Source of the DNA: Oscillospiraceae bacterium
GTDB lineage: Bacteria > Bacillota > Clostridia > Oscillospirales > CAG-272
Assembly (NCBI GenBank): GCA_015064525.1
Contig: SVSC01000003.1
Coordinates: forward strand, 1 to 52,389
DNA: 52,389 nucleotides
Reading direction: 5' to 3'
Shown: one piece after another, positions 1 to 52,389 of the stretch
Layout of the letters: every line of letters begins with the position of its first letter
Position numbering within the stretch: position 1 is the stretch's first letter
Made by a program: the position numbers and the translations under genes
The notes under the pieces: model-generated
Told to the model about the DNA's origin: nothing
Seen by the model: only the letters and a program-made list of their open reading frames with translations
Databases searched by the model: none

Positions 1-30
1 TGATTTTATTTTTTCTCCAAGTCTAATCAT
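1..30 (-). CDS. N-terminus of a probable XRE-family helix-turn-helix protein, running off the left edge
   Basis: The minus strand reads ATG ATT AGA CTT GGA GAA AAA ATA AAA TCA (MIRLGEKIKS), a typical XRE start. A GGAG RBS and a TGnTATAAT (76-81) lie upstream. Only 10 codons are visible. Confidence 0.5.
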   Translation of the reverse strand, partial: MIRLGEKIKS

Positions 31-153
31 AATTGTTACTCCAAATTATTTTGAATCAGCGCTCATCCTGATATTATTATAGCACATTCCTTAGTAAAAA
101 CAATAACTCATTCGTAGAGAATTTTTCAAACGTGAGTTGAATTTTCAATATAA

Positions 154-191
154 AAAACGGTATAGTCGTATTTCTACAACTATACCGTTTT
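154..191 (-). terminator. Intrinsic terminator-like hairpin
   Basis: Inverted repeat aaaacggtatag (154-165) / ctataccgtttt (180-191) with flanking A/T tracts. Confidence 0.6.
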
Positions 192-229
192 CTGCTTTAT
201 TGCAGGCACCCTAAGCGGCGTGCTTTTTG

Positions 230-521
230 TTTTGGCAGGGGCGGATGAAAAAGATATTTCGGGGAGTTTTTGTATGGACTTGAACTCACGTACCAAATCA
301 CGCCGCAGGCGTGCATATCATCCGCAACTTGTTGCGGTATATCACCAAGGCGAAAGCCTTGTATATCATCATTGCGAAAGAGGATACAGCCTGCGGCTGA
401 TGATATACACGGCGTTGCCGTGATGATATCCAGCCCCACAGGGGCTGATGATATGCCATTGCTTTCGCAATGGATAAAAAAATTCGACAAGCCGAAACTT
501 GTCGAATTTTTTGGCAGGGGC
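230..521. mobile_element. Putative non-coding mini-element at the tRNA-Trp 3' end (hairpin array between 13 bp direct repeats)
   Basis: Direct repeat ttttggcaggggc at 230-242 and 509-521, the second overlapping the tRNA 3' end. Seven short perfect hairpins are joined by YATATCAY / ATGATATN linkers. Confidence 0.6.
477..512 (-). terminator. Terminator immediately downstream of tRNA-Trp
   Basis: Perfect stem aaaaaattcgacaag-ccgaaa-cttgtcgaatttttt. Confidence 0.8.
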
Positions 522-587
522 AGGAGGATTCGAACCCGCGACCCACGGTTTTGGAGACCGGTACTCTACCAGCTGAGCTATACCCCT
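512..587 (-). tRNA. tRNA-Trp (CCA)
   Basis: Reverse complement AGGGGTATAGCTCAGCTGGTAGAGTACCGGTCTCCAAAACCGTGGGTCGCGGGTTCGAATCCTCCTGCCCCTGCCA: cloverleaf, CCA anticodon, GTTCGAA T-loop, encoded CCA end. Confidence 0.97.
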
Positions 588-615
588 GTGGTGACCTTTT
601 GCTGTCACGCTCGTT

Positions 616-644
616 ATTATACCACACTTTTTCGGAAATTGCAA
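616..644 (-). promoter_or_regulatory. sigmaA-type promoter of tRNA-Trp
   Basis: TTGCAA-17 bp-TATAAT with extended TG on the minus strand. Confidence 0.75.
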
Positions 645-707
645 CCCCTTTTCACACTTTTTTTAAAAAAATATAGCTTTTTTACGAAATGTTTTTTATT
701 CCGTGGG

Positions 708-735
708 TGGGGATTGTGGATTGGTGGTTGGGGAT
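708..735. repeat. Degenerate heptamer tandem repeat
   Basis: tggggat tgtggat tggtggt tggggat. Confidence 0.55.
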
Positions 736-782
736 GTAGGGACACACGCTGTTTGATGAGGCTTTTGCGACGCTCGTCTTGT

Positions 783-1403
783 TTACATCTCCAGCGCGTC
801 AACGATCTCACAGATCTCTCGGTGAATCTCCTCAATCGGTCGCGCCGCGTTGACGATACGAATGTGATCCCGCTCGCGCAAGGCATCAATGGCTGTGAGA
901 AATTTGTTGCGCACCTGCTCCAGCTTTTCCTCGGTTTCGTAAATATCCTGGGTTACTCGGTTTTTCAGGATACGCTCCATGCTTTGTTGGGGGGTTAGGT
1001 CCAGAAAGATGCACAGGTCGGGACTGCGGATTTCGGGGCAGTCCAGATTCATCCGCTTTACCCACTCAAAGTCGGTTTCGCTTCCCTGGTAGGCAAGGGA
1101 CGAATAATAGTAGCGGTCGCAGATCACGTCCACGCCGTCGGCTGTCATTTTGTTAAAGCCGTTGACGGGATTCACGTTGTGGAAGATACGGTCCAGCACA
1201 AACAGCGCCGCCATCTCGCAGGGGGAACGGCGGGAAACGCCGCCCAGCGCATCTCGCAGAAGCCCGCCCGTTACCGATTCGGTTGGCTCTGTGGTGCGGT
1301 AGACTCTTCTGCCTTTTTCCGTGAGGTGCTTTGCCAAAAGCTCGATCTGCGTGGTTTTGCCTGCGCCGTCGATGCCCTCAAAAACAATGAGATTTCCTTT
1401 CAT
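783..1403 (-). CDS. tmk: Thymidylate kinase
   Basis: P-loop FEGIDGAGKTTQ and DRYYYSSLAYQG motif. Confidence 0.95.
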   Translation of the reverse strand: MKGNLIVFEGIDGAGKTTQIELLAKHLTEKGRRVYRTTEPTESVTGGLLRDALGGVSRRSPCEMAALFVLDRIFHNVNPVNGFNKMTADGVDVICDRYYYSSLAYQGSETDFEWVKRMNLDCPEIRSPDLCIFLDLTPQQSMERILKNRVTQDIYETEEKLEQVRNKFLTAIDALRERDHIRIVNAARPIEEIHREICEIVDALEM

Positions 1404-1412
1404 AATCGCTCC

Positions 1413-2120
1413 TTATGCTTTGTCAAGCTTGTTGATTTGTTCCTCCACCGCCTGCAATTCGGCGCGCAGCTTTCTGAGCTCCTGCGCCACAGGGTCGGGA
1501 ATATGAATTTGATCCAGATCGGCGGCAACCCTCTCTCCGTTGCGGCGCACCACCTTTGCGGGAATTCCCACCGCCGTGCTGTTTTCGGGAACCTCTCGCA
1601 GCACAACGGCGTTGGCGGCGATCTTGCTGCCCGAGCCGATCCTCACAGGGCCCAGCACCTTGGCGCCGGCTCCCACCATCACGTTGTTCTCCAGCGTGGG
1701 GTGTCGCTTTCCAACGTCCTTGCCCGTTCCCCCCAAGGTGACCCCTTGGTAGATGGTACAATTATCCCCGATTTCGGCGGTTTCACCGATCACAACGCCC
1801 ATGCCGTGGTCGATAAACAGCCCCTTTCCAATGGTTGCGCCCGGATGGATTTCGATGCCTGTCAGGTGTCTTGCGGCCTGGCTGATTGCTCTGGCGGAAA
1901 AGTATTTTCCTTGCTTGTGGAGTCGGTTGGCAATGCGGTATGCCATCATGGCGTGAACACCCGAATAGAGCAAAAGGATTTCGGCGGTGCTTCTTGCGGC
2001 GGGGTCCCTCTGCTTCACGGCAACAATGGTGTCGGCAACCGATTCCAGCCACTCCTCCTTGTTTCTTTTGCGTTGCTTCAAATAGGCAACAACGGCGTTC
2101 TTGGTTTGCTTCATGCTCAT
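1413..2120 (-). CDS. cysE: Serine O-acetyltransferase
   Basis: RDPAA, GIEIHPGA.IG.GLFIDHG.GVVIGET, GVTLGGTG...KRHPT hexapeptide repeats. Confidence 0.95.
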   Translation of the reverse strand: MSMKQTKNAVVAYLKQRKRNKEEWLESVADTIVAVKQRDPAARSTAEILLLYSGVHAMMAYRIANRLHKQGKYFSARAISQAARHLTGIEIHPGATIGKGLFIDHGMGVVIGETAEIGDNCTIYQGVTLGGTGKDVGKRHPTLENNVMVGAGAKVLGPVRIGSGSKIAANAVVLREVPENSTAVGIPAKVVRRNGERVAADLDQIHIPDPVAQELRKLRAELQAVEEQINKLDKA

Positions 2121-2151
2121 GGGCTAACTCCTTTAAAAGTGGTCTACACTT

Positions 2152-2180
2152 ATTATACACGGAATTTCCGGGTTTGTAAA
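2152..2180 (-). promoter_or_regulatory. sigmaA-type promoter of cysE-tmk
   Basis: TTTACA-17 bp-TATAAT on the minus strand. Confidence 0.6.
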
Positions 2181-2208
2181 TAGTTTTTCGGAAGTTTTGG
2201 AAAAACAG

Positions 2209-2237
2209 TTGACTTTTTGGGCGCGATATGGTATAAT
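2209..2237 (+). promoter_or_regulatory. sigmaA-type promoter of mntP
   Basis: TTGACT-17 bp-TATAAT with extended TG. Confidence 0.8.
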
Positions 2238-2242
2238 AGCGG

Positions 2243-2370
2243 CGTCAATGAGGGAGTTGCGAGCGCCCCTTGACACAGCAGAAATCCGAAGCTCACGTGG
2301 AGCGTTAAGCGATATGTGAGTTCAGACCGAGATCCGATATCGCCTTGCGGTGTGCGGATTTTTCTTTTTG
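2243..2370 (+). promoter_or_regulatory. Structured 5' leader with terminator/antiterminator; candidate non-canonical metal riboswitch
   Basis: Terminator stem atccg..cggat plus T-tract (2332-2369). Antiterminator candidate agaaatccg (2280-2288). The 5' part matches the start of the yybP-ykoY element at 15239-15257 at 18/19 nt. Confidence 0.55.
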
Positions 2371-2405
2371 TTGAAATCTTCATAAACGGAAGGGCGGAAA
2401 CCGAC

Positions 2406-2993
2406 ATGAATCTGAGCTGGGAATTTTTTGTAACCGCCATAGGGCTTGGCTTTGGACTTGCAATGGATGCCTTTTCGGTATCTCTTGCCAACGGCTTGAA
2501 CGAGCCCTGCATGAAGCCTCGTCGCATGGGGCTGATCGCGGGGATTTTTGCGGGCTTTCAGGGAGTGATGCCGCTTCTGGGATGGATCTGTATCCGAACC
2601 GTTGCCGAAAAATTTTCGCTGTTTCAGCGGGCTGTGCCGTGGATTGCTCTGATTCTGCTCTGCTGGATCGGCGGGAAGATGCTCTGGGAGGGCTTGAAGC
2701 CCGATGACTGCGAGAAGGAGGACTGCTGCAGAAGTCTCACCGTGGGGCTGCTGGTTGTGCAGGGGATCGCAACCTCTATTGATGCGCTCTCGGTTGGCTT
2801 CAACATGGTGGATATGCGGTACAGCGCGGGTATGGCGGCTTTCAGCGCTCTGCTGATCGCCGTGGTTACCTTCTTTATCTGCTTTGCGGGACTGTACATC
2901 GGCAAGAAATTCGGCACCAGGCTGGCAAACAAGGCGTCGATTTTGGGCGGCGCCATTCTGGTTGGCATTGGCTTCTGGATCTTTTTCTCCTGA
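2406..2993 (+). CDS. mntP: Manganese efflux pump MntP family membrane protein
   Basis: LAMDAFSVS and IATSIDAL duplicated motifs, about six hydrophobic segments; start set at ATG 2406. Confidence 0.9.
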   Translation: MNLSWEFFVTAIGLGFGLAMDAFSVSLANGLNEPCMKPRRMGLIAGIFAGFQGVMPLLGWICIRTVAEKFSLFQRAVPWIALILLCWIGGKMLWEGLKPDDCEKEDCCRSLTVGLLVVQGIATSIDALSVGFNMVDMRYSAGMAAFSALLIAVVTFFICFAGLYIGKKFGTRLANKASILGGAILVGIGFWIFFS

Positions 2994-3030
2994 CCACGGG
3001 GCATAAACAATACTTTTTTGCGCATACAAT

Positions 3031-3066
3031 AAAGGGGACCTGCTTTTGAGGGCGGGTCTCCTTTTT
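3031..3066 (+). terminator. Intrinsic terminator after mntP
   Basis: aaaggggacctgc / gcgggtctcctttt stem plus T-tract. Confidence 0.75.
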
Positions 3067-3236
3067 CAGGTTTTTCGGCAAAAATTGCATTTGTAGACAG
3101 TTGCATACGGCAAGAAGCTATGGAGTGTTCTCCCTTTTGGGGCGGAAGATGGGCGGTCGACAGAGGAAAGAATGATAAAATATTGTAAAAAACATGACTG
3201 AAATAGGAAAAAACATCAAAAAAAACGGCATTTGTA

Positions 3237-3265
3237 TTGACTTCTGCGCGGAATTGTGCTATAAT
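3237..3265 (+). promoter_or_regulatory. sigmaA-type promoter of the sipW/tasA-like operon
   Basis: TTGACT-17 bp-TATAAT with extended TG. Confidence 0.75.
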
Positions 3266-3332
3266 ACATGATGAGAAACCATCAATTGGTGGATCTGTTC
3301 TTGAAACGACCTTTTATAGAAGGAGGATTCGG

Positions 3333-3839
3333 ATGAATCGTAGGCTGGCATATATTCTGATCGCGGCAATGAGCTTGATGATCGTGGTTGGCATCGTGCT
3401 CTCCGTGCTTTATTACAAGTCTAACGCGGGCAAGGTGGTCGACGATCTGGATTTGAGCGTTACCATCGGAGATCAAACCACAACGAATCGGGAGTTTAAG
3501 CTGGAGAAGCTCATTCCCGGCTCCTCCACGGAATACACCATGCATATCAATGCGAAAAAGCAGGATACCTACGTAGTCACCCTGGATTTCAACGAGCTGA
3601 AGGACAACGGCTTGAAATCGTTGGTGAACGTTCGGTTGATGCTGGGGGATATCCCCATGTATGAGGGAACTCTGGAGTCGCTGCTGGCAGATGGCACCAC
3701 GGTCACCTTTGAGTGCGCACCCTCCGACGACAACAAGGTGTCAATGAAGGTGATCTACTCCATGAGTGTTGACGTTGGAAACGAAGCCATGGGCGCATCC
3801 GCTGATTTCCTTGTGACCCTGACCTCTCAAGCGAAGTAG
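3333..3839 (+). CDS. Membrane-anchored TasA/CalY (camelysin)-like protein
   Basis: AGGAGG RBS; N-terminal TM helix; LIPG and GNEAMGASADF motifs like CalY; no SipW-type T(F/Y)A cleavage motif. Confidence 0.6.
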   Translation: MNRRLAYILIAAMSLMIVVGIVLSVLYYKSNAGKVVDDLDLSVTIGDQTTTNREFKLEKLIPGSSTEYTMHINAKKQDTYVVTLDFNELKDNGLKSLVNVRLMLGDIPMYEGTLESLLADGTTVTFECAPSDDNKVSMKVIYSMSVDVGNEAMGASADFLVTLTSQAK

Positions 3840-3850
3840 GAGTGAAAGCT

Positions 3851-4777
3851 ATGGGTACCGTGAAAAAGACAAAAATCAAAAAAATCGTTGGCATTGCCTG
3901 CAACGTTCTGCTCTACCTGTTCTTGGCGATCGCGATTATTTCCTTGGTAATGTCCCTGATCTCCAGAGACGATTCGGGAGACGGAACCGCCACGCTGTTC
4001 GGCTATCAGATGCGATTGATCGTTTCCGACTCGATGGGCGAATGTGAGGCAACCGACGTGAGCCAATATGAGATCGGAAGCCTGCCCGTTCGCACGATGG
4101 TCTTTGTTGAGACCGTTCCTGAGGACGAGGCAGAGGCGCAGGAGTGGTATGCTTCCCTGAAAAAGGGCGACGTGCTAACCTTCCGCTATACCTACACCAC
4201 GCAGGTTACCATTACCCACCGTATCGTGGACATTTACGCCAAGGAATCCGGTGGCTATATGATCACGCTGGAGGGGGACAACCGAGATTCGGAATCCGAG
4301 CTGATGCAGCAGGTGATCGACACCTCCGCGTCGGGATATAACTACGTGATCGGTAAGGTGACCGGTTCCAGCCGTGTGCTTGGATTTTTCACAAGCCTTC
4401 TGCGGGAGCCTATCGCCCTGGTGCTGATTATCATTGTTCCCTGCGCGATCATCATTGTGCTTGAGGTGATTCGGATCGTTGGAATGTTCCAATCCGACAG
4501 AAGCCGCAAGGAGCAGGAGCAGGAGGACGAGATCGAAGCGCTCCGCCGTCAGCTGGCAGAGGCGCAGAGCCGTCTTACCAATGGGCCCGCGCCCTCGCCT
4601 GATCAGGCTGAGGCGCCTCCCGCCGAGGAGTCCGCTTCCGAGCCCGAGGAGCGGGAAGCCGCAGAGACTGCTGACGCAACGACCTCCGAGGAGGCACCCG
4701 TTACGGAGCAGGAGCAGCATCCCGAGCCCTCCGCTGAGGAGCCCTCCGCCGAGGAAGAAACAAAAGAGGAGGAATGA
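3851..4777 (+). CDS. sipW: SipW-like (S26B, ER/archaeal-type) signal peptidase I with a long acidic C-terminal tail
   Basis: IVSDSM (catalytic Ser), ITHRIV (His), EGDN, VIGKV, flanking TM helices; adjacent genes carry SipW-class signal peptides. Confidence 0.85.
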   Translation: MGTVKKTKIKKIVGIACNVLLYLFLAIAIISLVMSLISRDDSGDGTATLFGYQMRLIVSDSMGECEATDVSQYEIGSLPVRTMVFVETVPEDEAEAQEWYASLKKGDVLTFRYTYTTQVTITHRIVDIYAKESGGYMITLEGDNRDSESELMQQVIDTSASGYNYVIGKVTGSSRVLGFFTSLLREPIALVLIIIVPCAIIIVLEVIRIVGMFQSDRSRKEQEQEDEIEALRRQLAEAQSRLTNGPAPSPDQAEAPPAEESASEPEEREAAETADATTSEEAPVTEQEQHPEPSAEEPSAEEETKEEE

Positions 4778-4780
4778 TCC

Positions 4781-5161
4781 ATGGATCTTGAAAAGATCAT
4801 TATCATATTCGCGTGCGTTGCGCTGGCGCTGACCGTTGCAACCGTCACCCTTTTGGTGGTGGATGCTTATTTCCACAACGGCAAGTTCTACCGCCGCATC
4901 CGCCGCGTGAAAAAGACCAAGCCCGTGAAGGCATCCCGCCCGATGCCGCTTTCCCCCATGAAGGTTCGCCGTCCCGCTCCCGCTCGCGCCGCAGGTCGCT
5001 TCCCCAATGGCGCCATGATCGGTGTATTCGGCGGATTGCTCTCAGGCGTGCTGGTTGCAGCGTATCCCTTCTTTGGAAAAAAGAACAGACGTTGCAGCGT
5101 GTGCTGTAGCGCGAACTGCCGTTGCGGACGTCGCAGAGGAGTTCGCACCTACCGTTTCTGA
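4781..5161 (+). CDS. Small basic membrane protein with a Cys-rich C-terminus (hypothetical)
   Basis: GAGGA RBS, tight coupling to sipW, two hydrophobic segments, CSVCCSANCRC tail. Confidence 0.55.
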   Translation: MDLEKIIIIFACVALALTVATVTLLVVDAYFHNGKFYRRIRRVKKTKPVKASRPMPLSPMKVRRPAPARAAGRFPNGAMIGVFGGLLSGVLVAAYPFFGKKNRRCSVCCSANCRCGRRRGVRTYRF

Positions 5162-5232
5162 TCCGAAGTTAAAGCGCCTCGCGCTTTAATGATAAATGAA
5201 GCCATTTCTCGACAAAAGAAAGGAAAAAAGCC

Positions 5233-5904
5233 ATGACTAAGAAAACAAAAACGCTGTTGCTTTCCACAATGACGCTGATGCTTTGCGTCCTGTTGATCTC
5301 CACTGCTACCTTCGCGCTCTATTCTCAGAGAACCACCATCAGCAACCACCTGGAGGCAGGTAAGTTGGAGGTTGGACTTTGGAGAACGGGCATCAAGCAG
5401 TACACCCTCAACTCCCAGGGATATCTGGAGGAGATTGTTCGCGGCGAAACCGAAAAGACCCCCAGCGAAAAGCCCGTGTTCCAGGATTTCACCGGAAAGG
5501 TTGACGACAACTTCTTCGGTCTCACCGCAGAGAACCTGAAGGCTGTGGTTCCCGGTGCTTGGTTTGAGTCTACCCTGAGAATCGCCAACGGCGGTGACGT
5601 TGCTTTCCGCTACGACGTAACCTTTGAGGGCGTGAACGGTACCGACGAGCTTCTTAAGAAGGTCGACGTCATCGTTACTCCCTGCGATAAGGACGGCAAT
5701 GCCACGGGAGCTTCCGTAACCAGAACCATGTTTGAGCTGGAGTCCGACGGTAAGACCATCAGCTACCTGATGGGCGCAGGCACCGCTGAGCAGTATCTCA
5801 CTGTGAGAGTTGCTTTCTCCCAGACGATCACCACCGAGCTGGATGACGGCGGCGTTTCCTTTGACCTTGTAATCGAGGCAACTCAGTCTGTTGACGGTAA
5901 GTAA
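5233..5904 (+). CDS. TasA/CalY-family protein with SipW-class signal peptide (putative major fibre subunit)
   Basis: Signal ...STATFALYS then N-terminal strand NHLEAGKLEV; VPG, I.N.G and C-terminal EATQ motifs. Confidence 0.8.
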   Translation: MTKKTKTLLLSTMTLMLCVLLISTATFALYSQRTTISNHLEAGKLEVGLWRTGIKQYTLNSQGYLEEIVRGETEKTPSEKPVFQDFTGKVDDNFFGLTAENLKAVVPGAWFESTLRIANGGDVAFRYDVTFEGVNGTDELLKKVDVIVTPCDKDGNATGASVTRTMFELESDGKTISYLMGAGTAEQYLTVRVAFSQTITTELDDGGVSFDLVIEATQSVDGK

Positions 5905-5997
5905 CCCTTCAATCTACATCCGTGCGGCGAGAATTGCTTGGGGCGCCGCTGCAAAAAAATGTTCCCAAGCTGTGAAACCCGAAAAGGAGAACTACCC

Positions 5998-6957
5998 ATG
6001 AATAAAAAAACGTTGTTTTCCTCTGTCATGACCATAGCGCTGTGCTTGTGTCTGATTGCGGGGTCCACGTTTGCACTCTTCACCGCCGAGGACACTGTGG
6101 ATATCGCGGTGACCGCGGGCGGAGTGGAATTGAGAGCCTTCATTCGCAACCATTCGGTGAAGACCTACTGGCTCGGCAACGAGACCGCGCGGGCAGGCGT
6201 GTTCCGCAATGGCGGAACAGCAAGGATCAATGGCGAGGATCTGATCCTCCAAAATATGCTCCCCGGCGATCGTGTTGACGTGACGGTTGATATTCTCAAT
6301 GACAGTAACGTTTCGATCTACTACCGCGTTGTGATGACGGTGGAAGGAAAGCTGGGCGAGGTGCTGGAGGCATCCGCGAACGGAAAAGCGCTTTCCGCAG
6401 CCGTTGACAAGGGGCGCTTGAAGTCCGAGTGGATCCACGTTGAGGCTCCCGTGAACGGAAAGGGAGCCGAGATTGATCCTCTCACCCTGTCGGTGGTGTT
6501 GCCCGAAGCGGTTGACAATGCATACGTGAACGCTCCCGGGCAGGTGAGTATTTCGGTGCAGGCGGTCCAGAGCAACGGCGCGGGAGCCGTGTTCTGCGAC
6601 GGTATTCTCTATTCCTCTGTGGAAGCCGCGTTGGAAAGCGTGCGGTCGGGAGAGGCTGTGCTGGAGCTGGCAGGCAGTGTGAGCTGGGATCCCTCCAAGG
6701 GATATTCCACGGGTGCCTCCGCCATCACCTTCAAGGGGCTGGCGTTTGCCGAGCTGACCCTCGCGGGCAGCGGCGTTGGAGAGCAGAAGCTTTCCACCCT
6801 TCCCATTGCATTTGAGGACATGACGATTATCGACGCTTCCGTGGGCTACGCGGAGAGCGAATGGAACGCGGCATATCAGGCATTCCGTTCCCATGCCACC
6901 TTTGAAAACGTCTCTGTTGTAAGAGGTGACCGTGTGGTCGAAGTTATCGAACAGTAG
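5998..6957 (+). CDS. TasA/CalY-family protein with a short C-terminal extension (putative minor subunit)
   Basis: Signal ...GSTFALFT; MLPGD, I.N.S and QAVQ motifs; extra C-terminal domain after AVQSN. Confidence 0.8.
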   Translation: MNKKTLFSSVMTIALCLCLIAGSTFALFTAEDTVDIAVTAGGVELRAFIRNHSVKTYWLGNETARAGVFRNGGTARINGEDLILQNMLPGDRVDVTVDILNDSNVSIYYRVVMTVEGKLGEVLEASANGKALSAAVDKGRLKSEWIHVEAPVNGKGAEIDPLTLSVVLPEAVDNAYVNAPGQVSISVQAVQSNGAGAVFCDGILYSSVEAALESVRSGEAVLELAGSVSWDPSKGYSTGASAITFKGLAFAELTLAGSGVGEQKLSTLPIAFEDMTIIDASVGYAESEWNAAYQAFRSHATFENVSVVRGDRVVEVIEQ

Positions 6958-6967
6958 GAGCAGAAAA

Positions 6968-8938
6968 ATGAAAAAACGTACATTCTTTACATCCATTCTG
7001 ACGCTCGTGCTGTGTATCTCTCTGATCCTTGGTTCCACCTACGCGCTTTTATCCAGTCGCTATGTGTTTAACATTGCCATTGGGTCGGGTGGTAAGGTGG
7101 ATCTCACCGCATGGCTTCAGAACCTGAAGCTCTATTCCATGGACGAGCCTCAGGTTGACCGATTTGCCAACGGAGGCACCGCCACGGTGAAGGACGGTCT
7201 TCTGGATATCAACCTGATCACCCCCGGTGATAAGGTGACGGTGGAGATCGCGGTGGAGAATCGCAGTAGTGTCAGTTTGAAATATCGCCTTGTGGTGAAA
7301 ACGGAGGGTGAGCTTGCCGCGGCGCTCGTTTGCAGGGTTACCATTGACGGCAAGGATTATGTAATTGATAATACCCATCGCTCCACACCTTGGACGTGGG
7401 TTGCGTCCCGTGCCGCAATTCCCTCGGATGGCAAGCCCCTGGAGCTTTCCATTGAGCTTCCCGAGGAGGTGGAGAACACCTTTGAAAGTCTCCACGCTTC
7501 CTATTCCATCGCGCTGGAGGCAGTACAGGGCAACGCCCAGATTTGGGACGGTACCGCTGAAACCCAGTGGTATGACGGCAATGCAAGTCTGCTGGAGATC
7601 CGCAGCGCGCAGGATCTGGCGGGAATCGCCGAGATTCTTTCCAAGGATGCCAATAGCTTGAACGGCAAAACCCTCAAGCTGATGAATGACATTGATCTTG
7701 CGGGTCACCCGTGGACACCCATTCACATTCAGAGTGGCTCGAATTCCAAGATCGTGATCGACGGTAATCAGAAAACCTTGACTGGTCTTTACGTGGAAGG
7801 AGGCTCGCAATGCGCCTTTATCGGCAGCAGTGATGCCGAGCTTACCATTCGTAATTTGACCTTTAACGGAGCGAACGTTCACGGAACGGGGAACACCGCT
7901 GTGGTGATCGGCACGCAAAAGGGAACCGTTTCGCTGGAAAACGTTGACGTGATCAACAGCACCGTTGCGGGAACCGAAGCGGGCGTTGGCGCTTTGGTGG
8001 GCGTATCCCTTCAAAACGAGGGCGCAACGCTGAAGCTGGATGGCTGTGACGTGAAGAACACGGCTGTGATCGGTCTTCATGCGGTCGGCGCGCTGGTTGG
8101 CGCAACCGGCAGTGCGGATGCCTCCGGGATGCAGGTGAAGAACTGCGTTTCCGAGGCGACGGTGGTTTACACCTCCACCGCAGGTGTTGGCGGCCATCAG
8201 ATTGCCGCAGGCGTTGACGGATACCAAACCGCGGGCTTCACCGGTGAAAACAACACCGAGAACAGCAGCGTTGTGGCAAAAGCTGCCAACGTTCTCTACA
8301 CCGCCGAGGATCTCTTTGCTTTCGCAAAGCGTGTGAACAGCGGCGATGCCATGGCTGGCGAAACCGTTACGTTGGGACATGATATCGACCTTCGCGAGGA
8401 GGCATGGACGCCCATTGGATCGGGTGACACTCGGTTTATGGGAACCTTCGACGGTATGGGACACACTATCCGCAATCTGGACGTGACCTGCAGTGAAAAC
8501 GGCGGCTTGTTCGGAAGGGTTTATCAGGGCGTTGTGAAGAATTTGGTTCTTGAAAACGTTGTGATCTACAGCGGTCGTTATGCAGGCGCCGTTGCGGCCC
8601 AGGCGATTGGCGACATTCTGGATTGCACCGTGAAGAACGCGCATATCGTATGCTATGATCTGAATCCCGACCCCGTAAGTGGCAAGGGCGATAAGGTTGG
8701 CGGCGTGGTAGGCTACGTTGCCGACGAGGGCTTTGGCTCCGAGGTTCGCGGAAATACCGTGACCGACACCTACGTTTCCGGAAACCGTGATCTGGGTCAA
8801 CTGGTAGGTTACGCTGAGAACGGCGTGAACGTCAGCTCCAACGTGGTTGAGGGCGTGATTGTCACCTGCAACGGCTACACCAAGGGTGTACCTGCGGCAG
8901 ACCTGAATATCGGCGGTTCTGTTGGAAACAGAGATTAA
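6968..8938 (+). CDS. TasA/CalY N-terminal domain fused to two GLUG/beta-helix-like passenger modules (putative tip adhesin)
   Basis: Signal ...GSTYALLS; ITPGD, EAVQ; two DIDL...WTPI...DG modules with VGALVG/GGLFG/VGGVVG repeats. Confidence 0.8.
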   Translation: MKKRTFFTSILTLVLCISLILGSTYALLSSRYVFNIAIGSGGKVDLTAWLQNLKLYSMDEPQVDRFANGGTATVKDGLLDINLITPGDKVTVEIAVENRSSVSLKYRLVVKTEGELAAALVCRVTIDGKDYVIDNTHRSTPWTWVASRAAIPSDGKPLELSIELPEEVENTFESLHASYSIALEAVQGNAQIWDGTAETQWYDGNASLLEIRSAQDLAGIAEILSKDANSLNGKTLKLMNDIDLAGHPWTPIHIQSGSNSKIVIDGNQKTLTGLYVEGGSQCAFIGSSDAELTIRNLTFNGANVHGTGNTAVVIGTQKGTVSLENVDVINSTVAGTEAGVGALVGVSLQNEGATLKLDGCDVKNTAVIGLHAVGALVGATGSADASGMQVKNCVSEATVVYTSTAGVGGHQIAAGVDGYQTAGFTGENNTENSSVVAKAANVLYTAEDLFAFAKRVNSGDAMAGETVTLGHDIDLREEAWTPIGSGDTRFMGTFDGMGHTIRNLDVTCSENGGLFGRVYQGVVKNLVLENVVIYSGRYAGAVAAQAIGDILDCTVKNAHIVCYDLNPDPVSGKGDKVGGVVGYVADEGFGSEVRGNTVTDTYVSGNRDLGQLVGYAENGVNVSSNVVEGVIVTCNGYTKGVPAADLNIGGSVGNRD

Positions 8939-8947
8939 CGAATCATA

Positions 8948-8985
8948 AAAGCTCCCCGCACCGTTTTAACGGTGCGGGGAGCTTT
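8948..8985. terminator. Bidirectional terminator between convergent genes
   Basis: aaagctccccgcaccgtt / aacggtgcggggagcttt perfect stem. Confidence 0.85.
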
Positions 8986-9010
8986 GTTAGGTTCTATAAC
9001 TTATGAAGGA

Positions 9011-10747
9011 TCAATCGTCCTCAATTGCCGCGTGACGGGTGTTTACGCTGTGGAAGAATTCGGTGTCGAATTTCTTTTCCCGATTGTAGGTGTAAATGCC
9101 GTTCACCTCTTGCTCCACGTCGGTGAGCTGGGTGTAGCAGAAGCCAAACATCTGGGGATTATCCAAAAGCTGATCGGTGAGCGCCTTGTAGCGGGTTTTG
9201 AATTCCTGCTCGGTGGTGGGAGCGTTGCCGTAGCCCCAGGCGTTCGCCTCGTTGGAGTTGATATCCCATTTGATTCCGCCGTATTCGCTCACAAACATTG
9301 CCATGCCATTTTCGTAGCGGCAGGCAGGATGATTGTGGTGGTGGCGACTGCGCTTGCGGTGATTTTCAATGCACTTGTCCACGGGAAGCGCTGCAACCTC
9401 GGCAAAGCAAGCGGAATCCTGGCTGTAGTCGTGAATGTCATAGATGTCGGTCTCGATGTGGATGCCGCCGCTGGTATCAATGCAGGGACGGGTGGGGTCG
9501 GTGAGAACCGTCATGCGATAGATGGTGCGAAGGATGCTCTCATAGAGGGCTTTGTTAGAGGGATCCCAGGTTTCGTTGAGGGGACACCAGCCAACGATGG
9601 CGGGATGATTGTAGTCCCGATCCAAAATTTCGCGCCATTCGTCCACCAAGGGTAGGGCGCTGTTGGGGTTGGTAAAGTCGATGCCCCAGTTGGCGTATTC
9701 ACCCCAAACAATGTATCCCAAGCGGTCACAATGGTAGAGGAAGCGGGGCTCAAACACCTTTTGGTGCAGGCGGGCGCCGTTGAAGCCTGCCTCCATGGAA
9801 AGGTGGATATCGCGGATCAGCGCCTCCTCGGAGGGGGCGGTGTAGATGCCGTCGGGGTAGAAGCCCTGATCCAGCACCAAGCGCTGGAAAACCGATTTTC
9901 CGTTGATCAGGAAGCGGAAGCCGTCCAGCTGCAGATGCCGCATACCGAAGTAGGAGCTAACGCGATCCTCGCCGTAGGTCAGCTTCAGATCATAGAGTCT
10001 GCCGTTGCCAACCTCCCAAAGGTGCAGCTCGGAGAGGGGAAGCAGCGTTTTTACGTTACCGCCGAGGGGGGCGGAGAGGGTGATTTTTCCAACCGAGCTA
10101 CCATCGTAGAACGCCTCGGCGGTCAATTCTCCTCCACCAATCAGGTCAGCCTCAAGGGCGAGGGTGCTGTTGTGGATATCGGGGGTAAGACGGATCTTTT
10201 TAATGTAGCTGTTGGGAACGTATTCCATCCAAACGGTCTGCCAAATACCCGTGGTGCGGGTGTAGGAGCAGCCTTGGGAGTGATAAGCCTGGCATTGCTT
10301 GCCGCTGCCAATGGTGGTGTCGCGGGTGTTGTCGATGGCGCAAACGCAAAGGCTGTTCACGCCTTCGGTCAAGCCGTTGGTGATGTCCACGGTGAAGGAA
10401 ACGTAGCCTCCCTTGTGGAAGCCCATCTGAACCCCGTTGAGAAAGATCCGAGCCTCATAGTCCACCGCGCCAAAGTGGAGCAGCACTCTGCCGTTTTTCC
10501 AGTCCTCGGGAACGGTAAGATCTCTGCGATACCAAACGCAGTTGAGAAAATCGCGGTTGCCCACGCCCGAAAGGGGGCTTTCGGGGCAGAAGGGAACGGT
10601 GATTTCGGAGGCGAGGTGGGGCTTCTGATAGAGCGCGCGATCTAAGCCGCTGGCGCTCAGGTCAAGCTCAAATTCCCATTGTCCGTTTAAATTGATCCAA
10701 TTCTCGCGTTCAAATTGCGGATTGGGATGTTCTTGTCTTGGAATCAT
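9011..10747 (-). CDS. Glycoside hydrolase family 2 (beta-galactosidase/beta-glucuronidase-like)
   Basis: LNGQWEF, LHFGAVDY, GIWQTVW, RLHQK, WCPLNE (acid/base) and SEYGG (nucleophile) motifs. Confidence 0.9.
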   Translation of the reverse strand: MIPRQEHPNPQFERENWINLNGQWEFELDLSASGLDRALYQKPHLASEITVPFCPESPLSGVGNRDFLNCVWYRRDLTVPEDWKNGRVLLHFGAVDYEARIFLNGVQMGFHKGGYVSFTVDITNGLTEGVNSLCVCAIDNTRDTTIGSGKQCQAYHSQGCSYTRTTGIWQTVWMEYVPNSYIKKIRLTPDIHNSTLALEADLIGGGELTAEAFYDGSSVGKITLSAPLGGNVKTLLPLSELHLWEVGNGRLYDLKLTYGEDRVSSYFGMRHLQLDGFRFLINGKSVFQRLVLDQGFYPDGIYTAPSEEALIRDIHLSMEAGFNGARLHQKVFEPRFLYHCDRLGYIVWGEYANWGIDFTNPNSALPLVDEWREILDRDYNHPAIVGWCPLNETWDPSNKALYESILRTIYRMTVLTDPTRPCIDTSGGIHIETDIYDIHDYSQDSACFAEVAALPVDKCIENHRKRSRHHHNHPACRYENGMAMFVSEYGGIKWDINSNEANAWGYGNAPTTEQEFKTRYKALTDQLLDNPQMFGFCYTQLTDVEQEVNGIYTYNREKKFDTEFFHSVNTRHAAIEDD

Positions 10748-10784
10748 AGTGAAAACTCCTTTGATATGAATAAGATAGACGTAA

Positions 10785-11231
10785 TTATTCGTTTTCTTTC
10801 AAGCTGTCGGCAAAGGCGGTGGCAAGGCGATCGCATCGCTCATTGTAGGGATGCCCCGCGTGCCCCTTTACCCAAACGGTTGTCACCCGATGGAGCTCGG
10901 TTAAACGGAGCAGCTGCTCCCATAAATCGGGATTCAGAGCAGGCTTGTTGTCGCTTTTTTTCCAGCCGCGCGCGCGCCAGGAAGCTGCCCATCCCTTTTC
11001 CAAGGCTTCTATCACGTATTTGGAATCGGAGGTGAGGGTAACCTCGCAGGGCTCTTTGAGGGCGGAAAGGGCGCTGATCACGGCGGAAAGCTCCATTCGA
11101 TTGTTGGTGGTAAGCCTTTCGCCGCCGCTCAGCTCCTTTTCCACGCCGTTGTAGACCAGTACCGCGCCCCAGCCTCCAACTCCGGGATTGCCGCGGCAGG
11201 AGCCGTCGGTATAAATATCAACGTGTTTCAT
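10785..11231 (-). CDS. rnhA: Ribonuclease HI
   Basis: [35 protein letters not shown]...NERCD. Confidence 0.97.
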
Positions 11232-11447
11232 AGAACTTCCTTATCATGGTCATATTCTCACCTATTATATCACATTTTTTCCCTGTTTTCAAGCAAAAAA
11301 AGAAAAATATTTACAATCGAGCGGTCTTTTTTTGAAAAAGCTCTTGCATATTTGTTAATTTTTGTTTATAATAAAGGGGTAGGCTCCTGCGAAAAATCAC
11401 GAAAAAGGCGTTTTTTGAGGAGAATCACAAAAAGAACGGAGAAAAAT

Positions 11448-12341
11448 ATGGCAACCGAAAAGAAAAAGAGAAGATGGCGGTGGGGCGACCGCGCCGACGG
11501 CTATAAGCTTCGTACCATCAACCCCATGAATAAATTCATGCCCTACATCATGCCGCAGCGCTGTGACGCCTGCAATACCTATTCGGATATGTTCGACGTG
11601 ACCAAAACCGATAAGTTTTGCAGAGAGAAGGTTCGCGCCGGAAAAACCAATTTCGGTTTTTTACACATTATGCTTGCCGCGTACGTTCGCGCCATTTCCC
11701 AGCGCCCCGGCATCAACCGTTTTGTGAGCGGTCAGAAGATCTACGCCAGAAAAAATATTCAGATCGTGATGACCATCAAGAAGACCTTGGCGCTGGATTC
11801 TCCCGACACCTGCATCAAGGTGGAGTTCAACCCCGACGACACGGTGGATGAGATCTACGAAAAGTTCAACGCTGCCGTGGTGAAGGTGCAGAACGCCCCG
11901 GAGGATAAGACCTCCTTTGACAAGCTGAACAAGGTGCTTTCCCTGATTCCCGGACTTCTTTGCCGCTGGACGGTGAAGGTTTTGGCATTCCTGGATTATT
12001 TCGGCTTGCTTCCCAAATGGCTCACCAATCTGAGCCCCTTCCACGGATCTATGATCATCACCAGCATGGGATCCTTGGGAATTCGCCCCATCTATCATCA
12101 TATCTACAATTTCGGAAATCTGCCTGTGTTTATTGCCTACGGCGGAAGACGGTCGGTGGTGTCCTGCGATCGTGACGGCAAGGTAAACACCAAGAAATAC
12201 ATTGAGATGAAGGTGGTAACCGACGAGCGTATTTGCGACGGCTACTACTATGCCTCCGCCTTCAAGATCATCAAGCGCCACGTGGAAAACCCTGAGCTGC
12301 TGGACGTGAAGCCCGAGCAGGTGTTTGAGGATATTGACTAA
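11448..12341 (+). CDS. Stand-alone 2-oxoacid dehydrogenase E2/CAT-like acyltransferase catalytic domain
   Basis: P.INRF, GS.IITSMGSLG, C-terminal DERICDG (canonical DHRxxDG); no lipoyl domain. Confidence 0.75.
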   Translation: MATEKKKRRWRWGDRADGYKLRTINPMNKFMPYIMPQRCDACNTYSDMFDVTKTDKFCREKVRAGKTNFGFLHIMLAAYVRAISQRPGINRFVSGQKIYARKNIQIVMTIKKTLALDSPDTCIKVEFNPDDTVDEIYEKFNAAVVKVQNAPEDKTSFDKLNKVLSLIPGLLCRWTVKVLAFLDYFGLLPKWLTNLSPFHGSMIITSMGSLGIRPIYHHIYNFGNLPVFIAYGGRRSVVSCDRDGKVNTKKYIEMKVVTDERICDGYYYASAFKIIKRHVENPELLDVKPEQVFEDID

Positions 12342-12354
12342 ACCAAGAATGAAT

Positions 12355-12386
12355 CGCGCCCCCTCTCCCAACGGAGAGGGGGCGCG
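12355..12386. terminator. Hairpin between convergent genes
   Basis: cgcgccccctctcc / ggagagggggcgcg perfect stem. Confidence 0.75.
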
Positions 12387-12397
12387 GAGCGTTTTTC

Positions 12398-15034
12398 TTA
12401 CTTTTTGATCGCTCTTTGGATCAGCTTCACGATCTCCACAATCGGGATCACAAGGAAGCCAAGCACAGCTGCGATAAGATACTCGGTCAGGTCAACGGAA
12501 ACAAAGCCGAATGCCTTGGCGAGGAAGGGAATCTCGCATACCAGCGTGGTGGCAACCAGGGAGCCGAACGCGGCAAGGTAAAGCACCTTGTTGTGGGTGT
12601 TCATTCTGAGGAGACTGCCTCTCTGAGAGCGCATGTTCAAGCTATGGAAGATCTCGGCCATGGACATGGTGAGGAACGCCATGGTCATGCCGTGGTCGCT
12701 GTTGGTGATTGCCCAGTTGCCTGCCTCCAAGCGGTGTCCCACAAAGTAGGAGATCAGCACCAGAACGGCAACCATCAAGCCCTGATAGATCACGTCGAAG
12801 CCCATGCCGTCGGAGAAGATGCCCGATTTTGCCTCGCGGGGCTTCCGCTTCATCACGTCTGCCTCTGCTTTTTCCATGCCCAGCGCAAGGGCGGGAAGGC
12901 TGTCGGTAACCAGATTGATCCACAGCAGGTGTACGGGCTTGAGAATGGTGAAGCCCATCAGCGTTGCGGTGAAGATGCTGATCACCTCGCTCATGTTGGA
13001 GCCCAGCAGGAATTGAATTGCCTTTCGGATGTTATCGTAGATGCGGCGACCCTCCTCAACGGCGCCAACGATGGTGGCGAAGTTGTCGTCTGCCAGCACC
13101 ATGTCGGCAACGTTCTTGGTAACGTCGGTACCCGTGATGCCCATGCCAACGCCGATGTCGGCGGACTTAATGGAGGGAGCGTCGTTCACGCCGTCACCGG
13201 TCATGGCGGTCACAAAGCCTGCGCCTCTCCATGCGTTGACGATACGGGTCTTATGCTCGGGCTGAACACGGGCATAAACGCTGATCTCGCGGAACTGCTG
13301 CTCAAACTCCTCGTCGCTCATTTCGCTGAGCTGAGAGCCCGTCACGGCGCGGCTGGTTTCGGTCATAATGCCCAGCTCCTTGGCAATTGCCACGGCGGTG
13401 TCGATGTGGTCGCCCGTGATCATGATGGGACGGATGCCCGCGCTGCGGCACTCTACGATCGCGTCCTTCACCTCGGGACGAACGGGGTCGATCATACCGC
13501 ACAGACCCACGAAGCAGAGCTGATTCTCCAGAGCTTCGGGCTCGAAGGATGCGGGCTTTTCGGAATAGGTGCGTTGCGCGCAGGCAAGCACGCGAAGCGC
13601 CTTGTCTGCCATGCTCTTGTTAGCGTTTAGAATCTCGGCGGCATACGCCTCGGTCATGGGAGTGGGCTTGCCGTCCTTGAGATAGTGGGTGCAAAGGCCA
13701 ACCACCACGTCGGGCGCGCCCTTGGTGAACTGAATGAAGGAGTCGTTGTCGGCGTGAACGGTGGACATCATTTTTCTTCCCGAATCAAAGGGAGCTTCTC
13801 CGCAGCGGGGGAGCTTGCCCTTCAGGTCGTTCTTGTTGAGGCTCAGCTTATTTGCCCAAGCAACCAGAGCCGCCTCGGTGGGCTCACCCGTCACGTTACC
13901 GTCGTTGTCCAGCTCGGCGTCACAGCAGAGCGCCATAGCGGTTGCCAGATGATTTTCGTCCTCGCCAAAGCGGTCTACCACCGTCATTTTGTTTTGGGTG
14001 AGGGTACCTGTTTTGTCGGAGCAAATGATCTGCGCGCAGCCAAGGGTCTCCACAGCGGTGAGCTTGCGGATAATGGCGTTGCGCTTGGACATATTGGTAA
14101 CACCGATGGAAAGCACCACGGTAACCACCGCGGCAAGACCCTCGGGAATGGCGGCAACCGCCAAAGAAACGGCTACCATAAAGGAAGGAAGCACCACCTC
14201 GGTAAATCCGATGGTTTCGGCGGTGAGCAGCTGCACGCCAAAGATCACCACGCAGATGCCCAGCACCAGCCAGGTGAGAATTTTGGAAAGCTGACCCAGC
14301 TTGATCTGCAGGGGAGTTTGTCCCTCCTCTGCCTTTGCCAGCGCGTCGGCAATCTTACCCATTTCGGTGTCCATGCCCGTGGCGGTCACCACAACGGTGC
14401 CTCTGCCGTAAACCACGGTGGAGCCCATATAAACCATGTTCTTGCGGTCACCGAGGGAAACGTCCTTGGCGTTGTCGGCAAGCTCGATGACCTCTGCCAT
14501 TTTGGTAACGGGAACCGATTCACCCGTGAGTGCCGCCTCCTCGATTTTCAGGCTGGCATTCTCCAGAATACGAGCATCGGCGGGAACGGCGTCGCCTGCC
14601 TCCAGAAGCACCACGTCGCCAACCACCAGATCCTCGGAGTGAACGATCCGCAGAACGCCGTCACGCAGAACCTTTGAGGTTGCGGCTGACATTTCCTGCA
14701 GGGCTTCGATTGCCTTTTCCGCCTTGCTCTCCTGATAAACGCCGAGAATTGCGTTGATCAATACAACAGCGAGAATGATGATTACATCGGCAAAGCCCTC
14801 GCCCTCATAAACCGCCAAAACGCCGCTGATGGCTGCCGCAACCAGCAGAATGATGATCATGGGGTCGGAGATCTGCTCCAGGAATCTGCGAAGCAGGGAC
14901 TTGCCCTTTGCCGCTGCCAAGCGGTTCTTGCCGTTTGCCTCCAGCCGCTTCGCTGCCTCCTCGGAGGTGAGACCGTTTTCCGTTGCGTTGAGTTGCTTGA
15001 GTACTTCTTCTTTTTCGGTACAGTAGAACTTCAT
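12398..15034 (-). CDS. P-type (IIA-like) cation-translocating ATPase, Ca2+/Mn2+ exporter-like
   Basis: LTGES, IPEGL, DKTGTLT, KGAP, MITGD and TGDGVNDAP motifs. Confidence 0.95.
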   Translation of the reverse strand: MKFYCTEKEEVLKQLNATENGLTSEEAAKRLEANGKNRLAAAKGKSLLRRFLEQISDPMIIILLVAAAISGVLAVYEGEGFADVIIILAVVLINAILGVYQESKAEKAIEALQEMSAATSKVLRDGVLRIVHSEDLVVGDVVLLEAGDAVPADARILENASLKIEEAALTGESVPVTKMAEVIELADNAKDVSLGDRKNMVYMGSTVVYGRGTVVVTATGMDTEMGKIADALAKAEEGQTPLQIKLGQLSKILTWLVLGICVVIFGVQLLTAETIGFTEVVLPSFMVAVSLAVAAIPEGLAAVVTVVLSIGVTNMSKRNAIIRKLTAVETLGCAQIICSDKTGTLTQNKMTVVDRFGEDENHLATAMALCCDAELDNDGNVTGEPTEAALVAWANKLSLNKNDLKGKLPRCGEAPFDSGRKMMSTVHADNDSFIQFTKGAPDVVVGLCTHYLKDGKPTPMTEAYAAEILNANKSMADKALRVLACAQRTYSEKPASFEPEALENQLCFVGLCGMIDPVRPEVKDAIVECRSAGIRPIMITGDHIDTAVAIAKELGIMTETSRAVTGSQLSEMSDEEFEQQFREISVYARVQPEHKTRIVNAWRGAGFVTAMTGDGVNDAPSIKSADIGVGMGITGTDVTKNVADMVLADDNFATIVGAVEEGRRIYDNIRKAIQFLLGSNMSEVISIFTATLMGFTILKPVHLLWINLVTDSLPALALGMEKAEADVMKRKPREAKSGIFSDGMGFDVIYQGLMVAVLVLISYFVGHRLEAGNWAITNSDHGMTMAFLTMSMAEIFHSLNMRSQRGSLLRMNTHNKVLYLAAFGSLVATTLVCEIPFLAKAFGFVSVDLTEYLIAAVLGFLVIPIVEIVKLIQRAIKK

Positions 15035-15167
15035 GAAAAAACGCTCCTTTTTTTATTTTCCCGTGAGGGTGCGCAAATACGAACAAAGACCCATGTTGGC
15101 TTTTTGGAACACAACATAGGTCTTTTTATTGCACAAGACGTATGTATAGCCCCGGAAAAAGTTATAC

Positions 15168-15256
15168 ATGAGTCTCGCGATTTGAAGCAAGCCAGACCGC
15201 TGTAACGATCAGGATGTTGACTTACTGCGTATGGTTACCGCTCGCTACTCCCTCAT
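15168..15256 (-). promoter_or_regulatory. yybP-ykoY (Mn2+) riboswitch
   Basis: Minus strand ATGAG GGAGTA GCGA ... AGTAAGTCA ACATC ... TGGCTTGCT ... TCGC GAGA CTCAT: P1.1, L1, P1.2 and P3/L3 all form. Downstream hairpins follow, and it sits upstream of a P-type ATPase, a known context for this riboswitch. Confidence 0.9.
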
Positions 15257-15347
15257 TCGGAATTGCGACAAATATTATACCACTTTTTTTCTGATTTGTC
15301 AATGGTTTTTTAAAAATATTTTGATTTTTTTATGACATCGTTTGATG

Positions 15348-15827
15348 TTATTTGTGATATTTCGTCCCCTTGGTGATGCCGAGAGAGCGATATAGGGTCT
15401 CCAGGAGCAGGACGCGCATGAGCTGATGGGGGAAGGTGAGCTTGGAGACGGAGAGACGCAGATCGCACGCCGCCTTCACCTCCGGAGCGATGCCGTGGGA
15501 GGAGCCGATCACCAGCGCGGCGCTGCCGTGGGAGGCGGAGATTTGCTCTAATTTTTGCGCCAGCTCCTCGGAGGAAAGCTGTTTTCCCTCCACGCAAAGG
15601 GCGATCCGAAAGGCACGGGAGGGCATGGCAGCAAGGATCTGCTTCCCCTCCGCCGAGAGTGCCGCCGAGATCTGCGCCTCGGTGGGAGACTCGGGTAATT
15701 TTGTTTCCTTTAATTGAATCATTTCCAGGCGACAAAAGCCGTTCAGCCTCTTTTCATATTCGGCGCACGCCTCTCGCAGATAGCTTTCCTTCAGGGTGCC
15801 AACGGTAATCACGGTGAGATTTAGCAT
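15348..15827 (-). CDS. rlmH: 23S rRNA m3Psi1915 methyltransferase
   Basis: ITVGTLKE, EYEKRL, GKQLSSEELA, LTFPHQLMR..L.E..YR, C-terminal YHK. Confidence 0.95.
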   Translation of the reverse strand: MLNLTVITVGTLKESYLREACAEYEKRLNGFCRLEMIQLKETKLPESPTEAQISAALSAEGKQILAAMPSRAFRIALCVEGKQLSSEELAQKLEQISASHGSAALVIGSSHGIAPEVKAACDLRLSVSKLTFPHQLMRVLLLETLYRSLGITKGTKYHK

Positions 15828-16621
15828 AGCGTTCGTTCCTCCAGCTTCAATTCGGTTACCAGATCGGGGCTTGCCACCTGCAGGCGGATTTTTTCGTTGG
15901 CGAGGCTGCAGTAGCATTCGTCGAAGGCGATGTCGGGGGTGTTGTTTTCTTGGCTTAGGTGCGCCAGCAGGATGCTTTTGGTTCCGTTTTCCGCCAAACG
16001 GGCGGCAAGAGCGGCGCAATCACCGTTGGAAAGATGCCCTCGCATAGAGGCAACCCGCGCCTTCAGGTCATAAGGGTAGGGGCCTGACCACAGCATATCG
16101 GGATCGTGATTGCTTTCCAGCACCACCGCGTGGCAACCCATAAGACCTTGCTCCACCCCTTCGGTTACGTAGCCCATGTCGGTGGCGTAGCCAACGGCAA
16201 ACACGCCTGCCTCCGTGGGAATTTCAAAACGGTAGCCAACCGACCCACGGCTGTCATGGGGTGTTGGAAAGGAGGTGACACGCACATCCCCCACGGTTTC
16301 GGTGTGAATGGGGGGATGGGGACACAGATGGGGCAGAGCGGAGGGCTCGGTAGACAGCTTATAAGCGCAGGCGGCGGGAAGATGCACGGGAACGGGATGC
16401 TTTTTCAGAAAGACGGGCAGAGCCTTCACGTGGTCGGAATGCTCATGGGTAACGAAGATCGCGTTGATATCGTCGGGGCTTCTGTTGCATTGCTGAATGG
16501 CTTGGCAGAGCGCTTTGGCGCTTTTGCCACCGTCGATGAGGATGCAAACGCTTTCGGTGTCCAGGAGAAACGCGTTTCCTGTGGAGCCCGAATAAAGCGA
16601 AAACAGTCGGATTCTTCTCAT
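15821..16621 (-). CDS. MBL-fold metallo-hydrolase (YycJ/WalJ-like)
   Basis: SGSTGN, THEHSDH, PHD, ATDMG, ESNHD, GHLSN and AHLS.ENN motifs. Confidence 0.9.
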   Translation of the reverse strand: MRRIRLFSLYSGSTGNAFLLDTESVCILIDGGKSAKALCQAIQQCNRSPDDINAIFVTHEHSDHVKALPVFLKKHPVPVHLPAACAYKLSTEPSALPHLCPHPPIHTETVGDVRVTSFPTPHDSRGSVGYRFEIPTEAGVFAVGYATDMGYVTEGVEQGLMGCHAVVLESNHDPDMLWSGPYPYDLKARVASMRGHLSNGDCAALAARLAENGTKSILLAHLSQENNTPDIAFDECYCSLANEKIRLQVASPDLVTELKLEERTLC

Positions 16622-17007
16622 GAGAACCAAGCCTCGGGCAGGTTGAGGTAGACATAGTCCACCAGAAAGACCGCAAGCAGGGGAAGGATGATGAGAAGCG
16701 CCCAGCGGGAGGACTCCATGCGTCGCTTGCCGTCGGCAATGAGAAATTCGCGCTCCTCCAGAGAAAGCTCCTCGGGGAGCATATCGGCGGTTTTGTGGAG
16801 GGTGCGGAAGCCCTTGTTGTAGATCACATACCACAATGCAAGTACGGCGCCAACGCCGAGATAGATAAAGGGAAGGTGGTAGAAGCCCAACGAGGGGGCA
16901 AGATAGTAGAGGGTGCCGAACAGCAAAAGATTTGCCGCCAGAACCAGAACGAGCTGCTTTTGGCGGGTATTCTGATCGGGCTGTGGCTTTTTGGACGAGC
17001 GGTTCAC
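16618..17007 (-). CDS. Hypothetical membrane protein (about 3 TM)
   Basis: GTG start with AAGGAG RBS; hydrophobic segments; 4 bp overlap with the next gene. Confidence 0.7.
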   Translation of the reverse strand: MNRSSKKPQPDQNTRQKQLVLVLAANLLLFGTLYYLAPSLGFYHLPFIYLGVGAVLALWYVIYNKGFRTLHKTADMLPEELSLEEREFLIADGKRRMESSRWALLIILPLLAVFLVDYVYLNLPEAWFS

Positions 17008-17085
17008 GAAAAAAAGCTCCTTTCCGAGGGGATGGATTGGGAACGCACTGCCGAAGAGGACGACAGTGCGTTCATACGAAAAAAA

Positions 17086-18366
17086 TCAGATTTTTACCGC
17101 GCCCACGGGGCGGATGCGAAGCACCATGCAACGACCCTCACCGAAGGCGGCGTCCATTGCCGCGCGGAAGTCCTCAACGAAGGCGGAGGGAACAAACGCC
17201 TGAACGGTTCCCGCAAAGCCGCCGCCATGCACGCGCCAAGCGGCAGTCTTATCTGTCAAAAGACGCTCCGCCAGGCAGAGTGCCAGGGAAAGCCCCTGCT
17301 CAGCCACGTTCTTGGTGGTGTAAACGTTTTGCAGATAGCAGAAGGAGGAACGGCCCGAGGCGATCACGTTCTCAAAGAACGCCTGAACGTTGCCGCGGTT
17401 CAGCGCATCCTTCTGGAGCGCAACTCTGCGGTTCTCGGCAAAGAAGTGGAGGGCGCGGAGGATCGCGCGGTCCCCCAGCTTTTCGCGGAGGGTGGGGATG
17501 GCGGCGATGACCTCTGCCTCGTCGGTCTCCCGAAGCACCTTCTTGCCCATGGCGGCGGCGATCGACTTCATTTCGGCGGGAACCGACGCGTAGTCGTCGG
17601 TGAGGTCGGCGTGGTTTCCGCCGGTGTTCACAATGCAAAGATTGTAGCCCGCGGCGGTCAGGTCAAAGTCCACCTTTTCGATCACGGGATTCTTGGGGTC
17701 GGCAAAGTCGATGGCGATGATGCCGCCAACGGCGCAAGCCATCTGATCCATCAGGCCACAGGGCTTGCCGAAGAATTCATTCTCGGCGTACTGCGCCAGC
17801 TTTGCGATTTCAACGTTATCCACGCTACCGTTGTTGTAGATATGGCTGAGGATGTTTCCGATCATATCCTCAAAGGCGGCGGAGGAGGAGATTCCCGAGC
17901 CCTTCAGCACGTTGGAGGTGGTGTAGGCGTCGAAGCCGCCAACGGCGTAGCCCTCCTTCAAAAAGCCTGCCGCCATGCCCGCGATCAGCGCATCGGAGCG
18001 GCCGAAGCGATCGGGATCGGGGGCGGTGAAGTGATCAAGGCTCACGGCATCCTCGGGAAAGCCCTCGCTCTTCACGCGGATCACACGGTCGGCGTTGGGG
18101 GCTGCCACCGCAATGATATCCAGATCAATGGAGGCGGCAACCACGCAACCGAAATTGTGGTCGGTGTGATTTCCGGAAAGCTCGCTTCTGCCTGCCACCG
18201 AATACAGGGCGGCATCGCGGTCGGCTCCGTAGAGCGCTTCAAATTCGGTCACTGCGGCGGCATATCTTGCCTTTTGCTTTTCCAATGCCTCCGCGCCGTA
18301 GATGTAGGTCAGGCGTTCATCAAATTGACCGCCCAGCAGAGCGGATTTCAGTTCGGATGTTTTCAT
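17086..18366 (-). CDS. galK: Galactokinase (GHMP kinase)
   Basis: GRSELSGNHTDHN, GSGISSSAA, GKPCGLMDQ, RVHGGGFAG. Confidence 0.93.
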   Translation of the reverse strand: MKTSELKSALLGGQFDERLTYIYGAEALEKQKARYAAAVTEFEALYGADRDAALYSVAGRSELSGNHTDHNFGCVVAASIDLDIIAVAAPNADRVIRVKSEGFPEDAVSLDHFTAPDPDRFGRSDALIAGMAAGFLKEGYAVGGFDAYTTSNVLKGSGISSSAAFEDMIGNILSHIYNNGSVDNVEIAKLAQYAENEFFGKPCGLMDQMACAVGGIIAIDFADPKNPVIEKVDFDLTAAGYNLCIVNTGGNHADLTDDYASVPAEMKSIAAAMGKKVLRETDEAEVIAAIPTLREKLGDRAILRALHFFAENRRVALQKDALNRGNVQAFFENVIASGRSSFCYLQNVYTTKNVAEQGLSLALCLAERLLTDKTAAWRVHGGGFAGTVQAFVPSAFVEDFRAAMDAAFGEGRCMVLRIRPVGAVKI

Positions 18367-18488
18367 GAGAACGATTCCTTTCAATTTGTTTTGTTCACGT
18401 TTGTCTTTATTATAGCATACGACAACGGATTATGCAAGAGTTTTTTCTATTTCTCTTCCATTATCGGTGAAGATTTCTGCCCATGCTA

Positions 18489-18518
18489 TTGACTTTTCCT
18501 GCCTTGATGTGATATAAT
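18489..18518 (+). promoter_or_regulatory. sigmaA-type promoter of the lipoprotein array
   Basis: TTGACT-18 bp-TATAAT with extended TG. Confidence 0.65.
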
Positions 18519-18624
18519 ACAATGAGATAATTGTTTGTCCGCTCCATAGGGATCGGCTAACGCGGCGGGCTTCAACGGTAAAGACAAAAATCAGGATCAA
18601 TCTTTTGTGACGGAGGTATCTACC

Positions 18625-21600
18625 ATGAAAAAATTGAGCGTGTGGACTGCGATTCTTTTGTCGCTGCTCCTGTTGCTGGCTTCCTGCGGTGAGGAGGAAA
18701 CACCCGATGAGGGGAAGCAGCCTGCGGTGAGCGCGTCTCCAAGCGCTGTTACCTTAACGGTTTACACACAACCGGGCGAGCTTTTTACCACCATAGAGCT
18801 TTCGGGAAGCGGAGCGACGATCCCCTCTCTGCCCACTCGGTTTGGATATACTCTTACGGGCTTCTATTCCTCTCCCGAGGGTGGAACCATGATCGCCGAT
18901 TCCGCGGGAACCGTGATCGTGGGCTTTTCCCAAAGCACCGTTGCCTACGCCAACTGGAAGGCAAAGAGCTACATCCTGAAATTTGACGCGGGGGAGGGGA
19001 CGCTTCCCGCGGGCAGTGAGCAGATGGCGCTGTTTTACGACGGAGACCTCTTGAATTTGCCGATCCCCACCCGCGAGGGCTACGATTTTGTCGGTTGGGC
19101 AAACGCCTCGGGCGCAACCTGCTCCAACGGAGGCGTAACGTTAGCCGAGGCGCGTCAGTTCACCCAATCGGCATATGCCATTGGAGAGGGCGAGGAGGTA
19201 ACGCTCACCGCCGTTTGGAAGGAGACCGAGTGCAAGGTCACCTTTGATTTCAACAACGGTTCTTACCGTTCGGAATCGGTAACGGTCACCTACGGAACCG
19301 CCTATTCCGAGCTGACGCTTCCCGCGCAGGATACGGGTGCCTCCATGATCCTTTCTTGGTCGTCCTTCCCCAACAGCGCGGTGTCTCCCGAGGGCGTGAT
19401 CCGAAAGGACGTTACCCTCTACGCCATTTGGGGACAGTATAAGGTTTTCACCTTCCACACCTATGGCGGGCAAACGCTGGAGGAGCGAATCTTCCGCGAT
19501 ATGCCCTCGGCGTTGCCAAAGCCCACCCGTCCCGGCTTTGAATTGGAGGGCTGGTACACCAATGCGGCGCTTTCGGGCAATCCCGTGGCATCGGTTACCT
19601 ACGGCAGCGGCGTAACCGTCTACTACCCGAAATGGGTGGAGGCAACCTACACCGTTCGTTTTTCTACCGATGGCACCGAGCCCATCACCTACCGCATGGG
19701 AGAAAATTTGCAGCTGCCTACCGTGGAGGTGCTTGGCTACGATTTCCTCGGATGGTGCGCGCGGGAGGATCTTTCGGATACGCCTCGCATGGCGATCACG
19801 GCGGGGGACTGGGGCGACATGACCCTTTATCCCAAGCTGCAGGCGAAAACCTACACCGTGGCGCTGGATCCCAACGGCGGCACTCTTTTGGGCGAGGCTT
19901 CGGTGGTGGTCACCTATGGAGAGGGCTTCTCCGCGGTTCTGCCCAAGCGAACAGGCTACACCTTTATGGGCTGGTACACGGACAAGGGTGAGGACGCGAT
20001 CCGCCTTACCGATGCCTCGGGCAATAGCATCAACCCCTTCCTGCAGGCGAGCGCAACCTCCTTCTACGCCCATTGGACACCCACCATCTACAGCATTCTC
20101 TATGAGTCCAACGGCGGAAGCAGCGTGGCGCAGCAGTCGGCGGCGTACTATTCCACCGTCTATCTGCCCGAAGCGCCCTCCAAGGCGGGATTCTTATTCA
20201 ACGGCTGGTATAACGAGGACTTCACCGTGGAATACGGCGAGAGCTTCCGCGTTACGGGCAATACCGTGATCTACGCTATGTGGATCGAGAGCCGCGCCAT
20301 CACCTCCGCGGAGGAATTGAAGGCAATGGCAAAGGATCCCACGGCAAACTATCATCTTGCCTGCGATATTAACATGAACGGCGAAACCTGGACGCCCATC
20401 AACGAGTTCAGCGGAACCTTTACGGGTATGGGCTTCAGAATCTATAATTTTATGCTGTCCGACTACAAGAGCTCCTCTCGCTTCGGCTTTGTGAACATCA
20501 ACTTCGGAAAGATCAAGGGCGTGGTGTTCGATTCGGTTACCTATAGCTATTCCTACGACGGAACCGGCTACGGCGGTTTGATCGCGGGCGTGAACCACGG
20601 CAAGATCATTGATTGCGTCACGCAAAACGGCAAGATCAACTATCAGGGTAACAACTATACCACCGAGGAAAACGGACTGCGGATTGGTGGAATCGCGGGG
20701 GCAAACGCTGCCAACGGTCTGATCCGAAACTGCAGTACCTCTATTGATATAGAAGGAAACACCGCCGCTCATACCAGCGAAAACTGGTATTATCACAAGA
20801 TCAAGGCATACGTTGGCGGAATTACGGGAGAAAACCAGGATGCCGCTGTTATTGAGAGCTGTTGGGTGAGAAACAATATCACCGCAAAGGGCTCCTCTCA
20901 CGCCTCTTCGGATTATTACAAGCAATACGGCAGACTCTTCCATCGGATGCAGATCGGCGGAATTGCGGGTCGAAGCGTTTCGGGAACGTCGATCATCGGT
21001 TGCTTCTTTGAGGGTGAGGTTGGAAGCTACAACAACGGATTTTACAACAATAGCTCCAATAAGCACCGTAACGCAGTGGAATCCAACGTGGGCGGCATTG
21101 TGGGCTATGCCGAGAACGCAACCATCCGCGAATGCAGTGCCTCGGGAAGTGTGTACGCCGTTTCCATGAGCGACACCGACCAAATGACCAACGTGGTCGG
21201 TCGCGCGGGCGGCTTGGTGGGGATGCTCTACAGCAACTCTCTCATGGAGAACTGCGTGGCAAGCGTGAACGTTTCCACCAACGGAGGTTATCACGACAGA
21301 GGCGGACTGGCGGGCTACACCAACAGCATTATCCGCAGCTGTATGGCAGAGGGCGCTGTTTCCGCCAACACGGGAACCAACGGCGGTATGGTTGGCTATC
21401 TCAGCGACGCGGGAACCCTGAACGGCTGTATCTCTTTCAACGGCTCGATCGTTGGCGGTAGCGCGGGCATTGTGAACAACTGTTATTTCGCGGTGGAGAG
21501 CGAATCAACAAATGCAAACGCAATGCTCACCGAGCAGCTTCTCACCGTGGAGGTTTTGCGGGATAAGCTCTTCTGGTCGGAGGAGCTTTGGATCCTGCAG

Positions 21601-21666
21601 GATGGGGAAAAGCCTGCTCTGAAACGGTTTGCAGCCGTGGACAACAATGAAACGGAGGAATCCTGA
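18625..21666 (+). CDS. Large lipoprotein: InlB B-repeat (Flg_new/Listeria-Bacteroides repeat) stalk plus C-terminal GLUG/beta-helix-like domain
   Basis: Lipobox LLASC; repeated P.R.GY.F.GW...T.YA.W units; DINM...WTPI...G.F.G; GGIAG/GGIVG/GGLVG repeats. Confidence 0.85.
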   Translation: MKKLSVWTAILLSLLLLLASCGEEETPDEGKQPAVSASPSAVTLTVYTQPGELFTTIELSGSGATIPSLPTRFGYTLTGFYSSPEGGTMIADSAGTVIVGFSQSTVAYANWKAKSYILKFDAGEGTLPAGSEQMALFYDGDLLNLPIPTREGYDFVGWANASGATCSNGGVTLAEARQFTQSAYAIGEGEEVTLTAVWKETECKVTFDFNNGSYRSESVTVTYGTAYSELTLPAQDTGASMILSWSSFPNSAVSPEGVIRKDVTLYAIWGQYKVFTFHTYGGQTLEERIFRDMPSALPKPTRPGFELEGWYTNAALSGNPVASVTYGSGVTVYYPKWVEATYTVRFSTDGTEPITYRMGENLQLPTVEVLGYDFLGWCAREDLSDTPRMAITAGDWGDMTLYPKLQAKTYTVALDPNGGTLLGEASVVVTYGEGFSAVLPKRTGYTFMGWYTDKGEDAIRLTDASGNSINPFLQASATSFYAHWTPTIYSILYESNGGSSVAQQSAAYYSTVYLPEAPSKAGFLFNGWYNEDFTVEYGESFRVTGNTVIYAMWIESRAITSAEELKAMAKDPTANYHLACDINMNGETWTPINEFSGTFTGMGFRIYNFMLSDYKSSSRFGFVNINFGKIKGVVFDSVTYSYSYDGTGYGGLIAGVNHGKIIDCVTQNGKINYQGNNYTTEENGLRIGGIAGANAANGLIRNCSTSIDIEGNTAAHTSENWYYHKIKAYVGGITGENQDAAVIESCWVRNNITAKGSSHASSDYYKQYGRLFHRMQIGGIAGRSVSGTSIIGCFFEGEVGSYNNGFYNNSSNKHRNAVESNVGGIVGYAENATIRECSASGSVYAVSMSDTDQMTNVVGRAGGLVGMLYSNSLMENCVASVNVSTNGGYHDRGGLAGYTNSIIRSCMAEGAVSANTGTNGGMVGYLSDAGTLNGCISFNGSIVGGSAGIVNNCYFAVESESTNANAMLTEQLLTVEVLRDKLFWSEELWILQDGEKPALKRFAAVDNNETEES

Positions 21667-21670
21667 TAAA

Positions 21671-23170
21671 ATGAAGAACGTATTGCGGTATTGCTTGATC
21701 GGCATTCTTTTGATGCTGGCGCTTTCGGCGCTCTCCTCTTGCGCGGAAAGCGTGCCCGAGCATACGATCCCCGATGGAACCTACAAGATCGTTTTCCACC
21801 CGGGTGAGGATGCGGTGAAGGTGGAGTTCAAAAACGGCAACCCTGCCGATCCGGAACAGAAAAAGCTGTTTTGGGACTTTGAGAACGGCGTTGTGGTGTC
21901 TCGTCTTTATGAAAACGATCGGCTTTCCACCTCGGGCTTTGTTGCCAGCGGATTTGTAGTGCATGATTACAAAGAAAAAGAAGTGAAGTGGAGATGCGTT
22001 CAGGAATACGATGCCAACACCATCGACCCGGGTGAAAAGCTTTATGCCGATTGGCAAAGCTTCTCGGTGAACGTTGAGCAGATTCACAACGACAAGCCCA
22101 TGGGGAACCGTCAAAACATTGAATATGGGAAAAAGCTGAGCTTTCCCCGCCCGTCCATGACGGATATGTATTTTATCGGCTGGTTCAACGCGGACCGCAC
22201 CGTGCAGTACAGCGTTGGCACCGAGCCCTGCTACGGTATGGACGTGATGGGGGCGGGCATTCCCTTCAACCGCGAGAACCTGAGTATTGCGATGTACCCC
22301 GTGTTTGAGGAAAAGGACGTCACCTTGAAGCTGGATCTGGGCAATGGCGAAAAGGAGAGCTTTTCCGCCGACCGCAAAAAGGAGCTTACCCAGGAAATGC
22401 TTCCCAAGCCCGAGATCACCAATCAGGTGTTCAAGCACTGGTCGAGCAGTCAAAACGGCGAGCCTTATCAGGGAATTCCGCAGGATGGAATGACCCTTTA
22501 TGCGGTTTGGGATTACTTTAAGTCAACGGTTTATCACACGGGAACCTCTCAGGGAGATCTGTCGGTGGACGTTTATCTCGGAACGCCCTACGTTCCCGTT
22601 GAGCCGATCCTTCCCGGCTACCGCTTCACGGGCTGGTATGCCACCTCCGATTGCGCGGGAGCCGCCGTGCCGTTGGATGCCATGATCTACGAGCAGCTTC
22701 TGCCCGCGTATTACGCAGGCTGGCAAAAGACCTCCTACACGCTGAAATTCGCGGAGGGTGGCTTTGCCGATATCGTTTACGAGTACGGCTACGGCACCGA
22801 TTCGCTTCCCGTGATGAGCAAGAGCGGATATATTTTTGAGGGCTGGTGTACCGATGCCGCAGGCACCACAACTCCCTTCAAGCAGCTTGGCGCGGATGCC
22901 TACGGCGATTACACCCTCTATCCCAAGTTTACTCCCAGAACCTACACGGTCACACTGGAGGCGGATGCCTCGGGCTATCCCAAGTCGGTTCAGATTGCCT
23001 ATGGAGCAAGCTACAGCCTGGAGGTCCCTCCGCAAAGCGGAAAAACCTTCAAGGGCTGGTACAATTCGGCAGGGGAGCAATATACCGACGCAAACGGTAA
23101 CTCCCTGAAGCCCTATGAAAATTTGGAAAACATCCGCCTGCACGCGGTTTATGAGGAGGATGAGGCATGA
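21671..23170 (+). CDS. InlB B-repeat lipoprotein (long type, paralog of 23816..25324)
   Basis: Lipobox ALSSC; PDGTYKIVF; FIGWFNAD; repeated GY.F.GW; YTDANGNSLKPY. Confidence 0.85.
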   Translation: MKNVLRYCLIGILLMLALSALSSCAESVPEHTIPDGTYKIVFHPGEDAVKVEFKNGNPADPEQKKLFWDFENGVVVSRLYENDRLSTSGFVASGFVVHDYKEKEVKWRCVQEYDANTIDPGEKLYADWQSFSVNVEQIHNDKPMGNRQNIEYGKKLSFPRPSMTDMYFIGWFNADRTVQYSVGTEPCYGMDVMGAGIPFNRENLSIAMYPVFEEKDVTLKLDLGNGEKESFSADRKKELTQEMLPKPEITNQVFKHWSSSQNGEPYQGIPQDGMTLYAVWDYFKSTVYHTGTSQGDLSVDVYLGTPYVPVEPILPGYRFTGWYATSDCAGAAVPLDAMIYEQLLPAYYAGWQKTSYTLKFAEGGFADIVYEYGYGTDSLPVMSKSGYIFEGWCTDAAGTTTPFKQLGADAYGDYTLYPKFTPRTYTVTLEADASGYPKSVQIAYGASYSLEVPPQSGKTFKGWYNSAGEQYTDANGNSLKPYENLENIRLHAVYEEDEA

Positions 23171-23793
23171 GAACGCAACGAACGAAGCGCTTTGGAGCCA
23201 TTTTGCTCCTTGCCGTTACCCTGATGCTTTGTCTTGCCTCCTGCGGCGGGGGATCAAGAGACACCGATGGAGCGCCCTACGGATCGTTTACGGTTCAGGT
23301 GGATCGGAAGAATTACACCTTCTGCTTTGAAAACGGAATTCTTTACTATACCGAGGGGGCCAAGCTTTTCACCGAGGATAAGGCGATCTACACGCTGGTG
23401 AGCAAAAAGGACAGCAGCCGTAAGATCACCGTTGACCTGCAAAACAGTACCGTATGGAAATCGTATTTCCCCGATGGAGATCCGATTTACGACGATGAAA
23501 AACTGGAGGCTGTTTGGGAGGATAAGATCTACCTTGTCCGCTTCCATGAGGACGACAAGCGCGCCGCCAACGAAACGGTAACCTACAAAAACGGTGCAAC
23601 GATTCAGTTCCGCAATTGCGAGGCGCCCGAAGGAAAGCGCTTTGTGGGCTGGTTCAACAAGGACTACTCGGTGCAATATACCAAGGGAACCACCCCCATT
23701 GCGGGATATGAAACGGTGAACGGCAATTTCTTTACCGACCACGCAGGGGAATATATCATTGATTTGCGTCCGAAATTCGAGCCTGCGGCTTGA
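23167..23793 (+). CDS. InlB B-repeat lipoprotein (short type, related to 25340..26011)
   Basis: Lipobox CLASC; PEGKRFVGWFNKDYSVQYT.GT; ends LRPKF.P. Confidence 0.8.
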   Translation: MRTQRTKRFGAILLLAVTLMLCLASCGGGSRDTDGAPYGSFTVQVDRKNYTFCFENGILYYTEGAKLFTEDKAIYTLVSKKDSSRKITVDLQNSTVWKSYFPDGDPIYDDEKLEAVWEDKIYLVRFHEDDKRAANETVTYKNGATIQFRNCEAPEGKRFVGWFNKDYSVQYTKGTTPIAGYETVNGNFFTDHAGEYIIDLRPKFEPAA

Positions 23794-23815
23794 TGGGACG
23801 AAAGGAGTGTTCAAT

Positions 23816-25324
23816 ATGAAAACAAACGGTCTTTGGAAGAGATTGGGCGCATGGCTCTTGGCGATGGTTGCCGTGCTGTCCCTTGCCTCCTGCGACCAAT
23901 CGAGCCCCATGTACGATTATGATGACGACGGTGAGTACGATGAAAATCTTCTGCCCGACGGCACCTATAAGATCGTATTCTGGGAGGGAGAGGATCCCGT
24001 GAAGGTTACCTTCAAGGGCGGCAAGCCCGAGGATCCCTCGCTGTTCTACCGCGAGGGCATGGAATGCGTGGAGCTGTATCCCTCCAAGCAAATGATGAAC
24101 AAGAGAGATCCGCTGTATGCCCGTCAGAACGGAGATATGCACTTCCTTTGCATCGACGACCGAGGCTTGGATCGTCTCATCAAGGCAGGCGATAAGCTTT
24201 GGGCTTGGTGGGACGTGCGGGAGATTTATGTGGATTATGTGGTGGAGGGAGAGCGCAATACCTATGGCTTCCGTCAATTCTACGGTGATCCCATCGAATG
24301 CTACGCTCCTCCCGTGAGCGATGCCGTGTTCGACGGTTGGTTCAATGAGGATTTCACGGTGCGCTACAGCGACGGCGAGGAGTGGATCTTTGGCTACGAG
24401 CTGATCACCAACGATGCCTACCGCATTGTGGATAACACCATCACTCTCTACGGCAGATATATTTCCAAATATCTGGACGTAACGCTGGACTACGGCGAAG
24501 GAAAAACCGACACGCTTCGGGTGGAGCGCGGACAGCACATCAACGATTCCAGAATGGAGCCGCAGGTGGAGGAAACACGAATCCTTACCCATTGGTCGCT
24601 CACCCCCGGAGGAGAGCCCTTTGAGGGGAAGGTGGAGGACAATCTGCGCTTGTATGCGGTTTACATGGGCTACAAGACCACCACGTTGCACGATGGCTTT
24701 GGTAACGCCGCTCAGGTGTATATTCTGGAAACCGACGAGATGATCTATGATAAGGAAAGCGCCTTTGGACGTCCCGGCTTCTCGGTTTCCGCTTGGTACA
24801 CCGATTCCGCTCTTACATCGGCTCCCATCACAACGCTCACCTATCAGAATCTCCAGCCCAACTATTATGCCAAGTGGGAAAGAGCGGTTTACCAAGTGCA
24901 GTTTGCGGGAACTCCCGAGCTGGAAAGCACGCCTCCGCTCACCTATTCCATGGGAGATTTGTTGGTGCTGCCCACGCTGGTTGCCGACGGTCACTATTTT
25001 GCGGGCTGGTCTACCAACGAGGATCTTTCGGGAACACCGCTTCTGAACATCACTCCCGAGATGTACGGCGATCTTACGCTCTATCCCGTGTTCTACGCCA
25101 GAGCCTACCAAATCACCCTTACCGATCGCGACGGCATCTTCTATAACAAAACGGTGAGCGTAACCTACGGAGAATCCTACGAGCTTCCCACCGTTGATGT
25201 GGAAGGACGTCGGTTTATGGGCTGGATGGATGAGAACGGTGTGATGATGACCGATGCCGATGGAAAGAGCCTGAAGCCCTATGACCTTACCTACAGTACC
25301 GCGTTCTACGCGAAATTTGCGTAA
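23816..25324 (+). CDS. InlB B-repeat lipoprotein (long type)
   Basis: AAGGAG RBS; lipobox SLASC; PDGTYKIVF; FDGWFNED; MTDADGKSLKPY. Confidence 0.85.
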   Translation: MKTNGLWKRLGAWLLAMVAVLSLASCDQSSPMYDYDDDGEYDENLLPDGTYKIVFWEGEDPVKVTFKGGKPEDPSLFYREGMECVELYPSKQMMNKRDPLYARQNGDMHFLCIDDRGLDRLIKAGDKLWAWWDVREIYVDYVVEGERNTYGFRQFYGDPIECYAPPVSDAVFDGWFNEDFTVRYSDGEEWIFGYELITNDAYRIVDNTITLYGRYISKYLDVTLDYGEGKTDTLRVERGQHINDSRMEPQVEETRILTHWSLTPGGEPFEGKVEDNLRLYAVYMGYKTTTLHDGFGNAAQVYILETDEMIYDKESAFGRPGFSVSAWYTDSALTSAPITTLTYQNLQPNYYAKWERAVYQVQFAGTPELESTPPLTYSMGDLLVLPTLVADGHYFAGWSTNEDLSGTPLLNITPEMYGDLTLYPVFYARAYQITLTDRDGIFYNKTVSVTYGESYELPTVDVEGRRFMGWMDENGVMMTDADGKSLKPYDLTYSTAFYAKFA

Positions 25325-25339
25325 AGGAGGAAAATTGAC

Positions 25340-26011
25340 ATGAAAGAAAACAATCGAATGAAAAGAATTTTATCTTTGGCATTTGCCGTCTGCTTTTTGT
25401 GGCAGTGCATGGTGTCTTTCTCCTCCTGCGATATGTTCGGCTCGTCCTCCACTTCCTATACTTACAGCTCGGTAGAGGAGGGCTTCTACAAGGTTCACTT
25501 TGAGGAGGACGCCCTGAAATCGGTGAGCGTTGGCATTGGAAACACGCTGATCTTCCCCGAAAGCTACGGTCTGCGAACCATGGAGGAGGAGGTTCGGTAC
25601 TTCTATCTCAATAAGGATTCAAGCTACCCCCGTATCCAGCGCGGAGACGGAGAGGGGGGCGGTCGTTACTGGGAGCAGGTGCGGGAGAAGGGACAAAACT
25701 CAATTCCCGCGGGCGCCACGCTCTACGTGAAGTGGCAGAATCGCATCTATAATCTTCGCTTCTGTAAGGACGAGGTTCACGGAACCACCGTGCAAACCGG
25801 AACCTGCTATTACGGATCTCCTGTGGAATATCCCGAGCCGCCCATCCCCGAGGGAATGCGGTTTGTGGGATGGTTCAACGAGGACTACACGGTACAGTAC
25901 ACCAACGGAACCGAGCCCCTTGAAACCTACGTGTTCCTGAACGTTGCGTTCTTCCCCCGTGGAGCGGTGGAAACCCTTCGTTTCCGTCCTCGCTTCGCGC
26001 CTATTCAATAA
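25340..26011 (+). CDS. InlB B-repeat lipoprotein (short type)
   Basis: AGGAGG RBS; lipobox SFSSC; PEGMRFVGWFNEDYTVQYT.GT; ends FRPRF.P. Confidence 0.8.
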   Translation: MKENNRMKRILSLAFAVCFLWQCMVSFSSCDMFGSSSTSYTYSSVEEGFYKVHFEEDALKSVSVGIGNTLIFPESYGLRTMEEEVRYFYLNKDSSYPRIQRGDGEGGGRYWEQVREKGQNSIPAGATLYVKWQNRIYNLRFCKDEVHGTTVQTGTCYYGSPVEYPEPPIPEGMRFVGWFNEDYTVQYTNGTEPLETYVFLNVAFFPRGAVETLRFRPRFAPIQ

Positions 26012-26022
26012 AGAAAGAACGG

Positions 26023-26056
26023 CGCCGCCAAGTCGAGTTCGACTTGGCGGCGTTTT
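26023..26056. terminator. Terminator between the lipoprotein array and pcrA
   Basis: cgccgccaagtcga / tcgacttggcggcg plus tttt. Confidence 0.8.
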
Positions 26057-26059
26057 GGG

Positions 26060-28507
26060 TTATTCCTTTTTCAGTTTTGCGTAGGTTGCCATGAGCTTTT
26101 TGGTTCCAACGCGGTCAAAGATGATTTCATAAAGGGTATCGGTTCCCATGGGCTTCACCGAGATCACCTCGCCCGTTCCAAAGGTGGCGTGCTTCACCCG
26201 ATCGCCGGGGTTAAAGCGCTCGGAGACGGGGCGGCTCTGCTTTTTCACAGGAGCGGGCGCTTCGGGGGTCTGCTCCGAATAGTAGGTGCGCTTCCGCTCG
26301 GTGGGCGCGGCGGCGCCGCGGGAGCCGTACACCGAGCCCCACGCGCCATAGCTGCCGCGGGCGCCGTAGCTCATGGAGCCGCCATAGCCCGAGGATGCTT
26401 GCTTTTCCTTTTTCAACAGCCTTTGAGGAATCTCCGAAACAAAGCGGGAAACGGGATTGTAGCAGGTGCGACCAAACAGCATACGTTGGGTGGTGTGAAG
26501 GATGTAAAGCTCCCGCTTGGCGCGGGTAATGGCAACGTATGCCAGTCGGCGCTCCTCCTCCATTTCCTCGTTGCCGCCGTCAATGGTTTGATTGCCCGGG
26601 AAGATGCCCTCCTCCATGCCGGGGAGAAGGACGGTGGAAAATTCCAAGCCCTTGGCGCTGTGAACCGTCATCATCACAACGGCATCGGCGTCTTCGTCGT
26701 AGCGGTCAACGTCGGCAACCAGCGCAGTTTCCTCCAAAAAGCCCTGCAGGGAGGGATCCTCCGCGCCGCGCTCGTATTCAATGATCTGGGTTTTGAATTC
26801 CTCTAAGTTCTGCAAGCGGTCTGCCTCCGCCTCCCCCGCGGCTACCAGCATTTGGCGATAGCCCGAAAGATCCAGCATGGAGTCGAACAGCGCCTCCAGG
26901 CTCATTTTTTTGGCGTTGGCGGTGAGGGTGTGAATCAGATTGGCGAAGGACTCCAGCATGGGGCGGGCGTTCTTTAGCGCCAGGTAGCGCTCCGCCTGCT
27001 CGATTACCTCGAACTGCGAGCAATTCTGCTCGGCGGCAATCAGGGCAATGGCCTCCAGCGTTTTGGAGCCGATCTTGCGCTTGGGCTCGTTGATGATCCG
27101 CCCGAGACGCACGTTGTCGCCCGGATTGACGATCAATTGCAGATACGCAACCGCGTCGCGGATTTCCTTGCGGTCGGTAAAGCGAAGCCCCCCCAGCATA
27201 CGGTAGGGAACTCCCGACCGTGCGAACGCCTTTTCCAAGGATTGCGACTGGGCGTTCATACGGTAGAGAATGGCAAAATCCCGATAGTTTGCCTCTCCCT
27301 TGGCGATCTGCTTTTGAATGAGATCCACGATCCTGCGCGCCTCGTCGTTCTGATCGTCGCAGGTGATGAGATGCAGGGGAGCGCCCTCTCCGCCCGCTGT
27401 CCAAAGCTCCTTGCCCATGCGCCCCTTGTTGCAGCTGATCACCGCGTTGGCGGCGTCCAGAATGTTCTGGGTGGAGCGATAGTTCTGCTCCAGGCGGATC
27501 ACGCGGGCATCGGAATAAACCTTGTGGAAGGTGAGAATGTTTTCAATGGTGGCGCCTCGGAATTTATAGATGCTCTGATCGTCGTCGCCCACCACCATCA
27601 GGTTTTTTTTCTTTCCCGAAAGAAGACGGGTCAATTCAAATTGCGCCACGTTGGTGTCCTGATACTCATCCACACAAACGTAGCGGAAGCGGTTTTGGTA
27701 GTATTCCGCAACGTCGGGACGGTTTTGCAGGAGCTTGACGGTTTGCATAATGATATCGTCGAAGTCCATGGCGTTTGCCTCTCGCAGAAGCATCTGATAC
27801 TGGGTGTAGATCTGCCCGATCCGCGTGAGCTTGAAATCCTGACCTGCCTCCGCCAAAAACTCCTCGGGGGTGATCAAACGGTCCTTGGCGCGGCTCACCG
27901 TGTTGATCACGGTTTTCAGGGCAAGGGTTTTTTCGTCCACGTTGGCGCGCTTCATCGCCTCGGACATGGCTTTTTTGGTGTCGTCGGCATCGTAAATGGA
28001 AAAATTCTCGCGGTAGCCCGCGTCCTCGTGGTGTCGGCGCAGGATCCGCAGGCACACAGAGTGGAAGGTGCCTGCCCAAATGTCGGAGGCAAAGGACTCC
28101 CGCTCGGGGAAAAGCCCTGCCAGTCTGGTTTTCATTTCATTTGCCGCCTTGTTGGTAAAGGTGATGGCAAGCACACGGTAGGGGGGGCAGGGATCGTCGG
28201 CAAACTCGTCGAGAAGAGGGAGAATTTCGGTGGGGGAGAGGACCTCCGCCGCACGCTCCAGCTCCTTGACGTGTTCCTCGGTGAGATCGAAGGGGAGTCG
28301 ATTGCCGTGGTAGGCGTTGCCGTAGCGAATGAGGAAGGCGATGCGGCGCACCAGAACGGTGGTTTTGCCGCTGCCCGCGCCTGCCAGAACCAAAAGAGGC
28401 CCGTTCACCTGAAACACAGCCTCCTGCTGACGGGGATTGAGGGCGGTATATGCCCGCTCAAACAACGCCTGCTTGGCAAAACGGTAGCGTTCGGATAAAG
28501 ATGTCAT
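26060..28507 (-). CDS. pcrA: ATP-dependent DNA helicase PcrA/UvrD
   Basis: LAGAGSGKT, TFTNKAA, VDEYQD, VGDDDQSIY.FRGA, LEQNYRS, TVHSAKGLEF, EERRLAYVAITRA; C-terminal GDRV.H..FG.G Tudor-like domain. Confidence 0.96.
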   Translation of the reverse strand: MTSLSERYRFAKQALFERAYTALNPRQQEAVFQVNGPLLVLAGAGSGKTTVLVRRIAFLIRYGNAYHGNRLPFDLTEEHVKELERAAEVLSPTEILPLLDEFADDPCPPYRVLAITFTNKAANEMKTRLAGLFPERESFASDIWAGTFHSVCLRILRRHHEDAGYRENFSIYDADDTKKAMSEAMKRANVDEKTLALKTVINTVSRAKDRLITPEEFLAEAGQDFKLTRIGQIYTQYQMLLREANAMDFDDIIMQTVKLLQNRPDVAEYYQNRFRYVCVDEYQDTNVAQFELTRLLSGKKKNLMVVGDDDQSIYKFRGATIENILTFHKVYSDARVIRLEQNYRSTQNILDAANAVISCNKGRMGKELWTAGGEGAPLHLITCDDQNDEARRIVDLIQKQIAKGEANYRDFAILYRMNAQSQSLEKAFARSGVPYRMLGGLRFTDRKEIRDAVAYLQLIVNPGDNVRLGRIINEPKRKIGSKTLEAIALIAAEQNCSQFEVIEQAERYLALKNARPMLESFANLIHTLTANAKKMSLEALFDSMLDLSGYRQMLVAAGEAEADRLQNLEEFKTQIIEYERGAEDPSLQGFLEETALVADVDRYDEDADAVVMMTVHSAKGLEFSTVLLPGMEEGIFPGNQTIDGGNEEMEEERRLAYVAITRAKRELYILHTTQRMLFGRTCYNPVSRFVSEIPQRLLKKEKQASSGYGGSMSYGARGSYGAWGSVYGSRGAAAPTERKRTYYSEQTPEAPAPVKKQSRPVSERFNPGDRVKHATFGTGEVISVKPMGTDTLYEIIFDRVGTKKLMATYAKLKKE

Positions 28508-28511
28508 GGGA

Positions 28512-29399
28512 TCAGATTCCTTCCGTGTTTTTTTCTGCGGCATTCAGCCAGGTCTGCTTCATAAACAGAGCGTCCTCGGCTTGGCTTCCCGCTGATTCAC
28601 AGATCACGCGGGGACAAACCCCCTCCCGCACAATGGCTTCGGCAAGGGGCTCAAACAGAGGGCCAAACCGATCGGAGGCGAAGGTGAGATGCTTTTTCTC
28701 CCCCGCCTTGGTGTATTCGATCTTGGAAAAATGACAGTGCAGATATCGCGCGTGGCGGTCGCCCAAGCGGTTGGCAATTTCGTCGAACACGCGGCGGTAG
28801 CTGTCGGCATCGGGAAACGCCTCTCCCAAAGAGCGGGCATAAAGATGACCAAAGTCCACCACGGGGGTGAAGATGGGGGCAACCTTGCATTGCTCGATCA
28901 CCTCGCTCAGCGTTCCCAGCTGATTGAGCTTGCCCATTGTTTCGATTCCCAGCCTTGCGGCGGGCTCGTTGCCAACCGCCTCTGCCAGGCGGGCGAGGGT
29001 ATCCAGCGAGAGGCGCATTGCCTCGGCGCGTTCCAGCTTGGCGGCGCTTCCGCTGTGGATCACCACGGTGTCTGCGCCCAAAAGCTCCGCTGCCCAAAGG
29101 GATTTTTCAACGTAGGCAATGCTTTTCAGTCGCTTTTCCTCCTCCACCCCCGAAAGGGAAATAAAATAGGGCGCGTGGATCGACAGGCGGATTCCCTCCG
29201 CTCTTGCGGCATCGCCAATGGCTCGCAGGGAGGCTTCTCCCACCGTGATGCCGTTGCCTGCCTCGTATTCAAAGGCGTCCAGCCCCAGCTCCTTCACCCA
29301 TTTCGGGGCTTGGAGGGTGGATTTGTTGCCTGCGCTGTAAAAGCTTTCGCTGTTTCCTCCGGGGCCGAAGCTCGGAGCAGATTGCGTGGGCAGAATCAT
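28512..29399 (-). CDS. Endonuclease IV-like (AP endonuclease family 2 TIM barrel)
   Basis: HAPYFISL, VIHSG, ETMGK, DFGH, HCHFS, EKKH metal-binding motifs. Confidence 0.85.
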   Translation of the reverse strand: MILPTQSAPSFGPGGNSESFYSAGNKSTLQAPKWVKELGLDAFEYEAGNGITVGEASLRAIGDAARAEGIRLSIHAPYFISLSGVEEEKRLKSIAYVEKSLWAAELLGADTVVIHSGSAAKLERAEAMRLSLDTLARLAEAVGNEPAARLGIETMGKLNQLGTLSEVIEQCKVAPIFTPVVDFGHLYARSLGEAFPDADSYRRVFDEIANRLGDRHARYLHCHFSKIEYTKAGEKKHLTFASDRFGPLFEPLAEAIVREGVCPRVICESAGSQAEDALFMKQTWLNAAEKNTEGI

Positions 29400-29938
29400 A
29401 CTTTTTCTCCTTTGATTTTCCAAAAGGACATCCAAGGCTCATAGCCGTGGAGACGGGCGTATTTGCGGATGAAGGGGCGCTCGCACCAACGCTTGAAGCG
29501 GAAAAAGAGGTTTTTCTTATCGTTGATGGGAGGAACGATGATGGAGGGGAGACCGATATGCTTGCCCGCGTAGGAATCGGTGAGCAGCTGATCTCCCAGC
29601 ATGGCGGTTTCGGATTTGGAGACTCCCAACGCTTTCATTGCCTTCAAAAGTGTTTTTTTGGAGGGCTTTCCGCTGTCGGCAAACGCCAAAAGCCCCAGCG
29701 TTGCGTTGAAGCGCTCCACTCTGGGAGCGTGATTGTTGGAAACCAGCGCTGCCCGAATGCCGTTTTCCGCAAGAGAGGCAAACCAGCCTCGGATGCGATC
29801 ATCGGGGTCGGGCTGCTCATAGGGGGCTAAGGTGTTGTCGATGTCGATGAGCAGAGCGTGAATGCCATGCTCCAAGAGAAACTGTGGTGTGACGCAGTGG
29901 AAGGCTTCAAACATATAGGTTGGGGTGAGATGATCCAT
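29396..29938 (-). CDS. yqeG: YqeG-family HAD IIIA phosphatase
   Basis: DIDNTL, VSNN, KP and GDQLLTD motifs. Confidence 0.88.
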   Translation of the reverse strand: MDHLTPTYMFEAFHCVTPQFLLEHGIHALLIDIDNTLAPYEQPDPDDRIRGWFASLAENGIRAALVSNNHAPRVERFNATLGLLAFADSGKPSKKTLLKAMKALGVSKSETAMLGDQLLTDSYAGKHIGLPSIIVPPINDKKNLFFRFKRWCERPFIRKYARLHGYEPWMSFWKIKGEKV

Positions 29939-30006
29939 ACGTACTCCTTATGAAACAGTAAAATGCAAAATCGGAAAAGTTAAGGACTTTTTGATATGAA
30001 CGAGCC

Positions 30007-32115
30007 TTAACCTCTCTCCGCCGTCAGATCCTCCCACGCGCCAAAGATGCGGGCGGCGGTGAGGGAGGCGTAGACACCCGAGGATGCCTTTTCGATTACC
30101 ACCGATACCGTCAGCTGAGGAAGGTTGTCGGGGGCGTAAACGCCAACGAAGAGAGCGTTGGTGATCACGTGCTTGGAGGTTTCGCCCGTTGCCTCGTCGG
30201 TAACGTAGCGCTCGATCTGCGCCGTGCCCGTCTTTCCTCCAACGTGAGCGGAGGAAACGGAGGACTGGGTGAGAAAGCGCTTGGCGGTGGTGGATTCACT
30301 GATCATCTGCTTCATGCCCTGCATCACGGTGGCCCAGACAGAGTCGCTCATGGATGCCTGAGAAAGGGGGGCTTGAAGCAGATCGGCATCCGAATAGATG
30401 GGCTGATCGGAGCCGAATTCGCAAACCTTGTGGAGCAGATGGGCGCTGTAGCGCGCGCCCTTGTTTGCAATGGCGGAAATGTAGGCGCAGAGCTGGAGCG
30501 GCGTTGCCTTGGTTTCGGACTGTCCAATGGCGGCGGCAACGGTGTTTCCGGGCGTCCAGATGCCTTCGTAGCTGCCGTCCTCTCCTGCCAGAACTCCCGT
30601 GGCTTCGCCCAATTCAATGCCTGTGTTTCTGCCAAAGCCAAGCTCCGCCATATAGCTGTCCAGAGAACCGATGCCAAGCTGATAGCCAAGCTCATAGAAG
30701 AAGCAGTTGCAGGAAACGGCAAGGGCTTTGGTTACCGTCAGGGACGCAACTCCATGGGGGTGGGTGGAGCATTTGGGCTTGTAGTCGTCGAATCGGGTGT
30801 AGATGCCGTTGCAGGGAAAGGTTGTGGAGGAGGAGATCAGCTTTTGGTCGAGCCCAGCCGCCGCAACGCCCACCTTAAAGGTGGAGCCGGGGGCGTAGGT
30901 CTCCCGAAGGGCGCGGTTCACCAAGGGGCGAGCGGGATCGGACACCAATTGGTTGTAGATGCTGTTGTAGAGCCCCAGATCATAGGAGGGATAGGAAGCA
31001 ATGGCGTAGATTTCAAAGGTGTTGGGATCCATGGCGATGGCGGCACCCGAATCGCAGAGAAAGCCCTCCACCGCGTTACCGTCGTTGCGCTGAACGTAGT
31101 CCACGTTCTCGGCAAGTCCCTCCTCGGCGGCGATTTGCAGGTCAATGTCGATGGTGAGGTAAACGTCCTTGCCTGAAACGGGAGGGGTGATGACCTCGGA
31201 GGCGATCACGTTTCCCGCGGGATCCAGCGTGACCAGCAATTCTCCGTCCACGCCGCGCAGGTATTCCTCAAACGCTGCCTCGCATCCCGATTTGCCCACA
31301 ATGGCGTTCATGGGATAGCCCTGATCGTTGTAGTAGTCCCATTCCTCGGCGTAGATCGGCCCCACGCTTCCGAGAATATGGGAGGCGATGCCGGGATAGA
31401 GGTACACGCGCTCTGCCGTTACCTCAAAGGAAACGCCCACCAGCCCCATTTCCCGCACGTAGGTCATCAGCTCCAGATCGGTGTCCTCGGCAAAGAGATA
31501 GTCATTGGAGAGGCTAAAGCGCATGGCGTCCATATCATAATGGAGACGGAGCAGGCGGTCGATCTGATAGTTGGAGTAGAGAGGCTTCCCCTGTGTGTCC
31601 TTCTCCAAAAGGCGGTAGGTGTCCAGGTATTCGTCCACAATTTCGCGAGCGGAGGCATCCTCGCTCATGGATTTGGAGGTGAGGATCGTTTTCAGGCGGT
31701 ATGCCGTGGGAGTGCCGCTGTCCTTTGCCTCGGCGGAAAAATCATAGTCGGGGTAGGTGCCAACAAAGGGAAAGTAGGATTCTCTGTGGCTGTCGGCGGC
31801 GCCGCAAACGTCCAGCGCCTCCAGCAGGCGCAGGTAGGTGGCATTGGTTCGGGGGATGCCGATGGTAGAGATCGAGGCGTAGTTGATCATGAGATCGTAG
31901 GTATAGCGATTGGAAACAAGGGTTTTTCCGTTGCGATCCAGCAATTCTCCTCTCACCGCCTGCACCTTAACCCGCAATTGGGTGGTGCCGTCGTCGTAGG
32001 TTTGATCCCTGCCCGCGATCTGAATATAGAACAGTCTGCCAACGTAAATTACGCAAACGGTGCAGAACACCAGCGCGATCAGCAGATATCGAAAAACGTG
32101 ACGCTTTTTTGCCAT
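30007..32115 (-). CDS. Class B penicillin-binding protein (PBP2/MrdA-like)
   Basis: RG.LLDRNG, R.Y.YP, G.SG.E; catalytic STFK, SCN and KTG. Confidence 0.92.
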   Translation of the reverse strand: MAKKRHVFRYLLIALVFCTVCVIYVGRLFYIQIAGRDQTYDDGTTQLRVKVQAVRGELLDRNGKTLVSNRYTYDLMINYASISTIGIPRTNATYLRLLEALDVCGAADSHRESYFPFVGTYPDYDFSAEAKDSGTPTAYRLKTILTSKSMSEDASAREIVDEYLDTYRLLEKDTQGKPLYSNYQIDRLLRLHYDMDAMRFSLSNDYLFAEDTDLELMTYVREMGLVGVSFEVTAERVYLYPGIASHILGSVGPIYAEEWDYYNDQGYPMNAIVGKSGCEAAFEEYLRGVDGELLVTLDPAGNVIASEVITPPVSGKDVYLTIDIDLQIAAEEGLAENVDYVQRNDGNAVEGFLCDSGAAIAMDPNTFEIYAIASYPSYDLGLYNSIYNQLVSDPARPLVNRALRETYAPGSTFKVGVAAAGLDQKLISSSTTFPCNGIYTRFDDYKPKCSTHPHGVASLTVTKALAVSCNCFFYELGYQLGIGSLDSYMAELGFGRNTGIELGEATGVLAGEDGSYEGIWTPGNTVAAAIGQSETKATPLQLCAYISAIANKGARYSAHLLHKVCEFGSDQPIYSDADLLQAPLSQASMSDSVWATVMQGMKQMISESTTAKRFLTQSSVSSAHVGGKTGTAQIERYVTDEATGETSKHVITNALFVGVYAPDNLPQLTVSVVIEKASSGVYASLTAARIFGAWEDLTAERG

Positions 32116-32142
32116 GGCAGACTCCTTTCCCAAGAGTAATGA

Positions 32143-32167
32143 AAGGGACTTTACGAGAAAGTCCCTT
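32143..32167 (-). terminator. Intergenic hairpin
   Basis: aagggacttt / aaagtccctt. Confidence 0.5.
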
Positions 32168-32179
32168 CGGTGATGGTGT

Positions 32180-33187
32180 TTACGAAAGAGATACGGTGTT
32201 TAGCACAAACAGAAGGATCAGCGCCAGCACCGACGTCCAGAAGGCGAAGTTTTTGAAAACGATGCGGCGGGCTTGCGCTCCCGTGAGCGGAACCTCTGCT
32301 TCGGTTTTTCCCTTGAGTCTGCCGAAAATTGCAATGGCGGAGGGCGCCACGCCGATCACCGACAGCAGATAAAGTGCGTAAAGCCCCAGCATCATGAGAA
32401 TGGGGATCAGATAAACCGAAATATTTTCGGGGGTTAGCTCCGAGGGCAATTCGCCGCCCGCAAGTCGCTCCATGATGGTGGGGTAGGCACCGCCCATGAA
32501 GTTGATGAATACGTGCAGGAAGATCGTGTAGCGGAGCTTGCCGGTTTTTACGTAGATGAAGCCGAAGAAGAAGCCCAGCAGGGTAGCGTAGAAGAGCTGG
32601 CTGAAGTTGCCGTGGATCACGCCGAAGATCACGCCCGAAATCAGAATGGCGGGCAGGTCACCGTAGCGGCGGAGACGGTCGATGATCACGCGGCGGAAGA
32701 GAAGCTCCTCGCAGATGGGCGCCATGATCACCATGAACAAAATGATCGCCCAAAGGGGAGTGGCTTGGGTGGCATCTGCCACGGGATTGGAGGCATCGGT
32801 GCCCTGCAGGATGGCGATCAGCTGGGTGACGAAGGTGCCGATCACGCTTCCCGCGAGGGTGAGCGTCATGGAGATCGAGATGAGCCCGAGAATCTGGAGG
32901 AAGGAAAGCTTCTTTTTCTCGGCGGGAACAGACACCTCACAGCGGTTGAAAAAGAGCATGGAAAGGGGCTGGGCGATCAGATACATGGAGATCGAGCCAA
33001 CCGCAACGCCAAAGGCGGGATGCTCAAGGAAGGGTGCAAGCAGAACGATCAGCACGATTTGTGCCAAAAGAGAAAACACATTGAGGGAAAGAATGCCCCA
33101 GGCAATGCTTGAGATCTGGCGTTTTTCCTTCAGAAGATCTACCTTGGGCTTTGGGGGCTGGAAGAAAAATTCAAAAAAACGTGTCAT
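32180..33187 (-). CDS. CPBP (CAAX/Abi) intramembrane metalloprotease
   Basis: EELLFR, FGVIH and H..IN motifs; many TM helices; start could also be 33193. Confidence 0.9.
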   Translation of the reverse strand: MTRFFEFFFQPPKPKVDLLKEKRQISSIAWGILSLNVFSLLAQIVLIVLLAPFLEHPAFGVAVGSISMYLIAQPLSMLFFNRCEVSVPAEKKKLSFLQILGLISISMTLTLAGSVIGTFVTQLIAILQGTDASNPVADATQATPLWAIILFMVIMAPICEELLFRRVIIDRLRRYGDLPAILISGVIFGVIHGNFSQLFYATLLGFFFGFIYVKTGKLRYTIFLHVFINFMGGAYPTIMERLAGGELPSELTPENISVYLIPILMMLGLYALYLLSVIGVAPSAIAIFGRLKGKTEAEVPLTGAQARRIVFKNFAFWTSVLALILLFVLNTVSLS

Positions 33188-33199
33188 AATCAAATCTCC

Positions 33200-33251
33200 T
33201 TATTCAATGTAATTTTTAAGACTTATTATTCAATGTAATTTTTAAGACTTA
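33200..33251. repeat. Exact 26 bp tandem duplication
   Basis: ttattcaatgtaatttttaagactta at 33200-33225 and 33226-33251. Confidence 0.95.
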
Positions 33252-33264
33252 TGGGGAAGTGAGA

Positions 33265-34263
33265 TCAAGGCTTTACCTTGGTGAACTCGCCGCCGGTGCT
33301 TTTCAGCATTTGACCCAGCCCAAGGCAACCGCAATCCATGGGATGCTTGGCAACCGTAACCCGCACGCCGGTTCGCTCGTGAACAGCCTGCTGCAGCCCG
33401 GGGAGCAGGGCTGTGCCGCCAACCATCACGATGCCGTAGTCGAAGATGTCGGCGGAAAGCTCGGGAGGCGTTTCCTCCAGCGTGGTTTTGATCATGGCAA
33501 TGATCTCGGCAATGGGCTCCCGCATGGCGTCGTAGATTTCCTCGGAGGAGATCTCGGCGGTGATCGCGAGACGGGTGTGGAGATCTCTGCCGCAAACCTT
33601 TAGGGTTCCGCGGTCGATTCCGGGCATTGCGGTTCCGATCCGCTTTTTGAGCAGCTCGGCGGTCATTTCCCCAATGAGAATGTTACGGTGCTGCTTGAGG
33701 TAGTTCACAATGGCGATGTCCAATTCGTCTCCCGCAATGCGAAGGGAATTGGATTGCACAATGCCTCCGAGGCTGATCACGGCAGCCTCCGAAACGCCGC
33801 CGCCCAGATCCACCAGCATGGCGCCTCGCGCCTTGGAAACGCGGATGCCCGCGCCAACCGCCGCGGCAATGGGCTCATCCATCAGGTCAACGCTTTTGGC
33901 GCCCGCCTCTACAATCGCGTCCTCAACCGCGCGGCGCTCCACCTCGGTTACACCGTAGGGGATTGAAACCAGCACCGAGGGGCGGTTAAAAAAGCCCGTT
34001 AGCTCCAGCTTGCGGAAAAAGTCGTTCACCATCAGGGAGGTGACCTCAAGGTCGGTAATCACGCCGTCCTTCAAGGGGCGAAGGGCAAGAATGGCGGGGG
34101 GCGTTTTCCCCAGCATTTTTTTTGCGCCAACGCCCGAGGCGATCACCTCATGGGTGTAGCGGTCGATGGTGACCACCGAGGGGGCTCGCATCACGATCCC
34201 CTTCTCGCGGAGGAATATCTGTGTGTTTGAGGAGCCGAGATCCATGCCGATCTGCTTGGCCAT
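33265..34263 (-). CDS. mreB: Rod shape-determining actin-like protein, MreB/Mbl family (divergent)
   Basis: IGMDLGSSN, RPLKDGVI, TEVERRAV, EPIAAA.GAG, VDLGGG, AE..K..IG, LE.TPPEL..DI. Confidence 0.85.
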   Translation of the reverse strand: MAKQIGMDLGSSNTQIFLREKGIVMRAPSVVTIDRYTHEVIASGVGAKKMLGKTPPAILALRPLKDGVITDLEVTSLMVNDFFRKLELTGFFNRPSVLVSIPYGVTEVERRAVEDAIVEAGAKSVDLMDEPIAAAVGAGIRVSKARGAMLVDLGGGVSEAAVISLGGIVQSNSLRIAGDELDIAIVNYLKQHRNILIGEMTAELLKKRIGTAMPGIDRGTLKVCGRDLHTRLAITAEISSEEIYDAMREPIAEIIAMIKTTLEETPPELSADIFDYGIVMVGGTALLPGLQQAVHERTGVRVTVAKHPMDCGCLGLGQMLKSTGGEFTKVKP

Positions 34264-34407
34264 ATGAAATTCCTCCTTTCCGATCCAATGAAATTGCCAT
34301 AACAAACAACGGTATATGGCAGGATTTAGCCGTGAAACCCCCGAAAAACGGCGATTTTCTTCACGTTATCTCCATTATACCATATACCGTTGATTTTTTC
34401 TATACTT

Positions 34408-34998
34408 TTACAGAAATTTTTCTCCGAATTTTTCAAAAAAAAGCTCACACATACGGTTCACGGGCAATCCAACCACGTTAAAGTAGTCTCCCTTGATTCC
34501 GCGGATCCATGCGGATGCCAATCCTTGAATGGCATAGGCGCCCGCCTTGCCAAAGGGCTCTCCCGATCGAATATAGAAACTGATGTCCTCCTCGGTCATG
34601 GGAGCGAAGGTGACGCGGGTGACCGCGTGGGAAACCGCCTCCTTGCCGTCCAGACTGAGGTAGATGCCGCTGACCACCGAATGGGATCTGCCCGAAAGAA
34701 GACGGAGCATCCGACGGGCATCCTGCTCATCGCGGGGCTTTCCCAAAATTTCGTTCTCGGTTGCCACGGAGGTGTCCGAGGCGATCAGGAGCTTGCCCGC
34801 GGTGCTTGCCCCCTGCTCTCGGAGCAGAGAGAGAACGGCGCGCCCCTTTCTGGCGGCGATCTCCTCGGAGAGCGCCGCGGGATCGGTGAGCTCGGAGCCT
34901 TCGTCCACGTCCGAAACCACTACCTCAAAGGGAACCCCCAGATTGGAAAGGATCTCCCTGCGGCGAGGAGACGCGGATGCTAAAATACATTGACGCAC
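34408..34998 (-). CDS. maf: Maf nucleotide pyrophosphatase
   Basis: ILASASPRR.EIL, DT, LGKP, LSGR.H, KAGAY.IQG, NVVGLP. Confidence 0.93.
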   Translation of the reverse strand: MRQCILASASPRRREILSNLGVPFEVVVSDVDEGSELTDPAALSEEIAARKGRAVLSLLREQGASTAGKLLIASDTSVATENEILGKPRDEQDARRMLRLLSGRSHSVVSGIYLSLDGKEAVSHAVTRVTFAPMTEEDISFYIRSGEPFGKAGAYAIQGLASAWIRGIKGDYFNVVGLPVNRMCELFFEKFGEKFL

Positions 34999-35002
34999 AG
35001 GC

Positions 35003-35944
35003 TTATTTTTTCAGGGACACAGCCTTTTTCGCTTGTGCCACGATCACGCCCGCGTTGATGCCGTACTCCTCCAGGAGAGCGGGAACGGTTCCCGAGTGAC
35101 CGTAGGTGTCGTTCATACCAACGCGGAGCATGGGGACGGGGCAGGATTCGCAAAGAACCTCTGCAACGGCGCTGCCCAGTCCGCCGATGACGTTATGCTC
35201 CTCGGCAGTCACGATGGCGCCGGTCTCCTTTGCGGCGGCAATGATGATGTCGCGGTCGATGGGCTTAATGGTGTGAATGTTCACCACGCGGGCGCTGATG
35301 CCTTCCTTCGCCAGCTGCTCACGCGCCTCCAAAGCCATGCCAACGGTAAGACCGCTGGCGATGAGGGTGACGTCGGTGCCGTCTGCCAAAAGAACGCCCT
35401 TACCAAGCTCAAACTTGTAGTCGGGACGGTCGTTGATCACCTCCACGGCAAAGCGACCGAAGCGGAGATAGAAGGGGCCATCGGTGGTGATGGCTGCCTC
35501 CACAGCCGCTCTTGCCTCAACGGCGTCGGAGGGATTGATGATGGTCATGCCGGGGATGGTACGCATCAGGGCGATATCCTCGTTGCATTGGTGGGTGGCT
35601 CCGTCCTCGCCAACGGTGATGCCGGCGTGGGTGGCGCCGATTTTCACGTTGAGGTGCGGGTAGCCCACAGAATTGCGAACCTGTTCAAAGGCTCTGCCTG
35701 CGGCGAACATGGCAAAGCTGGAGGCGAACACGGTTTTGCCGGTGGTGGCAATGCCTGCCGCCACGCTGATCATGTTGCCCTCGGCAATGCCGCAATCAAA
35801 AAATCTCTCGGGGCAAGCCTTCTTGAATTTCACGGTTTTGGTTGCCTCTGCCAGGTCGGCATCCAGCACCACAAAGTCATATTTTTCCGCCAGCTCAGCC
35901 AACGCGCTTCCGTAGGCCTCTCTGGTTGCGATCTTATCTGCCAT
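35003..35944 (-). CDS. Transketolase, C-terminal subunit
   Basis: DADL, GIAE.NM, GEDGATHQ, TIKPID, EEHN.IGGLG. Confidence 0.93.
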   Translation of the reverse strand: MADKIATREAYGSALAELAEKYDFVVLDADLAEATKTVKFKKACPERFFDCGIAEGNMISVAAGIATTGKTVFASSFAMFAAGRAFEQVRNSVGYPHLNVKIGATHAGITVGEDGATHQCNEDIALMRTIPGMTIINPSDAVEARAAVEAAITTDGPFYLRFGRFAVEVINDRPDYKFELGKGVLLADGTDVTLIASGLTVGMALEAREQLAKEGISARVVNIHTIKPIDRDIIIAAAKETGAIVTAEEHNVIGGLGSAVAEVLCESCPVPMLRVGMNDTYGHSGTVPALLEEYGINAGVIVAQAKKAVSLKK

Positions 35945-35957
35945 TTTGGTAACCTCC

Positions 35958-36779
35958 TTATTTCGTCAGCTCGGCAATTGCCTCGGCGCATTGCTCGTCG
36001 TTGGGAGCGGCGCCGTGCCAGTTCACCTTGTTCTCCATAAAGGAAACGCCCTTACCCTTCACGGTCTTTGCGATGATTGCGGTGGGCTTGCCCTTCACGG
36101 TCTTTGCCTCGGCAAACGCCGCCTCGATTTCCTCAAAGGAGTGACCGTTGATGGAGATCACGTGGAAGCCGAACGCCTCCAGCTTTTTATCGTGAGGCGT
36201 GGGATTCATAACCTCGGCAACGGGACCGTCGATCTGCAGTCCGTTCCAGTCGATGATGAGGCAGAGGTTGTCCAGCTTGTAGTGAGAGGCGAACATACAA
36301 GCCTCCCAAACCTGTCCCTCCTCGCTCTCGCCGTCGCCAACCACGGTGTACACCCGATAGTCCTTGTTGTCGATCTTGCCCGCCAGCGCCATGCCTGCGG
36401 CGGAGCTGATGCCAAGACCCAAAGAGCCCGAGGACATATCCACACCGGGGGTGAGGGTCATGTCGGGGTGTCCCTGCAGGCGGGAACCCAGCTTACGCAG
36501 AGTCTTCAGCTCCTCCACGGGGAAGAAGCCTCTGTGGGCAAGGGTGGAGTAGAGCGCGGGAGCGCAGTGACCCTTGGAAAGCACAAAACGGTCACGGTTT
36601 TGCATATTGGGGTTTTCGGGATCAACGTTCATCTCCGAAAAATAAAGATAGGTCATCACGTCGGTGATGGAGAGCGAGCCGCCGGGATGTCCCGATTTTG
36701 CCGCATGGGTGGCTTCGATGATGCCAACGCGGATCTTTTTCGCGGTCTCGGTCAGCATATTGAGTTTTTGAGCGTCCAT
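35958..36779 (-). CDS. Transketolase, N-terminal (TPP-binding) subunit
   Basis: SGHPGGSLS, RDRFVLSKGH, LQGHP, GDGE..EG..WEA, KGKG. Confidence 0.95.
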   Translation of the reverse strand: MDAQKLNMLTETAKKIRVGIIEATHAAKSGHPGGSLSITDVMTYLYFSEMNVDPENPNMQNRDRFVLSKGHCAPALYSTLAHRGFFPVEELKTLRKLGSRLQGHPDMTLTPGVDMSSGSLGLGISSAAGMALAGKIDNKDYRVYTVVGDGESEEGQVWEACMFASHYKLDNLCLIIDWNGLQIDGPVAEVMNPTPHDKKLEAFGFHVISINGHSFEEIEAAFAEAKTVKGKPTAIIAKTVKGKGVSFMENKVNWHGAAPNDEQCAEAIAELTK

Positions 36780-36964
36780 TACAGTCCTCCCTGATTTTTT
36801 TCAATACAGGATTATTATAATTCATAAAGCGAGAAAAGTCAAGACGTCGGAGAAAAAATCCTGCTTTTTTCTCCCATCAGGTAAGAAAAGAACATATTTC
36901 ATAAAAAAAGGACATAGGTTCGGAAACGTTCACAAAAGATTCCCGCTCCTATCATAAAAACCGC

Positions 36965-36993
36965 TTGACATCGGACGGATTTTCCGATATAAT
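36965..36993 (+). promoter_or_regulatory. Consensus sigmaA promoter with an inverted repeat in the spacer
   Basis: TTGACA-17 bp-TATAAT; atcgga-N7-tccgat at 36970-36988. Confidence 0.8.
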
Positions 36994-37035
36994 ATTAAAG
37001 ATAACGAAAAAACTACGAAAACGGAGGATGCCGAA

Positions 37036-38004
37036 GTGATTGAGGTGATCGGCGCCCGTGTTACAAGCGGCGCGCGGAACATGATAAGGGACGCTTCCCT
37101 CAAAATGAAAAACGGAAGGATTTACGGTGTGTTCGGCTTGCGCGCCGACGAGGTCTCCTCGTTGATGCGTTTGCTGGCGGGAGCGGTTGAGCCCGAGGAG
37201 GGGAGCGTTCGCGTGAACGGCTTTGACCTTTGGCGCGAGGGCGTTGCCGCCAGAAAATGCCTGGGATACCTGCCTCTCTCGGCGGAGCTTTATCCCGATA
37301 TGACGGTTTACGAGCTGTTGGACTTTGTTGCCGAGGCAAAGGGGATTTCCGCCGAACGCCGCTTCCTTCGGGCGCATGAATGGATGGAGCGCCTTTGGCT
37401 CGGAGACCTGCGGAACCGTCGGATCGCTCTGCTGAATCCCGTTGAGTTGGTATTTTTGCGCTTGGCGCAGGCGTGCGTGGGCGACCCCGATATTCTGATT
37501 CTGGAGGATCCCTTCGGACAGCTCAACGGGGGAACCGTGGATGATCGCGAAGCCTTCTCGGAGGTGATCGAGGAGCTTGCGGAGCAGGGGAAAACGGTGT
37601 TTTTGTCTGCCGCTGACTCCCGCGTGTTGGATCGGCTTGCCAATGAGGTGCTTTTGGTGGAGGAGGGACGGGTGCTTGCTCCCGTTCCCGCCAAGGAGCT
37701 TTTGCAGGGGATCTGCGCGGAGGTGTCTGTTTTTGGGGATCGCGAGCGCGTGATTTCCGCTCTTTCCGCAGTGGGAGGTTTGTTCTCCTGCGGCGCGGTC
37801 AGATCCGACGAATTTCAACGAACGGTTTGGCGGGTGAAATCCGCAGAGGACCGTTCCGTGGAGATTCGCGAGGCGTTAACGGCGGAAGGCTTGAAATGTT
37901 CCCCTGTGATTCGCGTTCCCGCAAGCGCCGCCGAGGAGGCTTACAGGCAAGGCGTGACGGGCGTTGTCGGAGAATCTGATGGGAAAGGAGGAGACGAGGT
38001 ATGA
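37036..38004 (+). CDS. ABC-type ATP-binding-fold protein (GldA/CcmA-like) with degenerate catalytic motifs
   Basis: The ABC scaffold is recognisable (G...P.EG.V.VNG.D, GYLP, LYPDMTV.E.L, DPDILIL, GKTVFLS), but Walker A, signature, Walker B and H-loop are substituted. Confidence 0.8.
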   Translation: MIEVIGARVTSGARNMIRDASLKMKNGRIYGVFGLRADEVSSLMRLLAGAVEPEEGSVRVNGFDLWREGVAARKCLGYLPLSAELYPDMTVYELLDFVAEAKGISAERRFLRAHEWMERLWLGDLRNRRIALLNPVELVFLRLAQACVGDPDILILEDPFGQLNGGTVDDREAFSEVIEELAEQGKTVFLSAADSRVLDRLANEVLLVEEGRVLAPVPAKELLQGICAEVSVFGDRERVISALSAVGGLFSCGAVRSDEFQRTVWRVKSAEDRSVEIREALTAEGLKCSPVIRVPASAAEEAYRQGVTGVVGESDGKGGDEV

Positions 38005-40271
38005 TTGCCATCTACAAAAGAGAGCTGCGATCCTGCTTTCACAGTCTTTTGGGCTGGCTGACGGTTGGCATCAGTCTGCTTGCAAGCGGTGTGTTGACGG
38101 CAGTTTTGAATTTGCTGGCGGGAAGCACCGATTTTTCCTACATCCTCCGCGTTGCCCTTTCCATGTCCACGCTTTCCATTCCCGTGGTTTCCGTGGCTTC
38201 GGTGATGACCTTCACGCGGGAAAACAAGCATGGGAACGGCGGGTGGCTATCGTCCCTTCCCGTTTCTCTTTGGCAGTTGAGACTGGGAAAATATCTGGCG
38301 GCGCTGACGTTGATCTCAATTCCAACCGCCGTTTTGGCTTTGTATCCGCTGATTCTGGAAAATTTCGGAACCCTTTCCTACGGCTCGGCTTATACCGCGC
38401 TGTTTGGCTACTGGCTCCTCACCGCCGCTCTGTTGGCGATCTGCTCCTTGGTGGCGTCGCGTTTCCGCAATTGGATTGTTTCTCTGGCGGTTTGCCTGGC
38501 GATCGGTGTGGGACTTTTGTTTGTTCTGCCTTTGCTCAGCGCCATCTGCGGCACCCTTCCTTTGATCGGAATGCTGATCGGCGTGGTGGCTTGCGCGGCG
38601 GTTTGCGCGGTTCGTATGCTTCGGCGGCGGAGATTTCTGCCGATCACGCTTTTCGTGTGCGCAGGCGTGGCGTTGGCGCAGGTGGCGCTCTATCTGCTCC
38701 TGCCCGATTTCTTCCGTCGGTTTCTCTCCGCGCTTCTTGCCGAGCTTTCCTTGTTTGAACGGCTGAACGGCTTTTGCGCGGGTCAGTTTGATCTCCCTGC
38801 CACCGTTCTGCTCCTGAGCGTTTGCGCCTTGTGTCTGTTTATGCTGGCGGTTCGTTGGGAAGGCTCCGCGAAAAAGCGCGCTTCCAAACGGGCGCTTTTG
38901 TTGGCAGGAGCGCTGATCGCTTTGAACGTTGCCACGGCTTTTGCGCCCTACCGCCTCAGCTACCCCAACGTTTCGGGTAATGGCGTGTTCCGTATCTCCG
39001 ATGCCTCCGCCCGCTATCTTTCCACCGTTGATCGCAAGGTGGAAATCCTTTACCACGTGAAGGGGGGACGTCGGGCGGCGGATCGGGATATCTATTCTTT
39101 CCTGCTGCAGTATGAATCGAAAAATCCGCTGATTGAAGTGAAATTGGTGGACATTTCCAAGGAGGATACCTCCGCAGCGGATCAGAGCATCACCGTTCGC
39201 TCGGAAACGGGAAGCCGCAGCTTTATGGTAACCGAGCTTTACTATTACTACAGCAACGCTATGAAAATGCCCCTCACGCTGGAGGAATACGCGGCGGTTC
39301 TGAGCAGCTATTCCTCATCCTCCCTCACGCAGGACGCCTATCAGACCTTGATGTCCTACTACGGTCCTGCCGTGATGCAGGTTTACTACGCGGGCGACGC
39401 CAACCTGACGGGCGCGATCCGATACGTTCTCACAGAGAATACGCCTACTGTCGGTGTCTACTCCAACGGGATCGTAACGGTCAATCAGCTGTTGCGGCAT
39501 GAGCTGGAGCAGCAGGGCTATGGGATGACCGCGGTGTCCTCCCTCGCGGATTTTACGGGCGACGCGCTGATCCTGCAGCTTTCCAAGGATTTAACGGCAG
39601 AGGAGGCAACCGCCCTGAGCAGCTATCTTTCCCGCGGCGGAAAGGTTTTGCTCACCACAAGCTTTACCACCACCTTTGAAACGCCGAACCTTCTGGGGGC
39701 GCTTGCTCCCTTCGGGCTTTCCTGCCACCAGGAAATGAACGTGGTTTACGACGTTTCGGAAAACAGCTACAGTCCGATCTTTTCGGCAAGCCTTGGGGAT
39801 CACCCCATCACCGACGGGCTTTCGGGCTACGTTGGTTATAACGCGCACGCCATTCTTTCCACCGAAACCGATGGCGTGACCCACAGCATACTGCTGAGGA
39901 GCTCGGAAAGCTCCGTGCTGTTGACCAAGGAGACGCAGAACCAGCAAGAGCCCGATGCCGAAAGCTATGCCCTCGGTGTGCTGGCGGAAAAGGGAGACGC
40001 CGCCGTGCTTTGGCTGGGTATGACGATGGAGTCGATCTCCAACGCCTATTCGGGTGGCGGAAATTACAGCTTTGTTGCGGCTGCCCTGGAGCAGTTTACG
40101 GGCTTTTCGGGAATTTCTATGAGAATCTCCCATAAGGCGGTTCCCTCGGATTATCTGGGCGCCACAATGGGAAATCTGATTTTCTGGATTTTGACGTTTG
40201 TTCTGATCATTCCCGTTGGAGTGATCGTTGCGGGTGGAATCAAATTCTATTTCCGCAGAAAGCGGAGATGA
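38001..40271 (+). CDS. ABC-2 permease fused to a GldG-like extracytoplasmic domain (GldF-GldG-like)
   Basis: MIAIYKREL..F, E...G...L..LP, LGKYLA; SGN..F.IS..S...L; YL.RGG.VL; HPIT..L; C-terminal TM plus RRKRR. Confidence 0.8.
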   Translation: MIAIYKRELRSCFHSLLGWLTVGISLLASGVLTAVLNLLAGSTDFSYILRVALSMSTLSIPVVSVASVMTFTRENKHGNGGWLSSLPVSLWQLRLGKYLAALTLISIPTAVLALYPLILENFGTLSYGSAYTALFGYWLLTAALLAICSLVASRFRNWIVSLAVCLAIGVGLLFVLPLLSAICGTLPLIGMLIGVVACAAVCAVRMLRRRRFLPITLFVCAGVALAQVALYLLLPDFFRRFLSALLAELSLFERLNGFCAGQFDLPATVLLLSVCALCLFMLAVRWEGSAKKRASKRALLLAGALIALNVATAFAPYRLSYPNVSGNGVFRISDASARYLSTVDRKVEILYHVKGGRRAADRDIYSFLLQYESKNPLIEVKLVDISKEDTSAADQSITVRSETGSRSFMVTELYYYYSNAMKMPLTLEEYAAVLSSYSSSSLTQDAYQTLMSYYGPAVMQVYYAGDANLTGAIRYVLTENTPTVGVYSNGIVTVNQLLRHELEQQGYGMTAVSSLADFTGDALILQLSKDLTAEEATALSSYLSRGGKVLLTTSFTTTFETPNLLGALAPFGLSCHQEMNVVYDVSENSYSPIFSASLGDHPITDGLSGYVGYNAHAILSTETDGVTHSILLRSSESSVLLTKETQNQQEPDAESYALGVLAEKGDAAVLWLGMTMESISNAYSGGGNYSFVAAALEQFTGFSGISMRISHKAVPSDYLGATMGNLIFWILTFVLIIPVGVIVAGGIKFYFRRKRR

Positions 40272-40296
40272 TCCCTTCGTTATAAGTTATAAAACG

Positions 40297-40355
40297 AAAA
40301 GGTTCGATTGTTGACGGCTCCGCATAACGGGGAGCCGCAATGATCGAGCCTTTTT
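40297..40355. terminator. Long bidirectional terminator-like hairpin
   Basis: aaaaggttcgattgttgacggctcc / ggagccgcaatgatcgagccttttt. Confidence 0.75.
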
Positions 40356-40357
40356 CT

Positions 40358-40482
40358 GCTGAGTACATACCATCCCCGAGAATGAGATGTTATCTGTTTC
40401 CAAACAAGTTACCCAAGCTAACATCATGGAGCGGATGGGGTGGTGGTACCAAGCCGCTTGCGGGAGCGATTGCTTGATCAGC
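40358..40482. ncRNA. Candidate branched structured RNA/DNA element (unassigned)
   Basis: Nested stems gctga/tcagc, gtac/gtac, acca(t)cccc/ggggtggt, gatgtta/taacatc, tgttt/aaaca, caagc/gcttg, cgct/agcg. Confidence 0.4.
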
Positions 40483-40508
40483 GTACCGCGCGAACAAATT
40501 TATAAAAC

Positions 40509-40548
40509 AAAAGAGAGTGTCGCTGTGTAACGCAACACTCTCAAAAAA
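40509..40548 (-). terminator. Terminator downstream of rsmA
   Basis: gagagtgt(c)gc / gc(a)acactctc stem, followed by TTTTGTTTT on the minus strand. Confidence 0.7.
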
Positions 40549-40619
40549 CATCTACGGGAAAGTTCTTGGAGGTGTGGAGCCTCCTTTCAAGATGGTTCCA
40601 CGTGTCCAACCTTTCCGGA

Positions 40620-41495
40620 TCAATTCACCCCCAACATTTCCAGAAGAATATCCGAAAGCTGGGTGAAGGCGGCAATATCCAGTCGCTCGCCTCGAATCAG
40701 GGGATCCTCGCTGACCTGTGCCACTGCTTGACGGATCTGCTCCGAGGTCAACGCGGGGAAGCCCGAGGAAAGGGCGTTGGCAAGGGTCTTTCGCCGCTGA
40801 CCGAAGGCTGCCTTGATGGTGCGGAAAAGCATCTCCTCGCTTTTGGGAGAGCAGGGCTTTTCCTTCCAAAGGGTGATTCGGATCACGGCGGAATTGACCT
40901 TGGGAGCCGGAACAAAGCGATCGGCGGGAACGCGGAAGAGCTTTTCGGCGTGACCGTAGTAATTCACGGAGGCGGTGATGGCACCGTACGCCTTGCCGCC
41001 CGCGGGGGCGCAGATACGGTCTGCCACCTCCTCCTGCACCATCACGGTGATGCTTTCAAAGGGGAGACGGCTTTCCAGCAGCTTCATGAGAATGGGGGAG
41101 GTGATGTAGTAGGGCAGGTTGGCGCAAACGCTAACGGGTCCCTTCTGAAAGTCCTCTGCCAGAAGAGCCTGCAGGTCAGCTTGCATCACGTCCTCGTTGT
41201 AAACCGTCACGTTGTCGAACTCGCCCAGGGTATATTTGAGAACGGGGATCAGGTTGCGGTCGATCTCCAGCGCCTTCACGGTGCGGTAGCGCTCCGCCAG
41301 CGCGCGGGTTAAAACACCGATGCCGGGCCCCACCTCTAAAACGGTGCAAGCCTCTGCCTCGGCGCAGGCGTCGGCGATATCCTCGATCACCATGGCGTCG
41401 GTGAGAAAATTCTGACCGAACTCCTTGTGAAACCTCAGCCCGAACATTGCCATGATTTGGTGAATGGTTTTGGGATCCCATAAATTCATGATCAA
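40620..41495 (-). CDS. rsmA: 16S rRNA dimethyladenosine transferase
   Basis: FGQNFL, EVGPGIG.LT, EIDR, ANLPYYIT, MVQ.EVA.R, F.P.PKV.S, F.QRRKTL.N; start may be 41489. Confidence 0.96.
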   Translation of the reverse strand: MIMNLWDPKTIHQIMAMFGLRFHKEFGQNFLTDAMVIEDIADACAEAEACTVLEVGPGIGVLTRALAERYRTVKALEIDRNLIPVLKYTLGEFDNVTVYNEDVMQADLQALLAEDFQKGPVSVCANLPYYITSPILMKLLESRLPFESITVMVQEEVADRICAPAGGKAYGAITASVNYYGHAEKLFRVPADRFVPAPKVNSAVIRITLWKEKPCSPKSEEMLFRTIKAAFGQRRKTLANALSSGFPALTSEQIRQAVAQVSEDPLIRGERLDIAAFTQLSDILLEMLGVN

Positions 41496-41615
41496 AGGTC
41501 TTCCTTTCCATAAAACGGTGACTTTTCAAGCGCTTCTATTTTACCACAAGTTTCCCCAAAAATCAAGCGAGAGCCGTCTTTTTTCAAAAAAAAACATACT
41601 TTTTCAAAAATAATA

Positions 41616-41644
41616 TTGACAAACGGTTTTTTTTCGGGTATAAT
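41616..41644 (+). promoter_or_regulatory. Consensus sigmaA promoter of tRNA-Thr
   Basis: TTGACA-17 bp-TATAAT. Confidence 0.85.
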
Positions 41645-41670
41645 ATATAGCGTTGTACGCGCAAGAGTAC

Positions 41671-41746
41671 GCTGGTGTAGCACAGTCGGTAGTGCAGCTG
41701 ATTCGTAATCAGCAGGTCGTGTGTTCGAGTCACATCACCAGCTCCA
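41671..41746 (+). tRNA. tRNA-Thr (CGT)
   Basis: GCTGGTG acceptor stem pairing with CACCAGC, anticodon arm GCTGA-TTCGTAA-TCAGC, GTTCGAG T-loop, CCA end. Confidence 0.96.
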
Positions 41747-41782
41747 CAGCTTGCGCGTATTTTTTGTTGTCAATCCCCATCG

Positions 41783-42151
41783 TTATCCCTTGGGCTTGCC
41801 GCGGAAGAAGAGGCAGGCGAGAAAGCCGAAAACCAACGCGGCGGCGATCCCACCCGATGCCGATCTCAGAGGTCCTGTCAGCACGCCGATGGCACCCTGA
41901 CTTTCAATTGCCTCCACGGTGCCCTTGGCAATGAGATGACCGAAGCCCGTGAGTGGCGTGGTGGCGCCTGCCCCCGCAAACTCCACCAAGGGCTGATACA
42001 CGCCGATGGCGCTGAGAGCTACCCCCGCAACCACGTATCCAACCAGAATGCGGGCGGGGGTGAGCTTTGTTTTGTCGATCAGAATTTGCGCGATCACGCA
42101 GAAGGCGCCGCCAACGATAAAGGCGCGCAGAAGCGCTTGCAGTCCGTTCAT
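41783..42151 (-). CDS. spoVAE: Stage V sporulation protein AE (SpoVAC/SpoVAEb family)
   Basis: AF.VGG..C.IAQILIDKTKLTPARILV..VV.G, FAGAGA..PLTGFG. Confidence 0.93.
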   Translation of the reverse strand: MNGLQALLRAFIVGGAFCVIAQILIDKTKLTPARILVGYVVAGVALSAIGVYQPLVEFAGAGATTPLTGFGHLIAKGTVEAIESQGAIGVLTGPLRSASGGIAAALVFGFLACLFFRGKPKG

Positions 42152-43170
42152 AGAAATTCCTCCCGTTGCTCCAACGCCGTTCGCAGCTCCAAAAGATGCG
42201 CCACGGCGGGAATGTTTCCTCCTTGCTTGATGCTGTCGGGGCTCATCATGGCGCCCGTTGCCATAAACAGAATTCGCTTCCATTCTCCCTTGCTGATTTT
42301 TGGCAGAATTTCCGCCGCCAGCACCGAGGCGGCGCAGCCGCAGCCCGAGCCGCCGCTGTGAACGTCCTGCCGCTCCTTGTGGTAGATCAGTCTGCCGCAG
42401 TCCTCGTAGCGTGAGGAAATATCCAAGCCGTCCGCCAGCAGTAGCTGACAAAGAATATCACCGCCCTCAAAGCCCAGATCCCCCGTCACAATGCGATCGT
42501 AATCCTCGGGAGCGGTGTGAGTGTCCGCAAAAAAGCGGAGAAGGGTGTCCCTTGCGGCGGGAGCCATTGCCGCACCCATGTTGTTGGCGTCGTTGATGCC
42601 GTAATCCTTGGCTTTTCCCGCCATTCCGTGAACGATCAGCACCTCGTCCGCCGTTCTCAGAGGACGCCCCACCAGGAATGCGCCCGCTCCCGTTACCGTC
42701 CATTGGGCTGTTGGAGGGCGCTGGGAGCCGTATTCCAGGGGAGAGCGGTACTGTCGTTCGGCGGCGCAGAAGTGTGAGGAGGTGACGGCGGCGCACAGGG
42801 AGCAAGCCCTTGAGGTCACCGTCACGGCGGAGAGGAGAAGTCCCTCGGCGCAGGTGGAGCAGGCGCCATAGAGCCCGAGATAGGGAATATCGTAGGAAAG
42901 AAGCCCGTAGGCGGAGCCAACGCATTGATTTTGCAGGTCGCCCGCGAACAGCGCGCCGATCTGACCGTCGCTCACCCCCATTCTCGCCATGGCAACCGCC
43001 AGCGCCATGCGTTGCATCTCGCTCTCCGCGCTCTCCCAGGTTTTTTGCCCGAATTTGCAATCGGGATCGTGAAGGTCGAACAGATGCCCCAAGGGCCCCT
43101 CATATTCCTTTTTTCCAACCGCCGTTCCCCATGCTTGAATGGCGGCGGAGAGCTTGAACGCTCCTTGCAT
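42148..43170 (-). CDS. spoVAD: Stage V sporulation protein AD
   Basis: VGKKE.EGPL, GDL.NQC, GACST, SSHF..AERQYR.PLEYG.QRP.TAQWTVTG, GGSGCGC. Confidence 0.96.
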   Translation of the reverse strand: MQGAFKLSAAIQAWGTAVGKKEYEGPLGHLFDLHDPDCKFGQKTWESAESEMQRMALAVAMARMGVSDGQIGALFAGDLQNQCVGSAYGLLSYDIPYLGLYGACSTCAEGLLLSAVTVTSRACSLCAAVTSSHFCAAERQYRSPLEYGSQRPPTAQWTVTGAGAFLVGRPLRTADEVLIVHGMAGKAKDYGINDANNMGAAMAPAARDTLLRFFADTHTAPEDYDRIVTGDLGFEGGDILCQLLLADGLDISSRYEDCGRLIYHKERQDVHSGGSGCGCAASVLAAEILPKISKGEWKRILFMATGAMMSPDSIKQGGNIPAVAHLLELRTALEQREEFL

Positions 43171-43199
43171 GGCAATGCCTCGCTTTCGATTTTTTTACT

Positions 43200-43228
43200 T
43201 ATTGTGCGTCATTCCGCTTGCATTATGC
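43200..43228 (-). promoter_or_regulatory. Putative sigmaG/sigmaF (forespore) promoter
   Basis: GCATA-17 bp-CACAATA upstream of spoVAD; spoVA is a known sigmaG target. Confidence 0.6.
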
Positions 43229-43286
43229 GCGAAAATATGATAAAATAAAAAGCGAAACAAAAATGAAATTATTGGAGGAACCGATT

Positions 43287-44156
43287 ATGGTCTACACCAT
43301 CAAAAATCACCGTTTAACGGTAACGATTTCCGAGATTGGCGCCGAGCTGCAATCCATTGTGGACGAATGGGGAAGTGAGCGCCTTTGGAATGGCGACCCT
43401 GCCTTTTGGGGTGAGAGAGCGCCCGTTCTGTTTCCCTTTTGCGGACGTGTCTGGAATGGGAAGATTACGGCAAAGGGCGTTCCCTGCAAAATGGATTTGC
43501 ACGGCTTTTTCCGTTGCAGAACATGCGAGGTTGAGCAGCTGAGCAACACTGAGATCGCCTTCACGCAGGTCGAGGATGATGCCACTCTTGCGGATTATCC
43601 CTTCCGTTTTCGCGTGCGGATCGTTTACCGCCTGGAGGAGAACCGTTTGTTCGTGCGCGCTGAGATCACCAACACGGGTAACGGCGTGATGCCTTATGGC
43701 TACGGCGCTCATCCCGGCTTCAAGACCCCCTTCGATGGCGGTAGCTTTGAGGACTACTATATCCAATTCTCCCAAAAGCAGGAGGTTCGTTCTCTCTGCT
43801 TCGATGAGAACAACTGCTTCCTGATCGGCGGCAGCCGCCCCTTCCCGCTGGAGGAGGGCAATCGCTTTGGATTGCGCGATGCGGACTTTGAAACCGGCTC
43901 CTTCTTCCTGTGCGAAATGCCCGGCGAGGCAACGCTCAAGCGGAACGGATCCTCTCACTATCTCACCTTCCGCTACGAGGGCTTCCCCTATCTGGGCTTT
44001 TGGAAGGTGCCGGGTGCCAATTATATTTGCGTGGAGCCGTGGCGCAGCCTGCCCGCGCATTCGGGAGAAAATACCGAGCTGTTTGAAAAGGACGATCTGG
44101 TTCGTGCGGAAGCAGGCGAAACCGTGATCCACGAATACAGCATTGAGGTGGGATGA
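43287..44156 (+). CDS. Aldose 1-epimerase family protein (LacX-like)
   Basis: GAEL.S, LW.GDP.FW...APVLFP..G, HGF.R, YPF.F, G.HPGF, .C.EPW. Confidence 0.9.
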   Translation: MVYTIKNHRLTVTISEIGAELQSIVDEWGSERLWNGDPAFWGERAPVLFPFCGRVWNGKITAKGVPCKMDLHGFFRCRTCEVEQLSNTEIAFTQVEDDATLADYPFRFRVRIVYRLEENRLFVRAEITNTGNGVMPYGYGAHPGFKTPFDGGSFEDYYIQFSQKQEVRSLCFDENNCFLIGGSRPFPLEEGNRFGLRDADFETGSFFLCEMPGEATLKRNGSSHYLTFRYEGFPYLGFWKVPGANYICVEPWRSLPAHSGENTELFEKDDLVRAEAGETVIHEYSIEVG

Positions 44157-44232
44157 TTCCTCCCGATCGGTGACACGTGTTGAAAAAACGAAAAAATCTT
44201 TTGATTTTTTTGAAGAAAAGAAGGAATTTTCA

Positions 44233-44261
44233 TTGACAAGACTTTCATTGTATGATACAAT
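44233..44261 (+). promoter_or_regulatory. sigmaA-type promoter
   Basis: TTGACA-17 bp-TACAAT with extended TG. Confidence 0.7.
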
Positions 44262-44369
44262 ATATGTACAGTCCGAAATTTTGCCCGACGGAGCGCTTTT
44301 TTGGTGCTTTTGCCGATTGAGATAGAGTTTTACCGGAAGTTTATCAATGAAAGGAAGTACAGTGAGGAA

Positions 44370-45863
44370 ATGAAGAAATTGAAAAGAACGATCAGCTTAA
44401 TGATTCTGGCAGGCGTGCTGACCGCAAGCCTTGCCTCTTGTGTTGTCAAAGGAAACAATCCCCCCGATCCCACCGGAAATGAAACCGTTTATTCTCCCGT
44501 TACGGGAGGCCCCGGCGTTACTCCCATCATCCCCACCACCGACCCCTCTCAGGTCACCTACGCGCCTGTGGACGAAACCGTTTACATTACCGCCAAGAAC
44601 GCGGTTCTGAAGCTGGTTGCCAACACCGCCGAGAGTATTCAGCTGGGTCAGATCACCGAGCTGCACCGCATCGGCAAAAGCTCCAGCTGGAGTAAGGTGG
44701 AGTACAACGGTCAGCAATATTACATTGCCTCCAGCCTCCTCACCACCGACGATCTGATGGAAAAGACCTTCACCGCCTGCAGCAAAACGATGTACGTGAA
44801 CACGGGCTCGGTGAACGTTCGCCAGTATCCCTCTGCCGAAAACAGCTATTCCACCATTTTGGGAAGCAGGGTGCAGGGCGACGAGGTGAAGGTGATCGGG
44901 GAGAACGGCACCTGGAGCAAGATCAAGTGGACGAATGAGGGAACCGAATATACCGGCTTTATCAAATCGTCCTTCCTGTCTGTCGACCGCGTGAACGGAA
45001 CCGACGATTTCCTCAAGTATTTCACCGCGCTGGATAGCCCCGTTACCATGTACGTTTCCACCGCCACCGCAAACGTTCGCACCAAGCCCTATGCCGATAC
45101 AAGAGGTCCCATTGCCACCTCGGTGCCGGACGGTCTTCCTAAGGGAACCGCGGTAACGGTTGTTGCGAGGGGAACCGTTGAGGAGGTTGCGTGGAGCATG
45201 GTGGAATGGGCAGAGGGCTCTATCAAGAAGCAGTACTACGTTGCCACCTCCTGCTTGGACGTGACCGCGGGAGAAAAAGCAACGCTGGAGCAGGTTTTGA
45301 AGGTTTACCCCGAGCTGGAAAAGTTTGAGTCGGCTCAGAATCTCTATATTTGCGATAACCAAGCCTTCGGAAGAGGCACCCCCACCCGACTGGCAGATAA
45401 AGACGGTAATCCCACCAACGTGATCAAGATGCTCTACAAGAAGGATGCGGTTACCGCCGTTGCGGCAGGTAAGATTGCGGGTCAAGCGCCCGACGGCAAG
45501 GAGGAGGCGATCACCTGGTGCCTCATTCAGGATGCTGACATCGGCTTCTATTTCGTGGCATACAGCTGTCTCACCAGAAACGCCGACGGAACGCCCGCGG
45601 CTCCCGTGCTGTCCTTGGATCAGATCCTGAATATGTACGGCTTTGAAAAGACCTCCACCGCCATTTCCATGAAGGTGAAGGCTGAAAAAGCGAGCATTTA
45701 CACCGAGCCCGACGGGTCGGCTGCGGCTCAGCTGGATAAGGGAACGATTGTTTCCGTGGTTGCCAAGGGAGAAACGGGCAGCTTCGTGAAGAACAGCTGG
45801 TATCTGATCGAGTACAACGGCTCCTACTACTTCGTGATCCAAGGGGATCTGGAGATAAATTGA
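44370..45863 (+). CDS. Lipoprotein with multiple SH3b-like domains
   Basis: Lipobox SLASC; Pro/Thr linker; repeated (V/A)NVR..P, WSK(V/I), Y(Y/F)(I/V)...L units. Confidence 0.8.
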   Translation: MKKLKRTISLMILAGVLTASLASCVVKGNNPPDPTGNETVYSPVTGGPGVTPIIPTTDPSQVTYAPVDETVYITAKNAVLKLVANTAESIQLGQITELHRIGKSSSWSKVEYNGQQYYIASSLLTTDDLMEKTFTACSKTMYVNTGSVNVRQYPSAENSYSTILGSRVQGDEVKVIGENGTWSKIKWTNEGTEYTGFIKSSFLSVDRVNGTDDFLKYFTALDSPVTMYVSTATANVRTKPYADTRGPIATSVPDGLPKGTAVTVVARGTVEEVAWSMVEWAEGSIKKQYYVATSCLDVTAGEKATLEQVLKVYPELEKFESAQNLYICDNQAFGRGTPTRLADKDGNPTNVIKMLYKKDAVTAVAAGKIAGQAPDGKEEAITWCLIQDADIGFYFVAYSCLTRNADGTPAAPVLSLDQILNMYGFEKTSTAISMKVKAEKASIYTEPDGSAAAQLDKGTIVSVVAKGETGSFVKNSWYLIEYNGSYYFVIQGDLEIN

Positions 45864-45892
45864 TTCAACCGCTGTCCGAACGGGCAGATGAG

Positions 45893-45936
45893 AAAAAACG
45901 GTTGCTTCCGCTTGCGGGCGGGGGCAACCGTTTTTT
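45893..45936 (+). terminator. Intrinsic terminator
   Basis: aaaaaacggttgcttccgc / gcgggggcaaccgtttttt. Confidence 0.85.
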
Positions 45937-46115
45937 CCTGTATCACGGAAATCATCGGCGGAGCCGATGGTTATGGCAGGGGATCATAACACGGAGAAAA
46001 AGCCGAGAGAATTGATGCATTCCTCGATTCATCGGCTTCTCTTGAATTTCACTCTTGCAATTCCTTTCATAATGTGATATAATAAGGTAAAATCCGAGAA
46101 AGGAAAGAGAAGGGC

Positions 46116-46322
46116 ATGAAAAACCAGACCGAGATCACCGTGCGGCTTCCCGAGGAGCTGCTACGGAAAATGCTTTTTATTGCCAATGCGGAGGGGCGCT
46201 CCCTCAACAACCATATTCTCATGATGATGCGGAGCAACGCTCAGTATTTTGAGCGCACCAAGGGGCGAATCACGCCGTTGGAGCTGCAGGCGGTATCCCT
46301 TGAGGAAAAGTCGGAGGACTGA
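46116..46322 (+). CDS. Arc/ribbon-helix-helix family DNA-binding protein
   Basis: ITVRLPEEL......A.AEGRSLN pattern; RBS and upstream TTGCAA..TATAAT. Confidence 0.75.
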   Translation: MKNQTEITVRLPEELLRKMLFIANAEGRSLNNHILMMMRSNAQYFERTKGRITPLELQAVSLEEKSED

Positions 46323-46467
46323 TGCTTCTCCGTTTTGAAAAATACTATTGATTTTTTATGGAAAATCCTGTATAATGATAGCAAGCGTTGGGAAACTGCC
46401 TTGGATCGGCTGCAACGGCGCGGGCTGAATAAACCCTCTGAGGGAAGCGGAAAAGGAGAACGGGAAA

Positions 46468-46866
46468 ATGCTGCCGATCAATGAGATCAGCACGCCCGCG
46501 TTGGCGTATCTGGGAGACTGCGTGATCGAAATGATGGTGCGGGAGCGACTGGTGCGGCAGGGAATTGCCAAATCGGGTCACCTCAATGCCGCGGCGTTGC
46601 GCTACGTGAAGGCGTCGGCGCAGGCAGAAGCCATGCGAAGAATTCTGGAGGCGCTCACCGAGGAGGAAATGCGGATCTATAAGCGAGGCAGAAACTCGGG
46701 GCATCTGAAGGCTCCGAAAAGCGCGGGAACGGCAGAATACCGCATGGCATCGGGCATGGAGGTTCTGTTTGGACACCTGCACCTAACCGATCAGCGGGAG
46801 CGGGCAGAGGCGCTGTTTGCTCTGGCGTATCCCTTGGAGACGGCGCAAGCCGAAAACGAAGCCTGA
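46468..46866 (+). CDS. mrnC: Mini-ribonuclease III
   Basis: LAYLGD.V.E, YVKA.AQA, KRGRN, YR.ASG.E.L.G.L. Confidence 0.9.
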   Translation: MLPINEISTPALAYLGDCVIEMMVRERLVRQGIAKSGHLNAAALRYVKASAQAEAMRRILEALTEEEMRIYKRGRNSGHLKAPKSAGTAEYRMASGMEVLFGHLHLTDQRERAEALFALAYPLETAQAENEA

Positions 46867-46907
46867 GGGCAAAACATTTCACAGATAACCGAAAGGAAAC
46901 AAAAACG

Positions 46908-47420
46908 ATGTACGATCTGAATCATCCGAAAATTAAATTTATCATTCGTGACTTTGGCGAAATTACAGCCGAGCTGTACCCCGAAAAGGCGCCCCGCACC
47001 GTGGCAAACTTTTTGCATTTGGTGGACGAGGGCTTTTACAGCGGCTTGATCTTCCACCGCGTGATCAGCGGCTTTATGATCCAGGGCGGCGGCTTTAACG
47101 AGAGCTTTGAGCAGATGGAGGCGGCTGCCATTCCCGGCGAGTTTTTTGCCAACGGCTATTCCCGCAACGATCTCCATCATGCCCCCGGAGTGCTTTCCAT
47201 GGCGCGCACCAACGATCCCAACTCCGCATCCTCTCAGTTCTTTATTATGCACAAGGACGCGGCGTATCTGGACCGTCAGTACGCGGGCTTCGGTCAGGTG
47301 ATCGAGGGCATGGACGTGGTGGATCGCATCGCGGCGGTTCCCACGGGTCGTATGGGCTGGTACGATGACGTTCCCCGCGTTCCCGTTGTGATTGAGTCGG
47401 TTGTCCGCGTGGAGGATTGA
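46908..47420 (+). CDS. ppiB: Cyclophilin-type peptidyl-prolyl isomerase
   Basis: AP.TVANF, FHRVI.GFMIQGGG, LSMART..P.SA.SQFFI, LD.QYA.FG.V. Confidence 0.93.
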   Translation: MYDLNHPKIKFIIRDFGEITAELYPEKAPRTVANFLHLVDEGFYSGLIFHRVISGFMIQGGGFNESFEQMEAAAIPGEFFANGYSRNDLHHAPGVLSMARTNDPNSASSQFFIMHKDAAYLDRQYAGFGQVIEGMDVVDRIAAVPTGRMGWYDDVPRVPVVIESVVRVED

Positions 47421-47447
47421 ACCCTATTCTGAAGGGAGGAAAATATA

Positions 47448-47930
47448 ATGAATACCAAGCTGTTGAAGCTGTTGAGCCGTGATTCCCGTATCTCCGAGGG
47501 AGATATGGCAACCATGCTGGGGCTTTCCGAGGAGGAGGTTCGCGCCGAGATTCGTGAAATGGAGGAGGCGGGCATCATTCGCGGCTACAAGGCGGTGATC
47601 GACTGGGAGCGGCTGGATGACGCCTACGTTTCCGCCATCATCGAGCTGAAGGTTACCCCCAAGGCGGGGTTGGGCTTTGAGGACGTTGCCGCCAAGGTGA
47701 TGAAGTATCCCGAGGTGGAGTCGGTATATCTGATGTCGGGGGTCTACGATCTCAACGTGGTGGTGAAGGGACGAACCTTCCATGAGGTGGCAAAATTTAT
47801 TGCCAAGGAGCTTTCCACCATTGAGTCGGTCACCTCCACCGCAACCCATTTTGTGCTTCGTCGATACAAGGAAATGGACGTGGAGCTGCTGGGAAACGGT
47901 GTTGACGAGAGGGGTAGCTATTCGCTGTGA
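47448..47930 (+). CDS. Lrp/AsnC family transcriptional regulator
   Basis: N-terminal HTH (D.R.S...A..LG.S), E..GII.GY, MSG.YDL, STATHF.L..YK. Confidence 0.92.
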   Translation: MNTKLLKLLSRDSRISEGDMATMLGLSEEEVRAEIREMEEAGIIRGYKAVIDWERLDDAYVSAIIELKVTPKAGLGFEDVAAKVMKYPEVESVYLMSGVYDLNVVVKGRTFHEVAKFIAKELSTIESVTSTATHFVLRRYKEMDVELLGNGVDERGSYSL

Positions 47931-49096
47931 TGGATTATACGAAAATACTGTCTCCCGTTGTTACGGAGGTTCCGCCCTCGGGAATCCGCAAGTATTTCGA
48001 CATTGCGGAATCCATGCAAGGGGTGATCTCTCTGGGTGTGGGAGAGCCCGATTTCCCAACTCCTTGGGAGATCCGCAAGGCGGGTATCCTCTCTCTTGAG
48101 GCGGGAAAAACCCGTTATACCGCCAACAAGGGCTTGGAGCAGCTACGGGTGGAGATTTCCGCCTACATGAAACGGAAGTATCAGCTCAACTACAGCCCGA
48201 CAGATGAGATTCTTGTAACGGTTGGCGGTTCTGAGGCGATTGATATGACGCTTCGCGCCGTGATCTGCCCCGGGGACGAGATTATTATTCCTCAGCCGAG
48301 CTACGTTTGCTATGAGCCCATGGTTCGTTTTTCGGGAGGCGTTCCCGTGATTCTGGAAACAACCGCCGAGCATGACTTTAAGGTCACTCCCGAAATGCTT
48401 CGGTCGGTCATCACGCCTCGCACCAAGGCGCTGATTATGCCCTATCCTTGCAATCCCACGGGCGCCATTATGGAGCGAGAGGATTTGGAGGCGGTTGCCG
48501 AGGTTCTGAGGGACACCAATATTCTGGTGCTTTCCGACGAAATTTATGCCGAGCTGACCTTTGGAGCGCGCAGTCACGTTTCGATTGCCGCCATTGAGGG
48601 CATGAAGGAGCGCTGTGTTGTGGTCAACGGCTTTTCCAAAACCTTTTCCATGACCGGCTGGCGCATGGGCTATGCCTGCGGTCCCGAGCCGATCATGAGG
48701 CAGGTGACCAAGATTCATCAGTTTGCCATCATGTCTGCCCCCACCACAGCCCAGTACGCCGCCATTGAGGCGTTGCGCCACGGCGACGAGGCGGTGAAGA
48801 ATATGATGGAGGAATACGATATGCGCCGTAGGCTGATCGTGAGCGGCTTCAACCGTTTGGGATTGACCTGTCGGGAGCCGAAGGGGGCCTTTTATGCCTT
48901 CCCCTGCATTCGCTCCACGGGACTCACCAGCGATGCCTTCTGCGAGCAGCTGCTCTATTCGCAAAGGGTTGCCGTGGTTCCCGGAACCGCCTTTGGCGCG
49001 GGAGGCGAGGGCTTTGTTCGCGCATCCTACTGTTATTCCACCGAGCATATCCGAGAGGCCTTGAATCGGATTGAGCGCTTTTTAAAGACGTTGTAA
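47927..49096 (+). CDS. PLP-dependent aminotransferase class I/II
   Basis: SLGVGEPDF, NPTG, SDEIY, NGFSKTFSMTGWR.GY, GAFY.F. Confidence 0.93.
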   Translation: MMDYTKILSPVVTEVPPSGIRKYFDIAESMQGVISLGVGEPDFPTPWEIRKAGILSLEAGKTRYTANKGLEQLRVEISAYMKRKYQLNYSPTDEILVTVGGSEAIDMTLRAVICPGDEIIIPQPSYVCYEPMVRFSGGVPVILETTAEHDFKVTPEMLRSVITPRTKALIMPYPCNPTGAIMEREDLEAVAEVLRDTNILVLSDEIYAELTFGARSHVSIAAIEGMKERCVVVNGFSKTFSMTGWRMGYACGPEPIMRQVTKIHQFAIMSAPTTAQYAAIEALRHGDEAVKNMMEEYDMRRRLIVSGFNRLGLTCREPKGAFYAFPCIRSTGLTSDAFCEQLLYSQRVAVVPGTAFGAGGEGFVRASYCYSTEHIREALNRIERFLKTL

Positions 49097-49127
49097 GAAA
49101 GACATATAAATAATAAGGAGACTTTTT

Positions 49128-49622
49128 ATGAAAGCGGTTTATGTACATCCCACTTATGGAGAGATTGTTTATCAAGAGAGCTTTTGGACGGGAAAGAAAA
49201 GCATGACCGTGAACGGTATGGTTGCAACGCCCAAGAGCAAGACCGAGTTTGTGGTGTATCTGCCCGAGGGCGAGTGTGAGCTTGCCGTGAGAGGAGGCTA
49301 CGTTGGGAAGGTGGAGCTAACGGTGAACGGCGAAGTTGTTCAGCTTGTTCCGCCGGCCAAATGGTATGAGGTGCTGCTATCAACGCTGATTTTCGGCATC
49401 GCGGTGGCGTTTGGAAACGTTCCCTTCCTTGCCGCGCTTCTTCCGCTTGCGGGCGGCGCGATTGGCGGCGCGGTCAGCGGTATGATGGCGTTTCTCACGC
49501 TGTTGTTTATGAAGAGCCAAAAGACAACGGTGAACAAGCTGTTGGTCTGGGCAGGTATGCTGGCAGGCACGGTCGCCGTTCTTCATGTGCTTGCGATTAC
49601 GCTGCTTGTGCTGTTATATTAA
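49128..49622 (+). CDS. Hypothetical membrane protein
   Basis: AAGGAG RBS; soluble N-half (ESFWTGKK) then three hydrophobic segments with GGAIGGA. Confidence 0.75.
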   Translation: MKAVYVHPTYGEIVYQESFWTGKKSMTVNGMVATPKSKTEFVVYLPEGECELAVRGGYVGKVELTVNGEVVQLVPPAKWYEVLLSTLIFGIAVAFGNVPFLAALLPLAGGAIGGAVSGMMAFLTLLFMKSQKTTVNKLLVWAGMLAGTVAVLHVLAITLLVLLY

Positions 49623-49628
49623 GAAACG

Positions 49629-49668
49629 CATTCGCCCCCGCTGATATCGGCGGGGGCGAATGGTTTTT
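49629..49668. terminator. Terminator between convergent genes
   Basis: cattcgcccccgc / gcgggggcgaatg plus T-tract. Confidence 0.8.
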
Positions 49669-49675
49669 GAACATA

Positions 49676-50464
49676 TTAAAACACTTGATCAAACTTCTCG
49701 ATCGTTTTACGGTAGGGGAAAAGACTGTTGGCGAGGAGAAGCCGATAGAGGGTGTGAGGAAAGCGACAATCGTAGCCGCCCCAGTAAGAGAGGAGATAGG
49801 CGTAGACTAAGAGCTCCATGGCGTTTTCGGTTTCTTTACACGCGGCGTGAAAGCGCATTTGCTCCAAGTCTGCTCCCGCGGATTCCCAAAAGAGATAACT
49901 CCATAGGTGATCGGTGTCTTTGCGAATGTCCGAGGCAGTCCATCCGCTCAGACCCTTGTAGGGGGGACGGTTCACGGAGGGGTAGGTATGGGCGTTGACT
50001 TCATGCTGTCTCAACGCTTCCTCGGTTTCAAAGTCGTTCGCCGTGTTGATGGCGTGGGCAAAGAGGCGGAAGTATTCGTTATTTACCAGGGGCAAAAGAC
50101 AACGGGTGAGGGGAGAGACGGCGCGCTCCTCGTCGAAATCCAACAAGCACGGAAGCCCGTTCTGCTGCCAACGCGCAAAATAAAAGCGGGTGAGGGCGAT
50201 GCTTTCGGGGGCGGCTAAGTTTCGCAGGGCAACGGTGGCAAGGGCGCTGCCGATGTTGGGGGCTTCCACGTAGAGCCGACTGTTGTTGAAAAGCACCACC
50301 TCCACCAGATCATTGGAATGACAGGTGCGCCCCGAATCGGGAATGACGTGGAGGCTTGCCTGCTCAACCGTGAGCCCCTCCTCCGTGGCAATGCGGTGGG
50401 CGTGGGGCAGGGCGGGGCATAGCGCAATGGCGCGGTGATCCCGACGCAAAACGAAGGTATCCAT
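49676..50464 (-). CDS. Hypothetical protein
   Basis: 262-codon ORF filling the space between a terminator and a minus-strand TTGACA-17-TATACT promoter (about 50575-50602); no recognised motif. Confidence 0.7.
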   Translation of the reverse strand: MDTFVLRRDHRAIALCPALPHAHRIATEEGLTVEQASLHVIPDSGRTCHSNDLVEVVLFNNSRLYVEAPNIGSALATVALRNLAAPESIALTRFYFARWQQNGLPCLLDFDEERAVSPLTRCLLPLVNNEYFRLFAHAINTANDFETEEALRQHEVNAHTYPSVNRPPYKGLSGWTASDIRKDTDHLWSYLFWESAGADLEQMRFHAACKETENAMELLVYAYLLSYWGGYDCRFPHTLYRLLLANSLFPYRKTIEKFDQVF

Positions 50465-50700
50465 GTGTCAAATTCGAACGGTTGCCTTCCCGCGAGGCTT
50501 TTGGGAACCGCCGCTTCCTTTCTGTTTTTTTGGGGGGCTTTGCCGTAGCGAAGCCGCCTTTTTTTGTGGGATCAGTATATCATATTTTCAAGCTTCTGTC
50601 AATATGTGACAAAAAGATTTTTCTTTTTTGTATGAATTGTTGGGGAATGGAAATGTCAAGAGCTTTTTCGAAAAAACCGATGTAAAAAAATTAACGAGAA

Positions 50701-50748
50701 ATACAAGATATATATGTTCAAAACGTAAAAAACCACAAGATGTAGTGT
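50701..50748. promoter_or_regulatory. Tandem NrdR boxes
   Basis: ataCaAgATaTatatg (50701-50716) and ccaCaAgATgTaGtgt (50733-50748), 32 bp apart, next to the TTGACA..TATACT promoter of nrdG-nrdD. Confidence 0.75.
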
Positions 50749-50816
50749 TTTCTGTTGACAATTGTTGGAATTTGTGGTATACTGTATAGGCATCGAAAAA
50801 AAGGGGAATCAGTTGC

Positions 50817-51506
50817 GTGAATATACAAGGGTTTCAAAAAATGACGCTGTTGGATTATCCAACCAAAACTGCCTGCACCGTGTTCACGGGAGGCTGTAAT
50901 TTGCGTTGCCCGTTCTGCCATAATGCCGATCTGGTGCGCCATCCCATGGCTTCCGCTTCAATGGAGACGGAGGTTTTGGCGTATCTGGAAAAAAGACAGG
51001 GATTGATAGACGGCGTTTGCGTGACGGGAGGCGAGCCGCTTCTCCAGCATGACCTCGCCGCGTTTCTCACGCGGGTGAAGGCAATGGGCTATGCGGTGAA
51101 GCTGGACACCAACGGACGGTTGCCCTCTCGATTGCAAGCAATTTTGCAAACGGGTCTTGTGGACTACGTTGCGATGGATCTGAAGCATATCCCCGAGCGA
51201 TATGCCGAAGCGGTTGGCTGTGATGCCGACCCCGCTCCCTTTCTGGAAAGTCTTCGCGTGCTTTCGGAAAGCGGGATCGCTTATGAATTGCGAACCACCG
51301 CGGTTCGGGGAATTCACCGAGTGGAGGATTTTGAGGAGATGGCAGGTCTGATCCCGCAAAACCCCCCGTATTTTATTCAATGCTTCAAGGATTCGGGAAA
51401 TCTTTTGGCGCAGGGCTGCTCGGCTTTCTCGGAGGCTGAAATGCAGGAATGTCTGCGTAACGCGAAAAAGCACCACCAAAACACATATATCAGAGGGTTA
51501 GATTAA
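50817..51506 (+). CDS. nrdG: Anaerobic ribonucleotide reductase activating protein (radical SAM)
   Basis: TLLDYP, GCNLRCPFCHN (CxxxCxxC), TGGEP, KLDTNG; directly upstream of nrdD. Confidence 0.9.
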   Translation: MNIQGFQKMTLLDYPTKTACTVFTGGCNLRCPFCHNADLVRHPMASASMETEVLAYLEKRQGLIDGVCVTGGEPLLQHDLAAFLTRVKAMGYAVKLDTNGRLPSRLQAILQTGLVDYVAMDLKHIPERYAEAVGCDADPAPFLESLRVLSESGIAYELRTTAVRGIHRVEDFEEMAGLIPQNPPYFIQCFKDSGNLLAQGCSAFSEAEMQECLRNAKKHHQNTYIRGLD

Positions 51507-51554
51507 CCCAAAACGAAAACAAGAACAAGAATAATTCTAAAAAAGGAGTAGAGT

Positions 51555-52389
51555 ATGTATCGTGTCAATAAGCGAGACGGTCAGGTAGTGGAATTTGATA
51601 TTGCCAAGATCTCAAACGCCATTCGTCAGGCATTTATCGCCTGCAACCGTCATTATAATCAAAATATTATCGACTTTTTGGCGCTGAAGGTCACCTCGGA
51701 TTTTGAGCCAAAGGTTGCCGACGGCATTGTTTCGGTTGAGGATATTCAGGATAGCGCGGAAACGGTTCTGGTGCAGGCGGGCTATGCCGACGTTGCCAAG
51801 GCATATATCCTTTACCGTCGCCAGAGAGAAAAGCTGAGAAACATGAAGTCCACCATTCTCGACTATAAGGATCTGGTGGATCAGTACGTGAAGAGCATCG
51901 ACTGGCGCGTGAAGGAGAATTCCACCGTTACCTATTCGGTTGGAGGTCTGATCCTCAGCAACTCGGGCGCCATTACCGCCAACTATTGGCTTTCCGAGAT
52001 CTACGACGACGAGATCGCAAAGGCGCACAAAAACGCGGATATCCACATCCACGATCTTTCCATGCTCACGGGCTACTGCGCGGGCTGGTCGCTGAAGCAA
52101 TTGATCGAGGAGGGGCTGGGAGGCGTTCCCGGTAAGATCACCTCGGCTCCCGCCAAGCATCTGGCAAGCCTTTGCAATCAGATGGTCAACTTTCTGGGCA
52201 TTATGCAGAACGAGTGGGCGGGCGCTCAGGCGTTCTCCTCCTTCGATACCTATCTTGCCCCCTTTGTGAAGGCGGACAATCTGTCCTACGATGCCGTGAA
52301 GAAGTGCATTGAATCCTTTGTCTACGGCGTGAACACCCCCAGCCGTTGGGGAACGCAGGCTCCCTTCAGCAATATCACCCTGGACTGGA
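51555..52389 (+). CDS. nrdD: Anaerobic (class III) ribonucleoside-triphosphate reductase, partial (runs off the right edge)
   Basis: Manual translation MYRVNKRDGQVVEFDIAKI (ATP cone), VEDIQD, DWRVKENS, H...DIHIHDL, YCAGWSL, QNEWAGAQAFSSFDT. Confidence 0.93.
   Translation, partial: MYRVNKRDGQVVEFDIAKISNAIRQAFIACNRHYNQNIIDFLALKVTSDFEPKVADGIVSVEDIQDSAETVLVQAGYADVAKAYILYRRQREKLRNMKSTILDYKDLVDQYVKSIDWRVKENSTVTYSVGGLILSNSGAITANYWLSEIYDDEIAKAHKNADIHIHDLSMLTGYCAGWSLKQLIEEGLGGVPGKITSAPAKHLASLCNQMVNFLGIMQNEWAGAQAFSSFDTYLAPFVKADNLSYDAVKKCIESFVYGVNTPSRWGTQAPFSNITLDW

Follow-up and report, generated by a model that had tools for sequence, protein, structure and literature searches.

Introduction

Proteins of the PF05635/TIGR02436 family (the '23S rRNA intervening-sequence protein' family) are four-helix-bundle proteins, and outside diversity-generating retroelements (DGRs) they have no known function. 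They are encoded in 23S rRNA intervening sequences (IVS) such as that of Coxiella burnetii (PMC4990558), small elements built around inverted, hairpin-forming sequence. A homologous fold is found in Avd of DGRs (PMC10053308), a pentameric, positively charged barrel in which all five protomers contact an RNA stem-loop (Sp) whose flipped-out bases sit between protomers (preprint 10.1101/2023.10.23.563531). Other extragenic, multi-copy and modular palindromic units are the REP/BIME and REPIN elements of Proteobacteria and the BOX and NIME mosaic repeats, which lie at the 3' ends of transcription units, often in inverted pairs and in variable numbers. Finally, the extraordinarily stable DNA mini-hairpins GCGNAGC and GCGNNAGC occur at single-strand replication origins and phage N4 early promoters, where they act in single-stranded or extruded DNA as protein recognition signals (PMC13037366).

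Here we describe a hairpin array downstream of a tRNA-Trp gene of an Oscillospiraceae bacterium (GCA_015064525.1, contig SVSC01000003.1; the genome is called G000 below, and 'the window' is the whole 52,389-nt stretch analysed). We find that it is a gene-less copy of a widespread repeat of gut Clostridia whose complete copies carry a gene for a small Avd-like protein. The array is thus a likely nucleic-acid partner of that protein family, although binding itself is inferred. In the literature searched, which did not extend to subscription papers or supplementary files, we found no description of hairpin arrays linked to PF05635 genes or to tRNA flanks in Clostridia.

Results

Structure of the array in the window

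The first-pass annotation had described seven perfect short hairpins joined by 8-nt linkers at 299-473, and this observation was confirmed. All seven hairpins are present as perfect Watson-Crick stems at 299-313, 322-337, 346-361, 387-399, 408-422, 431-447 and 456-473. The six 8-nt linkers lie at 314-321, 338-345 and 362-369 on the left and at 400-407, 423-430 and 448-455 on the right. The outer and inner linker pairs are perfect reverse complements, the middle pair matches at 6 of 8 positions, and segment 370-380 is the exact reverse complement of 462-472.

Chance is excluded as an explanation. The pattern ATGATATN{14,18}ATGATAT had 2 matches against 0.00 expected, and TGATGATAT had 4 against 0.22. 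The folding z-scores of the two strands were -7.2 and -7.0 with RNA parameters and -8.0 and -8.1 with DNA parameters, and 0 of 200 shuffles reached the observed energy on either strand. With DNA parameters, the minimum-energy fold of the + strand was the one proposed in the annotation, with seven hairpins plus three nested linker helices. No supported gene overlaps the array in the window, and the ORFs that cross it run through a multi-copy repeat. A cmscan of positions 1-800 against Rfam 15 with permissive filters detected only tRNA (RF00005, 55.1 bits); the best hits over the array scored 14.9-16.6 bits against gathering thresholds of 46-90.

ARAGORN places tRNA-Trp(cca) at 512-587 on the minus strand, with its promoter (TTGCAA, 17 nt, TG-TATAAT) at 616-644 on the same strand. 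The array therefore lies downstream of the tRNA, beyond an A-tract and a bidirectional terminator hairpin (474-512; 15-nt arms 477-491 and 498-512) that abuts the CCA end of the tRNA. The same type of terminator was seen at the copies on contigs C122 and C71 of G000. On the tRNA-proximal side, the array ends with the terminal hairpin (456-473, minus strand, ccattgc-tttc-gcaatgg), which has a GAAA loop on the minus (tRNA-sense) strand. The right half-array (400-455, minus strand) is in inverted orientation and consists of linker R1 (400-407), hairpin 408-422, R2 (423-430), hairpin 431-447 and R3 (448-455); its units read as hairpin plus ATATCAT on the minus strand. The centre is formed by a half-hairpin (CEN, 370-380, + strand, cattgcgaaag), which is complementary to the loop plus 3' arm of the terminal hairpin (462-472), followed by a 6-nt spacer (381-386) and the central hairpin (387-399, cagcc-tgc-ggctg), whose GCA loop reads on the minus strand. 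The left half-array (314-369, + strand) comprises linker L1 (314-321), hairpin 322-337 with a CTTG loop, linker L2 (338-345, an ATATCAC variant), hairpin 346-361 with the GCGAAAGC mini-hairpin motif, and linker L3 (362-369). It is preceded by hairpin hp0 (299-313, cacgcc-GCA-ggcgtg), which has a C(GNA)G loop on the + strand.

The far-side flank (243-298, minus strand, alpha type) has a conserved AAAAAGATATTT box (248-259) and a degenerate outward promoter on the tRNA-sense strand: -35 TTCAAG (complement of 279-284), an 18-nt spacer and -10 GAAATA (complement of 255-260). A consensus scan did not call this copy, but the same flank in C71, C122 and the related array loci L011 and L014 carries TTCAAA/TTCGAA, 17-18 nt and TAAAAT, as read by eye. 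We first took T-arm-like segments in this flank (GTTCAAGTCC and similar) for tRNA remnants. The promoter reading fits better in five copies read by eye, and Rfam found no partial tRNA there; locus L021 does carry a real partial tRNA-Ser copy. Still further out, 196-242 contains a displaced remnant of the ancestral tRNA-Trp terminator plus a 13-nt duplicate (TTTTGGCAGGGGC, 230-242) of the tRNA-Trp 3' end (509-521), which marks the far border of the inserted module. This reading rests on the direct repeat and on an alignment with the tRNA-Trp terminators of the same-genus genomes G012 and G172, which have no array there. For the copy at the C88 locus, an empty-site comparison gave no result as the flanks are too diverged.

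Distribution of the repeat

G000 (81.55% complete) holds at least 7 copies plus a degenerate eighth, each downstream of a tRNA or, in C119, of a weak tmRNA match. BLAST detected the repeat in 47 of 201 genomes of the family. The exact triple-linker pattern occurred in 114 of 401 genomes of the same family, against 3 hits of the reversed control pattern, and in 7 of 400 genomes of other families of the class, spread over four families, with 0 control hits. All copies examined lie in intergenic DNA, mostly after tRNA or tmRNA terminators. There was no blastn match in the plasmid or phage collections. Two scans of viral contigs listed 80 and 29 loci, with some loci in both lists, and true arrays occurred in only three of them: L222 has a one-directional array just upstream of a small-terminase gene, which is a single case, and L321 and L328 are host flank beside a tRNA fragment.

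Covariation and loop sequences

The annotation had inferred a selected architecture of conserved linkers alternating with variable hairpins, and had named homologues with neither compensatory changes nor conserved linker complementarity as a result that would count against it. The hairpins keep pairing through compensatory changes: 105 of 126 distinct inter-linker segments had a stem of at least 4 bp, against a mean of 6.1 in shuffles. The pairing of CEN with the terminal hairpin, which the annotation had mentioned as an alternative fold, was supported more strongly than proposed. It is the one long-range pairing with covariation behind it, with at least 10 of 11 matches in 55 of 59 arrays and at least six covarying sequence pairs, loop included. 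These matches were counted with a script, as MAFFT shifted the two terminal-hairpin types by one column in the alignment.

In contrast, the spine of stacked four-way junctions was not supported. In 46 distinct arrays, the core linker helix was 7/7 Watson-Crick in 43 (outer), 33 (middle) and only 23 (inner), so that the inner helix was mismatched in 23 of 46, and linker variants were never compensated. Moreover, one-directional arrays without partner linkers exist.

Of 249 distinct units, 139 carried a C(GNA)G or C(GNNA)G loop on the linker strand against 16 on the other strand, and the exact GCGNAGC or GCGNNAGC motif occurred 54 times against 0. Each half-array carries these loops on its own linker strand, so the two halves are mirrored. 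The loop statistics favour single-stranded DNA hairpins. Non-Watson-Crick pairs, however, gave no strand signal (13 G-T and 28 A-C among 1375 pairs).

Association with PF05635/TIGR02436 genes

Complete relatives read tRNA, terminator, array, promoter and then a PF05635/TIGR02436 gene. In 15 array loci, such a gene lies 3-85 nt from the array, and in 12 of these the array is within 450 nt upstream of the start codon. Two of the proteins scored 64.2 and 87.7 bits with PF05635 (cut-off 33.8) and 72.4 and 90.8 bits with TIGR02436 (cut-off 24). Only about 15 of roughly 93 array loci examined carry the gene, and in L091 it lies on the terminator side of the array, not the far side.

We also took a reciprocal sample of 27 parsed PF05635 genes from different genomes. 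Of these, 16 had an upstream array with at least 3 hairpin-separated heptamers, 3 more had 2, and 0 of 27 had one downstream. In 15 of 27, a same-strand tRNA or tmRNA ended 119-309 nt upstream. About 8 of 27 had no such array, and one subgroup had none (0 of 10). PF05635 was found in 26 of 29 genomes with ATATCAT arrays, against 39 of 91 genomes without arrays (odds ratio 11.6, P=9e-6, not corrected for phylogeny).

The linker heptamer tracked the protein subfamily, each subfamily having its own. Examples are ACATCAT, ACATCAC, GCTTCAT, CTTCAC, ATATCAC, and ATATCAT in 7 of 7 and 8 of 8 members of two subfamilies. Single-linkage clustering of the proteins at 55% identity merged most subfamilies, and the subfamily labels are N-terminal signatures read by eye.

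G000 itself has an intact PF05635 gene (contig C85:15103-15456; 89.7 bits), which is preceded by 4 GTGATAT and 6 ATATCAC hairpin units. The closest solved relative of its product is PDB entry 2RLD (E 3.1e-20), which has 5 chains. This gene uses ATATCAC, not the ATATCAT of the seven orphan arrays; given the incompleteness of the assembly, a better-matched gene may be missing.

Searches for other functions

No Y1 (HUH) transposase (PF01797) was found in the 81.55% complete assembly of G000 or in many array-bearing genomes, including array-rich ones such as G031, while it was present in 83 of 201 genomes of the family. The HUH-nuclease substrate suggested by the annotation is therefore not supported. 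No reverse transcriptase (PF00078) was found in G000, and none was seen beside the PF05635 genes inspected, whose flanks were read by eye.

Three gut metatranscriptome runs contained 0.05 of the sampled words. Their contigs gave summed depths of 64-741 over 313-525, against roughly 0-20 over the neighbouring genes. As these contigs are without strand, the array modules are shared by many species and DNA carry-over cannot be excluded, this result is evidence neither for nor against transcription.

A junction diagnostic of inversion between 370-380 and 462-472 was found in 0 of 55 local arrays and 0 times in 401 genomes of the family, the single hit being an ordinary internal hairpin. A metagenome scan with a too degenerate pattern listed at least 80 loci, and the one hit inside an array among the 80 was likewise an ordinary hairpin.

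Discussion

Taken together, the interpretation of the first-pass annotation was partly supported: a selected, family-wide architecture that behaves as a non-autonomous version of a longer, gene-carrying element is borne out, whereas the junction spine and the HUH link are not. The protein partner could not be seen from the window, because the window copy lacks it.

We propose, with moderate confidence, that the lattice is one orphan copy of a modular element family of gut Clostridia that occupies the DNA just after the terminator of tRNA and tmRNA genes. The building block is a 7-nt linker (here ATATCAT) plus a short hairpin whose loop is C(GNA)G or C(GNNA)G on the linker strand. Two half-arrays of three to four units face each other, and a central half-hairpin pairs with the tRNA-proximal terminal hairpin. 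The most likely mechanism is that the array is the cognate nucleic-acid platform of the pentamer-forming Avd-like protein, by analogy with Avd and its stem-loop. Hairpin-plus-heptamer units would be bound in cis at complete modules and in trans at orphan copies such as this one, for which the candidate in this genome is the C85 product. Our data establish the architecture, its conservation and covariation, the tRNA adjacency, the gene association and the correlation between linker and protein subfamily. That the protein binds the array, that the bound form is hairpin DNA rather than RNA, and what the complex does are inferred; possible roles are autoregulation or control of the outward promoter, insulation after the tRNA gene, or spread of the element. 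An upstream region and its gene are inherited together, so the correlation between linker and protein could reflect shared descent alone. The argument for DNA hairpins rests on loop statistics and on properties of mini-hairpins taken from a review; RNA is not excluded, and the known Avd ligand is RNA.

An unlikely alternative is that the arrays are selfish, non-autonomous palindromic repeats, like REP/BIME, REPIN or MITE elements, which an unidentified enzyme recognizing hairpin-plus-linker units in single-stranded DNA spreads into tRNA 3' flanks, with the four-helix-bundle gene as cargo or hitch-hiker. Consistent with this, copy number differs widely within one genus (at least 7 in G000, 0 in G012 and 0-2 in G106 and G172), and in the window the module 243-508 sits between tRNA-Trp and its displaced ancestral terminator, with a 13-nt duplication. 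Whole-element tandem duplications, truncated copies and degenerate copies exist. Identical 54-nt stretches of array occur in different genera and in another family, while the neighbouring genes of same-genus genomes are only 68-73% identical. The loops are also of the DNA mini-hairpin type. However, no transposase lies inside or beside any copy, Y1 transposase was not found in G000 or in many array-rich genomes, as described above, and there was no blastn match in the plasmid or phage collections. A flanking duplication of the tRNA end of 10 nt or more was seen in only 2 of 31 tRNA-linked arrays (C27 and L084), and only ATC is shared at the two ends, which does not fit a MITE or TIR transposon remnant with a target-site duplication at each copy. 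The concerted change of every linker in step with the protein subfamily is not explained either.

Somewhat less likely still is a structured non-coding RNA, transcribed antisense to the tRNA and ended by the shared bidirectional terminator, or as read-through of the tRNA, which would fold into the hairpin lattice and might still be the RNA ligand of the Avd-like protein. The RNA folds are strong on both strands, the hairpins and the closing helix covary, and in some complete modules, including C85 of G000 and locus L070, no promoter is visible between the last linker and the ribosome-binding site, so the array could lie in the 5' leader. On the other hand, in most complete modules the array lies between a terminator and the promoter of the next gene, which means outside both transcripts. 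Triloops GNA and tetraloops GNNA with a pyrimidine at position 3 (24 GTCA, GTTA, GACA or GATA against 25 GNRA) fit DNA mini-hairpins better than the RNA GNRA or UNCG rules. The GNA loops sit on opposite strands in the two halves, there is no excess of G-U over A-C pairs on either strand, and Rfam has no match.

An invertible DNA switch between 370-380 and 462-472 would, as worked out by hand, restore a complete terminal-type hairpin after L3 and give seven units in one orientation, which would explain the mirrored loops and the half-hairpin, and the repeats covary as the sites of a recombinase would and one-directional arrays exist elsewhere, but it is very unlikely as the inverted junction was not found in the arrays and genomes searched and no invertase gene is linked to the arrays.

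More tentatively, stand-alone Avd-like proteins may form sequence-specific nucleoprotein complexes with arrays of extruded or single-stranded DNA mini-hairpins spaced by a cognate heptamer. In this view, protein and array together would be a previously unrecognized genetic module that colonizes the 3' flanks of tRNA and tmRNA genes, and perhaps rRNA as IVS, and that would leave orphan arrays under trans control, for example as portable terminator-array-promoter cassettes.

PF05635/TIGR02436 proteins are common in bacterial genomes (66 of 121 genomes sampled here, with up to 9 per genome), and a conserved cis element that changes in step with the protein provides a concrete candidate ligand, accessible to simple binding assays. 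It also ties together 23S rRNA intervening sequences, Avd and palindromic intergenic repeats, which have been treated separately. For genome annotation, it defines a new repeat family at tRNA flanks. The repeats often lie near contig ends here and may break metagenome assemblies, and their outward-facing promoters could alter expression of neighbouring genes.

Comparison with described systems

Like the 23S rRNA IVS with an S23p/PF05635 ORF, the element is small, sits at a stable-RNA gene, is built around inverted, hairpin-forming sequence and in its complete form encodes a PF05635 protein. It differs in lying after the terminator of tRNA or tmRNA genes, not inside a 23S rRNA helix, and in consisting of 6-8 heptamer-plus-mini-hairpin units, not one long stem; the window copy has no ORF.

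The link to Avd is the homologous protein fold and the kind of ligand, as a stem-loop with adjacent flipped-out bases resembles the unit repeated here. In contrast to DGRs, no reverse transcriptase was found in this genome and there are no template or variable repeats. The ligand here would be a repeated array, probably DNA, and the protein stands alone.

REP/BIME and REPIN elements, as well as BOX and NIME repeats, share the extragenic, modular and palindromic organization. Here, however, there is no GTAG-type REP head and no RAYT (Y1) gene is required. The conserved part is a 7-nt linker, while the palindromes vary and covary, the location is biased to tRNA 3' flanks, and the elements are linked to a PF05635 gene. 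CRISPR arrays have direct repeats of about 23-50 nt, unique non-palindromic spacers and cas genes, while here the constant part is 7-8 nt and the variable parts are 11-22-nt palindromes shared between loci and genera.

With the mini-hairpins of single-strand replication origins and phage N4 early promoters, the arrays share the loop-closing motifs and their strand specificity. Here they come as arrays of 6 to more than 17 different hairpins spaced by a constant heptamer in chromosomal tRNA flanks, with no link found to replication or to N4-type transcription.

Structure of the hairpin array

The seven perfect hairpins and six 8-nt linkers described by the first-pass annotation at 299-473 are all present, and the observation therefore holds exactly as it was made. 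The outer (314-321 with 448-455) and inner (362-369 with 400-407) linker pairs are perfect reverse complements, the middle pair matches at 6 of 8 positions, and segment 370-380 is the exact complement of 462-472. The tRNA-Trp gene lies at 512-587 on the minus strand and is separated from the array by a bidirectional terminator hairpin at 477-512. It is preceded by a near-consensus extended -10 promoter (TTGCAA, 17 nt, TG-TATAAT; 616-644, minus strand). The linker spacing pattern and the 9-mer TGATGATAT are far above shuffled expectation. Both strands fold far better than shuffled sequences, as RNA (z -7.2 and -7.0) as well as with DNA parameters (z -8.0 and -8.1), and the DNA minimum-energy fold of the + strand is the stack of four-way junctions proposed in the annotation. 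A search of Rfam returned nothing for the array.

The terminator stem next to the array (483-506) contains TTCGACA and TGTCGAA in inverted orientation, as do the terminators on contigs C122 and C71 of the same assembly. This resembles the Spo0A '0A box' TGNCGAA but may be coincidence.

A repeat family at tRNA flanks

We searched the window's own assembly (G000; 149 contigs, 81.55% complete) with BLAST and found six further copies, on contigs C122, C88, C142, C63, C71 and C119. Each copy lies just beyond the terminator of a stable-RNA gene: Trp, Leu(gag) twice, Tyr, Leu(tag) and Gln(ctg), and, in C119, a weak, contig-cut tmRNA match of 16 bits, which is below the gathering score. A degenerate eighth copy follows tRNA-Glu(ctc). 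Several tRNA genes of G000 without arrays (contigs C32, C73 and C110) share a conserved terminator type, with a stem ending in acttttgt and a loop like ctacc, and the same type flanks many arrays in other genera.

The sequence of the array region hit 47 of 201 genomes of the family. The exact pattern of three linkers hit 114 of 401 genomes, in 57 of 97 genera, while the reversed control pattern hit three times in all. With a stricter pattern, true arrays were found in 7 of 400 genomes of other families of the class, spread over four families, with no control hits. These assemblies are fragmented metagenome bins. A 54-nt stretch of array is identical between G520 (C178:2225-2278), a genome of another family, and G000 (C63:553-606), although neighbouring protein genes of same-genus genomes are only about 70% identical. 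This could reflect horizontal spread, extreme constraint or bin contamination.

We also scanned one genome per species, which yielded at least 80 loci. Of 80 of these loci, 37 are true arrays and the 43 others are chance matches without hairpins. All 37 come from metagenome-assembled genomes titled Clostridia, Eubacteriales, Acutalibacteraceae, Oscillospiraceae, Faecousia or Avilachnospira, apart from one 2.6-kb contig labelled Spirochaetales, and 18 of them lie within 70 nt of a tRNA or tmRNA. No matches were obtained in the plasmid or phage collections. Only three viral contigs carry true arrays, and two of those are host flank. In the third (locus L222:8650-8800), a one-directional array of five ATGATAT-hairpin units lies between a small Cys-rich ORF and the small-terminase gene of a phage-like contig, followed by large terminase and portal genes. 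Cos or pac sites usually lie at this position, but this is a single case.

Anatomy of the arrays

Read on the window's + strand, every common copy has AAATCA and then hairpin hp0, followed by two or three units of hairpin, one nucleotide and ATATCAT, and then by a last ATATCAT. An 11-nt half-hairpin (CEN), a 6-nt spacer and a central hairpin come next. Three units of ATGATAT, one nucleotide and hairpin follow, the last of these hairpins being the terminal hairpin, and after it come ATAAAAA, a bidirectional terminator and the CCA end of the tRNA.

Other forms also exist, namely a second arrangement with the halves swapped (RRRR-centre-LLLL), tandem duplications of the whole element, one-directional arrays of 4 to more than 17 units, and arrays with other heptamers. 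Whole-element tandem duplications lie downstream of one tRNA at L069 (genome G200, contig C4) and at L020 (G107, contig C3), and in L020 a pseudo-tRNA-like fragment sits between the two copies. The loci L065:1-400 (G058), L066 and L056-L059 (G300) include long one-directional arrays, with at least 17 near-identical units that differ mainly in the tetraloop, and arrays with mixed linker variants (ATGACAT, ATTCCAT, ACATCAT). Several of these have no tRNA within about 600 nt.

Structural constraint

To investigate which pairings are maintained, we compared the arrays with each other. Of 126 distinct inter-linker segments, 105 form stems of at least 4 bp, compared with 6.1 in shuffles (maximum 13), and RNAalifold on the seven copies of G000 found 16 pairs with double changes. 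CEN is complementary to the loop plus 3' arm of the terminal hairpin at 11 of 11 positions in 43 arrays and at 10 of 11 in 12 more, out of 59 valid arrays; two further parses were false and were left out. At least six different sequence pairs covary, and they include the loop, which is not part of the hairpin's own stem. The same relation was read by eye in the swapped and the ACATCAT subfamilies.

The linker helices, in contrast, are not maintained. In 46 distinct arrays the seven core pairs are all Watson-Crick in 43 (outer), 33 (middle) and 23 (inner). The frequent ATGAGAT variant of R1 (the first right-hand linker) and the three ATCTCAT variants of L3 (the last left-hand linker) are never matched on the other side. 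The interpretation given in the first-pass annotation is therefore only partly supported: the pairing that it offered as an alternative fold is the supported long-range contact, whereas its spine of four-way junctions is only thermodynamically possible.

DNA or RNA

The loops are strongly strand-specific and mirrored. Left-half hairpins have GNA, GNRA or CTTG loops on the + strand in 68 of 88 cases, against 0 of 88 on the other strand, and right-half hairpins have them on the minus strand in 68 of 126 cases, against 4 of 126 on the + strand. Of 249 distinct units read on the ATATCAT strand, 139 contain C(GNA)G or C(GNNA)G, against 16 on the opposite strand, and 54 contain the exact GCGNAGC or GCGNNAGC motif, against none. 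Triloops dominate, and about half of the GNNA tetraloops have a pyrimidine at position 3. This is the signature of the extraordinarily stable DNA mini-hairpin found at single-strand replication origins and phage N4 promoters (PMC13037366), and not the RNA GNRA or UNCG rule. Wobble pairs gave no strand signal and the evidence from gut metatranscriptomes was uninformative. We therefore favour hairpin DNA, but RNA is not excluded.

Association with PF05635 genes

Looking beyond the arrays, we found that 15 related loci carry a small gene 3-85 nt from the array; L011, where the nearest linker is an isolated heptamer, was excluded. Two representatives score well above the cut-offs of PF05635 (23S rRNA intervening-sequence protein) and TIGR02436 (four helix bundle protein). 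In 12 of the 15 loci the array is within 450 nt upstream of the start codon, while locus L091 has the gene on the terminator side instead.

We then examined the association from the gene side. Thirteen PF05635 genes in five array-rich genomes were inspected by eye, and at least 10 are preceded by hairpin or heptad arrays, which use different heptamers: ATATCAT, ACATCAT/ATGATGT, ACTTCAT, ATGGCAT/ATTCCAT and ATTTCAC. In a sample not chosen for arrays, we took the 29 best PF05635 loci from 121 genomes, of which 27 could be parsed. Sixteen have an upstream array with at least three hairpin-separated heptamers, three more have two, and none has one downstream. In 15 of the 27 a same-strand tRNA or tmRNA ends 119-309 nt upstream. 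We conclude that the complete module is tRNA, terminator, array, (promoter), PF05635 gene, although several of the statements on promoters and on non-ATATCAT arrays rest on sequence read by eye. PF05635 genes of the 'II..KSF.FA.RIVKL' subgroup (loci L453, L458 (G388) and L460 (G084)) lack heptamer-hairpin arrays. They are flanked on both sides by inverted runs of other 7-nt repeats, such as CTCTGCA and CACTATT, plus a short hairpin.

The intact PF05635 gene of G000 (contig C85; protein P0001) is preceded by four GTGATAT and six ATATCAC hairpin units. A second copy (C128:3005-3232) has two in-frame TGA codons and is apparently broken, and no array was seen upstream of it. Within an array all linkers agree, and between protein subfamilies they differ at one to three positions. 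Genomes with ATATCAT arrays have PF05635 genes in 26 of 29 cases, against 39 of 91 without arrays (odds ratio 11.6, p 9e-6, uncorrected for relatedness).

Evidence of insertion

Window 196-247 aligns with the terminator and last 10 nt of tRNA-Trp in two same-genus genomes that lack the array (G012 and G172), and homology stops exactly after GGCAGGGGC. This segment is a decayed copy of the ancestral tRNA-Trp terminator with the last 10 nt of the tRNA; the observation also covers loci L044 and L042. In G012 and G172 the terminator palindrome extends into the tRNA 3' end, giving a 16-19-nt inverted copy of the acceptor end. Together with the 13-nt direct repeat in the window, the alignment shows that the 266-bp module 243-508 was placed between the tRNA end and its old terminator. 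Such a duplication is rare elsewhere (2 of 31 arrays).

Proposed mechanism and relation to known systems

By analogy with Avd of diversity-generating retroelements, we propose that each hairpin with its flanking heptamer is a binding unit for the stand-alone pentamer, in which the heptamer would give specificity and the mini-hairpin would present it. Orphan arrays such as that of the window would then be bound in trans. The architecture of the arrays, the pairing of CEN with the terminal hairpin and the association with PF05635 genes were observed directly in the sequences, whereas binding by the protein, in cis or in trans, and any function of the complex are inferred. The position between a terminator and an outward promoter suggests control of that promoter or insulation; the promoter is TTGATT/TTGAAT-17-TATAAT in many copies and degenerate in the window. 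The patchy distribution and the insertion scar suggest a role in spread.

A purely selfish REP-like or MITE-like repeat remains possible, but it lacks an enzyme and does not explain the match between linker and protein. A structured RNA also remains possible and is compatible with an Avd-like binder. An invertible switch is disfavoured.

No reverse transcriptase was found in G000. PF05635 proteins resemble Avd (PMC10053308), which is a pentameric, positively charged barrel. Its five protomers all contact one stem-loop, with flipped-out bases inserted between protomers (preprint 10.1101/2023.10.23.563531). The nearest solved relative of the G000 protein, 2RLD, was deposited with five chains.

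Follow-up and report, generated by a model that had tools for sequence, protein, structure and literature searches.

Among the surface filaments of Gram-positive bacteria and archaea, TasA-type fibres are a major class, and most questions about their attachment to the cell, the control of their length and the mounting of other proteins on them are still open. A six-gene cassette in the window (the whole stretch of DNA analysed, 52,389 nucleotides of contig SVSC01000003.1 from an Oscillospiraceae bacterium) touches these questions and suggests a simple answer, in which a paralogue with an uncleavable signal anchor would accept the last donor strand. All six genes are present on the + strand between 3333 and 8938, as originally predicted: g1 (3333-3839, 168 aa), g2 (3842-4777, 311 aa), g3 (4781-5161, 126 aa), g4 (5233-5904, 223 aa), g5 (5998-6957, 319 aa) and g6 (6968-8938, 656 aa). 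The intergenic gaps are, in order, 2, 3, 71, 93 and 10 nt, and AGGAG-like ribosome-binding sites lie upstream of g1, g4, g5 and g6.

The single promoter that had been proposed corresponds to one strong promoter-like site predicted from the consensus, TTGACT-17-(TG)TATAAT (3237-3265, + strand), which lies 68 nt 5' of the g1 start, matches 11 of 12 consensus positions with an upstream TG and is the best site within 2900-9300, although such sites are not in excess in the scanned region (5 vs 3.1 +/- 1.6 in shuffles). Downstream, a 16-bp perfect hairpin (8948-8985, strand not assigned; -39.6 kcal/mol, z -9.6; 0/200 shuffles fold as well) sits between g6 and a convergent glycoside-hydrolase-like gene on the - strand, and it is likely a terminator common to both. 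The proposed single terminator holds as regards a strong hairpin, but the consensus terminator scan flags none 3' of g6 and the hairpin is without a clear U-tract.

The product of g2 is classed as a SipW-like (ER/archaeal-type) signal peptidase I on the basis of its matches to NF046067 and TIGR02228 and its conserved motifs. The alignment with the SipW model NF046067 is nearly full length (g2 residues 21-230 against model positions 5-184 of 189) with an E value of 1.7e-14, at 53.8 bits under the curated cut-off of 190, and the TIGR02228 score of 35.7 bits is likewise under its cut-off of 51.85; judged from these profile scores, g2 is related to Bacillus SipW without being its equivalog. The protein shows the S26B pattern of Ser/His/Asp motifs with flanking N- and C-terminal transmembrane segments (aa 22-40 and 191-209), followed by an acidic cytoplasmic tail of 86 aa. 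We take the SxSM, THR and GDN motifs to hold the catalytic residues Ser64 (codon 4031-4033), His126 (4217-4219) and Asp146 (4277-4279). S64, M65, T125, H126, G145 and N147 are invariant among 26 sequences, and D146 is conserved in 18/18 g2-type sequences, so that the SipW-type peptidase of the original prediction is upheld.

The proteins encoded by g4, g5 and g6 have in common a SipW-type signal and a domain of ~190 aa. The claimed lengths and signal motifs (ATFALYS, STFALFT and STYALLS) are all found in the reading frames, and the claimed (V/L/T)PG ... A(T/V)Q domain is borne out by its motifs and by similarity beyond chance (g5 and g6, 35% identity over 198 aa, E 9e-31; g4 and g5, 30% identity, E 4e-9). 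In g4, the proposed shaft subunit, the signal covers aa 1-28 (5233-5316), with predicted cleavage after TFA, and is followed by a proposed donor strand, aa 29-45 (5317-5367). The two second-class subunits carry additional C-terminal regions: in g5, a TasA-like N-domain (aa 1-~195) precedes a 122-aa part that matches no Pfam family, and in g6, a TasA-like N-domain (6968-~7552) precedes a tandem pair of beta-helix/GLUG-like modules (7565-8290 and 8291-8935) that are homologous to each other, with 26% identity (E 3e-7). Matches of g6 to Pectate_lyase_5 (E 1.6e-4) and M26_N (E 0.014) are below the cut-offs, and 25 of its 30 ESM-Atlas feature matches belong to a single family set, in which the clusters listed have GLUG/PF07581. 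The g6 modules would probably be binding or adhesive.

Signal and family profiles recover these subunits near or below their thresholds. With TIGR04088 (SipW-cognate signal, cut-off 19 bits), g5 scores 19.7 and g4 18.4, and g6 gives no match at E<=0.1. The PF12389 (Peptidase_M73, the TasA/CalY/camelysin family) scores of g4 (14.3 bits), g5 (19.0) and g6 (16.2) are all under the gathering cut-off of 22.5, and the matches are limited to residues ~3-49, the signal region only. Among 33 sampled relatives of the g4 profile, 25 match PF12389 at E<=1e-3 and 20 score above its cut-off. The A2 profile matches 6620 representatives at a threshold of E<=1e-3; at E<=1e-10 the number is 2183.

The predicted structure of g4 (AlphaFold2, pLDDT 84.1, with aa 31-40 below 50) is most similar to TasA in its fibre form (8aur_A, Z 9.4, rmsd 3.0 over 138 residues), the sole chain with Z>=8. 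Foldseek returns 7ueg (1.6e-5) and 8aur (2.8e-5), and the fold matches also include archaeal bundling pilus, cannula and thread subunits. Conservation among 18 orthologues is highest in the 20 residues of the mature N-terminus (aa 29-48; 0.72 vs 0.45 in the remainder), where the strand consensus is LYSQ..I.NHL.AG and Asn38 is conserved.

The fourth homologue, g1, had been described as membrane-anchored, and fold, profile alignment and an N-terminal membrane helix agree with this description. A helix (aa 3-32) is followed by a jelly-roll ectodomain (aa ~38-168), the model of which (AlphaFold2, pLDDT 89.7) best matches the TasA monomer 5of2 in VIA-align (Z 11.6, rmsd 2.9 over 128 residues), with 5of1_A at Z 11.4 and the next, unrelated, match at Z 8.5. 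TasA-like folds are therefore found for g4 and g1 as claimed, and at the fold level both belong to the TasA superfamily, being jelly-rolls nearest to donor-strand fibre subunits. The relationship of g1 to g4-g6 is missed by BLAST (E 0.77) and is detected by profile-profile alignment (hhalign, 93.5%, E 2.2e-7, 165 columns). No match of g1 to TIGR04088 or to a signal-peptide HMM is found, and across 20 g1-family members there is no conserved cleavage motif and no PF12389 match (0/20). In the models, g1 fits a role as a membrane-bound strand acceptor, that is, an anchor or terminator.

To model the complex, a single pair was used, g4 (29-223) with g1 (31-168), in three runs with 3 controls. The ipSAE values are 0.62, 0.30 and 0.63 (median 0.62), compared with 0.00 for the best of the controls; the mark applied is reached by 116/157 solved complexes and by 2/215 mismatched pairs, and a close relative of a true partner can pass as well. 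The runs have at least 70% of contacts in common, with a partner pLDDT of 78 or more. Residues 30-45 of g4 pack against residues 38-43, 53-63 and 152-166 of g1, which places the N-terminus of g4 in the g1 sandwich, and 7 of the 12 conserved g1 positions lie in the 37-residue interface (hypergeometric p 0.016). For the claimed N-terminal donor-strand complementation, the outcome is a predicted insertion of the g4 strand into g1, for one pair only and with one run at 0.30. Because g1 is itself a TasA homologue, the result may reflect likeness to solved TasA-type fibres, and acceptance of the strand would need a rearrangement, since the g1 model is in a closed, monomer-like form.

The cassette g1-sipW-g3-g4-g5/6 recurs in a neighbourhood survey at 18 loci in 11 Oscillospiraceae genera. 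Adjacency of g1 and sipW is found at 18/18 loci, as is a downstream gene of the g4 class, and a g5/6-class gene lies downstream in 15 of the 16 loci long enough to show one. Strong g1 orthologues are present in 19/401 family genomes (11 genera). Four of these 15 loci encode a g5/6-class protein with little or no C-terminal extension past the ~200-aa domain (212-235 aa; that of 221 aa ends at a contig end), and the predicted 'adhesin' is therefore not a constant feature. In the genome as a whole, an HMM of the first 46 A2 columns, built from g4-g6 themselves, finds 10 ORFs. At least five proteins have the same signal and N-domain (class A), three of them larger than 650 aa, and unlinked large ones are located on contigs C146 and C62; at least four class-B proteins would be served by a second SipW in the more tentative reading given below. 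The g6-like N-domain occurs in 309 clusters (360-1148 aa), and of the 120 listed, one carries an informative source name and two more are labelled 'hypothetical protein'.

Taken together, we regard the locus, with moderate confidence, as encoding a SipW-dependent, sortase-independent surface fibre of the TasA superfamily, joined by donor-strand complementation. The claimed sortase independence agrees with the absence of an LP.[TSA]G (LPXTG) motif from g1-g6 and of a PF04203 sortase match from the 81.55%-complete genome (a control is positive in 3/14 known genomes), although a sortase may have been missed because of that incompleteness. In the mechanism that we propose, for which the cleavage site, polymerisation, subunit order, anchor/terminator role and adhesion are what we infer, g4, g5 and g6 would be exported through Sec and held at the membrane by their SipW-type signal peptides. 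Cleavage by g2 after the T-F/Y-A motif would free the conserved N-terminal strand, which would enter the next subunit's jelly-roll in the manner of TasA and BsaA. The wall would be spanned by g4, repeated as the shaft subunit, and subunits of the g5/g6 class, with g5 as a putative 'minor' and g6 as a putative 'tip' subunit in the original prediction, would bear variable C-terminal passengers, in g6 the two beta-helix/GLUG modules. As a truncated TasA paralogue with an uncleaved helix, g1 would accept a strand with no free N-terminus to donate; on taking the strand of the last-added subunit, it would halt growth and keep the fibre tethered to the membrane. Basal growth, which has been proposed for BsaA, would leave the earliest-made subunits in a distal position. 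With its 7-residue linker, g1 lies at the membrane, and a fibre has to pass through the wall.

The same data could be read without a polymer, with g1 as a membrane socket to which each SipW-processed protein (g4, g5, g6 and the unlinked large class-A proteins) docks singly through its N-terminal strand. The sole modelled interaction is indeed that of a subunit with g1, and the number and size of the class-A proteins and the spread of the g6-like N-domain would suit such docking. However, g4 is without a passenger and is nevertheless the most constant partner, in keeping with a repeating structural unit. Its model is similar to TasA in the fibre form, and a socket on so short a linker could presumably not show cargo beyond a Gram-positive wall. 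We consider single docking improbable.

A second alternative, to which we give an equally small chance, is that the fibres are released into a biofilm matrix as B. subtilis TasA is, with g1 as a nucleator or chaperone of the TapA kind, which would initiate polymerisation instead of terminating or anchoring it. In its favour, g1 occupies the tapA position directly 5' of sipW, TapA is described as cell-associated and acting through strand complementation (PMC10151520; PMC9674648), and by eye the post-helix segment DDLDLSVTIG of g1 resembles the g5 N-terminal strand DTVDIAVTAG. Yet the modelled strand runs from g4 to g1 and not from g1 to g4, the membrane helix is retained in g1, and the ectodomain is a TasA jelly-roll, whereas TapA is reported as a complete V-set Ig fold (PMC10151520). 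We hold it very improbable that the products do not assemble and are each secreted on their own, as monomeric enzymes, spore-associated proteins or surface proteins with a common SipW-type leader and N-domain. The original name of PF12389 was indeed that of a metalloprotease family, and sub-threshold matches to Pectate_lyase_5 and Glyco_hydro_49 liken the beta-helix passengers to carbohydrate-active folds. Against this, the mature N-terminus is strongly conserved, the folds match fibre subunits, strand insertion of g4 into g1 is predicted, a membrane-anchored paralogue and a dedicated peptidase are tightly linked at 18/18 loci, and the camelysin protease assignment is described as a likely misidentification (10.1101/2024.11.04.621531).

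For the fibre reading, comparison with known systems indicates that the claim of an undescribed organisation beyond existing models is overstated. The order of accessory gene, sipW and subunit gene is that of tapA-sipW-tasA, and for C. perfringens, AbpX loci and haloarchaeal Tafi there are already published accounts of TasA-family operons with several paralogues, of proposed heteropolymers, of predicted tips and of anchors made of a TM helix and a jelly-roll. As in B. subtilis, the gene for an ER-type signal peptidase lies between accessory and subunit genes, g4 and g1 have the TasA jelly-roll (12-13% identity to TasA in structural alignments), and an N-terminal donor strand is proposed, the polarity of which is described for TasA in PMC9674648. 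Unlike in B. subtilis, the accessory protein g1 is a TasA paralogue with an apparently uncleaved membrane helix and is a predicted strand acceptor, whereas TapA is described as secreted and as donating its N-terminus (PMC10151520; PMC9674648); the membrane protein g3 and a second subunit class with passenger domains are additional here.

The C. perfringens sipW-bsaA-bsaB-bsaC locus is likewise a Clostridia-class operon of SipW and several TasA-like paralogues, and its published model has a signal-anchored monomer accept the strand of the oligomer before SipW cleavage; BsaA oligomers are reported as membrane-anchored, with no anchor protein identified (10.1101/2024.11.04.621531). By contrast, a dedicated non-cleavable paralogue, g1, would anchor here, the locus has no vWA protein, no sortase gene is found in the genome and passenger-domain fusions are present. 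BsaA-type 'exchange and lock' fibres form an intermolecular isopeptide bond through an Asn-Glu-Lys triad. Haloarchaeal Tafi/AbpX loci also combine a signal peptidase I with major and minor subunits, predicted tips and proposed anchors; the present system differs in being bacterial, with Sec/SipW-type and not Tat signals, and no DUF5305 accessory protein is seen. The anchors cited for bacterial AbpX loci belong to the SLH or LPXTG proteins and not to signal-anchored paralogues, and anchor roles there are also proposals.

More tentatively, and as a possibility that we hold to be rather doubtful, the TasA paralogue lacking a SipW site may both end a donor-strand fibre that grows from its base and anchor it in the membrane, as a Gram-positive counterpart of PapH/FimI, and the SipW-signal-TasA-domain may be a general sortase-free 'plug' that mounts many large beta-helix/GLUG proteins on the fibre in gut Oscillospiraceae. 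The analogy with chaperone-usher pili is one of logic only, that of a subunit that binds the chain but cannot extend it and so ends growth; FimI is described as ending growth and anchoring the fibre (PMC12122975). The proteins are unrelated, the strand polarity is opposite, an outer-membrane usher and a periplasmic chaperone are involved in those pili, and no homology is claimed. If true, the terminator/anchor reading would explain how TasA/BsaA-type fibres end and stay on the cell. In abundant uncultured gut Oscillospiraceae, this N-terminal module is found on many large surface proteins that currently lack annotation, and confirmation would establish a route by which gut commensals display adhesins and would supply annotation rules for hundreds of proteins.

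The remaining gene, g3, is absent from the description in the original prediction. Transmembrane prediction makes it a membrane protein, with an N-terminal segment (aa 6-24), a weaker second hydrophobic segment (aa 80-98), a basic region between them (aa 31-76; 15 K/R and zero D/E) and a Cys-rich, basic C-terminus. The position-equivalent ORFs of other loci have no sequence similarity to g3 in phmmer, and an ORF with a similar N-terminal transmembrane helix lies between sipW and the g4-like gene at 17/18 loci. At this conserved position, the counterpart in some relatives carries a ribosomal uL15-like cytoplasmic domain, and in the tentative reading above g3 might link assembly to translation or to the translocon.

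The operon consists of six consecutive + strand ORFs that occupy positions 3333-8938 of contig C27 (the window), one of the 149 contigs of a 2.18 Mb genome with an estimated completeness of 81.55%. A gene for a membrane-anchored TasA-like protein, g1 (3333-3839, 168 aa), is followed by g2 for a SipW-like peptidase (3842-4777, 311 aa), g3 for a small membrane protein (4781-5161, 126 aa) and three genes for TasA-like subunits, g4 (5233-5904, 223 aa), g5 (5998-6957, 319 aa) and g6 (6968-8938, 656 aa). The successive gaps are 2, 3, 71, 93 and 10 nt, and Shine-Dalgarno-like sequences are present upstream of g1, g4, g5 and g6. The top promoter-like site of the region lies at 3237-3265 (TTGACT-17-TATAAT with an upstream TG, 11 of 12 consensus positions), in a region whose overall count of promoter-like sites is not above that of shuffled sequences. 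A 16-bp perfect hairpin at 8948-8985, spotted by eye and then folded (-39.6 kcal/mol, z -9.6), lies past g6 and precedes a convergent gene. These features bear out the original observation of one promoter, six co-directional genes and one terminator, with the caveat that the hairpin lacks a clear U-tract and that a terminator consensus scan lists no site 3' of g6.

The flanks (783-2993 and 9011-15034) appear by eye to hold housekeeping-like genes, which from their motifs we take to be thymidylate-kinase-like, serine-acetyltransferase-like, MntP-like membrane protein, RNase H and P-type ATPase genes, with a convergent one that is glycoside-hydrolase-like. An origin of the operon as a mobile or foreign insert was provisionally rejected in view of these flanks and an unremarkable GC content. 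The sequence is listed for 16 sequencing runs, all of DNA and none of RNA, which are labelled as faeces or gut metagenomes, apart from one with a coded organism name and one without a label.

The g2 product matches the NCBIfam SipW model over nearly its full length (residues 21-230 against model positions 5-184 of 189, E 1.7e-14) with a score of 53.8 bits, far under the equivalog cut-off of 190. A match to an archaeal-type signal peptidase model likewise stays under that model's cut-off, and a sequence search of the PDB returns SEC11 at E 0.56-0.68. When g2 is aligned to 17 orthologues and 8 second-type paralogues, S64, M65, T125, H126, G145 and N147 are invariant, and D146 is kept in all 18 g2-type sequences; these positions presumably belong to the motifs that supply the catalytic Ser, His and Asp in ER-type peptidases such as SipW. 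Two TM segments are found at residues 22-40 and 191-209, and the cytoplasmic tail past the second comprises 86 residues (226-311; window 4517-4774), including 26 Glu, 15 Ala and 10 Pro. Long acidic tails are also seen in the g2 orthologue of locus L013 and in the second-type paralogue on contig C71 of the same genome.

The N-termini of g4, g5 and g6 share a K/R-rich start, a hydrophobic core and then T-F/Y-A-L. The SipW-cognate signal model TIGR04088 (cut-off 19) scores 19.7 for g5 and 18.4 for g4, and g6 is not among its matches; PF12389 matches all three over the signal region only, below its cut-off. The g5 and g6 proteins are 35% identical across 198 residues (E 9e-31), and g4 and g5 are 30% identical (E 4e-9). 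A profile built from g4, its few close homologues (nine in a word-indexed search) and the N-domains of g5 and g6 retrieves 6620 cluster representatives at E ≤ 1e-3, of which 2183 remain at E ≤ 1e-10; among 33 relatives picked from the 150 matches listed, PF12389 matches 25 at E ≤ 1e-3, 20 of them above the cut-off, and 8 not at all. Against PDB sequences, the same profile finds AbpX alone (E 0.02-0.026). Folds were modelled for two proteins, g4 and g1. The AlphaFold2 model of g4 has a pLDDT of 84.1, with residues 31-40 under 50. Foldseek puts 7ueg, an archaeal bundling pilus (1.6e-5), and 8aur, the TasA fibre (2.8e-5), at the top, with cannula and thread subunits also among the matches. On re-ranking by VIA-align, 8aur_A is the sole entry at Z ≥ 8 (Z 9.4, rmsd 3.0, 138 aligned residues). 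A TasA-like fold of g4 is therefore supported, in agreement with the subunit fold originally predicted.

Direct sequence searches with g1 fail: BLAST against g4 gives nothing (E 0.77), and a word-indexed search returns only g1 itself and one fragment, so that profiles were needed. A genome search in relatives yields two weak homologues, and the g1 profile finds matches in 43 of 401 genomes sampled from the family, with E ≤ 1e-18 in 19 of them (own genome included) from 11 genera. The 20 aligned g1-family sequences share a basic N-terminus, a hydrophobic helix and the conserved stretches L.L.PGES.EY and VGNEA..A.A.F.L..TA, and among them there is no conserved T-F/Y-A-type site and no match to PF12389 (0 of 20). 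Comparison of this alignment with the g4-g6 profile by hhalign gives a probability of 93.5% (E 2.2e-7), up from 51.6% with three g1 sequences; the match extends from one end to the other across 165 columns and indicates that g1 is shorter by about 55 residues in its N-terminal part. In the g1 model (pLDDT 89.7), a short linker joins a helix at 3-32 to a beta-sandwich, and monomeric TasA provides the best matches (5of2, Z 11.6, rmsd 2.9, 128 aligned residues; 5of1_A, Z 11.4; next, 8.5). The fourth, TM-anchored homologue that had been proposed for this operon is thus real.

The sole complex modelled, in three runs and with three controls, pairs residues 29-223 of g4 with residues 31-168 of g1, its ectodomain. 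The ipSAE values are 0.62, 0.30 and 0.63 (median 0.62), the best control reaching 0.00; in calibration, 116 of 157 solved complexes reach the mark applied, as do 2 of 215 mismatched pairs. The runs have at least 70% of their contacts in common with a partner pLDDT of at least 78, and the confident interface places g4 30-45 against g1 38-43, 53-63 and 152-166, such that the mature g4 N-terminus is predicted to sit in the g1 sandwich beside the last g1 strand. This pass is a matter of model confidence rather than measurement, and it may reflect likeness to the solved TasA-type fibres, g1 itself being a TasA homologue. Independent support for the strand insertion comes from conservation: across 18 g4-class sequences conservation is highest in the first 20 residues of the mature protein (0.72 vs 0.45), with N38-H39-L40 and A42-G43 kept, and 7 of 12 conserved g1 positions lie in the 37-residue interface (p 0.016), where buried core positions tend to fall anyway.

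Each subunit of a TasA fibre completes the sheet of the next one with its N-terminal strand (PMC9674648), and TapA has been proposed as the supplier of the first strand (PMC9674648; PMC10151520). For BsaA of C. perfringens, whose oligomers are reported to be membrane-anchored, a new monomer held by its signal peptide is proposed to take up the oligomer's free N-terminal strand and to be cleaved by SipW thereafter (10.1101/2024.11.04.621531). On the basis of this scheme, g1 would be a paralogue that accepts a strand but is never cleaved, and would so end growth and hold the fibre; its acceptor role fits the modelled strand direction, g4 into g1. A fibre with g1 as anchor and terminator, g4 as the shaft and g5/g6-class subunits that carry cargo either at its tip or along its length is the reading we consider probable, and with it we infer a cleavage site, polymerisation, a subunit order and adhesion. 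The same predicted g4-g1 insertion could instead represent a single docking step without a polymer, which seems unlikely. Matrix fibres that are released, with g1 as a TapA-like nucleator, are an improbable alternative, g1 being modelled as the recipient of the strand. That the products are unrelated secreted monomers is very unlikely.

The arrangement is conserved in the 18 loci examined (the window, L013 and 16 loci around strong g1 matches). A g2 orthologue directly follows g1 in every locus (E 2e-68 to 2e-89), and a g4-class gene lies downstream in all 18, two of these being cut by contig ends. A g5/g6-class gene is found downstream in 15 of the 16 loci that are long enough, and none is present within the remaining 2.4 kb of locus L052. 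The lengths of the g5/g6-class proteins, 212-964 aa, imply a C-terminal passenger that is variable and sometimes absent. In the window, the C-terminal 122 aa of g5 have no Pfam match, and the C-terminal part of g6 consists of two homologous modules (26% identity, E 3e-7) with sub-threshold matches to Pectate_lyase_5 and M26_N. A PDB sequence search with g6 gives nothing meaningful; 25 of 30 ESM-Atlas feature matches belong to one family set, and the clusters listed carry GLUG (PF07581).

A second module follows in seven loci (L013, L044, L046, L047, L048, L054 and L058) and contains a TasA-like gene of about 196 aa, a second SipW and large fusion proteins. In the own genome it is located on contig C71 (locus L065), with genes on the - strand for a TasA-like protein (2397-2990, 197 aa), a second SipW-like peptidase (1448-2356, 302 aa) and a protein with a TWAWFS-type signal (822-1367, 181 aa). 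Among the eight second-type peptidases aligned, all from relatives' loci, seven read GTN at the GDN position of g2, with Thr in place of the conserved Asp. By eye, the C71 peptidase reads YGTTTG at seemingly the same place.

SipW-type signals occur in 10 ORFs of the genome and form two sequence classes. The first (GSTFALFT-like) includes g4, g5, g6 and proteins of 963 aa (contig C146) and 672 aa (C62); the second (GTTYAWFTD-like) includes the 197-aa protein beside the second SipW and four others, which reach 783 aa and one of which is truncated at a contig end. There may be one class per peptidase. Outside the operon and C71, these ORFs lie on contigs C146, C62, C134, C69, C105 and C76 (loci L060-L064 and L066), and several encode proteins of 529-963 aa with GLUG or beta-helix parts; PF12389 scores above its cut-off in three proteins of the second class, and GLUG is present in two of the large proteins. 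In a collection of 5.8 billion proteins, a g6-like N-domain is found in 309 clusters (360-1148 aa), many with precomputed Beta_helix, Glug or M26_N domains. Among the 120 g6-like clusters listed, one has an informative source name and two have 'hypothetical protein' only.

Several BsaA/TasA-family paralogues per operon, with heteropolymers suggested, are described in the preprint of Kivimaki (10.1101/2024.11.04.621531), and the AbpX preprint describes loci in which a signal peptidase I and minor subunits occur alongside predicted tips and anchors of the SLH or LPXTG type. No LPXTG motif is present in g1-g6, and no sortase was found in the own genome (81.55% complete). Literature on TasA/SipW in gut Clostridia families, camelysin and GLUG yielded no description of the cassette; neighbourhood supplements, outside this scope, may list such loci. 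Distinctive features here are a TasA paralogue upstream of sipW in bacteria that is predicted to be signal-anchored and of the acceptor type, a conserved five-part cassette in Oscillospiraceae, and an N-terminal module that is widely employed on large beta-helix/GLUG proteins.

The interval between sipW and g4 contains an ORF starting with a similar membrane helix in 17 of 18 loci, with differing tails. For g3 itself, phmmer finds no sequence relatives, and Pfam/NCBIfam give nothing meaningful, the sole listed match being FixH (E 0.083; 13.3 bits, cut-off 23). The tail of g3 is very basic, with 15 K/R and no D/E in 46 residues, and a KMIELTGG motif occurs in the g3-position ORFs of 6 of the 18 loci, others having different tails. 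The counterparts in L044 (10091-10615, - strand) and L053 (2166-2702, + strand) combine an N-terminal membrane helix and an acidic linker with a domain resembling ribosomal uL15, for which PF00828 (cut-off 21.5) scores 47.1 and 50.6 bits; a putative fibre operon would thus encode a membrane-tethered uL15-like domain. Additionally, the 71-nt gap between g3 and g4 contains a 7-bp hairpin (AAAGCGC-CTC-GCGCTTT, 5171-5187), which might tune the balance between assembly and subunit genes.
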